Part shown: piece after piece, positions 1 through 64,000 of the stretch | Layout of the letters: each line of letters opens with the position of its first letter | Position numbering within the stretch: the stretch's first letter is position 1 | NCBI RefSeq assembly: GCF_963921235.1 | Contig: NC_086097.1 | Span: 67,210,001-67,274,000, forward strand | DNA length: 64,000 bases | Origin: Mobula hypostoma | Lineage: Eukaryota | Reading direction: 5' to 3' | Made by a program: the position numbers and the translations under genes | The notes under the pieces: generated by a model | The model's input: only the letters and a program-made list of their open reading frames with translations | The model's database searches: none | What the model was told of the DNA's origin: nothing

Positions 1-2600
1 CAGGTTTAATATCATTGGCCTATGTTGTGAAATTTGTTGTTTAGCAACAGCAATACATTTTAATACATAATATTAAAAGCTATAAATTACAATAAGAAAT
101 ATATTTAAAAAAAATAAGTAGTGCAAAAAGAGAACAAAAAAATTGAAAGAAGCTATTCTTAAAACATTTGAGTGCGTGGCTTCAGGCTACCTTGATGGTA
201 GCAATGAGAAGTGATAGGGGTCCTCAATGATGGATGCCGCCTTTTTGAGGCTTGTCTTTTGAAGATGTCCTCAATTCTAGGGAGGCTTTACCCATGATGG
301 AGTTGGCCATGTTCACCCCTTTTTTGCAGCTTTTTCAGATCCTCTGCAGTTGCCCCCTCCATACCAGATGGTGATGCAACCAGTTAGAACGCTCGCCACG
401 GTGCATCTGTAGAAATTTGCAAGAGTTTTTGGTGTCATACCAAGTCTGCTCAAATGCCTAATGAAATATTGCTGCTGTTGTGCCGCCTTTGTGGTTGCAT
501 CAATATGTTGGGCCCGGGATAGACCCTCGGAGCTGTTGACACCCAGGAGGTTGAAATTTTCACCTTTTCCACTGCTGATCCTTCCTTGGACTTAACCGAT
601 GCTGAGTGCAAAAGGTTGTTGTTGCAGCACCATTCAACCAGCTGATCTGGCACACCCTTGTATGCCTCTTCATCACCATCTGAAACTTTGCCAACTGTAG
701 TTGTCTTATGCAAATTTATGGATGATGTTTGTACTGTGCCTAGCCACACAGTCGTGGGTGTAGAGGGAGTAGAGCAGTGGACTAAGCCCGTATTTTTAGC
801 ATGCCAGTGTTGACTGTCAGCATGGAGGAGTTGTTGTTTCTGATCAGCACAGACTGTGATCTCAAGGATTCAGGTTTAGAGGGAGGTACTGAGACCCGGT
901 TTTAAAGCTTGTTGATTAGTACTAAGAGTATGATGGTGTTGAGCGCTGAGCTGCAATCAAAAACAAATGATCAAGTCTGAGTGAAGAGCCAGTGAGATTG
1001 CATCCACTGTGGACCTATTATGGCAAAAGGCAAACTGCAGCAGGTCCAGGTCCTTGGATGGAATTCATTCTGGCCACGACCAACCTCTTGAAGCACTTCA
1101 TCACAGTAGATGTGAGTGCAACTGGACGATAGTCGTTACCGCAGCTCACTCTGCTATCTTGGGCACTTGAGACTTGAAGCAGGAGGCAGCAGTGAAAGGT
1201 TGAAGATGTCCTTGAATGCTCCCACCAGTTGGCACAGGTTTTTAGTGCTTTATCAGATACATCATCAGAGCCTGACGATTTGCGAGGATTCACCCTCTCA
1301 AAATATGTTTTGATTTCGGCCTGACCAAATGCACAGGTGTGGTTTTATGCATGCTTTGAAAGGGAAAATGAATGGCATTGAACTCATCTGGGAGTGAAGT
1401 ATCTCAGCCATTTATGATGTTAGGTTTCAAATTGTAGAAAGTAATAGCCTACAAACCCTGCTAGAGCTAATGTGCATCTTATTTGGTCTTGTAACTTCAA
1501 CTGGAATTGTTTTTTTTGCTCTTAAAATAGCCTTCCATAGGTCATACCTGGACTATTTGTATAGTTCTGGATCACTGGTCTTGAATGCCACAGATCTAAC
1601 CCTTAGCAGGTTACGAATCTCCTGGTTCATCCACAGCTTTTGGTTTGGGTATGTCTAGCACGTCTCAAAGTTGCACACGGCCCTTGGTGAAGTCGGTGAC
1701 AACTGTGGTGTATTCGTTCAGATTTGAAGATGAGTCCCTGAATATTGTCCAGTCCACCAACTCAAAGCAGTCAGTCTCTGTCTGTACGCTGAGAATAGAA
1801 GCACAGCCAGATGATCGTACTTTCCAAAGTGCGGGCGTGGGATAGCATGGTAACGTTCCTGATGGGGGTATAACAGTGGTCGTGTGTTAGCTTCTCTAGG
1901 TTCACAGGTGATATGTTGGTGGTAGCTGTTCAAAGACTTCTTCAAGCTAGCCTGGTTGAAATCCCCTGCAATCACAGGGAAGGCATCAGTGTGCATTGTT
2001 TCATAACTGCTGATCACAGTGATCAGCTCCTGCAATGCCTGTCTGACATTAGCCAGATATGGAATGTGCACCCTTACCAGAATGATGGCAGAAAACTGCT
2101 TCAGCAGATAAAATGGATAACACTGACCGCTGAATGTTCCAGGTCAGATGAAACAGAACCACCACGTCTGTGCACTACGATAAGTTAATCATAAAGCATA
2201 CTCCACCTCCTCTACCTTTTAAAAGACTCAGATGAACTGTCTTTGTAGAGAATGGTGAAACCCTCAGACTTCAGCGCTGCGTCCAAAATGGAGGGGGTGA
2301 GCCACGTTTCTGTGAAGCAAGATACACGGCTGTCCCTGATGTCCCTCTCTTACTGCAGTCTTGCAATCTATTTTCCAGAGACTGTATATTTTCCAGCAGG
2401 ATAGTCAGTGGAAGTCTGAGGCCTCTCTTTCAATCATACCTGCAAGCCCAGCACGCCCTCCACACTTCCTTTTACCTAAAGGGGAACTGCAGCAGTCACC
2501 TAACTCTGGGGTCTGCTGATTTTGAGGATCAATATATTTTAAAATCTTAAGATTCTATTGATTACTGCAGTATCCATGGCTGTGACTATGGGTTTCAGCT
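1..2600 (-). mobile_element. Degraded Rex1/Babar-type LINE (endonuclease + RT remnants)
   Basis: Minus ORF fragments AFPVIAGDFNQASLK and PRPHFGKYDHLAVLL (APE endonuclease) and NDYRPVALTSTVMKCFKRLV (RT N-terminus). 3' UTR/tail lies toward position 1. Many stops and frameshifts. Confidence 0.85.
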
Positions 2601-2622
2601 GTAGTAGTCCTATATGGGAATA

Positions 2623-3432
2623 AAGTGGATTCCAGTTAACTGAGCCATCAGTTAATCGAGGCAGCCGCTTATTTAGGACAACTTTCAAAGAACAAAAACT
2701 AATCAAGAAAATAGCCATGGTTCCCTTCATTTATTTGGGACACTATGCTGTTTAATTGGGGCAGGAGACTTGCTCAACAGTTTCTGCGGTATCAGACACA
2801 TGTCCTTGTGTGGTCATAAGACTACACTGTGCTTAGAGCGAACAGTTTTTTTAAATAGTGTCAGATGCATGTGCTTGTGTTTTTAAAAAAAAGTGCTGTT
2901 TGTCACTGATAGTTAGCAAGAAATAAGCAGTAAGACAATTCAGAACATTTTCTCACTGTGGTTTCAAGCATTCAGACTTGGAGATGCCAGTCACAGCTGG
3001 AAGTGAAAATGAAATTATTTCACTACTTCAACACGAATTTGAAAATATCACCAATTATCTTGAATGTTTCAATGAAAATGAAGATTTGGAGGAAGACAGT
3101 TGCATGAAGGCAGTTCATTATCTTCACTGGGTGTCTGCGCTGATTTTGTTCATTTGCAACCAATCAGAAGAACATGGCAGCATAATTCCTCTGTCGATAA
3201 CTATTGGGAACTAATATGCCCTTTTATAGTATTGCAGTACTATTGGTAGTGTTCTAATTTGTTGTGTATTTTACTTAAATACATAATTTGATAATCATTT
3301 AAACAATAATTTGTCTACTTACACTTTTTTACTGTTTCCATGAAACATTCAGCTAATTGGAGCAGCCGCTTAAATGGGCCAAAATGTCCTGGTCCTAATG
3401 TGTCCCATTTCCCATTTAACTGGAATCCACTG
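2623..3432. mobile_element. Non-autonomous Tigger/pogo-like DNA transposon
   Basis: Terminal inverted repeats AAGTGGATTCCAGTTAA / TTAACTGGAATCCACTG with TA flanks. A related copy lies at 57943-58530. Confidence 0.8.
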
Positions 3433-3714
3433 TATTTCATGATTCCCATCGGAACCACACGCAAAGGTTCACCACTTATCGGCCATTTTGTGAAATGCTT
3501 GGTCCTTGCGAAAGCATGTGCTGGTTTTGAACATTATATCAATTATCTTGCTACTCCATTTTAAAAGAACCCCAGCTCTTTAACCTTCATCGATTTCTTT
3601 CTTTTCCAAACTATGTAAAAAAAAAATTTCCAGTATAGCCATTTTGAATATATTGATCTTTTCCAATCCTTACTGGTTCGGGAACATTGAACAGAGACCG
3701 GTACAGCACAGGAA

Positions 3715-5215
3715 TGTAATGTGAAGGGTTACCTTACTTCCCGATTGAAAGCCACTTCTGCTGTGCCAGTCATTGATGGGCCTGTTCTAAGGATGTTACA
3801 GTTCTTTCCCATTGTTTGGCTTTTATGCCATGGCACTGGTTTCCAGTTCCAGGTGCTTCAAGGGTGTAAGAATAGTGTGTGCAAAAGATTCTGTCTCTTT
3901 GTTAGGTGCTCATCTTCACACTGAGATCGTGACCAGTGCTGAAGAACCATTGGGAAAGTGCTGCAGGTGTAGGAGGGCTTGTGCGCACACTTAGCTAAGT
4001 ACCTGTTGTTGAATGTTTAGTTTTGTAGTAGTGTAACTTGGGGAGACTTAATGAAGTGCCTGTTGAGATTGAAGTGTTACTGAATGTTCAGTGTTGTATT
4101 TTTGTAACTTTAGGTACTTGTTTAATTTAGATTAGAGGTTCCCAACCTGGGGCCCACAGACACTGTGGTTAATGGTAGGGGGTCCATGGCATAACAGAGT
4201 TGGGAATCCCTGATTTAGATGTTTGGTTGTCTGTAAGTAAATAGTTAATGGGCTTACTCGTAATTAGTGTCTTCTGTCTCACTTACCGAACCTGTGAACC
4301 TGCTTCTCCATAACATATGGCACTGCAAGCAGGGTTCAGTGAGTGAGTAGAAGATGAATTATGAGAGAGGAAACCCTGTGCGAGCAATGCTGAGTCCTGG
4401 GGTGGCCTGACAACGGTGCAGGATTTAGGAGTCTCATCAACCTACTATGGTGTACGGAACACCCATAGACTGGTCAGATGAGTTGAATTCCTGAGGGGTG
4501 AAAATCGGACACCACATCGTATCTGTACTTAATAAGGCAGTGTACCACAAGAGGAAGGGGAGCCAGAGGATGCTTTCTGGCAGCTGGTAGCTGGAAGTCA
4601 TTGTAAGGTGCCAGCATGAGCTGATCGCACGGAGTGATCAGGAGATAGTAAGTCTCGAATGAGGTGGAGGTGCTGCACAAATGCTGTACCACCATGGAGG
4701 TGCCCATTTGGCACAGACCTGGGCCAAAGAGCTATGTGACAAGAGTATGGAGATGGTCTGTCAGCTAATGAGGATGCAGCAATTAGAGGCTGCCCAACAG
4801 ACTAATTGGCAACCAGATCTCATTAAGGTCCGAGCCTTGATAGTGCAGGGAGATGATCCCAACACATGGATGGTGAATGGGGATGTCTGGCTTGATAGGG
4901 TAGAGTGGATTCTGTCTCCAACTGATCGCCCTTTCCCCTACCAGACCGATGACCATGCAGTCCCATACCTGTTATGGGGGGCTTCGGCCCTTGAGAGAGG
5001 GGAGGAGGGTGTGGAACCAAGGGGAGTGGTACAATGCTTGTGACAACAGAGATTAGGGAGCTCTCTGCTAAAGAATTGATGTGATCAGGGTATAGGTACA
5101 GACAGAAGCCAGGAGTTGCCTGGCCACATGGTGGTTCAGGATATGGGATTGGAGGGGGCTGGGGGCTACCAGAATGAGTCTATCTAGTAGAGAGATGGGC
5201 ATTGTAGGGGGGTGT
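3715..5215 (+). mobile_element. Truncated LTR-element remnant (candidate LTR 3715-4315, PBS-like site, decayed internal region)
   Basis: TGTAAT...TAACA block followed by TGGCACTGCAAGCAGGG (PBS-like, 4318) and a purine tract AGGGGGG near 5206. No matching second LTR seen. Confidence 0.45.
4133..4212. mobile_element. 80-bp hAT (Charlie-like) MITE
   Basis: TIRs TAGAGGTTCCCAAC / GTTGGGAATCCCTG with a perfect 8-bp TSD ATTTAGAT (4125-4132, 4213-4220). Confidence 0.85.
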
Positions 5216-6173
5216 TGTCCCAACACATGATCAATAATGCCCTGAACTCGCCACTGCTTTCTGTATTTTTTACTGTTGACTATTTATCTCTGCTGCGCAC
5301 TACATGCATTTTGAATTATATTTTTAGTAACTAATGAGGAGACAGAACTGTATACAATACTTCAGTTGTGGCCTTGCTAGAGCTCTATAAATCTGGAACA
5401 TCCTGATTTTTGACTTCAGTACCTCGAATAATAAAGGCAAGCATACCATATGTCTTAACAACCCTGGTAACTTATGTAGCCACTCTGTTATATCACAACA
5501 AAGTGTACTATTTGCTTATTGCACCAAATATTCCCTGCTTTTTTTCTTAAAAAGGCTTGTGTACCAACAGGGGTTTCAGATCAAGCCCATTGGAACTTGT
5601 TTAATAAGACAGATTCATAACTGACAAAAATACTACTCTTTTATTGCCTTATGAAAGACTCAAAATTGTTCCAGTGAAAATGAAAATATATTGTACATGT
5701 TTCCCAAATGGCACAGGACTTTTCTTGTTTCCCAAGGAAAATAATGAGGAATGGGGAACTATAATTTGTTGATAAGAACATAAGGCTTTTGAAGTGTTGA
5801 AATTATGCCATCTTAACTGATAAAGTAGTTCTGGCCCAAATAATCTGTATAAATTTAAAGCTTATTTGTAAATTTGTAGTTTATACTCCTAATGTAAATC
5901 TGAACATTTACATTTTACCAGTTCTTCAAGATGCTGGTCTTGAAGAAAGGGATACACAGTGGCTGCATGTATCTTGGATAATTTTTACTCAACCACCTTG
6001 AATGTTCTGAGAATTTGAAATGCTACTTAAATGTAAAGACAAGACTCAATTGCATAACTTTGACAAGATTTGCAATCTTTGTTTATTTGGTTCTGCATGA
6101 AAGTGTTACGTGTTTTCTCCTGAATGTTCATTTTAGTAAAGTGATCTTTTTGTATGTATTTTTTTATTCACAG

Positions 6174-6227
6174 AGCCACTTGCAACTGCTACAGAGTTGT
6201 CTTGTAGCACTGAAAGGTGACAGTTAA
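6174..6227 (+). CDS. snx6: Last coding exon of sorting nexin 6 (upstream exons not seen in the window)
   Basis: Pyrimidine tract + CAG acceptor (6171-6173), phase 0, SHLQLLQSCLVALKGDS*. This resembles the human SNX6 C-terminus GNLQLLQNCLAVLNGDT. Followed by AT-rich UTR-like sequence and AATAAA near 6545. SNX6 lies upstream of SPTSSA in human. The paralogue SNX32 is not fully excluded. Confidence 0.75.
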   Translation, partial: SHLQLLQSCLVALKGDS

Positions 6228-6899
6228 CTACATTATGGTTGTATTAACAAGGGCTGTGTATGTCAACTCTACAAGGAAGAACACTTAGCAAGCTTTCTGA
6301 GCTCTATAGAGATTTCCTCCAAGGAGGTTCTTTATATGTCAAAAGTAAACGACAGTTTTGCTCTGATGAGAAAAATCTTGAATCAAGAAACCCCATACTG
6401 AGATGCTACATAACACATCATTTGTATTTGATTGTCCAGAAATCAAAATATTTTCTTCATTTGCCAATACCTTCAATATTATTGTATATTTGCCAGCTAT
6501 ATTCATTTTTACAATATCAAAGGCCTAATTTGGATGTTTCTAAAAATAAAATGAAATACCATTACTTGTATTCTGTATAGTCACGTGCATTGTTTTGCAT
6601 TTAGTGCTGCTCCAACATCTTAATATGACAATTAATCTTTAATTTTTTATATTGATAACATTAATCTTCAACTAAAAATTATGTTAGAACTGAATATAAT
6701 TTCTAAATCTAATGTATATCTGCCTTAAACTTATAGAATGATTCCTAACCATTGTGTAATAAACTGGTATGCTAGAGAAGTTTTGTTTTGTTTTGTTTAT
6801 CTCATTTTTTATGAATGCAATGGAAGGGGAATCACTTTGCTCTCAGGATTTCCATCACTCCCACTCCCCTATGTAGCTCCCTCTAACTTATTCTCTCCT

Positions 6900-7800
6900 A
6901 TATGCCATCATTTCTCCCTACTAACACCCACTTACTCTAGGAATGTATGTAATTAAGAGTGTCCTCCAAATTACTGGCATTTCTTTGGAAGCGAAGGGAA
7001 ACCAGAGCACCTAGGGACAGTTCACACAGTCGCATATGAACCTATGACGAGTACTGTGCAATTACAGAACTGTCTGCTGTTCTGCATTTCAAGGCATTTT
7101 ATGCCGTTTCAGAAATAGGTGTACCAGCATAGTGAAAGAAAAGGGGGAAAAAACTTGCTGCACAGATGTAAAACACAGAAATTGTTTAAAATCTGAAGCA
7201 GAAGAGAATGCTGGAAATACCCAGCACGTCAAGCAGAGAGGGAAAAAGAAACTTCAGTTAATGTTGCGGGTAAATGCTCCTACAGCAGATCTGGTCACTT
7301 CTAACAGGAAAAGCTTCCTTATTCAAGATTATTGAATTCTGTGTAGTCTTGGGCTGGAATTTGGTGGGAGGTGATGTGCTTGCATTGCATTGGATTTCAT
7401 TGGAATAGTGTAGGAGGCCAGAGGCAGATCAGAGTGAGAGTAGATAAAGAAGCTCGTGGTCCCTTTTGTGAACTTGAAGGGAAGTGTTTTGCAAAGCAGT
7501 GACCCAATCACTGTTTTTGATTGCTGAATCACTGTTTTTGCTGAAAAACCACACTGAGAGAGGTGATGCAGTTTAATTGTAAAAGTGCAAATTAATTACT
7601 GATTTCCTGGAAGGACTGGTAGGAAGAGACAAAGTGAAAGGGCAGATGTTGCATCTTTTATGGTTGCAAGGGGAAGTGTGATCAATAGTTGTTGATGGAT
7701 TGAAGAATGAACCAAGGATTACAGAGGAAATTGTCCCTCAGAAATATTGAAGGGGAGTGGAAGATGCATCTGGAGATGGACTTTATTGGTAAGCACACTA
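6900..7800 (-). mobile_element. Old V-SINE fragment (~6900-7040) and degraded Penelope-like fragment (~7160-7800)
   Basis: GGAAACCAGAGCACC V-SINE-like motif; ATGCTGGAAATACCCAGCACGTCAAGCAG resembles the Penelope termini elsewhere in the window. Confidence 0.45.
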
Positions 7801-9479
7801 ATGGCTTCTTTTGCTTTCTACTAATTTAGTGTTTAAAAGCACATTCCTTCTTCAGGATGCTTGATTAGAATGTATTCTACACCAGCTGAAAGCAGAGGCT
7901 ATGAATTACATTTGACTAAAATATTTCAAATGAGTTGTAAATTTAAATTCTTTACCCTACCTTTTTATATTTCTTATAAGACCTAATTCATAAGCCAGAC
8001 TAGATATAGAATCATTACTTAGTCCGCTAAGTGCAGTTTGCTAAGCAAGGACTTCCAGCTACAGATTTTGCTAAACTAGCTGTCACACATACAGATTGAT
8101 TACAGTGAAGTATTTCAGTAATTCTGTGTCTCATTGCAGTTAGTGTATAATAAAGCACTTTACATTCCCTTTAAAGGGCTGATGTATTTTGATTGGTCGA
8201 GGTACAGAATGACACTGAACATTTGTCAACTATAAAGTATAAAATAAGCACAAGCATATTTGCCTCCCTATTTGGAATTTCAATTAGAATGTTGTGCACT
8301 CTTTACAATTATATTTGAGAGTATATTTTAATGTAGCAAGACATTTATAATTTATCAAATAAGTTGTTGTACACAGGGTTATATTACTTAATGTACTTTA
8401 ATTATACAGTAGGATGTTTTTCAGTTTCTATGATCACGGCAAGATATTTACATATATTTCTTTGCTAAATGTACTTTATAATAATGATATTGATCCAAAC
8501 ATGTTCAGGTTACCTATTTCCCCATATACAAAACCTTATAGCTGATAACCAATATGAAAAATATAAAAATGCTGATAAAGACCTGTTAAAACCTTACACT
8601 CTTATTCAGACGTACTTAGCTGAATGTAAGAATTTAGTTCTATATCGTATTTCCAATTCCAGCTATGAAGAAAGGCCTTGGAATAGGGACTGTTAGGTTT
8701 TAACACTCCTGAGGACAGAAGGATGGAGTAGTTGTAAGTAAAGTAAACTGAACAATTAAGCACATTGACAGTCAAATCTCAACTTTAACCTGTCGCTAAC
8801 AAACGAAACAGTTGCTTTTTCCAAATTGATCACATAAATCGTTTTGCTGTTGTAACCTTTTAAATTCACTTTGAACACTTAATATCCTTCGAAACACCCT
8901 ACAATACATGACAAAGGAAAAATAATGCAGCAGTCATTGCTTGGATTATTTTAATTGTATTTGTGCATTGGTTAAAAAATATGAATGCAGTTAGCGTAAA
9001 AGTTCATTTTTCAGACTTGCTACACTTATTACATAACTGCAATGTATTTAAGATCTTTATTCTGCATGCACTTTTGTGCTGCTATATTGCAGCTGTTGTG
9101 TATTTTTCTCAATGTTAATCAAAATACATAATGGACTTTGCATGTTTAAACCCTGTTTACTGTAATTACATACTCATTACTTCTGACACTGTGGCCTCCT
9201 CCTTTGAAATCAAGTTCTACTACCAGTTATGGCACAGGAATGTCGAACCTCTAGCTGCTGAATCATCAACAGCTGAGAGCTCTGGATAGAACAAGGGATG
9301 TGGGACCAGACAGAATCTCAGCTATACAGTACTGAACATCAGTGCTCCAGCGCTAGCTGTGCTGTAGTCAAACTATTCCAGTACAACAACACCATTAGCG
9401 AATAAGACATAGGAGCGGAATTAGGTCGTTCTGCCCATTTACACACAATGTCAAAAATTTCCTGGTTTGAGCTACTCAC

Positions 9480-10210
9480 AAAAAAGTACAAACCCATCCT
9501 GGCTAATGCTGGCCTAATCAGTTCACTCTCAATCTTCAACAGAATATCAGAAGCTATCACTGATACTGCTGCCAAGATGCACATAATAATAATTTTAATG
9601 ATGAACTCACTGATACTTTGTTTGGATTTTTCCAGGAATTTAGGCTTCAGACCTCCAAATGTGAGAGTGACTGCACTTAATATCAAGGCAGAATTTGACT
9701 GAGTGTAGGCTCTTGGTGAGACTAAAGTCAGTGGTGCCAAATGTATTTGGACTTGTATCTCACACAAAAGAAGATCTTTGTGTTGGTCAGTGGTCAATCA
9801 TCTTGGTCCCAAGTCAAGGATTCCTCAGAGCAGGTTCTGGTCCAATTCTTTAAAAGCTTCAACAGTGGCCTGCCTTCCATCGTAAGAGCAAAAGTAGAGA
9901 TAGCTACAGATGATTGCACAACATTCAATTCCATTTGTGGTTCTCAGCAAATAAAGCAGCCCATATCTGCACGCGGTGAGACCTACACAACAATCAAGCA
10001 TGAGCTGATAAATTGGCAAGTAACTTGTGTCACAGAAGTCCTGAGGAATGATTATCTCCAACAAGAGAGTCTAACCAGCCTCCCTTAATATGCGATGACA
10101 TTACCATGGTTCAGAATCCACTATCCACCTGCTGAGGGTCCACTGTTGACCAGAAGTTCAGTGGCACCAGCAAAAATAAAATAAGATGGCCTCTATAGCA
10201 GATCAAAGCT
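9480..10210 (+). mobile_element. Ancient LINE reverse-transcriptase fragment (CR1/L2 group)
   Basis: VRVTALNIKAEFD and VSGQSS...ATDDCTTF correspond to degenerate RT motifs (LDIKAAFD, FADD). Confidence 0.7.
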
Positions 10211-10611
10211 GACTGCCGTGACACTGTATTCCTTAGAGCCATTGCAATGATTTTGCACCACTTTAACAGTGGGGAATTTGCAAAGTGACTAAATAGATGC
10301 ACACTAATAAATAAATGTGTGATTTTTCTAAATACCTTTTGAGTTTTGTTTTGTTCAGCAATCTAAAAACTTTGACAGTTTTGAAGTTTGGATAAGTAGG
10401 TTTGGCGTAGTTGGTTATCAACTTATTTATTGAATTATGCTTCCCTACACTCCACGTTCCTTTGGGAATTCAGTTCTATGACTTGTTTCTAATTCTAGCA
10501 ATAAAGAAGGGCCCAGGAATGAAGAGTAGATTCAGTGAAGGTCAGCATTTAATACTGTGAGATGGGTTTTGCGTCATCCAGTGGGAATATCAAGGTAGGG
10601 ATAGTGTTTGG

Positions 10612-11042
10612 GTTAGATTTAAATTTAGATTATGAGGACACACAGCCCTCTTTTATTGTCATTTAATAATGCATGCATTAAGGAATGATACAATGTTTCT
10701 CTAGAATGATATCATAGAAACACATGACAAACTGACTGAAAAACTGACAAAAACCACATAATTATAACATATAGTTGCAACAGTGCAAAGCAATACTGTG
10801 ATTTGATAAAGAACAGACTATGGGCACGGTAAAAAGTCTCAAAGTCTCTCGCAAGTCCCGTCATCTCACGCAGACAGTGAACCTCCAGTGCCGCAAACTT
10901 GCCGATGCAGCATCCTGGAAGCATCTGACCACAGTCCGACTCCGAGTCCGTCCGAAAACTCTGAGCATCTGACCAGCTCTCCGACACCGAGCACCATCTC
11001 TGCCGAGCGCTTCGACCCCGGCCCCGGCAATAGGCAAAGCCG
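10612..11042 (-). mobile_element. 5'-truncated copy of a non-coding LINE-derived short element
   Basis: Clearly similar to 35250-35848. Ends in a TCTAAA-like tail on the minus strand. Confidence 0.65.
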
Positions 11043-11699
11043 GGTTACAGAGCAGATGTCAGATCTGTTTGACTGGGGTGGGGCTGGCAGTTCACACTGG
11101 ATGGGCAGGAAGTCACAGATGCAGCAGAGAAGCAAGAATGAGCATCTAAGACAGAGTAGACATATGTGAAAACAGCTGTGAGAGCAGGCAGGCGTGGTTA
11201 AGCATATGCTGGTGACATTGTCAGTTCATTGAGGATGGGAACATGAAGGTGATAATTGAAGGGCTGACAAAGACAAAATTCAGCAAGGAAACTAATGTTC
11301 AAACTATTAAAAAATATTTTTAAACTTCCAAGGTGAGTTTTTAACAGAGGGTGGTAGGTGCCTGCAGTAACAATGTTTAGGAGGCATTTATACAAGCACA
11401 TGAACAGACAGGGCATGGAGGGATTTAGACCATATGCAGAAAGATGGAATAAGTTAGATAGGCATCATAGTTGCTGCAGACATGGTGGCCCAAAGGGTTT
11501 GTTGCTAAGCTCTGGTGCGCTAAACCACTAAAACGTAGGATACAAGATAACCGACACTAAGCTTGAGGAACTAAAAAGAAATAAGCAGAACTATATGACT
11601 GCTGGGAAGTAGAACTACATCACCAACTATAAACTCACATATAATTGAACTATGCTTTTGGCACATTTTCTCCCTCAGTATAAATGTGTTTGTATTATA

Positions 11700-12800
11700 A
11701 TGGAAGTTGTTTGTGCAATCAATGTATCCGGTATTAAACCACACTCTGCAAAGTCTCATTTCAAATCAAAGTTTCAGCTTTTACTATAGAGTACCCTCGT
11801 GCAGACGAGTTTCACTACCCAATTCTTAAATTGTTTTACTACTCTGTGACAAAGATCTACAAATCAAACCACATAGAAAACTAAGGAAATGTGTCATATT
11901 AAAGAAAGAATAAATTACAAATGTGTATTAAAGTTAAACCTTATATTGTTTCATTGTATTGCTGTACCTGAATGCATTTGAAATAACAGATTAGTATTAA
12001 CATGGGAAAGGATTTATTAGGAGATCAGAAAATCCAATCTTAGATTGTACTTTTAGACCTGCTTATCAGCAGCTTTGCTGAACTAGAGATTTCTTTTGCA
12101 AAGTGAAGGCAAATCTAAGGTACCCTTATGTCCAAAAAATGTTATCATAATGCTACAAGAATCTAGGTTATCCACTTCAGTTCTGCCAAAATCCAGGACA
12201 ACTCACTAAGCCTTGGAAATACTGCATTGCTACAAAAACACAGAAAGTGACTATGCTTTCAAAGTGGAATACAAATCCCTCTCCACCAAATCAACATGTG
12301 ACAAAGCTGAAAGAAACATTGATGAATTATGGTCAGTTTTTACCACCTATTTATCACAAAAATAGCATACAATAGGCCATATTTCTGTTCTGGGCATTGG
12401 ACAAACACATATGCATATCCCAGTCTCAAATGGTGAAGCAGACAGAGAATTTGGATTGTGAAGGAGGCCTCAAAGAAACTGCCCATTGACAATTTGGCTG
12501 ACTCCATACAGCACAGAACTGCAATCTTTTTATTGAACAATAACTCAATCTACCACTGGGGTAAATCATTGCTGAGATGGCAATGAATTGTTGTGTAAAC
12601 TATTTGCAAATGATCATCAGGATGCTAAAACTGATAGAAAAACCTAGCATGAGACACAAGATCAGAAGATCATGATGAGGCTGTAGGTGAAGTAGAAATA
12701 GTAAATCCAAGATATCATGGGAAATCCACAGCAGATGCTAGAGAAACATGAGTCAATTTGATATGGGTGAGAAGGTCCTAGAGAGTGAGAAGACCTGGGG
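11700..12800 (+). mobile_element. Highly degraded Gypsy-like integrase remnant
   Basis: 12410-12590 reads, across frameshifts, like the integrase C-terminal motifs (HP.SNGEAER ... FLL ... STTG.S.AE). Confidence 0.4.
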
Positions 12801-13796
12801 TGTGGTGGATTCTGTAAATATGGGAATATACATATGTAAAAATGTTTGAGTTTCTTTAATGTTAAAAAGAGAGCAGTATTGTTTACTATTGGTTGAAAAA
12901 AGGGTCATTGTCGCTTAAAGGCTTTCAAATGACATATCATCTGGTTGCAACATGAGCACATATCAGATGGGTTGAAAAAGTGGCAAGTGGAATTTAATGC
13001 AGTGGACGTGCAAGAAAGCACAGTAAATGGATGGAAATTAAGTTGTGTGGAAGAATAAACATGTATCTACAGATCTTTAGATGTAGCAGAATAGGTTAAT
13101 ATCATAGTTTAAAAAGTCTCTATTTGCAGAGACAGATTACACAAGAATGATAACATAGCTGGTGTGCTGCATATATTCCCATTCACATTATTACATGAAA
13201 GGTATGGATGAGCCAGTGATGAAAGCAGAGGGGACTTATAAAGAAGACACCAGTACTATACTACAAAATTTTTACTTTAAGGAAAATATTAGCTATGTTA
13301 GGGTTGTTCTCTTAGAACAGTGGAGGCCAAGGGGAGATAGTAATTAAGGGATATAAAACAATGAGGTAGAACAAATAAAGAACAACTCATTTCCTGTAGT
13401 TGAGGGGCCAAAAACTAGATGACATGGCATTGGTTGAAGGATCAGAGGGAGAGAGGGATTTATTTGTTTCACCTAGATGTTAGGAGGGACTTGGATTTAA
13501 CTGCCTACAAGAGTGATGGAGACAAAAACTCTAATACCTAGTTATGAAGAATAGTGATGTAAACTGAAGGATGAAAACCTCATGCCAGATAGTGGGGTAA
13601 GGCTGATGGGATCATTGATTTATAGTGGGTGAATAGTCTGACCAGTCTCTTCCGGTGTTATAAATTGTCTCTCAATTATTTATTTTGTTTCTAGCAACTT
13701 CCGATCACTTTGGAGGAACCATTGTAAAAAGTACATGTTTATTGAAGCTCCTATGTCCTTTGATCATATTTCTCACTTGTCAGAGAATACAGAGGA

Positions 13797-14150
13797 CAGG
13801 TGTGCTAGAAAGTTTGTGAACCTTGTAGAATTTTCTTTATTTCTGCATAAGTATGACTTCAAATGTGATCAGATCCTCATGCAAGTCCTAAAACTAGATA
13901 AAGAAAATCCAATTCTTCATTGCTGTCTCTGTAGCAATTTAGTTTTTTCCAGTAAAGGTTGTTAGCCCTGAGCAGAACCCTGGAATCTGGAAGACTCTTA
14001 GTCTGACCTCTGTCCTTTGACATGCTTAGCATGGGTGACCCTACCAAGAGCCAAAGTATAATGCCCTGATTTCAGCCAACTTAGCTCTCTGAGTCATTGA
14101 GGCATGGAAGCTTCCAAACTCATCAACAAGGTTGTGGTCTTCTTGGACAA
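13797..14150. mobile_element. Tc1 terminal fragment (~13797-13910) abutting an RTE-like fragment (~13910-14150)
   Basis: CAGGTGTGCTAGAAAGTTTGTGAACC is Tc1-end-like. The adjacent sequence resembles the reverse complement of an RTE 5' region. Confidence 0.45.
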
Positions 14151-14980
14151 CCCTCCAGTCTACTAGCACTTATCCATGGCTAACAATGATGCAAATAGCT
14201 CAGCCAAGATTCCTGCAATTTCTTCACTAGACTCCAGCGGTGTTCTTGGATATACCTGGTAAGGCTCTGGAGATTTGTTTGCCTTCGTATCTTTTAAGAT
14301 ATCTAACACCTCCTCTTCTGTAATGTGGGTTATCCCGAGACCTCCCCATTTATTTTTCCTAGTTCTGAAACCTTCATGACTTTCTCTACAGTAAAAACAG
14401 AGGAAACTATTCATTGACTATACCCATGCCCTGTGGCTTAACACAAAGATGCCCCATTTGGTCTTTGCCAGGTAACTTTCCTCTAATTTTTTTTTACAGC
14501 TGTTTGGACCAACCATTGCTCTGAGCAGGAAATTTTTACATGGCCTGAAAACTGCACAGCACTTTAAATGTTTTATTCTGTAATATGCATATTATGGTGT
14601 CATGGTCCTTTTGGCCACAAACATCCTACTTCTATTTCATGCTCCCAAAATTCGCCTTGCCCAGTTCAGAACTTGAACTTGTGGATCTGTTTGGCCTCTT
14701 TTCACTTCCATTTAAAACCTAATAGAACTATGGTCGCTTGTCCCAGAGTGCTCCTCCACTGTCACCTCAGTCACCTTCCATTATTCAAGAGTAGGTCGAA
14801 TTTGCCCTCTCCCTAGTGGCCTTTAATAGTATGGCAGTCCCAGTCTATGTTGGGGAAGTTAAAATCAGCGACTACGCCAAGTCATTTTTACAGCACAGCA
14901 CAATCTCTCGGCATATTTATTCTAATTGCTGTTCATTATTTGGGGGCATTTAGAACAATCCCAACAACGTGATCACGCCC
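14145..14980 (-). mobile_element. Degraded CR1 LINE fragments
   Basis: Minus ORF ITEEEVLDILKDTKANKSPEPYQVYPR...EEIAG (CR1 ORF2, KSPGPD region). Confidence 0.8.
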
Positions 14981-14999
14981 TGTCTCAGTACTGATGAGG

Positions 15000-15620
15000 C
15001 TGCTCGCTGTGAATCACTCATTTAGCTTCTCTCTGGTGCCGCTGCAACAGGTTATTTTTGGGCGCTGTCGCTGGGGTTTCGCTGTGCGGCCGCAGAGGGC
15101 GCAGCGAGCGGAGCCGTGCTCGACAGGACAGCGAGAGTGGAAGCGGCGTATCTCGGCTCAGGTCGCCGCGGCTGTGCGGCGCCATCGAAGCGAGACGGGC
15201 AGTGGCGCAGGTAATATCGGTGTAGCTCCGGATTCGCGGCCCAAGCTGCATCTGGGCGTCGTCGGTGTCCCCGGTCGTTGGAAGATGGGCGCCAGTTTGG
15301 GGGGTGCTTTGGGCCCAGGGCGGTGACGCTCCTGGGGCTGAGGTAACCGGGACACCGCTGGCCTTTGACAGGATGTTTGGCTCCCCCTCCACCCCGCCAG
15401 CGCGGTTGGTGAACAAGGAGAGGGAGGGAGGGAGGGAGGGGGCTGTTACAGCCCGCTCCGGCTCTGTCGTTCTCTGTGGCATCGCATATCATTGAGGGGC
15501 AGCAATGTGGGTCGGTGGCGCCTCTGGACCTGACTCGTTGGTATAGGTCTTCTACGATGCTCATGGATTCCCCCCCGTCTCCGGAGAACTAGGTCGGCAA
15601 GCTTTCTTGCACTCTGACGG
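15000..15620 (+). promoter_or_regulatory. sptssa: CpG island, probable sptssa promoter and non-coding first exon(s)
   Basis: The only extended non-repeat CpG/GC-rich stretch in the window. Candidate donors GCAG|GTAATA (15210/15211) and GAG|GTAACC (15342/15343). The sptssa ATG exon has an upstream acceptor, so an earlier exon is needed. Confidence 0.7.
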
Positions 15621-18199
15621 GGTGGCTGTGTTTGGTTTTAACAGCAGTCTTTAAACAACGGGATTGGTGTTTGAGAAATGGGGGATGAGACTGATAGATT
15701 GCCCTACTATCTTGGTTTTACTTCTATGGACTACTAAACTGCCTTCGGATGTAGTTTCTCTCTCAATCCCCTACCCCGCAAAATTCCTGTACTTAATATT
15801 TAAAATCAGAAATAGCATTTTCCCTAAAGATGTAAGGCCATCTATGTGCGTGTAAATGTACAGAATTTTGGATGTATTTTAATGTGGAACGGAAGCAAAC
15901 TAGTAATATGGGGGTGGGAGAAAATGGTGTATGCGATTATTTTAAATAGTAGGCAGGATATGATGGAGGTTATTGCTTTTTAAAATAGAGTAATTGTGGA
16001 TCAAATATAATTGGTATCTATCAGTAAGTTGTGAAAGGATAGAAGTGGCAGTAAAATCGGTGACTGAAGTTACATTTTCATTACTTAGCAGACCGAAGTT
16101 TATTTTATCTCTCTTCCCTGCATTGGGGGGGGGGGCATTTAAATTATATTGCCTAGATGTAGCTCAGAATGATAATGTTGCTTTTTTTTTGACTAATGGT
16201 TGACTGCAGTGGTGTGGTTATAAAATACACAAGTGTAGGGTCCTATTGACTTGCAGCTGTGCTGAAACAAAAGTAATGGACATGGTCACCAGTTCTAGGC
16301 TTCAGCATTTGAAGGATGCATCTAAATTGATAGGAATGAATGAACTTCCAAACAAGAAGAATGATATTTTATTGCCTACTGGAGATATATTAGTTATACA
16401 TTCCAACTTTTAGTTGTAATCATTGATTATGAACACTGTAAATTTCAAATTGGCAGTTAGATTTTAGATTTGCCCAGTTTTGAAGTGTGGCTAATTTTGC
16501 ATATTGTATCCAACACACATGAGTGTTTATGCATCACAAAAGCAATTGTATGAGATGATAATCTGACAAAACAAGAGTAACCTGCTCGAAAGAATGGAAG
16601 CTTGCTAATTGAGTTCTTGGGTGGAGACCTCTTTAAATACAATGGGTTTTTGACATAACTGAATAATGCACACTAACTGCAAGGTACCAATTTTATCTAA
16701 TGCAACTTTCAAACTTTTTTTAGTTGTATTTTTTAAACTTTGTAAAAGCTTGATTTTAACAATGAGAAAATCTGAATTTCCATAAATAATGTGATCAGAG
16801 AATGATATAGTATAAAAAGAGGCCTTTTGGCTGAACTATCTCATTGATCTGTAATCTCCTTTCCCTTTAAACAGAGTATTCACCCCTTTTCATTCTATAA
16901 TATTTCCTAATATTATCTTTGAAACACATTTCAGATCGCTTCTAAATTTTGCCTTTTTGTTACTGATGACTACTGACACTTCTGCCATAGGAAATAATTT
17001 CTACACGGTCTCTAAATTTTCTCCTTGGAGCAGTGACTAAGTAAACAATCCCACCTTCCCCATTCTTTCTATATAAACAAAGTCCCTGTTGTCATTCAAG
17101 TAAATTTCTTTTGCACTTCAGCCTTATTATGTGTGATACTCAGCTGAAGTATTTTGGTCACTTCTGGTCTAACTCTGGATAATTTCTGTTTTTCTTTAAT
17201 AGCTTCCCCAACATTTCCTGCCATCTTCAAAGATATTTTGAGCATATATCCCGTCTGTTTTTGCATCCTTATTAAAGCTTTATTGCTTTAATAGGGGTGC
17301 AAGAACAGATCTGTGTACAGTTGCTCATTTTGCCAGATGACATGGGCCATTCTGATATCTCTTGCATCCATTTCATTCCTTGCTACATACCCTCAACTTC
17401 ATTTTATTTGGAATTCTGCTCCACACCTCGAATGTCATCTAATCTATGCCAACAAGAATGGTGGTCTACTCATTCTATCCAAAAAGGTAAAGCAACCTTT
17501 TTAAAAATAGCTGTTTGTATAATTGTGTGATTGCTGTACCTTTAACTCTATAGGCTTTAATTTTGCTAGCAGTCTACTGTTGCATTTTATCGGTGCTTTT
17601 TAACATCCATGTTACACTACCCTTATGAGCACAGTTAGTAATGTCAAAGAGCTCAATTATTTCAATGCTCTTTGCATTTCAGAAATGTGTTTGTAATCCT
17701 ATGGGTCAGGCAATGGCACAAGTTGTTTGTGTTTGGCTTGGGTTTTGGGTTTTGTAAGTACCACGTCATTTGATCCCGGATTGTACTATCAAAACGACAC
17801 TCCATCACAGCAGTTGGACTGACTGGCCTATATTTTTCTTAGAGGGATTATACCTGAAATCTTCCTGTCTTTTTGTACCATCTCAGAGCAAAGCAGGATC
17901 AAAGGTTGTTTAGCATTTACCTGGGATGCATCTCACTCAGACAAGGTGTTTTGTTTCCCCATCCACTTTGAATATAGGCAATCTTTTAAATATTTGCTAT
18001 GTTCTTTGCTGTATCAGCAACTTCTTTCTCCAGTAAAGACCAACGCAAGGTGTATTTAGTACCTCACCTTTGCTTTCCAGCTGCCCTTATCACTCTTTCA
18101 CTTACCAGTCTTTCACTTATGTTTATGAAATAGTTTCTGCTTATTCTCCTTTTTATGTAGGCCTCTTATTCCTTGATTTGGATCACCTGTATATGTTTC

Positions 18200-19000
18200 A
18201 TATCAGAATTAAGTTTATTATTACTGACATTGTGAAATTTGTTGATTTGTGGAAGCAGTACAGTGCAAGACATAACAGTACTAAAAATATTTAGTGCAAA
18301 AAAAAGAATTATGGGATAGTGTTCCTGGGCCATTTTGAAATCTGGTGGCAGAGGGGAAGAAGCTGTTTTTGAAATGTTGAGTGTAGGTCTTCAGGGTCCT
18401 GTACCACTTCCCAATGGTAGCAAGGTGAAAAGGGCATGCCCCCAAAGACGATTGTCTTTAATGATGTATACCATCCTCTTGGCTAGCTGGTGGCGCAATG
18501 GCATCAGCACCCGACTCTGGAGTGAAGGTTCCCGAGTTCGAATCCAAGTTGGGCCATCCCCTGAGCACGCTTTCCATTTGTGCCGGGTTGAGCTTCGAGC
18601 TAGCCACTCGGCCTGGTTTTAAAAAAAAAAGGGTCGAGTCAGGAATGTTCATATTGTGACCCGGTTAATTTGCAAGGAGACCAATCCTGACACCACGCGC
18701 CAGACAAGAATGGCTGGCTGACTGGTGCGACACGCACCATCCTCTTGAGGCACTGCCTTTTGAAGGTGTCCTTGTTGACAGGGAAGGTTGTTCCTGTGAT
18801 GGAACTAGCTGCGTCTGTAATGCTCTGCATCCTATTGAGGCTCCACACCAGACTGTGATGCAGCCAGTCAGAATGTACTCCACCGTACACCTGAAGAGAT
18901 TTGCAGGAGTTTTTAGTGACGTACCATATCTCTTCAAACTCCTAATGAATTAGTCGCTGACGTGCATTCTTTTTGTTTGCATCAATAGGATAGGTCCAGG
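18200..19000 (-). mobile_element. Rex1/Babar LINE 3' fragment interrupted by a SINE
   Basis: Minus ORF LFRCTVEYILTGCITVW (Rex1 C-terminal motif) and the shared 3' tail. Confidence 0.8.
18482..18735 (+). mobile_element. tRNA-derived SINE with TSD
   Basis: A box TGGCGCAATGG, B box GTTCGAATCC, and a 12-bp TSD ACCATCCTCTTG (18470-18481, 18736-18747). Confidence 0.85.
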
Positions 19001-19547
19001 AATAGATGCTCTGCTGTGGTATGACTATGCCTTTTGTCAGCCTGATATTTTCCTTTCATTTTATTATCTAATATGCTTTCTTTAAACATATTCCTTTCCT
19101 GTGTGGAAATTTTCTTTAGATCTAGGATCATTAATAAATCATTTTGCCCTCAAGTATGTCATTGAGATCACTGGTGATCTGTGACATTTTCCAAATACTT
19201 ACAGTAGACAGTAGCAAATCTGTAATTTTCACATTTAAAGCTGATAATCTGCTCATGTTATGCAGATGAGTGCACAGGTAATGCCTGCATTTGTTGCCCA
19301 TCCCAAACTGACCCTGAACTGAGAATGATCAACAACATTGATGTGACTAGAATCACTTTCGGGCCACAACGGGGAAGGTTTTATTTATTTATTTTTAAAA
19401 TTCATTTATATGATGTGGGTGTTGCCAGCTAAACCAGCATTTATTGCTCATCCCTAGTTGCCTTGAGAAGGTGGTTCTATTCATTCCTCTTTTCTTGATG
19501 TTTGCTCCTTGTTGAGCAGTTATGGAACTGAATTGTTTTAAATATTA

Positions 19548-21082
19548 CAGTGTCGATAAAGAATTCAATGCCCCCCCCCCAGAAGTTTTCATGTTTTGTT
19601 GTTTTACAATACTGAATCACTTTTTTTTACACTGGTCAACAGAAAAAAGACTCTTTTATGTCAAGGTGATCTCTATAAAGTGATGTAAATTAATTATAAT
19701 ATAAGGCAAAATAATTGTTTGCATAAGTATTCACCCCCTTTAAGTCAGTGTTTAGTAGATGTACCTTTGGTAGCAATTACAGCCTTGAGTCTGTGTGGAT
19801 AGGTCTCTATCAGCTTTGCACATCTGGACACTGCAATTTTTCCCCATTCTTCTTTACAAAACTGCACAAGCTCTGTCAGATTGCAGGGGGTTCGTGAGTG
19901 AACAGCCCTTTTCAAGTCCAGCCACAAATTCTCATTCTAGGACATTGACTTTGTTGTTTTTCAGCCATTCCTGTGTAGCTTTGGCTTTATACTTGGGGTC
20001 ATTTTCTTGCTGGAAAACGAATCTTCTCCCAAGTTGCAGTTCTCTTGCAGGCCGTATCAGGTTTTCTTCCAGGATTTCCCTGTATTTTTCTGTGTTCATT
20101 TTACTCTCCACCTTCACAAGCCTTCCAGGTCCTGCTGCAGTGAAGCATCCCTACAGCATAATGCAGTCACCACCATGCTTCATGGTATGGATAGTGTGTT
20201 TTTAATGTGTGGTGTTTGGCTTATGCCAAACATAGTGTTTAGTCTGATGGCCAGAAAGCTCAATTTTGGTTTCATCAGATCATAAAACCTTCTAGCTGAC
20301 ATCAGAGTCTCCCACGTGCCGTCTGGCAAACTCTAGCTGAGATTTCATGAGTTTTTTTTCAATAGTGGCTTTCTCTTTGCCACTCATAAAACACCCAGGC
20401 AACAGTTGTTGTATGCGCAGACTCTCCCATCTCAGCCACTGAAGCTTGTAACTTCTGGAAATTTGTTTTAGTGTTTTGGGGGCCTCCCTCACTAGTCCCT
20501 TCTTGCGCGGTCACTCTGTCTTTGAGGACGACCTGCTCTATGCAGATTTACAACTGTGCCATGTTCTTTCCATTTCTTGATTGACTTAACTCAGGATACT
20601 CATTGACTTGGAAATTTTCTTGTATCCATCTCCTGAGTTGTGCTTTTCATTAACCTTTCTGCAGAGTTGCTTGGAGTGTTCTTTTGTCTTCATGCTGTAG
20701 TTTTTGACAGGATACTGAATCACCAGCAGTTGAAACTTCCAGATACAGGTGCATTTTTACTACAGTCAATTGAAACACTTATTGACACAAGTGATCTCTA
20801 ACTAATTATCTGACTTCTAAAACCGATTGGCTGCACCAGTGATGATTTGTTGTCATATTATGGAGGGGGGAAGGGTGAATACATATGCAATCAATTATTT
20901 TGTGTTTTTTATTTGTAATTAATTTAGATTGCTGTGTAGAGATCTGTTTTCACTTTGACAGGATAGTATTTTTCTGTTGATCAGTGTAAAAAAAAAGCCA
21001 AATTAAATCCATTGTGAATGATTGTTGTAAAACAAAATATGAAAACTTCTTGGGGGGGGGTGAAGGCTTTTTATAGGTATTG
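19548..21082 (-). mobile_element. Full-length, decayed Tc1 transposon
   Basis: TA-CAGTG left end with long imperfect TIRs. Transposase fragments FVFQQENDPKYKAKATQEWL and WLDLKRAVH...CKEEWGKI...LIETYPHRLKAVIATKG. Confidence 0.9.
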
Positions 21083-21719
21083 TGGGTTACTCTCTGGTAA
21101 ATTATGTCAATAGGTGCAAGTTGTTACATATTTTAAAGCTGCATTGGAATTGCATGTGCAGTATTTTAAGGGTATAATATAACTCCAGTAAGTTGGAGAA
21201 TAGGAGCAGATAGATATAAATAGGACTTGTATTTTGTTTAAAAATGCAAAGCACATAATCTGGAGTCTTTTATTTCAGTTGATCTGTAAGCCTTTACCAA
21301 TCTTATTGTTCAATAATGTAGGTATATAGCCTAAAATCGATCCACTTTTGTCAGTATGCAAGGTGAACGTGACTACTGAGAAGTCTGTGGAAAATTCTGC
21401 AGACAGAAACATGTGACTTCATAATTGGGAGCAAATACACAGTGTTGTTTTCTGGCTCTTGACATGCATATATATCTTCATTGATTGCAGTCCTATGCTG
21501 CTTCTATATTCACCCTTCAGTTGGGAGCCACATTTACTGTTGCCAAAATATGGTGATTGGGCTTTTTCTTGCTCTTTTCTCTCTGACATGCTAAGATGTA
21601 ATGGCTATGATGTGATTTTCCTCCAGTTGCAGGATGTAGGAAATATTTGAAGCATCAGCACCAATAATAGTGTTAGCAAACGTAAACAGACATTGTGTGT
21701 AAACATAATGTATGCAAAC

Positions 21720-22190
21720 TTCAGAGGAATTGATGAAAAGTAGTAATATTGTTGATGGTGAGTAGCGTACTCGGGCTACAGAATGTTACTGATCAGCTGG
21801 TAAGATGGGCAGGGCAGGGCAGATGGAATTTAATTCTTATATGTGTGAGATGATGCAATTTTTTGGGATGGGGATCCAATAAGGAAAGGACCTAGCAGGT
21901 TCTGAGAGAGTTTTGAGGAACAATAATTTACAATTGCAAAGGTTTGTGAAGGTGGCAGCATAGGTGGATAGGGTAGTGAAGGAGGCAGATGGGATACTTG
22001 TCATTAGCTGGTGCATGGATTGCAATCTGCAGCACAATCTGGGGGCAGATGCTCTCATAGCATTTAAACGACACCCGCACTAGCTCTCAAATTGCCAAGG
22101 CTTGACGCGCTGTGGTGAACAGGCTTAGTATTGATAGGTACTTGGCATAGATGTGGAGGGCACAAGGGCTTGTTTCTCTGTTCCATGATT
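21720..22190 (+). mobile_element. Degraded CR1 3' fragment
   Basis: Resembles the CR1 ORF2 end (WA..WQMEFN) and 3' UTR. Confidence 0.55.
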
Positions 22191-22269
22191 TGCCATATGA
22201 CAGTGTTGTTCATAAAGGTCAGAACTTGGGGATAAATGGAAGATAAGACTGTTTTGTATAACTGTTTAA

Positions 22270-22796
22270 AAAAAAATGTCAAGCCACTCCACTTGAGTTT
22301 GAGGAGAATTGGTGTGCCACCAAAGACACTCACAAATTTCTACAGATGTGCCATGGAGAGCATTCTAACTGGTTGCATCACCGTCTGGTATGGAGGGGCC
22401 TCTGCCCAGGGTTAGAAAAAGCTGCAGAAAGTTGTAAGTTTTGCCAGCTCCATCATGGGCACTGCCATCAAGGACCCCTTCAAAAGTCGATGCCTCAAAC
22501 TCGGCATCCATCATTGAGGATCCGATCACCCAGAACATTCCCTCTTATTGCTACTATCCGGGAGGAGGTACACTGAAGACACACTCAACATTTCAGGTAC
22601 AGCTTCTTCCCCCCGTCATCAGATTTCTGAATGGACAATGAACCCATGAACACTGCCTCAGTATTTTTCCCTCTCTTTTTGCACTACTTATTTAAGTTTC
22701 AGGTATATTTGTAGTTTTTTATTATTATGTATTGCCATTTAGTGCCACCATAAAACAAATATCATGACATATGCCAATAATATTAAATCTGATTCT
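22270..22796 (+). mobile_element. Rex1/Babar LINE 3' fragment
   Basis: NFYRCAMESILTGCITVWYG motif; ends in a TCTGAT tail. Confidence 0.8.
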
Positions 22797-23105
22797 TCCA
22801 GTAGGTTGAAGATTGGATTCACAGCCTGTGATGATTTAAACCATATGCAAATACCTTTGGAATATATGTTCAGATGCACACTTGTTCCTGTGGTATTTAG
22901 AAGCAACATTTCTATTTTGGAACAAGCATTTCTAATGGGATTTCATGATGTTACTTGATGTTATTTGTCTCTCCCAATTTTAACCAAAATTAACTTTTTT
23001 TGCGTGCAAAAAAGTTGCATTATTTTTGTTTGAAATAATGTAGCTTCATAGAGTTGTTGGCACAGTAAATGGAGTGCTCATTATTAATATGTATATTTTC
23101 TCTAG

Positions 23106-23139
23106 CTTGCAACCTTTGGAGGAATCCAAAGCAGTGACC
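23106..23139 (+). other. sptssa: sptssa 5' UTR part of the first coding exon
   Basis: Acceptor TTTTCTCTAG ends at 23105. Good Kozak context ACCATGG at 23140. Confidence 0.65.
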
Positions 23140-23242
23140 ATGGCACTGGGGACAGCGTGGAAACAGATGTCTTGGCTTTACTACCAGTACCTGTTGGTTA
23201 CAGCACTGTATATGCTTGAGCCATGGGAAAGGACCATATTCA
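23140..23242 (+). CDS. sptssa: Serine palmitoyltransferase small subunit A, coding exon 1
   Basis: MALGTAWKQMSWLYYQYLLVTALYMLEPWERTIF is near-identical to human SPTSSA MALARAWKQMSWFYYQYLLVTALYMLEPWERTVF. Ends in phase 1 at A|GTATCCTT. Confidence 0.97.
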
Positions 23243-23519
23243 GTATCCTTCTAAAATATGTTTTGTCATTTTGTTTGTGTAAGGTTTAAAAGCAGGAAGC
23301 AAATTGCACAAGATGCAAAGCGCTTTGCCAACAATAAATGTGCATGTCCTTGAACATCAAAGGCTTTAAAAAAAATTCAGGGAACTGAAGAGCAAGAATT
23401 GCTGTAGTAGCATTTAAAGTAATCAATATTTGTTACAGACAGTATCATGGACTTGTCTGAAAGTACAAAGTGGATTGGGTAAGACCTTTTTTGAATATTA
23501 CCCTTGCTTATGATGGTTA

Positions 23520-23824
23520 AGGCGCGTGGCCAAGTGGTTAAGGCGTTCGTCTAGTGATTTGACAGTCGCTAGTTTGAGCCTTGGCTGAGGCAGTGTGTGT
23601 GTCCTTGAGCAAGGCACTTAACCACACATTGCCCTGCGATGACACCGGTGCCAAGCTGTATCGGCCCTAGTGCCCTTCCCTTGGACAACATCGGTGGCGT
23701 GGAGAGGGGAGACTTGCAGCATGGGCAACTGCTGGTCTTCCATACAACCTTGCCCAGGCCTGCGCCCTGGAAACTTCCCAAGGCGCAAATCCATGGTCTC
23801 ATGAGACTAACGGATGCCTATTTA
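23520..23824 (+). mobile_element. Young tRNA-derived CORE-like SINE with RTE-like tail
   Basis: A box TGGCCAAGTGG, CORE-like GTGTCCTTGAGCAAGGCACTTAACC, 13-bp TSD CTTATGATGGTTA (23507-23519, 23825-23837). Confidence 0.85.
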
Positions 23825-24312
23825 CTTATGATGGTTACTTGTAGTGAAATACTGTGTGGTGTCTTTAAAGGCCTCTTATTATCAATTGTATTTTTTTTAA
23901 ACTGGTGTGTGTTCCAATTTAACATGTCCTTCAGGATATCTTGTGAAATACTGAAACAGGTACTTTGGCCCTTTTTATTTTATTTCCTAAATCTTCTGAC
24001 AATGCTGTAACCAGTAATATTATTCTGATGTTTTTGCTGAAGTAGAAACAGTTCCTTGCTTTCTCTGGTGTGAAAGTCAAGTAATTGGAAGTCCAAGTTC
24101 AAGCTCAAGCTCCCACTGTTCTTTACCGGAAATTTCCCTTTGCCTTGGCTGTTGGACTCTTCTTGAAATTTTGTGATGGAGTAAATTTGCCCTTTTGTAG
24201 AAAAGTTTTTCCCAATAATCCTGTTCTAGCTCGCCAGGGAGCTTGTTCGAAAAGGAAGAAGTGAAATAGTAATTTATTTTGTTTTTCCAGTGCTTTTGTT
24301 TTAATAGATTTA

Positions 24313-25603
24313 TTTTTAAAAAATTTTTATTTTTATTTGGATAAGGAATTCACAAGTATCGTACTTTTTTCACATGTATAACCTTTTCCATTTTTTTATA
24401 TGTATAAAACTATAATTATTTATACATTCCTAAGTACACATTAAGATGATATAAAAAGAAATTAAACACTTAAATAGATAATTATGTGCAGTTGAAATTC
24501 TAATCTATTAGGCTAAGTAATGATATTTAGTTGTTAAGAAAAATAGTAATAATAGTGGATTAATAATAATTTCCATATATCTCTTCTGGACCATTTCTTC
24601 TGGTCCAAAATGTTGTATGTAAGCCTATGTAACAACCATTGTAGGTGTTTATATTCTAACTTGTTCATGCTTGCTCCTGCCCCCAAACATAATTATCCAA
24701 TCCCTATGTACTTATTTACTTAATTTTATCATTTTTTTATCCCTTTCCCAAATCTTTTCCTTTACTTGTGTTAATTCTCTATTTTCCAAAAAAAAACAAA
24801 AGCAGTAAACATTTAGACCGGGGTGCTTACGTTAGCAATATTACTGTGTTGATGAGAAGAGCAGTATAAATCATTAGGTGAGTCATCTAAAATATGCTCG
24901 CTTTGGGGTTATATATTCAATCCATTTATTCCAGATTTGATAAAATTTTTCTTTTTGAATTCTCAGGGAGTAAGTCATCTTTTCCATTTTAAATATTTCC
25001 AAGATAATTTCGTGCCAATCTTCTAATGTAGGTGGTATTGGATTTAGCCACTTTCTAGTGATTGATTTCTTACTTGCCGCTAAAAGGGCCTGCAGCAACT
25101 TTATATCTTTCTTCTGTTCAAGAAACAATACATGCCCCAAATAGAGCATCTCAAAGTTCAGAGGTATCTGGGTCTTAAGTACCTTAATTAATGTTCTATG
25201 AATACCTTTCCAATATAAACTTAATTTAGGGCAATCCCAGAAAATATGGAAATGATTTGCCTCCTTGGAGCCGCACCTTCTCCAACACATCACATTTGTG
25301 TCTTTATATTTTTCCTGATATGGGGTCTTGAAGTATCTTACATTATTTTTCCAACAATGTTCTCTCCAAGTCAAAGAATTAGTCGAAGACCACTGAAAGC
25401 TGCATATTTTTTCCCCCAAGCCTCCTCTGAAAGTACCAACCCTGCTTCTTTCTCCCATTTCTCTTTAACATACAATGTGTTTACATTTTTAGCATGGGAG
25501 AGTGCATTATATAATCGAGAAACTGATTTACTGGGTATTGAACTGCAAGCCGAATTCAGAATCTTGAAAAATTCTAATTCTATTGTTGATCAGTCTGTAT
25601 ATG
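24313..25603 (-). mobile_element. 5'-truncated L1-clade LINE
   Basis: ORF2 C-terminal CCHC CWRRCGSKEANHFHIFWDC, A-rich tail, 16-bp TSD TGTTTTAATAGATTTA (24297-24312, 25604-25619). Confidence 0.92.
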
Positions 25604-25897
25604 TGTTTTAATAGATTTAATAATTAAATGGTTTTGAGTATTGGTGCCAGCCAGGTGTTTCGGTACAGTTGGCTTTGGCGGGCCATTCAGGCTTAGTGAC
25701 TTGGCTTCACCAACAATTACAATTCTTCAGGTTTGCCATTTGGTGGGATCCTGTGCTACTGTAGGTTTTGGCAATCAACTTAGTGCCCACCTCTTAGCTC
25801 AAAGGTTTGTGATACCGGGAGATAGATTGAAGATTTGAGTAGAAAACTGAAATATTTAAGTTGCTGGCAGTACTTTCTCGATTTTCAAGGGAGTATA

Positions 25898-27502
25898 CGG
25901 TGCCTTCAAAAAGTATTCAGCACAAACAACTATTTTCACATTTTACTGCCTCATTTTCTAAATTTAAAATGTATTAAAATACAGTTTTTCTGAGCTAATC
26001 TACAAAACATGCATCATGCCAAATCAAAAATAAATTTTCCAAACCTTTCAAAAATGTACTAAAAAATTAAAAATCAAAATTTAGGCTGAAAAAAGCATTC
26101 ATCCCCTTTGTAATTACAACGCTAACTTTCCTCAGGTGCAATACTCTATATTAACTTACCGACTCACCCAATTTGTTGATGTAGAAAATTGTAGGATAAC
26201 CTGTTTTCAATGAATTCAAAAGAATAAATGCCTCTTCTCTTTGTATGATTCAACAGTATGGTAGATTTTCAACAACCAAATCAAAATGAAGACAAAAGAG
26301 CATTCAAGACAAGTCAGGGAAATGATAAGAGAGAAGCACAAATCTGAGGAAGGGTACAAGACCACCTCAAAGGCACTGAGTATACCTCAGAGCTCAGTGC
26401 AGTCTATTGTGGAAAAGTGGACAAAAATATGAAACCAGAGCCATATTACCTAGGTCAGGCTACCCCTCTAATCTTAGTCGACGGAGAAGAATAGCACTTG
26501 TAAGAGACGCTACTGTGATGCTAAGAGTCATTCTGAATAAGCTGCAAAAGTCAGTAGCTGCAAGTGGCGATGAAGTTCATGGCTCCACAATCTCTAAGGT
26601 ATTTATGGAAGAGTGGCAAGGAGGAAGCTCTGGCTAAAACTAAAAGCATACCCTGCCCGTCAAGACTTTGCAAAGCATCACTTCGAAGATATTGTAAAGA
26701 TATGGAAGAAAGTCTTGTGGTCGGATGAGACTAAAGTGGAAACTTTTGGCCTGGACACTATGTGTGGCATAAATCCAATACTGCGTATCAGTCTGGTAAC
26801 TCCATCCCTACTGTAAGGTATGGTGGACGTAGTATCATGCCATGGGGAAGCTTTTCGGCCGCAGGGACTGGAAATCTGGTCAGGATTGATGGGAAGATGA
26901 ATTGTGCTAAATACAGAGAGACCCTGGATTAAAAATCTGCTAGCCTCTGCTAGAAAGCTTAAATTGGGGAGGAAATTTGCCTTTCAGCAGGCCATTGGCC
27001 CAAAGTGCACAGCAAGAGCAACCATTGAGTGGCTTCAGTGAAGAAAATTGATGTCCTTGAGTGACGTAGTCAAGAGTCCTGACCTTGACCTGATTGAGTA
27101 ACTTTGGCAAGATCTCAAGATTGCTGTTCACCACTGCTCCCCAACTAACCAGGCTCATCTTGAGGAATTTTGCAAGGAGGTATGGGCAAATCTTGCCCCA
27201 TCACATTGTGCAATGCTAATAGTACTTATCCAAAAAGACTACTGGCTGTAATAGCTGGGGGAGGTGGTTCAACTAAGTGCTGAGCAAAGGGGTTGAATAC
27301 GTTTGAACTGCCATTTCAGTTTTTGAATTGAGTTTTTCATGCTTTACACTTTTCCCTGTTTTTTGGGCTCTAATGTGGGGGGAAGAAAAGGAGCATTTAA
27401 TTAACAAATAAAAATTCTTAGTTAAGTTGATTAAAATCCCTGGTTGTAATACTCATTTATGTGAGCATAGGGTTGGCAGCTGAATACTTTTACAAAGCAC
27501 TG
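25898..27502 (+). mobile_element. Full-length, decayed Tc1 transposon (different family from 19548-21082)
   Basis: TA flanks; TIRs CGGTGCCTTCAAAAAGTATTCAG / CTGAATACTTTTACAAAGCACTG. Transposase MKTKEHSRQVRE... from 26286, WKKVLWSDETKVE and QSPDL motifs, frameshifted. Confidence 0.92.
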
Positions 27503-27714
27503 TATGTTATTAGCATTTGGGCCAGATACTATTGATAAAGTCTAGTACACACATTCCAAAGTTTATCATTTGAGTTTGAGGAAGTTGTATTATTTCTCAC
27601 CTGGCACTTCAGTGTAGCTGAGCTCACGAAATTTGCATCTGCACAGTAATACCATTTTAAGTTAGCAGATTTCATGACACATGCCGGTGATAATAAACCT
27701 GATTCTACTCTCTG

Positions 27715-28680
27715 GTTGTACACTACCCCCAACTATTGGAAACATCCACTCTATTGAGGAGTTTCAACATTCAGTGGTTGTAATGAGATCCACCCCCTCA
27801 TTCTTCTGAATTCCACAGAGTACAGGCCCAGAGCCATCAGTCGGTCCTCATATGGTAACCCTTTCATTCCTGGAATCATTCTCGTGAGCCTCCTCTGAAC
27901 CTTCTCCAATAGCAGCACATCTTTTCTCAGATAAGGGGCCCAAAAAACTGCTCACAATACTCCAAGTGAGGTCTTACCAGTGCCTTATAAAGTCTCAACA
28001 TTACATCCTTTTATATTTCAGTCCTCTCAAAATCAATGCTAACATTTCATTTGCCTTCCTCACCACTGACTCTACCTGTAAATGAATCTTTAGGGGATCC
28101 TGCACAAGGACTCCCAAGTCCCCTTGCACCTTGGATATTTGAATTTTCTTGCCATTTCTCTCCATGCTAGTATCTTTCTTGTAATACTATGGTCTTTTAA
28201 CTTGTTAAGCACCCTCATGTGCAGCACCTTGTCAAAGGCCTTCTGAAAATCCTAGTGCACAACATCTACCGATTCTCCTTTGCTTCAAAAAATTCCACTA
28301 GATTTATCAGGCAAGATTTCCTCTAAAGGAAACCTTGTTGACATTGGCCTATTTTATCATGTGCCCCTAAGTACTCCCAAACCACATCATTAACAATCAA
28401 CTCCAACATCTTCCCAACCACTGAGGTCAGTCCAACTGGCCTATAATATCCTTCTGCCTCTCTCCCTGGAAGAGTGGAGTGATATCTGCAATTTTACAGC
28501 CCTCCAGAATTGTACCAGAATCTATTGATTCTTGAAAGATCATTACTAATGTCTCCACAATCTCTTCAGCCACCTCTTTCAGAACCCTGGTGTGTAGACC
28601 AGCTGGTCCATGTGATTTATCCCCTACCTTCAAACTTTTCAGCTTCCAAAGCACCTTCTTCCTAGTAATGACAACTTAAT
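27715..28680 (-). mobile_element. CR1 LINE fragment with internal deletions
   Basis: KSHGPAGLHTRVLKEVAEEIVE; DFQKAFDKV-like motif near 28230. Confidence 0.85.
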
Positions 28681-28869
28681 TTCACTCATACATTTTCAGT
28701 GCTAACTACAGTTAATATTGTTGATATCAGGTGAATTAATTGCACTGAGGTCTATTATGTCATGAAGTTCAAAATATTTGATTTTTTCCCCCATCCCCTG
28801 CAGCAATTCTTTCCAGAAGTTCAATTCTTTACAATTGGTTAGGCATATGCATTTTAAGAATTGTAACAT

Positions 28870-29345
28870 GTAGTACAAGGCCTGATGAAGGGTTTTGGCC
28901 TGAAGTGTCAACTGTTTACTCTTTTCAATAGATGCCTAAGTTCCTCCAGCATTTTGTTCAAAGTGTGACAAAAAAACCAGTGGAAATACAAAAAGTAGTT
29001 GTAATAATAATTAAATATTGAGAACATGAGATGAAGAGTCCTTGAAAGTGAATCCATTGGTTGTGGTAGGGTGAGTGAAGTTATCTTTTTAGGTTCAAGA
29101 GCCTGATTGTTGAGGGGTAATAGCTGTTCCTGAATCTGGTGGTGTGAGTTCTGAGGCTCATGTACCACCTTCCTAATGGCAGCAGCGGGAAGAGAGTATA
29201 TCCTGGGTGGTGGGATGCCCCGATGATGGATGCCACTTTCCTGTGACAACACTTTGTGTAGATGTGTTCAGTGGTGTGGTAGACTGATCCTTCAGCATAT
29301 TGTGTGTATTGCTCTGGATTTCCAGCATCTACAGAATCTTTGTTT
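28870..29345. mobile_element. Rex1 3' fragment (-) between Penelope-terminus fragments
   Basis: LLPLGRWYMSLRTHTTRFRNSYYPSTIRLLN; degenerate CTGATGAAGGGTTTTGGCCTGAA at 28882. Confidence 0.7.
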
Positions 29346-29563
29346 ATGTAGTATAAGTTTTGATAAACTAAGTCTGCTTCTGCTGTTAAGTTTTGTTCTC
29401 CAATCAAAATAGTTGTTTAGAAATTCCTTTTATGCATAATTATCTTCCTAAATGGCAATGTAGAAGAACTTGAGACCAGTACAATCTCTTAAGTTCATGT
29501 ATACATTTTTGGTAATGAGTGCGATGCTTTTATCAAATTCTGTTCCTTAACGTTACTACTTAG

Positions 29564-29667
29564 ACTCCCTATTGATATCTATTGTTGGGATGGCTGTGTA
29601 TACGGGTTACGTATTCATGCCTCAGCACATTATGGCAATATTGCACTACTTTGAGATTGTACAATGA
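29564..29667 (+). CDS. sptssa: Serine palmitoyltransferase small subunit A, coding exon 2 (spliced protein 68 aa)
   Basis: (N)SLLISIVGMAVYTGYVFMPQHIMAILHYFEIVQ* matches human NSMLVSIVGMALYTGYVFMPQHIMAILHYFEIVQ. TGA at 29665-29667. Confidence 0.97.
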
Positions 29668-30960
29668 CTACCTTAAGCCTGGACCAAGGACCAGAAGTAC
29701 ACAGGGGAAAAGGAAGATCTCTATTTAGTAACTGCACTAAGAATGTTGGTGAAGATCAGCTTGAATGGATTACAAAACTAGAAGCTTGCAACCAAAATAG
29801 AATGGAGTGTATTTCATGGTTTTGTATTTATTGTTTTAATATACATTCTTTCAACATTGAACTGCTCTTGTTAACCTGGTTAATGTATTTACTGATAACA
29901 GTACTTGCCTTTTTTTACAGTGTGCATATTGCACTGTGAATGCATTATTGTATCTTTATATAAATGTCACTATTGTAGAACATTCTACATGTAATTCAAC
30001 TATATCTTGGATCTCATTAATTAAATATTTGGTAAAATGCCATATTTGATAATATATCAAAGTCTGAGAATTTAAATTTTTAACTTTTTTGAATTTTTGG
30101 CACCTAGTTGGAATTTCATGAGATGCATATTTTGAAGTATCATTTTTAATACCATTTAAAAATGACCACCTGTAAAGACTTGTATAGATGTCATATTTTT
30201 GGTGTCCTAAAATTAAATATAAAATTCCTATGATGACTTTCCATTGTTTTTGTTTATTTAGATTTGAGATTGGCCAATGCACTTAGTACCACTTAATCTT
30301 AAAGACACACATTCTTGATGCTACTATATCTGACAATATTCATCATGTATAAGATAAATCACAATGCAACTCAGCTTTCTATATTAACAGATTAAAGTAC
30401 CCATGCAAATTTTCCACTGTTGACTTCTAAATGACGTGGATGATGTATGTATATTGTAAACAGATATTGACTGCATGTGTATTTGTTGGTTAAACTAACC
30501 AGTTTTTGAAGGTTTGCCAAAGGTCTACTATTGTCTGTTTTATCAACAGCATCATTGATAACTGTCTTTTTGTTGCCAGTGCAGCCAATAGCATAATGAG
30601 TACTTTTTCCTTGTTTTGCAGTTTCCCTGGGTTTGGCTAGAAGACTGTTGCCAAAACGTTTGTCTAATACCATTCTGCTTGCTTTAAGCATAGTACGTGG
30701 TACATACTCCCAAATGCAGTGTTTTTTTTTGCTCTCCTTTTATCAGCTTACTTCACCTGCTAAGAAGTGGTCTTGTGAAGTGCCTTCAGCTGGGTAGATC
30801 AGTGAGGTAAATCTCTGAGGTTGATTAGTTGGAAACTTTCCTGAAAACTCCCAAATTTGTTTGAATGGCCAGGTATTTATCAACTGGACAATACTTTATG
30901 CCAAAAATTTACAAACTAAATTTGAACTTGTTCAGAAGGAAATCAGTAATAAACAACATT
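29668..30960 (+). other. sptssa: Probable sptssa 3' UTR
   Basis: Repeat-free AT-rich sequence; candidate poly(A) signals ATTAAA (30391) and AATAAA (30948). The true end is unknown. Confidence 0.5.
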
Positions 30961-32767
30961 GGATATATGAAGCTGAAGAAGCCACAGATAATTACTGTAG
31001 CTTTATTGTTGATTTGTGCCTTGTATTGTAGAATTCATTATAGTTCCTGCTGTATCTTCCTGTCCGGAGGAAACTTGCCCCGGTTTTAAACAAGATTTCC
31101 TTGATCAGGGAGTAATTTTATTTATTTTGTGGGTTCCTTGGGAGTTAATTTGCATGAGTCTATGGTAGTAGTTGTTGATCACTGCTGGTAGTAACCTGGC
31201 AGATCTAGTCACCTGATTGTTTCACTTATAATGTCGATTTTGCTATTTAGTATGGGAATGAGTGGTATTTATAGTCAAGTCTGGAAGGAAATGGCTCTAC
31301 TTAAAATGCAGTTGAACAACTAGACATTTCCTTTGTCATCTTTTGTAGTTACATTTGTTAATGTGGCAATCCGACCGCTGTCCACCCTGATGTTCCAGTT
31401 TTGAACAGGATATATTAATTTGTACCTATAAGCTATAATAAAGCCTACTCAATGGTCAGGATGTTAGAAAGAATTCCAGTTGTATGCAAGCTGAACTAAT
31501 GATATACAGTACATTTGAATGATTTTTCTCTTGTCTTCCAGTCTGCTACTAAGTTCCTATAGCTTGTGCTAATCTTAAGTATTGTGACTGGATTTACTGG
31601 AATAACCACCAAATTGAGATATGATAATACTTATATCAGACACATTTATAAAACGTCTAACCTCACAACTTAATCCTTTGGATCATTTCTATTGATTGGT
31701 ATGGTTCTCTTGATCTATACTTTAGTGACCATCACATTAAAAGTGATAATCTATAAGTTAATCGTACTTGCAGCACTCCACCGACAATGTCCAACACGGT
31801 CTTGTGATCCAAGAAAAGTGACTAAGATGATCACTTACTGTTAGACTGCACACTACCTTTGCATGCTGACTCCTCTGACATATCTGCGACACAGCAGCGC
31901 GATCTGCACCGTCTAGTTCCTTCAGTTTCTCCACCAACGAGCAACTCACCGATGGATAAACCTGCAGTACCTAAAGCTCATAGTATCCAGCAGGGTCTTG
32001 TGATTGTTTTTTTAAAAAAAAGTTTAAAAGTTATTTGAATAGATACTACAGTGTAACTAAAAGCAAAGTAGACCAAGGTGAATTTTTATAATTTCCAATG
32101 TGATTTAATTCTAAATCATTTGAAGTTAAATATGGAAAGTTGACATAAATATTCATCTACAGACTAAGAATTTCGATTGTGCCTTTCAAACAGTAATCCC
32201 AAATAATTTTTCTTGCTTCACCTAAGGATTAACCTTTTGTGGGGATAGTGACAAAAATTGACCAAGGTAGTCCAAATATAACATTATTGATCTATGAATA
32301 TTTGTAAGCTGTACTCATCACTAGTATTCTGTTTATCCCAATTTCTCCTGTGTTAGCTAAATACTCTTTATTATGAGATAATGGCTTGAAAAATAGGAAT
32401 TAACCAGGGCCATCAAGAAAATTGTCAGGTAATCTTTTACAGGATTAATTTCATTGATAGTTCTTGAACTATGCTCATGATCTTTTTTTAAAAAAAACAA
32501 TCACTGAGCATGGATTTTATGAAGTCTGCTACTGGGAGAAATAGTTAAGTGGATTTTTCTTTTGACTGTCCTTTTGTAGTTAAGATACAGTACCCTTTTT
32601 TATTTGATCAATGCGTTGCATTTCTGTACCTCGTTCTTGAAGTGGTGTCGAAAAGTTTAACTGAGATATAATGACCAGTCCTATTAATGCTCAGATTGCC
32701 CAGCATCTGTGGAAAAAGTTCTAATGCTTCAGGTCAGTGGCCATCCATTAGAACTCAAAACTTGGTT

Positions 32768-33085
32768 TAACCATATAACAATTACGGCATGGAAACAGGC
32801 CATCTTGGCCCTTCTAGTCTGTGCCGAACTCTTACTCTCACCCAGTCCCACCGACCTGCACTCAGCCCATAACCTTCCGTTCCTTTCCTGTCCATATAGC
32901 TATCCAATTTAACTTTAAATGACAACATCGAACCTGCTTCAACCACTTCTGCTGGAAGCTTGTTCCACACAGCTACCACTCTCTAAGTAAAGAAGTTTCC
33001 CCCTCATGTTACCCCTAAACTTTTGCCCTTTAACTCTCAATTCATGTCCTCTTGTTTGAATCTCCCTCACTCTCAATGGAAAATT
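32768..33085 (-). mobile_element. CR1 LINE 3' end
   Basis: VAVWNKLPAEVVEAGSMLSFKVKLDSYM plus the CR1 3' UTR. Confidence 0.85.
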
Positions 33086-34544
33086 AAATTAACTAAGTTC
33101 GTCCCTTACAGTACATTTTGACTTCAGTAAACAATCAGGCACACATTGATTTCAGTAAATTTACTCAGTATTTTGGTTCACATGATCACTAAGTTCCAAA
33201 TAAATATTCAAGTAATTTGGCTTGATTGCACTGGCTGCACAAGATACACAAGCAGTTCCATGTACAATGGGTATTTTTACCATCATACTGATTACTATCT
33301 CTTATTTGTCATGCTACTCCCAGAGGAGAATCACTAGCAGTTCTGGTCCGTAGAGCAGGCACAAGAAGTCCAAGTTTAAAGTCCTTCATTCTTTTATCTC
33401 ATTGTTTATCAAGAAATGGAATATAATTTTGGTTTATATTATCTATTAAGTTCCTCTGATTTTTTAACTTAGTGAATTTATAAGTGTTCATCCTAAGTGT
33501 GATTGGGATAAAAGGACAATAAAGAAGAATTCATGGCTATTAAGAATTGATTCTTAACTGCTTCGTATAATTTTTATTCTATGTATTGCCTGAACCTACA
33601 TGTCTGTGATACTGATGCAAGCAAGTTTTTTTTTCCATTATGCCCATATTAAACCATACTTGTGCACTTGACTATGAACTTGAAGGAATTTGGAGGTGAG
33701 AATGTAAAACTATCACTTCAATGGGGTGAAAAATCATTTGGGTGCTTTAACAAGTAGACAGTCCTAAATGGCAAAGATGGAATGTCTTACACAGCTTGGA
33801 ATTCAGTCATTCAAACCACAGAGGCCTTTTATTTATTGTGCCGGACTTTTCTATGTTCCATTATGTTATGGAAACAAGAGTGTATTTAGTTCATCTTAGT
33901 TAAGCAACCAGTCTTTCTGTTCCTGATTCTTATTCAGTGACTGCCACTGAATGTTGGGTAAATAAAGTTGGGATAATATCGGTTGCAATGCTGTCAAAAG
34001 TGACAAATGTTATATTGTTATTTTAATGCACTTGAAAATGTGAGAAAGGTAGCAGGGTTGCCAAAGAATGAAATTCTGCAAAAACTACTGCTATATTCAA
34101 GGATATTTTGTGGCTCTCAATAGTGTGAAGGAATCCAAATCTGCTTCCTAATTATTAACAACTGCATTTCAAATTTGAAGTAAACCCAGAAGGAACGATG
34201 GTGGACCTTGATCTAGCCTTGCTGGTTTTATAAAAGTAGCAAATTCAACTCAGAATACCCAAGGCTGGTATTGAATTTTTGATGGTAGAGGAAATGTGCT
34301 AAAATGTATTTCCGGGTTTGCTTGTAGCGGGGAGCTGTTGCTTGATGTATGCAAAAACAGGGTGTGTCTAATGCTCATAATAACTTTAGTGTTTCATTAA
34401 AATGGAATGTCCTGTTAAAAGAAAATTAAATGAAGTAGCAGGTTCACTGTAATCATCACAGCATCAGCCAATACAATACAAATTATAACATGTAGCATGT
34501 GTTTTGCATATTTTCAAGGTGTCTGGAATGCACCATTTTTTTAA

Positions 34545-34609
34545 ACCCAGGGTCCATGGACGCCTCGGTTAATGGTAGGGCTCCATGGCATAATGGTTGG
34601 GAACCTCTG
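34545..34609. mobile_element. Second, partial copy of the 80-bp hAT MITE
   Basis: Shares GGTTAATGGTAGGG..TCCATGGCATAA..GTTGGGAACC.CTG with 4133-4212. Confidence 0.7.
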
Positions 34610-35249
34610 ATTTAAACTATTTCACTTAATTGATTTAAACTTTTTTATGATATAAAAAGTCTTATGCAAATTCATTCTTGAAACTTTCCTAGCTGTATGT
34701 GTTTGATATACAGTCAGGTGCAACATTATCTTGATGCTTCATAAGTAAACTCTTGCCTCGGCTTGTCAAATTCATAATATACCTTAAATGTTGTTCAGTG
34801 ATTCAGGTACTTATTCACAACCGATTCATTAATTATTCAAGACTTATTACTTTTATACCATTCCCAAATTTGTTATGAAACTTTACTGCCCAGAGACAGA
34901 AAAGGATGCGAAAGTGGTTCCGATTCACATTTATTTATCACATATGTCAAAATGTACAGGGCAGCCCGCATATGTTGCCAGATATTCCGTACTAACAGCA
35001 TGCCCACGATGCTCAGGAGAATACAACAAAGCAGAACATATGAAGCAACATCAGCAAAACAAGCACCTTTCCCTCCTTCCTCCCTCCCTCCCTCCCTCCC
35101 TCCCACGCACATGTAGAGGTCTCTAACGACAGGACAGCCCATCTTTTTTGGCCTCCTGTGGACTGTGGCTTCTGAAACACTGGGCCCAACTTCCCCAGGA
35201 GACTCAAAGATCTGATACAATCAAAGATGATCCCTTCCTCTCCATTGAA

Positions 35250-35848
35250 TACAGAGTGATATCACAAAAAAAACAGGACAAATCAAAGACTAACACTGGC
35301 AAGACCACATAATTATAACATATAGTTACAGCAGTGCAAGGCAATACCATAATCTGAAAAAGAGCGGACCATGGGCACGGTAAAAAAATAAGTCTCAGCG
35401 GTCCAATTGACTCCCGATAGTCTTGATAGCAGGCGGCAAAAGGGAGAAACTCTCCCTGTCATAAACCTCCAGGCACCGATGACTGCCGATGCATTGGAAG
35501 CACTTGACCACAGTCGACTCTGAGTCTGTCCGAAAACTTCGAGCCTCTGACCAGCCCTCCGACACTGAGCACCGAGCACTATCTCTGCCGAGCGCTTCGA
35601 CCCTGCCCCGGCCACCGAGCAACAAGCAAAGCCAAGGACTCGGGCCCTTCTCCTCCAGAGATTCTGGATCACACAGTAGCAGTGGCAGCGAAAAAGGCAT
35701 TTCAGAAGTTTCTCCAGATGTTCCTCTGTGCTCTCACGTCTGTCTCCATCAAATCAGGATTGTGCACGGCACCCTACTTGACAGATAACAGATATTTACT
35801 GGAGTGGCTGCTGCACACTACGTTGCGCCGCCATCTTCTCCTCCTCCT
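35250..35848 (-). mobile_element. Non-coding LINE-derived short element with an intact 5' end
   Basis: Minus strand starts GGAGGAGGAGAAGATGGCGGCG (LINE-like 5' end). The body is homologous to 10612-11042. Confidence 0.65.
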
Positions 35849-35849
35849 C

Positions 35850-38560
35850 TAAGGTCTTATTTAGCTTTAACATTATCTCATGGCTCTTGAACTCAGTCCC
35901 ATGTTGATGAAGGCCAGCACACCATATGCCTTCTTAACAACGCTGTCAACCTGTGCAGCAACTTCAAATGTCCTATGGATGTAGACCCCAGGATCTCTCT
36001 GATCCTCCACACTGCCAAGAGTCTTTCCATTAATATTCTGTCTTCAAATTTGACCTACCAAAGTGAACCACTTCACACATATCTAGGTTGAAGTCCATCT
36101 GCTACTTCTCCGCCCAGTTCTGTATCCTATTGATGTCCCGTTGTAACCTCTGACAACCCTCCAGACTATCTACAACACTCCCAATTTTTGTGTCATCAGC
36201 AAACTTATTAACCCACCCTTCTACTTCTTTCTCCAGGTCGTTTATAAAAACCACAAAGAGGAGGGGTCCCAGAACAGATCCCTGTGGAACACCACCTCTC
36301 CAAATGCTCATAAATCCAGGCTCTCAGGATCTTCTCTAACAACTTGCCCACCACTGAATTAATTAATCTGGTCTATAATTCCCTGGGTTATCTCTGCTCA
36401 CTTCCTTGAACAAGGGAACAACATTGGCAATCCTCCAGTCCTCTGGTACTTCTTCCGTCCTTATTGAAGACTTAAAGATCATTGGAAGAGGCTCAGCAAT
36501 CTCCTCCCTCGCTTCTTGGGGTATATCTCATCCAGACCCAGTGACTTATCTAACTTAATGTTTTTCAAAAGCTCCAGCATATCCTCTTTCTTAATGTCTA
36601 TGTACTTAAGTGTTTCAGTCCGCTGTAACTCATCCTCACAATTGCTAAGGTCCTTTTCCCTTGTGAATACTGAAGCAAATATTCATTAAATACCTCCACT
36701 GCCTCCTCCGACTCCATGCACACATTTTCATTATCACACTTGATTGGTCCTATTCTAACATGGCTCATTCTCTTGCTCTTCCCATGCTTGCAGAATACCT
36801 TGGGGTTTTCCTTAATCCTGCTTGCTAAGATCTTCTCATGGCCCCTTCTAGCTCTCCTAATTTCATTCTTAAACTCCTTCTTGGCAACCTTGTAACTCTC
36901 TTGAGCTCTAACCGTACCTAGTTTCTTGAACCTTTCGTAAGCTTTTCTTTTCTTCTTAACTAGACTTTCTATGTCCTTTGTACACCATGGTTACCCTACC
37001 ATTCTTTCCTTGCCTCAATGGAACATACCTATGCAGAACTCCATGCAAATGTTCCTGAACATTTGTCACATTTTTGCCATGCATTTCCCTGAGAACTGCT
37101 CCCAATTTATGCTCCCAAGTTCCTGCCTAATAGCATCATATTTCCACCTACCCCAATTAAATGTTTTCCCAAATTGTCTGCTCCTATCCCTCTCCAGTGC
37201 TATGGTAAAGGAGATAGAGTTGTGATCACCTCCTCCAAAATGCTCTCCCACTGAGAGATCTGACACATGACCAGGTTCGTTTCCCAATACCAGATCAAGT
37301 ACAGCCTCTTCACTAGTTGGCTTATCCACATATTGCATCAGGAAACCTTCCTGAGCGAACAAACTCCACCCCATCTAAATCCTTGCTCTAATAAGATGCC
37401 AGTCAGGAATGTTAAAATCATCCACCACTTTGCTATTAAGCACAAATGTTGGCTAACAATATGTTTTATTATATGATAAGGATATTCTTTTCTTTTTTTT
37501 AACCAAACAGCTGTTCTTTTTCTGGTAGTGGGTCTAGACTTTTTTTCGTATAATAAAAGTATATCTTTTCAATATTATGTTTAAATTTACTGTATATGGT
37601 TATGGGGTAATGAAACTATATTTGTGATTCCAATATATTGCAATTGATATATATATATTCTATATCTTACTGTACTCTATTCTTTTATGTAAGAAATCAA
37701 TAAAAATATTGAAAAAGAAAAATCATCCACCACAACAACCCTATTGCACAGTTCTAGAATCTGCCTCCCTATCTGTTCCTCAATGTCTCTTATTATTAGG
37801 GGGTCTATAAAAAAAGGCACCCAATTGTCCCCTTCCTGTTTCTTACTTCCACCCACACTGACTCAGTAGACAATCCCTCCATGACTTCCTCCTTTTTTGC
37901 AGCCGTGACACTATCCCTGATTAGCAGTGCCATGCTCCACCTCTTTTGCCTCCTCTCCCTGTCCTTTTTGAAACATCTAAAGCCCACACACTCAGCAGCC
38001 ATTCCTGCCCCTGAGACATCCAAGTCTATGTAATGGCCACGATGTCATAGAGCATGGATCAATATGTGGAAGTAAGTTCATCTGCCCTGTTTATGATACT
38101 TCTTGCATTAAAATAGACACATCTCAAACCATCAAGCTGAGTGCATCTTTGCTCTAACATCTGCCTATCCTTCCTCACAAGCTGTCTCTACATGTATGCT
38201 AACAGCCCCACCCTCTGCCTCTTCACTTTGGTTCCCACCACCCTGCAAATCTAGTTTAAACCCTCCCCAACAGCATAAGCAAACCTCCCTCCCAGGATAT
38301 TGGTTCCCCTCCAGTTCAGGTGCAATCCGTCCCACTTGTATAGGTCATCCCTTCCCCAGAAAAGGTTCCAATGATCCAAGAACTTGAAGTCCTGCCGTCT
38401 GCACCATCTCCTCAGTTACTCATTCGTCCGCACTGCCTTCCTGTTCTGACCTTCCTTAGCTTGTTGCACCTTGGAGGCCGTGCTCTTCTGCCTCTTTCCT
38501 AACTCCCTAAACCCCTCTACTGCCTTTTTCATTGGTACCAATATGTACCATGACCTTCAA
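35850..38560 (-). mobile_element. CR1 LINE (endonuclease to RT), decayed
   Basis: [20 protein letters not shown]...[26 protein letters not shown]...GDHNSISF and ESVWVEVRNRKG. Confidence 0.92.
37429..37718 (+). mobile_element. Short L1-like 3' end insertion inside the CR1
   Basis: AATAAA plus A-rich end; 15-bp TSD AAAATCATCCACCAC (37414-37428, 37719-37733). Confidence 0.75.
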
Positions 38561-38679
38561 ATGCAAATTGGAACTATTTCAGAAAATGTTATTTTGAGAT
38601 TCAATATGAGTTGCTGGAGACCATAGTTCTAGTTGATTTGTCTTTTTTTTTCTTTGGATCATTACTGAAAATCTACCTT

Positions 38680-38922
38680 AATTTAGAGATACAGCACACT
38701 AACAAACCCTTTCAGCTCAACAAGTCCAAGCTACCCAATTACGTCCATATGACCAATTAACCTACTAATCCGTACATCTTTGGAATGTGGGAGAAAACTG
38801 GAGCACTTGAGGGGTGGGGGGAACCAGTGTGGTCACAGGAAGAACATACAAACTCCTTAATCAATGCTTGGAATTGAACCCGGGTCATCGGTGCTATAAT
38901 AACTTTATGTTAACCACTACTA
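38680..38922 (-). mobile_element. HE1-like V-SINE
   Basis: TCTTTGGAATGTGGGAGAAAACTGGAGCAC...ACAAACTCC (V domain, reverse) and GGAATTGAACCCGGGTC (reverse B box). Confidence 0.75.
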
Positions 38923-39589
38923 CAAATATAGGGAGCAGGCTGCTGGAAATTCAAATGGTGGAGAAACTCCTAGCTGCCTGTTATCACAAAGCAATATCAC
39001 TGTTTGACAAAAGTACTGAGGGTCTTTAGTTCATTGCATTTCATCGCAGCTGGCTTTTACAAGCCTGAAGGAAACTGCTTAAGTAGCTATTGAGGTGTGG
39101 TGGGGGCTGGTGGTGGAAACAATGTTGTCCCCATCTGTGCCAACCATCTGCTCCATGACTGTCACTGCTATTCTTGCAGCAGATGTCATCCAGCTCTCTG
39201 GAGATCAGCCAGGGAGCTAAAATCTCAGTATTCATTGACACAAAGTGAGATCGGAACTTGTATGAAGCAATGGGTTATGGTACCTTGATAGTTGTAACCA
39301 CACTGCACAAACTCTCAACAATTTTTCTTTCAGAAATAACCCTGATCTGCAATCTACTGAGATAAATCCCAATTATGCATAATATGGTACTCACATATCC
39401 CTGTATTCTGGTTGGAGTGGGGGGTTTATAATGCAGCTTCCATTGGAAAGATATTAGAAACAAGTTGATTCACATGAGCTGTTGCATCTTAAACCTATGT
39501 AGCATGGCTACTGCATGGAATACCTGTGCTGCACTCACAACAGCCATGTTGAGCATCTATTTGCATGTCATGTCAACTCCCTGTTCCAT

Positions 39590-40045
39590 TCCCACACTGA
39601 ATTGTCTGTCCTCAACCTTCTCCTTTGTTATGGAGAGGAGAGGCCAGAGACAATAGTGATGAAAGCATAAGTGACCTCAGGGTATTTCAGCTCAGTAGTT
39701 TTCACCAGCTGTCACTTAAATTTATGTAACCCACACTTTTCTTTCACACCCACCTCCCTGTCTGCCTAGTTTTCTTCTCTGTTTGTTCATCTTTCACATC
39801 TTCCTACCTGCCCCCATCCCAATCCCACCCCCAGTCCCATATGCCAAAAACCAGATCCTCATCTGGCTCCACCTGTCACCAATCAGCCTCTGCCCCAGCC
39901 TTCCCTTCCACTATTATATACCAACGACCTTGTGTTCCACCTCCGTCCTGATCCAAGGCATTGACTCCAAATGTAGACTTGACTTGCACCTTTTGCTTCC
40001 GCAGAGGCTGGGTAACTCTCTGATTTTGTCCAGCATTCTGTTTCT
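39590..40045 (+). mobile_element. Highly degraded Penelope-like 3' fragment
   Basis: Pyrimidine-rich tract and degenerate terminus similar to the reverse complement of 54830-55400. Confidence 0.45.
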
Positions 40046-41109
40046 GTTGTTGACTGAAAATGAGGTAACGCTGATCATAAGAGACTAATCACAGTCTGAG
40101 GCAGTACTCAGCCACGATTTCTGCAGTAGTCAGACTTTTGAAATATAATAAACTAAACCTAAAGGAAGCATTTGCATTTATCAGACACCCTTAAACACCA
40201 TAGGGGAGAGAAAAAAAAAGAACAGTAAACAGGTCAATTGCAGTGATAAATGGACGTGCGGAGTCCTGATCAAACATTTCTTGCTAGGAAAGTGCAAAGC
40301 AAACCCTTGATTGTTGAATACAGTAATGCAAACTTTTGCATTGCTGCTGAATAATTGAATGGTTGTTTCCACCACAGGTGCAGCTTGTGCCAAAGTAAAA
40401 CATCTCTTCCGTCTGTTAACTCATGCACAGTATGGTCCAAACTGTCCCTGCGTGACATCCCTCTTAGCTGTTCTTTTACAGGCAAGTTAAGGGATTCTTG
40501 TGAAGAAACTCATTGCTGCCACTAATATTTGTGGAGAAACAATAATTGGAACAGCTGTTATAAGGCTCATAACCCTAAGTGACAACTGGTGAAAAATATT
40601 ATTCTGAACTAGCCTGAGGTCACTTGTGTTAACAGCACTAGTGTCTTTTATGTAAATCTTTGTTTCTATCTCAGCTCTGTGTAAATCTGAATCTTCACTT
40701 TCATGGCTGTACTTTTTACTTATTATCTTGCATGCCCCTACATTGAACTATAATGGCATGTCATCATTTTCAGTGGCTGCTGGAAAAGGTAGAACGTAAT
40801 TGGCACTAAACTCAACCACATTCCATGTTATGTCACTTTCAGCAGGCTGATGGAGACCAATTATCAGTCCTATCTATGCCTGTGTAATCTAGATCAAAAT
40901 AACTAAAAGTAAACCTAAATAAGAGAGGGATTGGTACGCCTAGTCATTCAGAAAAAGTGTTTGGTTAGCACGTAGTATGTTGACTAAAATTGGAATTTTC
41001 CCTGTTTACATTGTTTACAGTACTCATTTTTCTTAAATTGCTGTGTTAAACTTCATGTGAATTGTGATCTATCATATGTTGAATATTGATGATGCACTTA
41101 CGAGTAAAT

Positions 41110-41133
41110 TGTGTGTGTGTGTGTGTGAGAGAG
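41110..41133. repeat. (TG)n(AG)n microsatellite
   Basis: TGTGTGTGTGTGTGTGTGAGAGAG. Confidence 0.9.
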
Positions 41134-41269
41134 AATTACCCATAGGACAACTCTGCCATCCGTATAGGCCATATTAAAACCAAGCAATGTTAAAAAATAT
41201 AACAAAACTAAAATAAGTAAATTCTGAAGAAATCACAAGATGACATGCCCATGATCTCAGTCTTGGTCC

Positions 41270-43810
41270 TATATTATGGAAACAGGCCTTTTGGCCCAAC
41301 TTGTCCGTGCTTATTGTACTACCCAATGAGCTAGTCCTATCTGCCCATGTATGGGCCTTTAGACTTCTAAACTTCTCCTACCCATTTGCTTATCTAGATG
41401 ACTTTAAAATGTTGCTAATGTGCACACCTGAATCACTGTTTGGCAGCTCATTCCGAATATAAGGTATAGAAGCAGAATTTGGTTATTCAGCCCATCAGGT
41501 CTGCTCCACCGTTTGATCATGGTTAATTTAGTTTACTTGTTAATCCCATTATCCTGTTTTCTCCCTGTAACCTTTCATGCCCTGACCAATCAAGAACCTA
41601 TCAATTTCTGCTTTAAATATGTCCAGTGACTTGGGGTCCATAGCCGTCTGTAGCCCCCTGGTAAGCCTCAGGGTCGCTCAACTCGCTTTCGTCTAGGGAA
41701 GCAGCCTTCGGCCCTGCCAAACTCTGTAATCAAGTTTGTGTGGATGCTGTGTGATGTACCCCACCCTGCCAAATAACAGACAATACACCACATGCAATTA
41801 AATGATTATAATTTATGGATATTACTGGAACTATGTAATTAATAGAGATAAAATATAAAAGGAAAATAAAAGGTGCTAAACTTATCAAAGTTCAACCACT
41901 TCATGCACAACAGTAGGAGCTCGATTTACGGAGTCTTCTGTCCACCATTCAATCCCCTCCGACCGCCTGGGACCAACCACGGTGGTCGACCAGACGCTCC
42001 ACACTAGTCTGTCTTTGTCTCCTCTCCTCGCCGACCTCCCTGGGCCTCGGACTCCTGCTCGGAGTCTGTCCCGCCGCTCAGCTTACAGCATCGCGTCTTC
42101 TCTCTCTGCCCCCATCCACCTTCTGCCCCACAGCCCGTGAAAAACAACAGCTTACAGACACATAAGAAAGAATAACATCTATCCCAATTGGTTCGTTCCT
42201 CCTCTTATCAATAATATAATCCAAACAAGCAGAGAGAGAGAACTCCTTACACCGCAGTTATTATTACAGAAAAGCCATTTTGATTATAACATAACAAAGA
42301 AGCCATTTTGTTAGGCTTTGCAGTAACATAAAAGAAGAAACCCCTTACACGTCTATGATAACATAGTCTACAGATTCACCACCCTTTGGCTAAAGCAAAT
42401 CCTCCTCATCTCTGTTCCAAAGGGATGCCCTTGTATTCCGAGGCTGTGCCCTCTGCTTCTAGATTCTCCCACTATTGGAAAATTCCTTTCCACATTCACT
42501 CTATCCAGGCCTTTCAATATTTGACAGGTTTCATTGAGATCACCCACCCTTCATTCTTCTAAACTCCATTGAGTAAAAACCCAGAGTTATGAAACACTAC
42601 TCGTATGTTAACCCTTTCATTCCTGGAATCATTCTCATGAACCTCCTCTGGGCTTTCTCCAATGGCAGCATATCCTTCATTAGATATGGGACCCAAAACC
42701 GCTCGCAATGCTCCAAATGCTGTCTGACCAATTCTTTATAAGGCCTCAGCATTACATCCTTACTTTTATATTCCAGTCCTTTCAAAATGAATGCTAACAT
42801 TACATTTGCCTTCCTTACCACTGGCTCAACCTGCAAGCTAATCTTTAGGGAATCCTGCACAAGGGCTTTCATGTTCCTTTGCACAAACAATTTCTGAATT
42901 TTCTGCCTATTTAGAAAATAAACCATGCCTTTATTCTTTCTACTGAAGTACATGACCACACAATTTCCTACACTTTATTCCCATTCTCCCTGCTTCCTCA
43001 ACACCACCTGCCCCTCCACCTATCTTTATATCATTTGCAAATTTGGCCACAGATCGTTAACAGATATTGTGAACAACAGTGGACCTATTACCACTAGTCA
43101 CCAGCAGCTAACCAAAAGGTCCTTTTTATTCCCACTTTGTCTCCTGCCAGCCAGCCAATCTTCTCTCCTTGCTAGTATTTTTCCTGTAATACCATGGGCT
43201 TGTTTAATGTGTGGCACTTTGATAAAGGTCTTCTGAAAATCCAAGCAAACAACATCCATTGACTCTCCTTTGTCTATTTTGCTTGTTATTTCCTCAAAGA
43301 ATTCCAACAGATTTGTCAGATTAGATTTCCCCTAAAGGAAACCATGTTGACTTCGGCCTATTTTATCATGTCTCCAAGTACCCCGAAACCTCATCCTTAA
43401 TAATGGACTCTAACATTTTTCCAACCTCTGAAGTCGGGCTAACTGACCTCTAATTTCTTGTCTTTTGCCACTTCCTCCTTTAAAAGTGGAGGGACATTTG
43501 CAATTTTTCAATTCTCCAGAACTATTCTGGACTCTAGTGATTTTTGAACAATCACTGCTGATGCCTCCACGATCTCTTTAACCACCTCTTTCAGAACCCT
43601 GGGGTGTAGTCCATCTGGTCCAGGTGATTTATCAACTTTCAGACCTTTCAGCTTCCCAAGCACGATCTCCTTCGTAACAGCTACTACATGCACTTCTGTC
43701 CCCTGACACTTGAGTTTCTGGCACATTGCTGGTGTCTTTCACAGTGAAGACTAACACAAAATACTTATTCAATTTGTCCACCATATCTTTGTCCTCTATC
43801 ACTACCTCTC
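41270..43810 (-). mobile_element. CR1 LINE(s) interrupted by a solo LTR
   Basis: KSPGPDGLHPRVLKEV, MDVVCLDFQKTFIKVPH and YKELVRQHLEHCERFW. 3' UTRs at 41270-41640. Confidence 0.9.
41649..42349. mobile_element. Solo LTR (701 bp), ERV/Gypsy-type
   Basis: TG...CA termini (TGTAG...TTACA), 4-bp TSD CGTC (41645-41648, 42350-42353). CR1 sequence resumes on both sides. Confidence 0.85.
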
Positions 43811-44245
43811 AGTGAAAGACAGCCCAACTGGGGCCTGCATTCTGGTTGAATAACAAACTGTGCAAATACAAAAAAGAAGAAACAACACTGATAAATAAAT
43901 AAGCAATAATTATTGAGAACATGAGATGAAGAGTCTTTGAAAGTGAGTCCATTGGTTGTGGAAAAATTTCAATGATGGAGCAAGTGAAGTTGAGTGAAGT
44001 TATCCCCTTTGATTCAAGAGCCTGATGGTTGAGGGGTAGTAACTGTTCCTGAACCTGGTGGTGTGAGTCCTGAGGCTTTTCTACCCTCTTCCTGATGGCA
44101 GCAGTGAGAAGAGAGCATGTTCTTGGTGTTGGGGTCCCTGATGAATGATGCTGCATTTCAGCGTTTCATGCAGATGAGCTCAATGGTTGGCAGGGCTTTA
44201 CCTGTGATGGTCTGGGCTGTATCCAATACTTTTTGTAGGATCCGT
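43810..44245 (-). mobile_element. Rex1/Babar 3' fragment
   Basis: Homologous to 28990-29270. Confidence 0.8.
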
Positions 44246-44689
44246 TCCAGAGAAATATTTGTTTAACTCAGTCATTCAAATTTCTCTGCAAGATGCAATG
44301 ATATTTCTGCAAACCGAAATCCCACCTGGCAGAAGATGCTGCAGGCTCACAGCAGCCATCCCCTGGGTTTCCCAAATGTGCATTCATATGTATGGGTTGT
44401 ACTTAACATGGGGTGGGGGGGGGGGAAGAAGGAAGATCTGTAGATATTTGTGTTTAAAACAAAACAATGCTTCTGGAAGCTGAGATGGAGGAGGTAATTT
44501 GAAAGATTTTTCAGAGACAGGATGTACATATTGTTATGATAGGCACAGATCTGATGAGAGATTTTGTTATCTGATGAAAGTTTACACAATAATTTCCTCT
44601 AGGATTGTGCTGCAACTACCAGGGCTTTTTATTTTTTAAAAAATGACTTTCAGAATATTTCCTTCATTTTTCGTGGCAATTTTAAATTG

Positions 44690-45292
44690 ATGAGATGGGC
44701 GATGGGGTGTTGAAGGTATATAAGACATTTGTGAGGCCAAATTTGGAGTATTGTGTGAAGTTTTGGTCACCTACCTACAGGAAAGATGTAAATAAAGTTG
44801 AAAGAGTACAGAGAAAACTTACAAGGATGTTTCTGGGTCCGGAGGACCTGAGTTTTAAGGAAAGATTGAATAGGTTAGGACTTTATTCCTTGGAACGTAG
44901 AAGATTGAGAGGAGATTCGATAGAAGTATATAAAATGATGAGGGGTACAGAAAAGGTAAATGCAAACAGGCTTTTCCCATTGAGGTTGGGTGGGACTACA
45001 AGCAGAGGTCATGGGTTAAGGGTGAAAGGTGAAAAGTTTAAGGGAACATGAGGGGAAACTTCTTCACTCAGAGGGCCGTGAGAGTGTGGAAGGAGCTGCC
45101 AGCACAAATGGTGCATGAGAGCTCAATTTCAACATTTAAGAGAAGTTTGAATAGGTACATGGATGATAGGGGTACGGAGGGCTATGGTCCCAGTGCAGGT
45201 CGATGGAAGTAGGCAATTTAAATGGCTCAGCATGGACTAGATGGACTGAAGGGCCTGATTCTGTGCTGTACTTTTCTATGACTCTATGAGAC
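44690..45292 (+). mobile_element. CR1 LINE 3' end
   Basis: YKTFVRPNLEYCVKFWSPTYRKDVNKVERVQRK...LERRRLRGD; ACTCTATG tail. Confidence 0.92.
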
Positions 45293-46199
45293 TCCCTAAC
45301 CAGAGATAATGGTCTTTCTCTTGCCACTCTTTTAAAATTCATCACAAATTCTAAAAAAAACTGAAAACTCCCCAAGCTTTTGTTAATTATTCTGTTTGCT
45401 GAGCTTCAGGTTCAGTAAATTTGTTCTTTATTTCACTGATTCTCTTGTCTGAAAGGATGACTTGAAAAACATTCGGGTTGGGTAGTTGTTCTGTGATGGA
45501 AGGTGGAAGGTGGAAGGCAGGCAGCACGAACAGATTGAACAAGTATACCCAGAGCAGCATGGTTGTTAAGAACTGTCTTGAAACTGAGTTATTTCTTTCC
45601 TATTATTCTGATAAGCCTACATCAGATTATAGAAAATAAATCATTATTTTAGTAATGAGAAGCCCAAAACTTAATAGTTGTGTGTGATTTTTTTTATATA
45701 TTTGTGTTCTGGCAATTAATAACTGGTTGGACTTGCCTTATCTGTCCTTGCATTTCAGAAATTAGCATATTGTCAGTCAGCATTTTTCTACAGTCTTCAG
45801 GTAGTTAATGTATTTGAACTCTGCGGTTATTTTGCATGTTTTTTTTCAGGAGCTATTCAACTTTTACAGCAGTAACATGCTTCCTGGAGGTTTCACATTG
45901 AAATCAATCAGCAAGCACAGAAATCACTGGTTGGCTGATTTTGAATACATTAAGGTAGTTTGAAATTGATGAGTAGCTTGTTTGGAAATAGATGCCACAG
46001 GCAAATAAATTTACTTAAAAAGAAGATTGAATAATCCAGTTTCTTTGTATGTTAAGTTATTGCTTTCAAACTGATTTATTTTTTTTATTAGTGCTGAGCA
46101 AAGGGGAGAAAGCAGCAAGGTTATTAGTGAAGACTAGGGGAATGGAACTAATTGGTCTACTCCTTCAAGGAGCTAGTACTGGAACGATGGGCCAAATGC

Positions 46200-47270
46200 A
46201 TTCTTTCTGCTGCATGATTCTATGAAACATGCCATTGTCGCATTGTACTCAGCCAATTCTTCAGTGGTGTTAGGGAATGGTATATCTGGCCACTATATCT
46301 GTGAAACAGGCAGCTCATGTCTAAGTGGCTCTATCTGCTTCTTTCACCTCCCCTGCCAGCATGTTCCAGCCACCTACTGCTCTCTGTGTAGAAATAAAAC
46401 ATGACTACTATATGTTCCTTAACCTTCTGCCTTCTCACCTTAAATCTTTGCCCTCTAATATTTGACATTTCCACCTTGGGGAAAAGGCTCGGACAGTTTA
46501 TCCTATGTATGCCTCTCATAATGTTCTACACCTCTATGAGATTGTCACTCAGCCTCTAACACCCCAGAGAAAACCAATCACGTTTATCCATTCTGATACA
46601 TTCTCATCCAGGCAAGGTCCTGAGAACCTCTTCTGAACCCATTCCAAATCTTCCATGTCCTTCCTATAGTGTGCTGACCAGAACTATACACAATACTCCA
46701 AATGTAGCCAAACCAACATTTTATACAACTGCAAAATTACTTGCCAACTTTTATACTCTTGATAGAGGCAAGTATCCTAGTGCTTATTTAGCACCCTATT
46801 CACTTCAGGGAGCTATGGACTTATACCCCAGGATTCCTCTGTGCATCTATGCTCCTAAAGGTCCATGACATTTACTATAAACTTTTTGTACTTGACCTCC
46901 CAAAATACATCACCTCACACTTGTCCAGATGAAACTCCATCTGCCATTTCTCTTTCTAAGTTTCCAACTGATCTACTGTATATCTTGGCTGTAGTAACAA
47001 ACAAAAGGCTGGAGGAACTCAGCTGGTTAGGAACCAGTCTTGGCCTGAAATACCAGCTGTCTACCTCCATCCACAGATGCTGCCTGACCCACTGAGTTCC
47101 TCCAGTGTTTTTGTGTATTACTCCAGAATCCAGCATTGTGTTTTGCTATCTTGCTATATCCTTTGATTTCCAAACCAGAGTTATAATGAACTCTCACGTT
47201 ATCTGCAAATTTATGAATTGGACCACCTAGATTAATATATATTGCAAACATCAGAGGCCCCAGCACTCTT
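46200..47270 (-). mobile_element. Degraded CR1 3' part with a nested Penelope-terminus fragment
   Basis: LGPLMFAIYI...KFAD; SLFPKVEMSNIRGQRFKVR. Confidence 0.7.
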
Positions 47271-48019
47271 TTTGTTGCTAATTAAATGCAGCATGTGAGA
47301 ATAACTTTTCCCAGTGCTTACATTTAACATGATTACTTCAAACTCAGATTCACTACATAGTCTGAACATTTACTTAACTCTTTAGTTACACAACTCTGTA
47401 TACAATTTGCATTTAGATATTACCTTCAAGGTAAACGCGGCCAGGACTCGACATGGGGAATTCTTTCCTGAGTCCCTGACTCAGTGTAGGCTTCTTGACT
47501 GTTGGTCTTTGCAGTTATTGTGTCTTGTCATCTCATAAGGTACCTTTATGTACACTTCTTTACATAATTTACAGAAGATTATACTGCTACAAGTTCAGAC
47601 CTTATCCACATCAGTATGATGTTTCTTTAATCCCCTCAAATTCCTGCTAGCACCATTCCACAATTACTTCAGCCACTGGTTCTTTAAATATAAAATGTTT
47701 ATTTGAGCTTTTACATTTTATCAGACTGTCATTTTCACAAGATGTCAGTAGCCAAAACATTCTTATCTGCTGGTTCTCTTCTCCAGGTAGTGGGATATTT
47801 CACAGGTTTGTAAAAGTAACTCACTCTTGTTCTCACTTTGACCTTCCTTCACGTTTCGTGGTTACCAGCAGTTCTCTCTAGCCAGCAGTGTCCTTTCAGA
47901 GCTTGATAGTTCAAAATTCAAAGTAAATTTATTATCAAAGTTACAAACATGAGAAAGTCTGAAGATACTGGAAATCGAAAGCAACACACAGAAAATGCTG
48001 GAGGAACTGTCACAATCTG

Positions 48020-49045
48020 TGTGAACTGGTAATAACATCTCCTCCTCACTGATGATCAACACTGGTGCACCTCAGGGATGTGTGCTTAGCCCACTGCTCG
48101 ACTCTCTCTATACCCATGACTGTGTGGCTAGGCACAGCTCAAATGCCAGCTATAAATTTGCTGATGATACAACCATCATTGGTAGAATCTCAGATGGAGA
48201 CAAGAGGATGTACAGGAATGAGAATACCAGCTGGATGAGTGGTGGTGTAGCAACATCCTGGCACTCATTGTCATAAGACCAAAGAGCTGATTGTGGACTT
48301 CAGAAAATGTAAGACAAGGGAACACAAACCAATCCTCATAGAGGGATCGGAAATGGAGAGAGTGAGCAATTTCAAGTTCCTGGGTGTCGATATCTCTGAG
48401 GAACTAACCTGGTCCCAACATATCGATGCAGTTATAAAGAAGGCAAGACAGTGGCTATATTTCATCAAGAGTGTGTGGAGATTTGGTTTGTCACCTAAAG
48501 TACTCAAAACCTACAGATGTGCTGTGAAGAGCAATCTAACAGGCCACATTACCATCTGGTATGGGGCGGGGGGGAGTGGTGCTGGCTACCGTACAGGATT
48601 GAAACAAGCTACAGAAAGTTGCAAATTTCGTCAGCTCCATCATGGGTACTAGCCTCCGTAGTACCCAAGATATCTTCAAGGGGTGATGCTTTTACAGTGG
48701 CGTCTATTATTAAGGGCCCCCATCACCCAGGACATGCCCTCTTCTCACTGTTACCATCAGGTAGGAAGTACAGAAGCCTGAAGGCACACTCTCATTGATT
48801 CAGGAACGGCTTCTTCCCCTCTGCCATATGATTCCTAAGTGGACATTGAACCCATGAACACTACCTCACTTTTAAAAAATTAGTCCTGTTTTTGCAATAC
48901 TATTCTCAATTTAACCATTTTATATACGTATTTACTGTAATTCATTAATTTTATTCTATATTTATCACATGCTGCATTGTACTGTTGCTACTGAGTTAAC
49001 TAATTTCATGACATATGCTGGTGATGAAATTTGATTCTGATTCTG
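48020..49045 (+). mobile_element. Rex1/Babar LINE RT C-terminal part and 3' tail
   Basis: INTGAPQGCVLSPLL...KFADDTTIIG, FKFLGVDISEELTWSQH; TTCTGA tail. Confidence 0.92.
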
Positions 49046-49820
49046 AGCTCAGCACGTCAGGCAGCATCAATGGAAAAGGCTAAACAGTCGAGGTTTTGGG
49101 CCGAGACCCTTCATCAGGACTGAGAAAGAAGAGGGAAGATGCCAGAATAAAAAGGTTAGGGGGAGGGGAAGGAGGCTGGCTGGAAGGTGATAGATGAAGC
49201 CAGGTGGATGTGAAAGGTCAAGGGCTGGAGAAGAAAGATTATGATAGGAGAAGAGAGTGGACCATAAGAGAAAGGGAAAGAGGAGGGGACCCAGGGGGAA
49301 GTAATAGGCAGGGGAGAAGAAGTGAAAGATCAGAGTGGGGAGTAGGGGGGTGGGGGGAGAAATTGATATTCATGCCACCAAGTTGGAGGCTACCCAGGTG
49401 GAATACAGGGTGTTGCTCCTCCACCCTGAGGGAGGCCATGGATCGACACATTGGAACAGGGATGGGAATTGGAGCTAAAATGTTTAGCCTCTGGGAAGTC
49501 CTGTTTGTGGCGGATGGAGCGTAGGTGCTCGATGAAGTGGCCCCCGAATTTACGATGAGTGTCTCCAATGCAGAGGAGGCCTCATCGGGATCTCTGGACA
49601 CAATTGACGATCACCAGCAGATTCACAGGTGAAGTGTTGCCTCACCTGGAAGGACTGTCTGGGGCCCCGAATGGAGGTGGGGGAGGAGGTGTATGGGCGG
49701 GTGTGGTGCTTAGGCTGCTTGCTGGGTTAAGTGCTGGGAGGATTAGTGGGGAGGGACGAATGGACAATGGAATCACAGTAGCAGTGATCCCTGCAGAAAG
49801 CTGGGGGAAGGTAAAGATGA
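49046..49820 (-). mobile_element. Older Penelope-like 3' fragment
   Basis: LRVEEQHPVFHLGSLQLGGMNINFS (GIY-YIG C-terminus); degenerate hammerhead at 49086-49121 (GAAA>AAAA). Confidence 0.85.
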
Positions 49821-50726
49821 TCAAAGTACATATGAATATGTCAGCATATACAACCCTGAGATTCGTTTACTTGTGGGCGTACACAGTAAATCCAAGAAAC
49901 TCAATAGAATCAATGAAAGACTGCACCCAACAGAATGGACAAATAACCGATGTGCAAAGTCAATCAACTGTGCGAATACAAAAGAGAAAAAAACCAATAA
50001 ATATTGAGAATATGAGATGAAGAATCTTTGAAAGTGAGTTCATAGATTGAGGGAACAGTTCAGTAGGTAGAAAGGATACTCGACATCTCTGTCTGGCTAC
50101 TACTTTGGTACTAACCTCCTATAATGTTCCTGTAATTGCACGTCGAATGTTCTTATGACTATAATGTAACTTCAGATGTTCTGAAACAAATCTGCTGTAT
50201 CCTCTCTTTGACTGCACAATGGATTTTAGATAGCACTATTATCAGGGCTATATGCTGCATTTTGCATCAGGTCTTTTCTAGACCCCAGTAATATTGTTGA
50301 CTGGCTGGGTTCCGAGCAAGAACTCAATGTTTCCGCCTCCAAGAGACTTTCATTACCCAACCTGCCTCATTGTTTTCAATAGTGAGTGCTTTCTCTGACA
50401 GCTGAAATAATAGCTATTCTGAAAATATTGCTGATATTTTGAAATAAAATTTCTGTTTACACCTTTACCTTATGAATTTGAATGTATTTATATCCAGTAC
50501 ATTAGGATTAAATTTTAGCGGTTTGAGTATGGCAGGTGAGTACAATTCTGGCTGGTAGCCAGTTGGCTAATCAGAACCAAAAGCATCAAGCTATAGTCTT
50601 CTGTCTAGGAATGATTACTCTGTAAATTGGGTATGGCGAAGAAGTTTGGCAGGGAAGGAATCCTTAAACACTTGACATATGTTTTCATTATCATGAAGAC
50701 AAACTAAAACTGAGAGAAAAAAAATG

Positions 50727-50927
50727 TGTTACATTTGTGGTGCTGGGAAGCCGGATGGCTGTGAATGACTCACATGAGAGACAGAGAGGTGAGGCAGAAA
50801 CATGCAGCTGCTTATTTTGCTTGTAAGTCAGCTACCCAGATGCCTTCTCACGTTACATTCAGTATGTAACACACAGGGAAGCCTGACAGCAATCTGTAAG
50901 GGTCAAAATATACATGAATACATAACA
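50727..50927 (-). repeat. 3' LTR (201 bp)
   Basis: TGTTA...TAACA, adjacent to the PPT; aligns end to end with 56961-57161. Confidence 0.9.
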
Positions 50928-51249
50928 TATCCCCCCGCTTATCTTAAAGGTTTCTCACCTTCCCATACACAGTCCAGCTACTGAACTATTAACATTCAAT
51001 GGAGCACTCATTAAATTCAACAGGCAACAAAAGACATTTATATAAACTAGAGAAAGAGGCTAGAATGGCTCTATTTCCGGACATAACCCTAGGGATTATA
51101 ACCCATATGCTGAGGGTTAGTCACTAAACTAGACTGGAGGCCGCCTGTTCCTGTGAATGTACTAACAACCTGGGGATGTTGTGGAAGTCATTTTATTTCT
51201 TGGTGGTGTATGTATAGATCTGAACTTGGGTGTTGCATTGCCAGTAGGG

Positions 51250-52408
51250 GGCACCACCAGGTGATGGATGAATGGCCTTGCTGATTAAGGACTGGTGTGT
51301 GATGATTCTGACTGCCAAGCAGCTCACATAGACCATCTGGGGATGGAGGCCGCATTACAGGAGCAGTAGAATTTGAGAGGGTTTTGATTGCAAAGGCAAG
51401 GTGCCACTTTCCTTTATACTATTAAAAAGCTTATTGAAAGCAGTCATATCTGTGATTTTTTTTTGTATTTGTTTAGGACCGGATGATGCAGTTAGTCTGT
51501 TTCAGATGTTCCACCATGAACAGGGTGGCAAGCTTCCTCTCAGGTTTCATTTCGAGACCTTTCAGTTCTGCTTCCACCTCTTCCACAGACAAAACCACTC
51601 CGCCCATGAACTCCAGGTTCTTCTTGTTGGCAGTGAGACTGGACAGCAGTGTTTTCACACCACATTTCCCTTTCACAGTATTTCTAAACTATCAACCTTT
51701 TTATTAATCTCCTTATTATCTTCTCGTGCTGGAATGGAAACAAAAGTAGTTTCCAAGCTGTGAAACGAGAGTTGAGATCCTTTGGTCCAGACTAGCAAGT
51801 CTCTCAAGTTCTTCATGTAGGGTAGGCCGTAGGCTACTGGAGCGACAATCTGTAAGTTATTTGAAAGCCATTGACTGAACTGGCTGGATGACACTGATTC
51901 TTCACCAAGCACCTCATCAATCATCAGTGCTAGTCCAGGTACACTTGTTTCATGTTGAAGAACTCACTGGAATCAAGGTTCCCCAATGAGGGTTCAGTCA
52001 AGACTGCTTCTCATGGAACTTCTTGCTCAGCTTCTGATGCAGAAGCAGTAGGTATCTCTTCTTGGGCAGCACCATTGCATTCTACACCTTCTTTAAGGGT
52101 TTCTGATTGCTTCCTCCACCCCCTTGTCCATCTTGGATTCTCCAATAACACTTTATCAAAGCCTGTCAGCTTTACTGTTTCTGATTGACTAGTAGGGCCA
52201 GAGAAAACCATTGTGGTTCCTTTTCAGTATAGGAATCACATCGCCTCTGCTCACCAAAAATGTGTTTACCATCACCAAACTCTCTCCTAAAGCACTTTTC
52301 CTCGAAGTCTCATTTCCTTCCTTCTTGAGCATGTCTGTCACGCAAGTCTCTGTCTCTGCCATCACGATCAAAGGTTCTTGGTGTTCAAATTTTCCCACAA
52401 AGATTTTC
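51250..52408 (-). pseudogene. eif4enif1: Processed EIF4ENIF1 (4E-T) retrocopy, downstream part
   Basis: Collinear motifs across frameshifts: FRREFGDGKHIFGEQRRCDSYTEKEPQWFS/GPTSQSETVKLTGFDK, KEGVECNG, EQEVP, EFFNM..VPGLALMIDEVLGEESVSSSQFSQWLSN, HEELERLA, LLSSLTANK, GVVLSVEEVEAELKGL, FMVEHLKQT, DMTAFNKL..SGTLP. All match human 4E-T as recalled. The downstream boundary is approximate. Confidence 0.9.
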
Positions 52409-53898
52409 TTTTTCTTTTTTTTTAAATTTTATTTTTATTTGGATAAGGAATTCACAATTATCATGTACTTTTTTCACACATATAACCTTTTCCATTTTTT
52501 TATATGTATAAAACTACAATTATTTATACATTCTTAAGTACACATTGAGATGATATAAAAGGAAAATAAACATTTAAATAGATTAATTATGTACTGTGGT
52601 AAATCTAACCTATTAGGCTAAGTAATGAAATTAGTTGTTAAGAAAAATGGTAATAATAGTTTCCATACAACCCTTCTGGACCATTTCCACTGGTCCAAAA
52701 TGTTGCATACAAGCCTATATACCAACCATTGTAGGCGTTTATATCCCAATTTGTTCGTGCTTGTTCCTGCCCGCAGACATAATTATCCAATCCCTATGTA
52801 CTTATTTACTTAATTTCTTCATTTTTTTTTTATCCCTTTCCCAAATCTTTCCCTTTACTTGTGTTAATTCTCTATTTTACAAAAAAAAACAAACATTTAG
52901 ACTAGGGGTGCTTACGTTAGCAATATTACTGTGTTGATGAGAAGAGCAATATAAATCATTAGGAGAGTCATCTAAAGTCTGCTCGCATTGGGGTTATATA
53001 TTCAATCCATTTATTCCAGATTTGATAAAATGTTTCTTTTTGAGTTCTCAGGGAGTGTCAACTTTTCCACTTTAAATATTTCCAAGATAATTTCGTACCA
53101 ATCTTCTAATGTAGGTGGTATTGGATTTAGCCATTTTCTAGTGATTGATTTCTTACTTGCCGCTAAGAGGGCCTGCAGCAACTTTATATCTTTCTTCTGT
53201 TCAAGGAACAATACATGCCCCAAATAGAGCATCTCAAAGTTCAGAGGTATCTGGGACCTAAGTACCTTAACTAATATTCTATGAATACTTTCCCAAAATA
53301 GACTTAATTTAGGGCAATCCCAGAAAATATGAAAATGATTTGCCTCCTTGGAGCCGCACCTTCTCCAACACATCACGTTTGTATCTTTATATTTTTCCTG
53401 ATATGGGGTCTTGAAGTATCTTATAATGTTTTTCCAACAATGTTCTCTCTAAGTCAAAGAATTAGTCGAGGACCATTGAAAGCTGCAGACTTTCCCCCAA
53501 GCCTCCTCTGAAAGTACCAACCCCGCTTCTTTCTCCCACTTCTCTTTAATATACAGTGTATTTACATTTTTAGCATGGGAGAGTGCATTATATAGGCGAG
53601 AAACTGATTTACTAAGTATTGAACTGCAAGCCGAATTCAGAATCTTGAAAAATTCTAATTCTACTGTTGATAGGTCTGTATATCTACAACTCTGGTTAAC
53701 ATAGTTTCGTATTTGAAGGTACCTAAAAAAGTCATTATGTTCTAGGCCATGTTTGTCCTGCAGGATTTGGAAACTTTGTAATACTCTTTTATCTATAAAT
53801 GAGAGGTAGGTTGTAAGACCTTTCTTTATCCATAGCTCAAACCTTTTATCTCCTCTGTTGGGAAGGAATTCGGTATCATATGCACACCATCTAAAGAG
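52409..53898 (-). mobile_element. 5'-truncated L1-clade LINE inserted in the 4E-T retrocopy
   Basis: Same family as 24313-25603; poly(A) tail; 19-bp TSD TTTTCCCACAAAGATTTTC (52390-52408, 53899-53917). Confidence 0.93.
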
Positions 53899-54335
53899 TT
53901 TTCCCACAAAGATTTTCATTCTTTTTATTGTCCAATGGGCTTTCAGTTATTAACTATTGGAGGTGTTGGTCACATGATAGCCATCCCAAAGCCTTGGCGC
54001 TGAGGACTGAGTACAGCATCAAGATCTGCTTCCTTTATTCTCCCTTGTGGATCTGCAATTCTTTGCTGGAGAACTGCTCTCTCCAAATCTGAAGCATAGT
54101 CCTTCTTCGTTCTATCCAGTGACAAACTCCTGCCAGATAGAAAGGTGCATGTCAGTTTTCAGGGTCCCAGATGCCTTCACTGTCATACTTTCCCAAAAGA
54201 AATGCCAGTCTCTGCTTTACATATGGGTAACTCTTTGATTTCTAGCAGTTTTTCCTTGGAATATCTATGTGGTTTCTTCATGCCACACATTTTTATTGTA
54301 TTGTTTAATTGAACTTTTCTTTCAATCCATTCTTT
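53899..54335 (-). pseudogene. eif4enif1: Processed EIF4ENIF1 (4E-T) retrocopy, N-terminal part
   Basis: KKPHRYSKEKLLEIKELP (human PHRYTKEELLDIKELP, eIF4E-binding YxxxxLL at 54243-54263), KYDSEGIWDPE and IADPQGRIKEADLDAVLSPQRQGFG (human IVDPRERVKEDDLDVVLSPQRRSFG). Possible original ATG at 54330. Confidence 0.92.
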
Positions 54336-54829
54336 TTTATCTATGCCACACCGAGGTTCAACAGTACCTCTGTCACTCGGCTAACAACCCAGCCTTAACA
54401 GCCAGCTTAATAGTGACACTGCGCCATTCTCTGTAAAATACTTCTGCGTCTTTCTTCAGCAGCCCTTGGAGACCAGTGCACCCACCAATCAAATGTGCTT
54501 TGTGCCTTTTGAGTTTGAGCTGCTCCAACCACCAGTGGCCCAGAAGCGATGGATAACTATCTTTAACAACTACTGTTCATTAATCTCCACTGTGACATGT
54601 ACCACTCCCTTCACTGGAACAACCTCACCAGTGTAAGTCTTTAAAGTCAACCTTGTCCCTTCCGGGGTGAGATCTGCAATTTCTCCTTGTAAACTGTTTC
54701 TGACACCAGCGATACTGCAGCCCCCCGTGTCCACCTGCTACCACACTGTGGCTCCATCCAGCCACGGAGTCACCCAATAGCTACCTTTATATCCTGAAAC
54801 AGATAAACATACAACACTTATATGGTTAA

Positions 54830-56172
54830 CAACAGGAATTCTGCAGATGCTGGAAATTCAAGCAACACACATCAAAGTTGCTGGTGAACGCAGCAGGCCA
54901 AGCAGCATCTGTAGGAAGAGGTGCAGTCGACGTTTCAGGCCGAGACCCTTCGTCAGGACTAACTGAAGGAAGAGTGAGTAAGGGATTTGAAAGTTGGAGG
55001 GGGAGGGGGAGATCCAAAATGATAGGAGAAAACAGGAGGGGGAGGGATAGAGCCAAGAGCTGGACAGGTGATAGGCAAAAGGGGATACGAGAGGATCATG
55101 GGACAGGAGGTCCGGGAAGAAAGACAAGGGGGGGGGGAGGTGACCCAGAGGATGGGCAAGAGGTATATTCAGAGGGACAGAGGGAGAAAAAGGAGAGTGA
55201 GAGAAAGAATGTGTGCATAAAAATAAGTAACAGATGGGGTACGAGGGGGAGGTGGGGCCTAGCGGAAGTTAGAGAAGTCGATGTTCATACCATCAGGTTG
55301 GAGGCTACCCAGACGGAATACAAGGTGTTGTTCCTCCAACCTGAGTGTGGCTTCATCTTTACAGTAGAGGAGGCCGTGGATAGACATGTCAGAATGGGAA
55401 TGGGATGTGGAATTAAAATGTGTGGCCACTGGGAGATCCTGCTTTCTCTGGCGGACAGAGCATAGATGTTCAGCAAAGCGGTCTCCCAGTCTGCGTCGGG
55501 TCTCGCCAATATATAAAAGGCCACATCGGGAGCACTGGATGCAGTATATCACCCCAGTCGACTCACAGGTGAAGTGTTGCCTCACCTGGAAGGACTGTTT
55601 GGGGCCCTGAATGGTGGTAAGGGAGGAAGTGTAAGGGCATGTGTAGCACTTGTTCCGCTTACACGGATAAGTGCCAGGAGGGAGATCAGTGGGGAGGGAT
55701 GGGGGGTACGAATGGACAAGGGAGTTGTGTAGGGAGCGATCCCTACGGAATGCAGAGAGAGGGGGGGAGGGAAAGATGTGCTTAGTGGTGGAATCCCGTT
55801 GGAGGTGGCGGAAGTTACGGAGAATAATATGTTGGACCCGGAGGCTGGTGGGGTGGTAGGTGAGGACCAGGGGAACCCTATTCCTAGTGGGGTGGTGGGA
55901 GGATGGAGTGAGAGCAGATGTACGTGAAATGGGGGAGATGTGTTTAAGAGCAGAGTTGATAGTGGAGGAAGGGAAGCCCCTTTCTTTAAAGAAGGAAGAC
56001 ATCTCCCTCGTCCTAGAATGAAAAGCCTCATCCTGAGAGCAGATGCGGCGGAGACGGAGGAATTGCGAGAAGGGGATGGCGTTTTTGCAAGAGACAGGGT
56101 GAGAAGAGGAATAGTCCAGATAGCTGTGAGAGTCAGTAGGCTTATAGTAGACATCAGTGGATAAGCTGTCTC
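54830..56172 (-). mobile_element. Young 5'-truncated Penelope-like element inserted between gag and protease
   Basis: Uninterrupted frame 56170-55259: DVYYKPTDSHSYLDYSSSHP...IPFSQFLRLRRICS, CKRNKCYTC linker, GVIYCIQCSRCGLLYIGET (GIY-YIG). Pseudo-LTR with a hammerhead. Confidence 0.95.
54925..54960 (-). ncRNA. Minimal type I hammerhead ribozyme (Penelope pseudo-LTR)
   Basis: AGTC-CTGACGA-AGGgtctcggCCT-GAAA-CG-TC/GACT on the minus strand. Confidence 0.8.
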
Positions 56173-56960
56173 TTATATGTCACTTATATGGTTATATGGT
56201 TAACACTTCTTCAGCCACAGAGTGAAAATCACTCAGTATGTGCCACCTTGTTCACATTTCTACTTGTTTTTCCAAAAGTCATTTTTCTGTATTACAGTGT
56301 TATTGGTTGACAGTGTCTTTTTACTTCTACAGGCACGTTCAATATGCCACAGCTTCAGCAATCTAGATCCTTATACCAGCATTCTTTTGCTGAATGCCCA
56401 GTTTTTCCACAATGGTAACATTGATTGCCAATAGGTGTCTTATTCTTAAAGTCTGTCAAAACTTTATGTACGTAGAAAGATGCACTTAATAGCCGTGATT
56501 CTTTAGCCACTCTCTCCGTAGGTGTACAGTACTAATCTCAATTGCCTTCTGGAATGTTAGTCTGCCTTTTCAGTCTTCCACTAGACTGAGTAATAATTAA
56601 ACATTTTTGCACCCAACACAGTCAGAAGAGTTGGAACACGATATTTGCCAGTGCAAAATATTCAAATCTTTCAGTCCATTGCTCTGTCGTTTCGTCATAC
56701 GGACCTATACATACAAACATTGTTGCATTTTCAGACAGAGTCACGTTGCAGAAAAGTTAACTAGTCTTACCCATCTCTCTCTCCCTCCCTCCCTCTCCTA
56801 TTTGTTTTGATTAACTGTCCGGTTCTCGTTCTCTGCCCTCATATTCTTCACTCACCACGCTTCCTGCGGCTGTCTTTCTCATGGCGTGCACACGAACCTG
56901 TCTTGCTTAAGGGAACAAAACAATAAATATCGTGTGAGGAATCATCACCTCGTCACCAGC

Positions 56961-57161
56961 TGTTATGCCTGTAGTATTGGGAAGCCGGGTGGCCGTGAAT
57001 TACAGACGAGAGGCGGGAAAGCCGAGGTACAAATGTGTTGCTGTTTACTTTACCTGTAAGTCATCTACCCAGAATGCCCTCTCACATTACGTTCAGCACG
57101 TAACACACAGGGAAGCCTGACGGCGATCCGTAAGGGTCAAAATAAACACGAGTACATAATG
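56961..57161 (-). repeat. 5' LTR (201 bp), CpG-retaining
   Basis: Aligns with 50727-50927; adjacent PBS-like site at ~56940-56958. Confidence 0.88.
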
Positions 57162-57942
57162 TGTAATAGAAAAACTTATCCTGCTATGCTTTTTTGGAGA
57201 TAATTTTAAAATTAATGGTTCAGGATGAAACGTTCTGAAGTTTTTGCTGTGGGATTTAATGTTGACTTTGGCTCACTCTGTGCAGGGATGGGCTGTGGGT
57301 AGGAATGTGTGTAAAAGGAGTGTATAGTATAATGAATTAACGTTTTGGTTTTTAAATGCAGGTTGTCCTTTGATAAATCTCCTTCCTGTGATAAGAACGT
57401 TCTAGAGAGCATGACAACTATTTTAACTCGGGTAGCAGAAACAATAACTGAGTTTTTTTTACAACATTTTTCCAAGATTTGATTAATTCTTAGTCTTGGG
57501 CCTAACTCTGACATAAATGTGGTAGTGGACTGAAACTGCAAGTAAAGGTCAACATGCTAAATTTTTATTTGTTTTGCAATTTTACATTGATTTGATTTTG
57601 AAAGGCAGAATTGTTGATGCTATTCTTGAATAAGTTATCAGTTTAAAGTGTTTTTAGCAATTCAGATTTGTTATCTTGATATAGAAGCATAAGGATTTAG
57701 ATTTACCTCAGCAAATTATTGAGGAATCAGTTTTGCTAACAGTAACACAATGGTTGTATGGTCCCCTGTACCCAGAATTTTGAGATTACAAATAGGTTTT
57801 ATGACCCATCTGGTTCAGTATGGCGATTATGCACCTTACGACCCTCCTTTCCTCTTTCTTCATATAACCCCCTCCATGACATTCATCTCTCCTGCATGTG
57901 AATATTCCTTCCCCTTGAGTGGATCTTACTGTGCATTTAAAT

Positions 57943-58530
57943 ACAGAGAATTCCGCTTAATTGGGCCATCAGTTAATCAAGACAGCTGCCTATTTGGGAC
58001 AATTTTTAAAGAACAAAACCTAATCAAGAAAATAGCCAGGGGTTTGTTCGTTTATTTGTGACATGTACCATTTAATTGGGACAGGAGACTGTTGCTGAAC
58101 AGTTTCTAACTATTGTCAGTTGCATGCCCTTTTGTGGTTGTTATTCACTACACCATGCTTTGAGTGAACAGTTTTTAAATAGCATCTGTTGCATGCAGTT
58201 ACCTTCAAAAAGCAGTGAGTTTTGTTACTGATTGTTGGCGAGAAATAAGCAGTAAGACAATTCAGAACTGCTTTCTCTCTGCGGTTTCAGTCATTCAGGG
58301 TTGGAGATGCCAAAAACGGACGGGAGTGAAAATGAAATGATTTCACTACTTCAGCAAATTAGGAAGAATGAAGAATTTGAGGGTATCACCAATCGTCTTG
58401 AACATTACAATGAAAATGAAGATTGGAAGGAAGCAATTGTTAATAGCATTATATGAAGACAGTCCATTATCTGCACTAGGTGTCTGTGCTGAATTTGTTC
58501 ATTCACAGTCAATCAAAAGAACATTGCAGC
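57943..58530. mobile_element. Truncated second copy of the Tigger-like element
   Basis: Collinear similarity to 2623-3180; right TIR not seen. Confidence 0.8.
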
Positions 58531-59569
58531 ATATATTTGTATAATATATGTATACTCCAACAGTAATAGTATAATATAAAATGTTATATAATAACACAAA
58601 TATAACATATATTATACAATGTATATACACACAGTCCCATGCACCAGCACATAACAGTATATGTATGTAGCTGTATCTATCTCACAAAGCCCAATCATAG
58701 TCAGTACTGCTTTATCAATTCATTGCCCTCAAGCCACATTTTCTATGGAAAAAGCCTCAACTTGTTTAATCTTTAGTAATAAACAATTCAATTCACTATA
58801 TTCTTTGCAAATATTTTCTTAACCTCTTGTATCTCAAAAATTGTATGCAAGATTCCAAATATTATTTAAGAAAGTTCTTTGTAGCTCAGATTAAAAAAAA
58901 CTGTATTCAGTTTGTAGGTGAAAACACTTGTCAACAGATTTTCTCTGGGAAGTGGATATATTTACTGTCAGCTGCTCTGCTTCTTTTTGTGTTTATTACA
59001 AATGATGAGGAAAGTTCAGAAAAGCTCAATGGAACATTCTACAAGAACTTGAAGGATAAAGCTTGCTCAATATAAATGATTAAAATAAAATGAAAAGGGT
59101 AAACTTAGCAATGTTTTTGAAGCACAATAGACTAGTGAGACAAGAGAACATGCAGTTTAGCAAACAGAAAGAGAACATACATTTGGATGGATAATAGTGA
59201 AGACCTGTTCTAAAGTTCAAAATAATACAAATAGGGTGAGCCAGTGGAAGCAAAATTAGTCATAACTCAAAATACTCTCCAAAACTGGGATTAGTGTGGT
59301 TGAGGGACAAAGTTCGGTCAAAGTAGTCCTCAGACCTAGCTAAGCAATGTAGTCAACTGTTAAGTTTATCAGTCTAATACACAGACATATATAGAAAATT
59401 TAACATATGAGTTGTTAAAACAATTCGTTATCCTTTACGGGCTGAAGTGATGACTCATAGGTGTGTAAAATAAAAACTGCAAATGTTAGGGCACTCAGCA
59501 TATTAAGCAGGAGCTTGCTGCCCAAAGCATCTGAGTATCTCCAGCAGTTTTCTTTCGTTTCGGCTTTAG

Positions 59570-61140
59570 CTCATAAGGTATAGGAGCAGAATTAGGCCAT
59601 TTGGTCCATTGAGTTTGCTCTGTCATTTCATCATGGCTGATTTATTATCCCTCTCAATCCCATTCTCCTGCATTCTCCCTGTAACCTTTGACACCCTTAA
59701 TAATTAAGAACTTACAAACATATACTTTAAATCTACTCAATGACTTGGCCTCCACAGCTGGCTGTAGCAATGAATTCCACAGATCACTACCCTCTGGTGA
59801 AAGAAATTCCTCCTTATCTCTGTTCCAAAGGAACATCCTTCTATTCTGAGGCTCTGCCATCTAGTCCTAGACATCCCCACTACAGGAAACATCTTCTCCA
59901 CCTCCATTCTATCTATACCTTTCAATGTTCAATAGGTTTCAATGAGATGTCCCTTTATTCTTCTAAACTCCAGAGAGTACAAACCCAGGGTCATCAAATG
60001 CTCCCTGTACATTAACCTTTTCATTCCCAGAATCATTCTTCTGAACCTCCTCTATGCCCTCTCTAATGCCAGCACATCAATTATTAGCCAAGGAGCCCAA
60101 AACTGCTCACAATACTCCAAGTGCAGTTTGGCCAATGCCATATAGAGCCTCAGTATTGCATCCTTGCTTTTGCATTCTAGTCCTCTTGAAAAGTATGCTA
60201 AGATTGTATTTGCCTTCGTTAACTGCAAGTTAACATTTAGGGAATCCTGCATGAGTTCTCCCTTTGCTCCTCTGATTTCTGAATTTTTTTCTCCTTGTTT
60301 AGAAAACAGTCTGTGCCTTTATTCCTTCTACCCAAGTGCATGACCTTACACTTCCCTGCACCGTATTTCATCTGCCACTACTTCTTGGCCAGTTCTCCTC
60401 ATCTAAGTCCTGCTGTAGACTCTCTGCTTCCTCAATACTTCTGCCCCTCCACCTTTGCCTGTATCTTCCACAAACTTGGCAGAAAGCCATCAATTCCATT
60501 ATCCAAATCATTGACATATAACATGAAAAGAAGCATTCCTAACACAGACACCTGTGTAACACCACTAGTTATTGGCAGCCAGCCAGAAAAGGCCCTCTTT
60601 ATTCCCACTCTTTGCCTCTGGCCATACAGCCTATCTTCCATCCACGTTATTATTTTTTCTGTAAAACCATGGGCTCTTATTTTGTATGCTGACTTTGGCC
60701 TGATTTATCATGTGCCTCCAAGCACCCCAAACCTCATCCTTAATAATGGACTCCAACATCTTCCCAACCACTGAAGTCAGGCTAACTGGCCTATAATTTT
60801 CTTTCTTTGGTCCCTTCCTCTTAAAGAGTGGATTGACATTTGCAATTTTCCACTCCTCTGGAATCACTTGAGAATCTAATGATTCGGAAAGATCACTGCT
60901 TATACTTCCACAATCTCTACAGCCACCTCTTTCAGAACCCTGGGGTGCAGTCCATCTGATCCAGGTGACTTACCTATTTTCAGACCTTTCAGCTTCCCAA
61001 GCACCTTCTCCTGAGTAATATCAACAACAATCACTTCTGCCTCCTGACACTCTCAAACTTCTGGCATATTGCTAATGTCCTCACAGTGAAGACCAACGCG
61101 AATAATTATTAAGTTCATCCGCCATTTCTTTGTCCCCCAG
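59570..61140 (-). mobile_element. CR1 LINE 3' part
   Basis: NYRPVSLTSVVGKMLESIIKD, SGVTQVSVLGMLLFMLYVNDLD, LYMALAKLHLEYCEQFWAP. Confidence 0.92.
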
Positions 61141-61518
61141 CATCTGTAGGTATTAGCTTCAACTCAGTGACGTGAGCTAAATAGAGAATTGGAGCATGAA
61201 TCCCAGCCCCAAAACATAGGAAAAACCTTCAATGTGAGGTAATGGATGTGTGTACACCATACAAACAGAGTTAAGGACTTGCATATGCCACCTCTTGAAA
61301 AGTCGGAAAATTTAAATTTTTTCACACACTCTGTAATTCTTAATGTTTGGGCCTGTAATAGTTTTGTGAAGTGATGCTTAAAATTTATACAAATAATATT
61401 AGTGCAATGTTAATAAAGAACTGGTCAACAATACTGAACACAGCTTTGACATTAAAAAACATACATCAAAGTTGCTGGTGAACGCAGCAGGCCAAGCAGC
61501 ATCTATAGGAAGAGGCGC

Positions 61519-61554
61519 AGTCGACGTTTCAGGCCGAGACCCTTCGTCAGGACT
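61519..61554 (-). ncRNA. Minimal type I hammerhead ribozyme (mirror copy)
   Basis: Exact reverse complement of 61571-61606. Confidence 0.8.
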
Positions 61555-61570
61555 AGTCCTAGTCCTGACT

Positions 61571-61606
61571 AGTCCTGACGAAGGGTCTCGGCCTGAAACG
61601 TCGACT
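61571..61606 (+). ncRNA. Minimal type I hammerhead ribozyme
   Basis: AGTC CTGACGA AGG-GTCTCGG-CCT GAAA CG TC^GACT; predicted cleavage after C61602. Confidence 0.8.
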
Positions 61607-63479
61607 GCGCCTCTTCCTATAGATGCTGCTTGGCCTGCTGCGTTCACCAGCAACTTTGATGTATGTTGCTTGAATTTCCAGCATCTGCAGAATTCCTGTT
61701 GTTTGACATTAAAAATCCGCTTTTGTGTTAGCAGCAAGTTGTTACTATCTGCTAACAGTAGATGGCAGTGTTAACCTTTGAATTCAGTGCAGGCATTTAG
61801 CTCTGAAGTTCAAGGCGATTAATACAGGTGACATTCAGCTATAACAAACCTCATTTACATAAATAGCTTGATGTGCAAGGAACAGGCTACAAAATTGTTT
61901 TGTTATTTTCTTGTAATGGATTGACTTGTTTTGTGTTTGCCCAAGTGGTGCTTTATTTTAGTAATAGAGGCTAATGTTAAGATAATTAAGACTCTGCTTG
62001 CATGTGTGGTGGTTGCTGTTCATGGATCAATTCTTTATCCAGCTTGACCACTGTTTCTATGGCAAGCCTATGGCCAAGTCTTGCTCTTAGACTTCCTTCA
62101 CAGTGGACCTGCCAAGTCCTTGAATGACCTTGGGACCAGCTTCAGCCTTGAAAACCGTCTGTGGTCTAGTGCTGCACCACGCATTGCAAACCCCCAACTT
62201 CCCCAGCATAGTTCATGTGTAAATGGGTCTTTTATGAAGTACTTTATGAGTATTTGGAGCCGCTGTGCCTTTTTATATTTACTATAATAGATAGCAATTT
62301 AAAGATTGAATAATAGGGATAAAATGAGTGGCTTTGTACTAAAGCCTGCTGCACATTCTTGTGTTCTTTCATAGTTAATTCCACTGCATGACATGATTAC
62401 TTTTTATTCATGGTGCTCACGGGCCTAGCACCAAAAACATCCTGATCAGAGACTAAAAGCCTTTTTGGGTTGTTTCCTGGTCTCCTCCACCTGAACACAC
62501 TGGTGGCCTGGCAGCAAGGTGTGGCTGCTATCATTTCCTCTATCCCTCAGGGGCTATCAACGCATTAATGTAACATAACTTTTGCAGCATATCACATGAG
62601 AACGTTGACCCTTGAGTAATTCAGTGGCATAACTATTAATCAGATTCTGTATTTGGGCAAGTTATTTAATATCTGATCCAAGTATTATCTATAATACAAC
62701 TTTATGTATGTCAATTGATCATAATTACAAGATCAATATGGATATAAAGGTGATTCATAAAATCTTTAAAAGACATTCTCTATTAAACTAGCATGTGACT
62801 TGTAAAATAAGCTCTTGGTGAAAGCACATTTTTTAAAAATGGCTATAACTTCCACTTGCCTGAGTTTAATTAGTAAGCATTACTACCAGCTTGAAACCCT
62901 TCAAAGGTTTTTAATATATTTAGTAGTTAAGAGAAATTAAAATTTATGTTGATATATGGTGTTATCATCAAATGCATAATGTGGGAGTGAGTAATATGAA
63001 GCTTAAAATAGTAAAAATGTATCTTCTTATTTATACTGTAAAGCTTTCCAACTAGTGGACTTAATGAGAAATGGAAATGGTACATGCATGACTGGCCAGC
63101 TGGAATGAGTAAATTAGGATTTGCATTATTACAGTAAACAAATAGGCTCTAATTTCAGGAACAGCTTCACAAGTGTTGCAAGCCTAATTATTGAAACACA
63201 TCAGTCAGGTTTCAATCCGCTGAGCAGAATTTTAACAGGGTTGCATATGATAAATCTAAGCTCCTGTAAAGATGACAACATCCTCTTTCCACAGAGATGA
63301 AAGATCCGGGAGTGTTTGCCACCAGAACTTCTTAAAAATATGTTAGAGACAACATGGTGTTATCTTGATGAAGGCCCAGGTTAGATTTTCATTCGGTACT
63401 GAGTTAATCAATCTTTCTCTGGAAATAGAAGATTTGGAGAGTTTGTTTAGTTCTGCTGTCTAGTAATTCCACATATGAT

Positions 63480-63830
63480 CATCAGGTATCATAGAATACT
63501 TAAGGTACAGAATAAGACCATTCAGCTCACATGTTAGTGTTATTCAAACCCAATCATGGAGCACCAACATCAATGGGCCAAGCACTTAAGGCTCAAAGTA
63601 CATAGTATCTAAGTACTGTTTGTATTAAAAGGGTTTCTGCCTCTACCACCTTTTCAGACAGCAGGTTCCAGACCCCATCACCCTGTCAGTGAAAAAGATT
63701 TCCTCTGTTCTCCTCTAATCTTTGTATCAATTAATTTACATCTGTGCTTCTGTTTTTTGAGCCTCTGCCACCCAGGCTCCTTATAATTCAATTCATCTCT
63801 TTTAAGTCCCTCCTTAGCCTCCCCATTCCA
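63480..63830 (-). mobile_element. Degraded CR1 3' end
   Basis: GTTCCAGACCCCATCACCCTG..GTGAAAAAGATTTCC is the reverse complement of the CR1 ORF2 end. Confidence 0.65.
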
Positions 63831-64000
63831 AAGGCAACAGCCCCAACTTATACAATCTTACCTCTTAACTATAGACTTGTAGATTTGGCAACGTTCTCAT
63901 TAATCACCTCCCCATTTTCGCCACTTTAATCTCATAGTTCCTGCAATGCAATGAACAGTAACATACACAAAATTCAATTACCATTCAATTACTATTCTGC

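Follow-up and report, generated by a model that had tools for sequence, protein, structure and literature searches.

How does a Ty3/Gypsy retrotransposon come to carry a long piece of a host translational repressor where its own reverse transcriptase should lie? The question is raised by a minus-strand element (57161-50727) in the window, i.e. the whole 64,000-nucleotide stretch of Mobula hypostoma DNA analyzed here, which had been predicted to have exchanged reverse transcriptase (RT), RNase H and integrase (INT) for a spliced host 4E-T (EIF4ENIF1) mRNA. We find it very probable that the element is a decayed non-autonomous Ty3/Gypsy copy, in which a spliced 4E-T mRNA was captured by RT template switching, and that the chimera spread in a burst and then decayed neutrally.

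Alignment of the LTRs showed the originally predicted element ends to be exact. The predicted order of parts also stands (Table 1): behind the 5' LTR and a PBS-like site come gag, which retains a zinc knuckle, and protease, whose predicted linker holds the first ~40 RT codons, and then the 4E-T cargo, a pol tail, a PPT and the 3' LTR. What had been overlooked is a Penelope-like insert and the loss of ~250 nt of gag relative to the siblings, all of which show the gap between query positions A625 and A633. The LTRs are 81.4% identical (153 matches against 35 mismatches, comprising 27 transitions and 8 transversions; K2P 0.22), and the 5' LTR of the window copy has CA in place of the terminal TG. 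A TGGTGACGAGGTGA-like stretch follows the 5' LTR in L031, L022 and L037 too, and the pol tail has its homologue where the pol ORF ends, at the 3' side, in siblings L035, L037 and L039.

Table 1. Features of the chimeric element, in positions of the window
Feature	Position	Strand	Basis
Whole element, decayed Ty3/Gypsy copy	57161-50727	minus	
5' LTR, 201 nt	56961..57161	minus	LTR-LTR alignment; comparison of ends with sibling copies
PBS-like site	56941..56958	minus	TGG start, 2 nt past the 5' LTR end
gag remnant with CCHC zinc knuckle	56181..56940	minus	PF00098, E 1.4e-5
Penelope-like fragment	54828..56180	minus	GIY-YIG PF01541, E 7.1e-5; 13-bp target duplication
Aspartic protease and first ~40 codons of RT region (...LQGLLKKDAEVF...IKLAVKAG)	54391..54814	minus	ORFs; sibling identity
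5' junction Gypsy/4E-T	54390..54391	minus	Multiple alignment; parental exon 1
Host 5'UTR, ~47 nt from exon 1 spliced to 2 nt from exon 2	54345..54390	minus	Match to parental exons
4E-T coding part 1	53918..54344	minus	blastn, parental exons 2-5, 77-87%; PF10477, E 2.6e-4
LINE-like insert with A-rich tail	52409..53898	minus	Sequence; 19-bp target duplication, 53917-53899 and 52408-52390
4E-T coding part 2	51266..52408	minus	blastn, parental exons 5-11, 84-90%; PF10477, E 3.3e-7
3' junction zone	51255..51270	minus	Microhomology TCCCCCAT(C)ACC; chimeric copies aligned with the parent and with RT-bearing siblings
pol C-terminal tail (RNRRPPV), 3' untranslated stretch and PPT	50928..51254	minus	Homology to sibling pol 3' ends
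PPT	about 50946-50931	minus	Purine tract immediately before the 3' LTR
3' LTR, TG...CA	50727..50927	minus	LTR-LTR alignment; sibling comparison

The Gypsy coding remnants include the zinc knuckle, in an ORF at 56531-56355, and protease ORFs at 54737-54373 that end in ...IKLAVKAG; the sibling copy L028 gives a weak Asp_protease_2 match (E 6e-4). Gag and protease are separated by the Penelope-like insert, which has a GIY-YIG endonuclease ORF at 56179-55259 and is flanked by the 13-bp target duplication AACCATATAAGTG (56193-56181 and 54827-54815), with family homology restarting at 54814. The nested L1 of the original prediction was recovered as the LINE-like insert that interrupts the cargo. A profile search of the 14 longest ORFs of the element region detected no RT, RNase H or integrase domains, in line with their predicted absence, and the family alignments leave no space for the RT core, RNase H or integrase.

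The host EIF4ENIF1 mRNA contributed 47 nt of 5'UTR and about 542 codons to the cargo. The parental gene lies on a different contig (C71:60047582-60085296), where 11 exon blocks bordered by AG/GT sites are spread over 37 kb; in the element the same blocks are collinear and contiguous, with the last one stopping in the middle of exon 11 at about codon 542. Ten introns are precisely absent, including that between the 5'UTR exon 1 (C71:60085296-60085250, donor GTGAGC) and exon 2 (acceptor cag followed by GCATGG). As the uninterrupted exon blocks are joined at parental splice sites, the cargo derives from a spliced host 4E-T mRNA, and both its proposed identity and its mRNA origin are confirmed. 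The segment had been described as the N-terminal part of 4E-T; the identity holds, but the host part starts in the 5'UTR rather than at the coding start. The cargo is truncated at its 3' end, whereas at its 5' end it is complete into the 5'UTR. Matches to the parental exons in blastn searches reach 77-90% identity with E-values down to 1e-80, and three window ORFs hit PF10477 (E 2.6e-4, 3.3e-7 and 0.015) collinearly along the profile. Coding part 1, whose start codon has decayed to ATA in the window copy, holds YSKEKLL in ...KKPHRYSKEKLLEIKELP, while coding part 2 contains the DDX6-binding CHD (parental exon 6 versus PDB 5ANR chain C, 41/44 match).

An alignment of 24 chimeric copies, five RT-bearing siblings and the parent placed the 5' switch, predicted near 54390, at 54391/54390, with an overlap between Gypsy and 4E-T sequence of at most 1 nt (G) and a switch point common to the family. 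In the RT-bearing siblings L035-L040 the match to the element breaks off at 54394-54390 and resumes at 51255-51254; identity across the protease/RT-start segment is 72-79% and stops exactly at the 5' junction. Between these points the siblings carry 2.5-5.9 kb with RVT_1, RT_RNaseH, Integrase_H2C2 and rve pieces. Because this RT/RNase H/integrase region falls exactly between both junction points, the cargo replaced this part of pol and was not inserted into it. At the 3' junction an 8-nt microhomology, TCCCCCAT(C)ACC, is present in both the parental exon and the Gypsy pol tail, although it is partly decayed in the window copy. Given the overlap of at most 1 nt at the 5' junction, it is the 3' end alone that speaks for microhomology-guided switching.

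Both junctions are found again at numerous other loci: of the non-self matches listed, 27 of 40 extend across the 5' junction and 20 of 39 across the 3' junction. Thus, the junction search that had been proposed as a check recovered an amplified chimeric family, with L030 and L031 as compact full copies of 3.5-3.6 kb. A 4E-T-only probe (1111 nt) yielded 70 first-look candidates and 55 matches listed, as against 309 candidates for an RT probe of equal length. In a maximum-likelihood tree of 20 copies and the parent none of the 18 inner branches has support of at least 95; the end branches measure 0.10-0.15 and the parent branch 0.042. Over the protease region, a single star contains chimeric copies mixed with RT-bearing ones. 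This star-like tree shows that one capture was followed by one burst, to roughly 50-70 loci, a rough number drawn from first-look candidate counts and best-scored matches. Copy-to-copy K2P has a median of 0.232 (276 pairs), with copy-to-parent values of 0.135-0.19; the LTR-LTR distance of the window copy is close to the former, which points to the same age.

The reading frame suggests what the founder of this family may have encoded. GTT AAG and the retained ATG are spaced by 57 nt in nine copies and by 54 nt in one, i.e. by a multiple of three in all 10 copies in which the ATG could be located, of 24 examined. Moreover, open frames span the 5' junction in copies L007, L008 and L020. A once-intact fusion had been raised as a point to check, and these frames indicate that 4E-T was originally in frame with the protease as a predicted Gag-PR-4E-T fusion, its frame stopping five codons past the 3' junction. 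No disabling lesion is common to the copies: no stop occurs in more than 55% of them, of the 15 stop sites that recur, 10 are CGA codons in the parent, no deletion reaches 50% of the copies, and the sole shared insertion is of 3 nt. Private differences per site are equal across codon positions 1, 2 and 3 (0.0715, 0.0717 and 0.0713), which shows the later decay to be neutral. The window copy itself is dead, as had been stated: its 508 aligned cargo codons contain four in-frame stops and 15 indels that shift the frame.

The window insertion, together with its flanks, is also present in contigs from at least three other organisms and is old enough to be shared with them. Here the evidence consists of short contigs, accepted as orthologous at a likeness of at least 88%, paralogues showing ~72-81% over long stretches and locally up to 87%. 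Such contigs bridge the LTR/flank boundaries in organisms B (records 16, 23), D (records 1, 7) and E (record 15), and in B a contig (record 20) also runs across the 5' junction. The LINE-like insert is missing in organisms C and D, where contigs join 52394/52395 to 53903 (records 5 and 25, from runs X10 and X9).

On the template-switching model, a Gypsy RT copying Gypsy RNA would have jumped at the 8-nt microhomology in exon 11 onto a co-packaged spliced 4E-T mRNA, copied it to or near its 5' end, and then returned to the Gypsy RNA ~40 codons into the RT region. The product was an element of about 3.5 kb (LTR-PBS-gag-PR, then the 47 nt of 5'UTR with about 542 4E-T codons, then pol tail-PPT-LTR) that retained all cis signals but had no RT, RNase H or integrase. 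As it lacked these enzymes, it was presumably copied in trans by RT-bearing siblings, as their shared sequence and age suggest. Alternatively, a DNA deletion could have joined exon 1 to the early RT region of a Gypsy element that had integrated in or just upstream of the 4E-T promoter; the LTR-driven chimeric transcript would then have been spliced, and only the 3' junction would have been made by an RT switch with a helper RNA. The minimal overlap at the 5' junction, which lies in exon 1 47 nt ahead of the donor, the in-frame fusion with the upstream Gypsy ORF and a 3' junction with the kind of microhomology that an RT switch would leave all agree with such read-through transduction. Nevertheless, run-off at the mRNA 5' end would give the same 5' junction without an additional deletion. 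Further, the ~10 kb of sequence preceding parental exon 1 contains no Gypsy remnant of this family, and in the loci covering that region (L033, L034) the exon alone matched the element; this counts weakly, as the capture allele may have been lost. On balance we consider read-through transduction unlikely.

That a LINE-made processed 4E-T pseudogene landed in a Gypsy copy, the look of replacement being accidental, has next to no probability, even if the LINE-like insert within the cargo proves that such insertions into the element do occur. The original prediction had named a poly(A) tail, a target duplication and Gypsy sequence continuous across the 4E-T segment as the marks of ordinary LINE insertion; the aligned copies, siblings and parent reveal neither poly(A) nor a duplication at the cargo borders, which together with the 3' microhomology rules out LINE-mediated insertion of the cargo. 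The cargo is also truncated at the opposite end from that typical of LINE products, at least ~2.5 kb of RT/RNase H/integrase is gone exactly between the junctions, and both junctions are common to 20-27 dispersed LTR-bounded loci among the matches listed. Likewise very improbable, if slightly less so, is an origin of the copies from one chimeric locus by duplication at the DNA level, segmental or other. No short target duplication could be shown around the LTRs of the decayed window copy, and this would fit such an origin. However, the copies are spread over more than 20 contigs, in the loci examined their homology to the window copy reaches no further than the LTRs, the star tree has equal branch lengths, and the window LTRs have diverged as much as the copies have from each other, as expected of LTRs identical at integration.

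Template switching places the 4E-T element beside several known systems. In acutely transforming, helper-dependent transducing retroviruses a spliced host coding sequence stands in place of replication genes. The 4E-T element resembles them in this replacement, in the Gag-host frame, in the need for a replication-competent sibling and in the non-homologous or microhomology-based 3' recombination. Unlike them, it is an intracellular Ty3/Gypsy element without env that spread in the germ line, and it shows no sign of a host effect; its cargo is a truncated translational repressor and not a growth gene. No description of such an element had been known to the original prediction, but the class is in print: Tan et al. 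(2016, Genome Res 26:1663, PMC5131818), who also cite transducing retroviruses, describe LTR-mediated retrocopies in animals. In the main-text passages of that paper, which make no mention of 4E-T as cargo, part of an internal LTR-element ORF is swapped for an intronless host mRNA copy, with 3' truncation, no poly(A), no cargo duplication and both LTRs retained, and the chimeras are able to act as non-autonomous elements. The mechanism proposed here matches this retroposition as described there, the median switch-point microsimilarity of 6 bp comparing with the 8 nt at our 3' junction. In contrast to those retrocopies, of which two in Drosophila had more than one insertion site, the 4E-T chimera forms a family, its cargo starts in the 5'UTR in frame with Gag-PR, and the event is old and shared between species rather than polymorphic. 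Plant gene-carrying LTR retrotransposons (review, PMC13317346), such as maize Bs1, which is named in PMC5131818, are likewise non-autonomous and able to amplify, with fragments of host genes enclosed by cis signals that remain intact. Bs1 has pieces of three genes, whereas the 4E-T element carries a single contiguous 5' part of one mRNA, and in a vertebrate rather than a plant. Crocodilian endogenous retroviruses with gene capture (PMC4299795) are also vertebrate LTR retroelements with captured host sequence, but belong to the Retroviridae rather than to Ty3/Gypsy. Hence, while this class of capture is already known, the 4E-T family provides a new, unusually clean and well-amplified case of it.

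The cargo of the window copy derives from a spliced mRNA of the host 4E-T (EIF4ENIF1) orthologue. Searching the entire assembly with Pfam profiles led us to contig C71, which carries a 4E-T gene with several exons and no stops, and blastn aligned the cargo with this locus in eleven collinear blocks of 77-90% identity. These blocks span 37 kb in the parental gene (C71:60085296-60047582) and are contiguous in the element, ten introns having been removed, in agreement with the mRNA origin that the original prediction had proposed for its uninterrupted 4E-T-like sequence. With their boundaries refined, the parental exons are flanked by AG/GT sites, and their translation is an uninterrupted N-terminal part of 4E-T. 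The host part begins in a GC-rich 5'UTR exon, 47 nt upstream of its donor; the intron after this exon is among the ten removed, the exon 1/exon 2 junction being exact in the chimeric copies. The host part stops within exon 11 at about codon 542, a point at which the parent is not spliced; the cargo is complete at its 5' end and truncated at its 3' end. PF10477 matches ORFs of the window as well as ORFs of sibling copies (E-values of 6.4e-19 and 9e-10). eIF4E-binding motifs are of the type YxxxxL-hydrophobic, and the first coding exon of the parent encodes a YSKEKLL sequence, kept in the window copy, which we take to be a motif of this type. The peptide from parental exon 6 has 41 of 44 residues in common with the human 4E-T peptide of PDB 5ANR chain C (E 2.5e-22), which was crystallised with DDX6 and CNOT1; a search of solved structures with the N-terminal 4E-T ORF of the window recovered no relevant match. 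As only ~542 codons are present and all copies examined carry stops and/or frameshifts, the cargo is a gene fragment corresponding to approximately the first 542 codons, and not a 4E-T gene.

The surrounding element displays the order LTR, PBS, gag, protease, 4E-T, pol end, PPT and LTR that had been read from the sequence initially, and this order is now borne out by the LTR alignment, profile and motif matches and comparison with siblings. The two LTRs of the window copy are 81.4% identical (153 matches and 35 mismatches, 27 of them transitions; K2P 0.22). The 3' LTR has the TG...CA ends, and the 5' LTR starts with CA in the window copy as opposed to TG in the siblings. A PBS-like TGG... lies 2 nt past the LTR end in the window copy and in three fetched loci of the same genome (L031, L022 and L037), and a purine run ending in GGGGGG, the PPT, directly precedes the 3' LTR. 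Gag with its CCHC knuckle was recovered in a profile search of the window ORFs (PF00098, E 1.4e-5), and the aspartic protease is represented by a VDTG motif in the ORF at 54737-54570 and by an Asp_protease_2 match on sibling L028 (E 6e-4) that falls under Pfam's cut-off. No matching target duplication of 4-6 bp was readable at the LTR ends of the window copy, where ~11% decay per side leaves such a comparison little power.

Features of the window copy (window coordinates) and contigs of organisms B, D and E that bridge its borders
Feature	Position	Strand	Remarks
LTRs	ends of 57161-50727	minus	two direct repeats, 201 nt each
RT-region start, ~40 codons	ends ...IKLAVKAG at 54391	minus	Gypsy part before 5' junction
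4E-T-like sequence	from 5' junction to about 51266	minus	cargo
pol-end homologue	between cargo and purine tract	minus	likeness to pol end of related elements
B record 16	50200-50900		bridges 3' LTR/flank; 9 differences
B record 23	57058-57700		bridges 5' LTR/flank; 14 differences
B record 20	54077-54527		bridges 5' junction; 13 differences in 451 nt
D record 1	50200-50918		bridges 3' LTR/flank; 36 differences
D record 7	57067-57700		bridges 5' LTR/flank; 38 differences
E record 15	57067-57429		bridges 5' LTR/flank; 18 differences

Two other elements are nested in this copy, and both are younger than it. The L1 of the original prediction is indeed present as a LINE-like fragment (53898-52409) that has an A-rich tail and is flanked by a 19-bp duplication, but a Penelope-like fragment at 56180-54828 (minus strand), with a GIY-YIG ORF (PF01541, E 7.1e-5) and a 13-bp target duplication, had been overlooked. 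A second Penelope-like fragment (49614-49741; 80% identity over 128 nt) lies just beyond the element. This repeat reaches a summed contig depth of 0.5-3 million in each of four organisms compared, and hence is extremely abundant in the group.

What the cargo replaced is apparent from relatives that lack it. With a probe spanning the 5' junction, seven of 40 non-self matches end at the junction. The six such loci that we fetched (L035-L040) follow the element over gag and protease as far as window position 54394-54390, and resume at 51255-51254 up to the 3' LTR. Between these two points they hold 2.5-5.9 kb, which in L037 and L039 shows, after the protease, an RVT_1 fragment, RT_RNaseH (E 1.9e-10), Integrase_H2C2 (E 2.2e-7) and rve (E 5.6e-7), in that order. 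Because the siblings carry reverse transcriptase (RT), RNase H and integrase precisely between the junction points, the backbone is a Ty3/Gypsy element in which the RT core, RNase H and integrase have been exchanged for the mRNA segment; the swap proposed from the window alone is thus an exact replacement, in which LTRs, PBS-like site, PPT, gag and protease were kept. All six RT-bearing relatives examined are themselves broken. At the 3' junction 8 nt, TCCCCCAT, are common to the parental exon and the Gypsy pol tail, with the crossover lying inside them, while alignment of the 5' junction with parental exon 1 shows an overlap of at most 1 nt (G).

These breakpoints suggest how the chimera probably arose. 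A 4E-T mRNA would have been co-packaged in a particle with the Gypsy RNA, and during minus-strand synthesis the RT would have left the Gypsy pol tail for exon 11 at the microhomology, copied the 4E-T mRNA to or near its cap, and returned to the Gypsy RNA with little or no homology; the chimeric product would then have integrated and been mobilised in trans. We consider it rather improbable that the cargo was instead acquired by the route of oncogene capture, namely integration upstream of the gene, deletion, read-through and splicing, followed by one RT switch; no Gypsy relic is found today within ~10 kb upstream of parental exon 1. Insertion of a LINE-mediated processed pseudogene into a Gypsy copy, the alternative that the original prediction itself had named, is contradicted by the borders of the cargo. 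The junction alignments reveal no A-tract, poly(A) or duplication at either junction, and neither introns nor Gypsy sequence continuous around the cargo were found; the LINE hallmarks of poly(A), a 10-20 bp duplication and a bias to 5' truncation are absent from a segment that retains its 5' end and has lost its 3' end. Segmental duplication as the origin of the copies is likewise contradicted.

The chimera was amplified as a family, as the initial reading had anticipated for junctions recurring at many loci. Among the best candidates scored, the 5' junction is spanned in 27 of 40 non-self matches (72-78% identity) and the 3' junction in 20 of 39, the remaining 19 starting on the Gypsy side. 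When window segments were mapped on 31 fetched loci one architecture was seen to recur, with L030 and L031 being compact full chimeric copies of 3.5-3.6 kb. A cargo-only probe of 1111 nt gave 70 first-look candidates, the best 40 of which yielded 55 matches on scoring, and 309 candidates were returned for an RT/RNase H probe that was likewise 1111 nt long and came from a sibling; from the ratio of candidates, chimeras make up roughly a fifth of the wider family, a rough figure as only the best candidates were scored. One variant locus, L024 (G000:C81:1623001-1633000, about 3546-5893), has the LTR and early gag joined within ~40 nt to the cargo near its start codon, without the knuckle, the protease or the usual 5' junction, and is probably a deletion derivative of the chimera. 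In the whole assembly we also observed that an Sds3-like (PF08598) sequence is highly multi-copy: 119 matches, out of 331 first-look candidates, are scattered over many contigs.

The original prediction had left it to a comparison of copies whether a Gag-PR-4E-T fusion was once intact. The cargo ATG is recognisable in 10 of 24 copies, lying 57 nt (nine copies) or 54 nt (one copy) past the GTT AAG of the Gypsy frame, a spacing that places it in phase with that frame in all ten scorable copies. An open frame running from the protease through the 5'UTR-derived stretch into 4E-T survives in three loci (L007, with 227 aa, L008 and L020), and L019 has a single frame from the knuckle region into the protease. 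The pol tail is not in phase with the 4E-T frame, which terminates at a TGA five codons past the 3' junction; this stop can still be recognised in 10 of 15 chimeric copies. The window copy is dead, as first described, and stops and/or frameshifts occur in all 25 copies examined; nevertheless, no stop is found in more than 55% of copies, the recurrent ones hitting a given codon in at most 12 of 22 copies. At ten of the 15 recurrent stop sites the parental codon is CGA, a clear mark of heavy CpG decay (methylation) of the copies. No deletion is common to half of the copies, and the sole common insertion is of 3 nt. Given the phase of the ATG, the frames that cross the junction and the lack of a disabling lesion common to the copies, the bursting element most likely encoded a predicted Gag-PR-(RT stub)-4E-T(1-542) protein. 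An in-phase fusion is expected by chance in one case in three, and since no delay separated capture and burst, selection is not required to account for the intact frame. An ORF scan linked none of the long frames (586-1309 aa) at L021-L023 to the chimera. A 227-aa junction-spanning ORF of L028, compared with proteins of 124-398 aa, had 421 word-sharing candidates, none with E <=0.001, a result uninformative on other species.

The divergence of the copies records this history. For 25 copies projected onto the parental mRNA, the K2P distance to the parent is 0.135-0.19 (0.135 for the window copy), and that between copies has a median of 0.232 over 276 pairs, as large as the LTR-LTR distance of the window copy, which fits integration of all copies at about one time. 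Rooted on the parent, a maximum-likelihood tree of 20 copies has the shape of a pure star, with none of 18 inner branches at support 95, end branches of 0.10-0.15 and a parent branch of 0.042. Differences private to one or two copies amount to 0.0715, 0.0717 and 0.0713 per site at codon positions 1, 2 and 3, and this even spread indicates neutral decay. At 66 of 1682 sites most copies agree against the parent; 62 of these are coding, including 43 third positions, and 44 are synonymous and 18 not. The synonymous divergence at such sites is ~0.11 (by rough division by a quarter of sites), of the same size as the neutral decay seen in the copies, and is therefore explained by evolution of the parent under purifying selection since capture. 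No measurable lag between capture and burst is left. A tree built on the protease region mixes RT-bearing copies (6) with chimeric ones (17) in one unresolved star; the RT-bearing elements thus belong to the same family and are of similar age, and they would be the obvious source in trans of enzymes for the chimera. Several RT-bearing siblings have end branches of 0.05-0.07 in this tree, as against 0.08-0.15 for the chimeric copies, a hint that the autonomous line stayed active somewhat longer.

An independent view of age comes from sequencing runs of seven organisms, A to G, in which the word-index share of the window copy's 3' part is 0.91-0.94 in A, which is probably the organism that the window comes from, 0.42 in B, 0.15 in C, 0.13 in D, 0.07 in E and 0.06 in each of F and G. 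Contigs of B-E were accepted as orthologous at >=88% likeness, paralogous copies being 72-81% alike over long stretches. As the accepted contigs bridge LTR and flank, the chimeric insertion was in place before at least A, B, D and E separated; at the locus these differ by ~1.5-6%, as compared to the ~11-12% decay of each copy. Contigs of C (record 25) and D (record 5) join 52394/52395 straight to 53903, implying that the nested LINE is absent there and younger than the splits from C and D; it hence constitutes a lineage-specific, datable insertion within an older one.

Capture of genes by LTR elements is established as a class in animals and plants. Among the papers listed by targeted literature searches, none has 4E-T as the cargo of a retrotransposon, but the class itself is already in print; the 4E-T chimera is a new, unusually well-amplified and well-resolved case of it, with both breakpoints resolved against a living parental gene and RT-bearing siblings. 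It illustrates two abilities of a vertebrate Ty3/Gypsy element: transduction of a spliced host mRNA, and subsequent spread of the chimera as a family rather than as a single retrocopy. If there were several captures on related backbones, they would offer a natural system for the rates at which LTR elements shuffle host exons. The dozens of decaying 4E-T fragments can confound both the annotation of genes and searches for homologues in these genomes, and the ~60 TE-embedded 4E-T copies might possibly be a source of small RNAs directed against their parent. The in-frame joining of Gag-PR to a protein that regulates translation and the storage of mRNA also raises a specific, testable idea of granule targeting. 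Gag of Ty3 and HIV-1 has been reported to assemble with Dhh1/DDX6 in P-body-type granules (PMC4589538, PMC3413349). By analogy, Gag-PR-4E-T(1-542) could have been functional in the burst, its eIF4E- and DDX6-binding parts tethering chimera RNA and Gag to such granules, which we rate as a long shot. Were it so, the defective chimera would have gained preferential access to its siblings' enzymes, as a hyperparasite with a stolen host granule scaffold.

The closest precedent is the model of template switching for LTR-mediated retrocopies of animals, in whose description by Tan et al. 2016 (PMC5131818) the internal ORF is replaced, the 3' end is truncated, poly(A) is lacking and there are signs of further retroposition. 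Microsimilarity is given there for 25 of 29 junctions, implying that junctions without it exist; set against such switch points, the chimera has 8 nt at the 3' junction and at most 1 nt at the 5' junction. Like the retrocopies described in that account, it has no poly(A) or duplication at the borders of the cargo, is intronless, and carries its cargo in place of internal sequence.

What the first reader, a model, noticed from the sequence alone, without database searches (positions are those of the whole stretch)
51250..54335. Captured 4E-T fragment spans the eIF4E-binding and DDX6-binding modules
Seen: YSKEKLL (54243-54263), VLSPQRQGFG, basic FRREF region, EKEPQWFS/GPTSQSETVKLTGF (~52158-52225), SQFSQWLS and DMTAFNKL (51427-51450). 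Similarity fades near 51250, with no 4E-T C-terminus and no poly(A) seen. Established: YxxxxLL binds eIF4E and the CUP-homology domain (EEEPEWFSAGPTSQSETIELTGF in human) binds DDX6. Ty1/Ty3 particle assembly in yeast depends on P-body factors including the DDX6 orthologue Dhh1. Speculation: an ancestral intact version could have helped move element RNA from translation to packaging granules, or acted as a dominant-negative. Alternatively, co-localisation of the mRNA with particles merely favoured a neutral capture.
Basis: partly seen in the sequence, partly recalled or inferred. Interest (0 to 1): 0.7.

Follow-up and report, generated by a model that had tools for sequence, protein, structure and literature searches.

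The report
Gypsy family carrying captured 4E-T mRNA
This is one broken copy of an old jumping-gene family in a ray-like genome that carries the spliced front half of the host translation-repressor gene 4E-T in place of its own copying enzymes and sits at dozens of places, likely spread by enzymes borrowed from complete relatives, with no sign that the cargo itself was ever selected.

Summary
The capture is real; the proposed function is unsupported. The window holds a decayed Gypsy LTR element (50727-57161, minus) whose RT, RNase H and integrase are replaced by an intronless copy of host EIF4ENIF1 (a 5'UTR exon piece plus codons 1-544 of about 953). At least 46 such loci exist; 20 of 20 sampled siblings with the same LTR-gag-protease shell keep pol. 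Across copies the cargo is joined in frame to gag-protease (51-nt linker in 16 of 27) and open through the eIF4E and DDX6 motifs, but one frameshift near codon 477 is shared. Copies form a star, decay neutrally (K0/K4 1.09-1.14), and differ from siblings at 0 of 1113 gag-protease sites, so capture and spread fell in one burst and selection on the cargo is undetectable. An unrelated Gypsy family here carries SUDS3, also in frame (12 of 13), suggesting an open frame, not 4E-T activity, is what mattered. The scan had noted the SUDS3 and myosin captures on other DNA of this genome, not 4E-T elsewhere. This fits LTR-mediated retroposition (Tan 2016). Side finding: this copy is transcribed and spliced.

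The parts
56961..57161 (-). 5' LTR (~200 bp)
   Evidence: 80% identical to 50736-50925; K2P 0.22 between the two LTRs
56948..56958 (-). primer-binding-site-like motif right after the 5' LTR
   Evidence: same motif follows the 5' LTR in most copies and siblings; role as PBS recalled, no tRNA match tested
56850..56857 (-). splice donor in the leader, used in RNA from this copy
   Evidence: loose ends of RNA contigs match 56856-56885; GT kept in 21 of 25 copies and 10 of 13 siblings
56200..56720 (-). decayed gag with two zinc knuckles (about 250 bp deleted near 56570)
   Evidence: matches residues 1-~250 of single-ORF Gypsy polyproteins P0123-P0126 across copies
54825..56195 (-). later Penelope-like insert (GIY-YIG), not part of the family
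   Evidence: Pfam GIY-YIG E 7e-5 on ORF 55259-56179; absent at this place in other copies
54394..54814 (-). protease and the first ~20 codons of reverse transcriptase
   Evidence: aligned to P0123 residues ~285-428; catalytic Asp kept in 19 of 19 copies aligned there
54345..54393 (-). linker derived from the host 4E-T 5'UTR exon; 5' switch point at its start
   Evidence: matches host locus ~680 bp upstream of the first coding exon in 19 of 22 copies tested; 51 nt in 16 of 27 copies, 49 nt here
53912..54344 (-). 4E-T retrocopy, codons 1-~146, incl. eIF4E-binding motif YSKEKLL (54263-54243)
   Evidence: 79-88% identity to host coding exons 1-4
52391..53917 (-). later 5'-truncated non-LTR (L1/Tx1-like, label recalled) insert with A-rich tail and 18-bp target-site duplication (53917-53900, 52408-52391)
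   Evidence: second copy at window 24309-25602, 90% identical; no Pfam family on its ORFs
51266..52385 (-). 4E-T retrocopy, codons ~162-544, incl. CUP-homology domain (52225-52158)
   Evidence: 84-90% identity to host coding exons 4-10; domain matches the 4E-T peptide of PDB 5anr via the stingray orthologue
50946..51265 (-). 3' switch point and tail: end of the integrase region and 3' untranslated part, shared with pol-bearing siblings
50930..50945 (-). polypurine tract
   Evidence: purine run before the 3' LTR in most copies
50727..50927 (-). 3' LTR, TG...CA
   Evidence: contiguous with the same unique flank in three other organisms

Best explanation
This is a decayed copy of a non-autonomous Gypsy family whose RT-RNase H-integrase region is replaced by spliced host 4E-T mRNA, likely through two template switches inside a particle, and which was then likely copied to dozens of sites by the enzymes of its pol-bearing siblings in the same burst, the cargo likely riding along as a passenger. 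Shown: the anatomy, the intron loss, the replaced pol, the short shared sequence at the 3' junction, separate integration sites, the in-frame 5' join as the commonest state, one shared frameshift near codon 477, neutral decay. Inferred: co-packaging of the host mRNA and template switching; mobilisation in trans; that the active element made a Gag-protease-4E-T(1-~477) polyprotein; and that what favoured its spread was a kept, translatable gag frame acting in cis (as reported for mouse IAP 1-delta-1) rather than 4E-T activity.
For: Intronless copy of 11 host exons, 9 of 9 coding junctions crossed in 28-34 copies each with no insertion over 6 nt. Siblings with the same LTR, gag, protease and tail keep pol: 20 of 20 fetched (one with only 44 of 791 residues covered). 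7-nt sequence shared by host mRNA and pol at the 3' switch. 5-bp target-site duplications, exact or one mismatch, read by eye in 9 of 20 two-LTR elements. Same age: LTR-LTR K2P median 0.238 (n=12) against 0.230 in siblings (n=8); gag-protease distance copy-sibling 0.249 against copy-copy 0.250, 0 of 1113 sites diagnostic. Star tree: tips 0.114, internal branches 0.003. Tip K0/K4 1.14 (1.03-1.28), 1.09 (0.98-1.22) without CpG; motifs no better kept than the rest. Only 2 of 441 conserved codons changed on the element side outside CpG. An unrelated Gypsy lineage carries SUDS3 in frame with protease in 12 of 13 loci with 331 first-look candidates. Tan et al. 2016 describe this structure and further cycles; cis action of a gag-pol fusion is stated in PMC6466679.
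Against: One capture reached about a fifth of the family (8 of 40 scored protease hits; 69 against 296 first-look candidates), which a helpful cargo could also explain. The host-to-hub branch has K0/K4 0.19-0.20; I assign its synonymous changes to the host lineage because hub K4 equals tip K4 (-0.008, -0.043 to 0.032), but with no outgroup DNA a slower host synonymous rate, and so hidden purifying selection on the stem, is not excluded. The 5' switch shows only about 1 nt of shared sequence. A cruder first measure of the 5' frame gave 9 of 19 in frame. The cis-translation rule rests on two captures, and the SUDS3 loci were partly picked for long open frames.
Confidence: 0.78

Rival explanations
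1. The cargo helped the element: a Gag-protease-4E-T(1-~477) product, or the fragment released by the protease, bound eIF4E and DDX6, silenced and protected the element RNA or dispersed P-bodies, and so raised the element's copy number.
For: In-frame join (16 of 27); 78 of 80 windows of the cargo have an in-frame commonest state; the shared break lies downstream of the eIF4E, UNR and DDX6 motifs (motif map: PMC5291280, PMC7263148); human 4E-T 1-694 represses tethered mRNA and removes P-bodies in 59% of cells (PMC3950672); Ty3 needs Dhh1/DDX6 (PMC4589538 abstract); about a fifth of the family carries it.
Against: No measurable stem on which selection could show; neutral tips; motifs not better kept (4E motif 0.093, CHD 0.110, all 0.112); a shared frameshift; the P-body-targeting C-terminus is missing; an unrelated cargo, SUDS3, has the same layout and more candidates.
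Confidence: 0.13
2. Whatever its origin, the window copy now serves the host as an LTR-driven spliced non-coding RNA related to 4E-T mRNA.
For: Contigs identical to this copy in 3 of 3 RNA-labelled runs laid (one study), with GT-AG joins from the leader donor to 54130 or 54794; the insertion is shared with three other organisms up to 7% diverged.
Against: The copy is as diverged from the host gene as its fellows (88% against 82-88%); spliced forms give a 12-codon first frame; the donor and acceptors are family-wide leftovers; no host gene was recognised in the window (0 of 16 ORFs hit Pfam).
Confidence: 0.06
3. It is an ordinary LINE-made processed pseudogene that landed in a Gypsy element and was multiplied by segmental duplication.
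For: A bioRxiv survey credits non-LTR elements with retrocopies in non-mammalian vertebrates (10.64898/2026.06.26.734816, passages); LINE-like inserts are common here.
Against: No poly(A) or target-site duplication around the cargo; pol is replaced, not interrupted; flanks differ among copies and carry their own 5-bp duplications.
Confidence: 0.02

Closest known systems
LTR-mediated retrocopies of animals (Tan et al. 2016, PMC5131818; 12 passages and section 5 read)
   Same: Partial, 3'-truncated, intronless mRNA replaces part of the internal ORF between two LTRs; short shared sequence at a switch point; no poly(A); further cycles as a non-autonomous element.
   Different: Their re-amplified cases have a few insertion sites (18 sites for nine retrocopies); here one capture gave at least 46 loci, kept gag and protease, and is joined in frame. 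Cartilaginous fishes were not among the species named in what I read.
Mouse IAP 1-delta-1 non-autonomous proviruses (PMC6466679, 3 passages read; the primary paper was not held)
   Same: Needs pol in trans, keeps a translatable gag fusion reported to act in cis, and makes up a large share of insertions.
   Different: IAP is a retrovirus-derived element and its fusion partner is its own pol remnant, not a host gene.
Single-ORF Gypsy elements with K02A2.6-like polyproteins (P0121-P0126; 'Mag clade' label recalled)
   Same: ~200-bp LTRs, two zinc knuckles, gag-protease-RT-RNase H-integrase in one frame in relatives, 5-bp target duplication.
   Different: RT, RNase H and nearly all integrase are missing in the 4E-T subfamily.
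SUDS3-carrying Gypsy family of the same genome (earlier scan notes; partly tested here)
   Same: Host mRNA replaces pol just after protease, in frame in 12 of 13 loci.
   Different: Different Gypsy lineage (no DNA match to this element), different cargo, younger-looking LTR pairs in the three loci seen (79-91%).
Maize Bs1 and human HERV-K/FAM8A1 captures (named in PMC5131818 passages)
   Same: LTR element carrying host mRNA sequence.
   Different: Plant element, or a single untranscribed human copy; not examined further.

Membership tests
LTR-mediated retrocopy (Tan 2016) | Intronless copy of a host mRNA | tested here: met
   9 of 9 coding junctions plus the 5'UTR junction
LTR-mediated retrocopy (Tan 2016) | Replaces part of the internal ORF between two LTRs | tested here: met
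   RT-RNase H-integrase present in 20 of 20 siblings; 37 of 41 cargo loci have no pol match, and the 4 that do match only distantly (25-40% aa) and show no DNA match to the sibling's pol, i.e. other nested elements
LTR-mediated retrocopy (Tan 2016) | Microsimilarity at both switch points | tested here: inconclusive
   7 nt at the 3' switch; about 1 nt at the 5' switch; no chance model run
LTR-mediated retrocopy (Tan 2016) | No poly(A) or LINE-type target duplication at the cargo | tested here: met
   junction alignments
Non-autonomous LTR element | Dispersed copies with shared junctions and separate integrase-type target duplications | tested here: met
   at least 46 loci; 5-bp duplications in 6 of 12 two-LTR copies
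Non-autonomous LTR element | Mobilised in trans by a complete partner | not testable with these tools
   inferred from same-age pol-bearing siblings
Ty3/Gypsy | Domain order protease-RT-RNase H-integrase | tested here: met
   siblings cover single-ORF polyproteins of that order
Functional 4E-T retrogene | Open reading frame under purifying selection | tested here: not met
   at least 4 frameshifts in each of 34 long copies; tip K0/K4 above or near 1
Functional 4E-T retrogene | C-terminal P-body-targeting, PatL1 and second LSM14A sites | tested here: not met
   aa ~563-953 absent; site map from PMC3950672 and PMC7263148
Functional 4E-T retrogene | Binds eIF4E and DDX6 | not testable with these tools
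   motifs present in most copies; no binding test

The most novel reading that the evidence does not exclude
A vertebrate Gypsy element briefly used a captured, in-frame 4E-T fragment (eIF4E, UNR and DDX6 motifs, no P-body anchor) as part of its Gag-protease polyprotein, a built-in translational repressor and P-body antagonist that let one capture reach a fifth of its family; ray Gypsy elements would be repeat samplers of host regulators as Gag-protease fusions.
Probability: 0.13. Interest if true: 0.75.

Novelty: new member of a known kind. Interest (0 to 1): 0.4.

Why it matters
It is a well-dated, high-copy vertebrate case of LTR-mediated gene capture. Dozens of apparent 4E-T pseudogenes come from one capture, not from many LINE events, which bears on surveys that count retrocopies per parent gene in cartilaginous fishes and credit them to LINEs. 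Two independent captures joined in frame to gag-protease make a testable rule: only captures that keep a translatable gag frame get amplified. If the cargo did act on eIF4E or DDX6 it would be a retrotransposon borrowing a host repressor, but the sequences do not show that.

Tried and rejected
Shared-indel clustering by position found no majority frameshift and was wrong at one place: net-length scans showed the shared break near codon 477, so my early reading of a frame open to the 3' junction (first stop at the 7th codon after codon 542 in 10 of 25) was dropped. Recurrent stops at ten CGA codons (up to 17 of 30 copies) looked shared but are CpG decay: both strand products occur and 0 of 45 site pairs are associated at p<0.05. 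Other cargos in the same shell: none in 20 of 32 non-4E-T protease hits fetched. Pol-bearing 4E-T intermediates: the 4 loci with pol matches hold other nested elements. An intact or domesticated copy: none among 41 examined; unscored candidates were not seen. Lower second-position divergence in gag-protease was not used, as the alignment filter biases it. The myosin-carrying locus gave no match to my Gypsy reference and was not followed. Pfam found no 4E-T or protease family on the short window fragments. The run search listed no RNA holder; RNA evidence comes from same-label runs laid afterwards. Literature: no report of 4E-T capture in the listings of five searches; zero mentions of EIF4ENIF1 in the main text of two relevant preprints, whose supplements I did not see and which may list it; repeat libraries such as Repbase or Dfam could not be searched.

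Full report
Observation. The intact parent gene is at G000:C71, 60.04-60.09 Mb: 17 coding exons matching a stingray 4E-T over its whole length, 98.9% identical over the first 543 residues, with GT-AG borders at the nine exons checked. The host is therefore ray-like (inferred). The window copy matches ten coding exons at 79-90% and crosses all nine junctions without intron. It has 13 frameshifts and 4 stops, and it ends at host base ~1631 with nothing of the last seven exons.

Anatomy. The fragment lies in an LTR element, 57161-50727: 200-bp LTRs, a primer-site-like motif, decayed gag and protease matching single-ORF Gypsy polyproteins P0123-P0126, the cargo, a tail, a purine tract. Two later inserts are private to this copy: a Penelope-like element (GIY-YIG) and a non-LTR 3' end with an 18-bp target duplication. 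Without them and the private deletions the element is about 3.6 kb (L047 3659, L049 3610).

Family. A DNA search scored 40 of 69 candidates and a Pfam search 67 of 99; merged by hand they give at least 46 loci besides the host gene. I examined 41 (window plus 40 fetched). A protease query had 267 candidates; 8 of the 40 scored carry 4E-T. Of the other 32 I fetched 20, and all have the same LTR, gag and protease followed by RT-RNase H-integrase; a pol query had 296 candidates. So about a fifth of the family carries the cargo. 5-bp target duplications in 9 of 20 two-LTR elements (by eye, at most one mismatch) show separate integrations.

Junctions. At the 5' side the element leaves pol about 20 codons into RT and enters a host 5'UTR exon lying ~680 bp upstream of the first coding exon; only about one base is shared. 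At the 3' side it returns to the end of the integrase region at a 7-nt sequence present in both host mRNA and siblings. There is no poly(A). This is the structure that Tan et al. 2016 ascribe to double template switching (PMC5131818; passages and section 5). The switching itself is inferred.

Frame. Through gag and protease the commonest state is in frame in 28 of 28 consecutive block pairs, thinly in the acidic linker (4 against 2 in the weakest; 7 of 15 over the long span). The linker to the 4E-T start is 51 nt in 16 of 27 copies, with no stop shared by most; a cruder measure spanning an A-run gave 9 of 19. In the cargo 78 of 80 windows have an in-frame commonest state; the two exceptions cover an A-run near codon 477, where only 6 of 29 and 7 of 30 copies are in frame (3 of 26 by anchors). 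I read this as one shared frameshift, with a stop near codon 486 kept in 28 of 32 copies. One search had missed it. So the active element likely encoded Gag-protease-linker-4E-T(1-~477): eIF4E, UNR and DDX6 motifs in frame (map from PMC5291280 and PMC7263148, passages; CHD also by PDB 5anr), DMTAFNKL out of frame, the C-terminal P-body signals absent.

Selection and age. On 34 copies with over 900 aligned bases (7 shorter ones left out), the tips have K0 0.120 and K4 0.105, ratio 1.14 (1.03-1.28); without CpG 1.09 (0.98-1.22); the motifs are no better kept. Recurrent CGA stops are independent CpG decay. The tree is a star. Host-to-hub K0 is 0.019 and K4 0.097; the low ratio is what the host's own purifying selection gives: most of the 13 shared non-degenerate differences lie where the host departs from outgroups, and only 2 of 441 conserved codons changed on the element side outside CpG. 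Hub K4 minus tip K4 is -0.008 (-0.043 to 0.032), and gag-protease separates cargo copies from siblings at 0 of 1113 sites. Capture and spread thus fell in one burst, leaving no branch on which selection could show; without outgroup DNA a little hidden selection is not excluded. Copies carry 17 of 17 batoid-wide derived residues and 7 of 10 that host and stingray share against the electric ray, but not the other 3 (2 of 4 sites of another class disagree): capture likely fell on the stingray stem, before the split from Hemitrygon. LTR pairs differ by K2P 0.24 (n=12; siblings 0.23, n=8). The same insertion, flank joined to LTR, is in three of four other-organism runs laid, 1-7% diverged; the fourth had flank and LTR on separate contigs.

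Mechanism. Most likely (0.78): co-packaged 4E-T mRNA was captured by two switches, and the chimera, keeping LTRs, primer site, purine tract and a translatable gag frame, was copied in trans. Mouse IAP 1-delta-1 offers a precedent for a gag fusion acting in cis (PMC6466679, passage; primary paper not held). A second, unrelated Gypsy lineage in this genome, known to me from earlier scan notes, carries SUDS3 in frame after protease in 12 of 13 loci (ten loci were picked mostly for long open frames) and has more candidates (331); this suggests frame, not cargo identity, matters, on n=2. The rival (0.13) is a useful cargo: human 4E-T 1-694 represses tethered mRNA and removes P-bodies in 59% of cells but is itself dispersed (PMC3950672, passages), and Ty3 needs Dhh1 (PMC4589538, abstract).

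Today. No copy of 41 is intact. The window copy is transcribed and spliced in 3 of 3 RNA-labelled runs laid, all of one study, from a family-wide donor to family-wide acceptors; the spliced forms begin with a 12-codon frame. Contigs give no level or start.

Novelty. A new member of a known kind. Five paper searches (listings only) and two preprints (passages, supplements unseen) showed no report of this capture; repeat libraries could not be searched. The scan's notes hold SUDS3 and myosin captures in this genome and this same stretch, but no other 4E-T case. The clade name Mag, the L1/Tx1 label and the primer-site role are recalled. Interest 0.4.

Noticed in passing
window 56856-53950 (minus): This copy is transcribed in the sense direction and spliced: identical contigs in 3 of 3 RNA-labelled runs of one study, with GT-AG joins from the leader donor (~56855) to 54130 and 54794 and a further intron 54628-54130. 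Loose ends of 198 and 199 nt in two runs would, if colinear, start inside the 5' LTR near 57053 (inferred).
   Followed up: partly
window 56855 and 54794; L083-L102: A leader splice donor and an acceptor at the start of protease are family-wide (acceptor AG in 19 of 19 siblings, 21 of 26 copies), hinting at a spliced gag-less RNA in the complete element; alignment bias may inflate the counts.
   Followed up: partly
L037, L089, L090 (all on G000:C91, 34-37 Mb): One 4E-T copy and two pol-bearing siblings group with full support in the gag-protease tree, and L089/L090 are 96% alike over 1.6 kb: likely gene conversion between neighbours.
   Followed up: no
L103, L104, L106-L116: An unrelated Gypsy family carrying SUDS3 in frame after protease (12 of 13 loci; 331 first-look candidates). 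SUDS3 is named among top retrocopy parents of cartilaginous fishes in a preprint that credits non-LTR elements.
   Followed up: partly
window 55259-56179 (minus): Penelope-like insert with a 306-codon open frame and GIY-YIG hit; a 97%-identical copy lies in L045, so a much younger family.
   Followed up: no
window 24309-25602 and 52415-53683: Two 90%-identical 3' ends of a non-LTR element within one window.
   Followed up: no
window 61458-61667: Perfect 101-nt inverted repeat with 8 nt between arms, made of two head-to-head copies of the end of the Penelope-like repeat.
   Followed up: no
L048: A 4E-T copy whose 3' half, with its LTR, is inverted relative to the 5' half.
   Followed up: no
G000:C137:213096 and C163:238256: Two hits of equal extent and score on small contigs, probably one locus assembled twice.
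   Followed up: no
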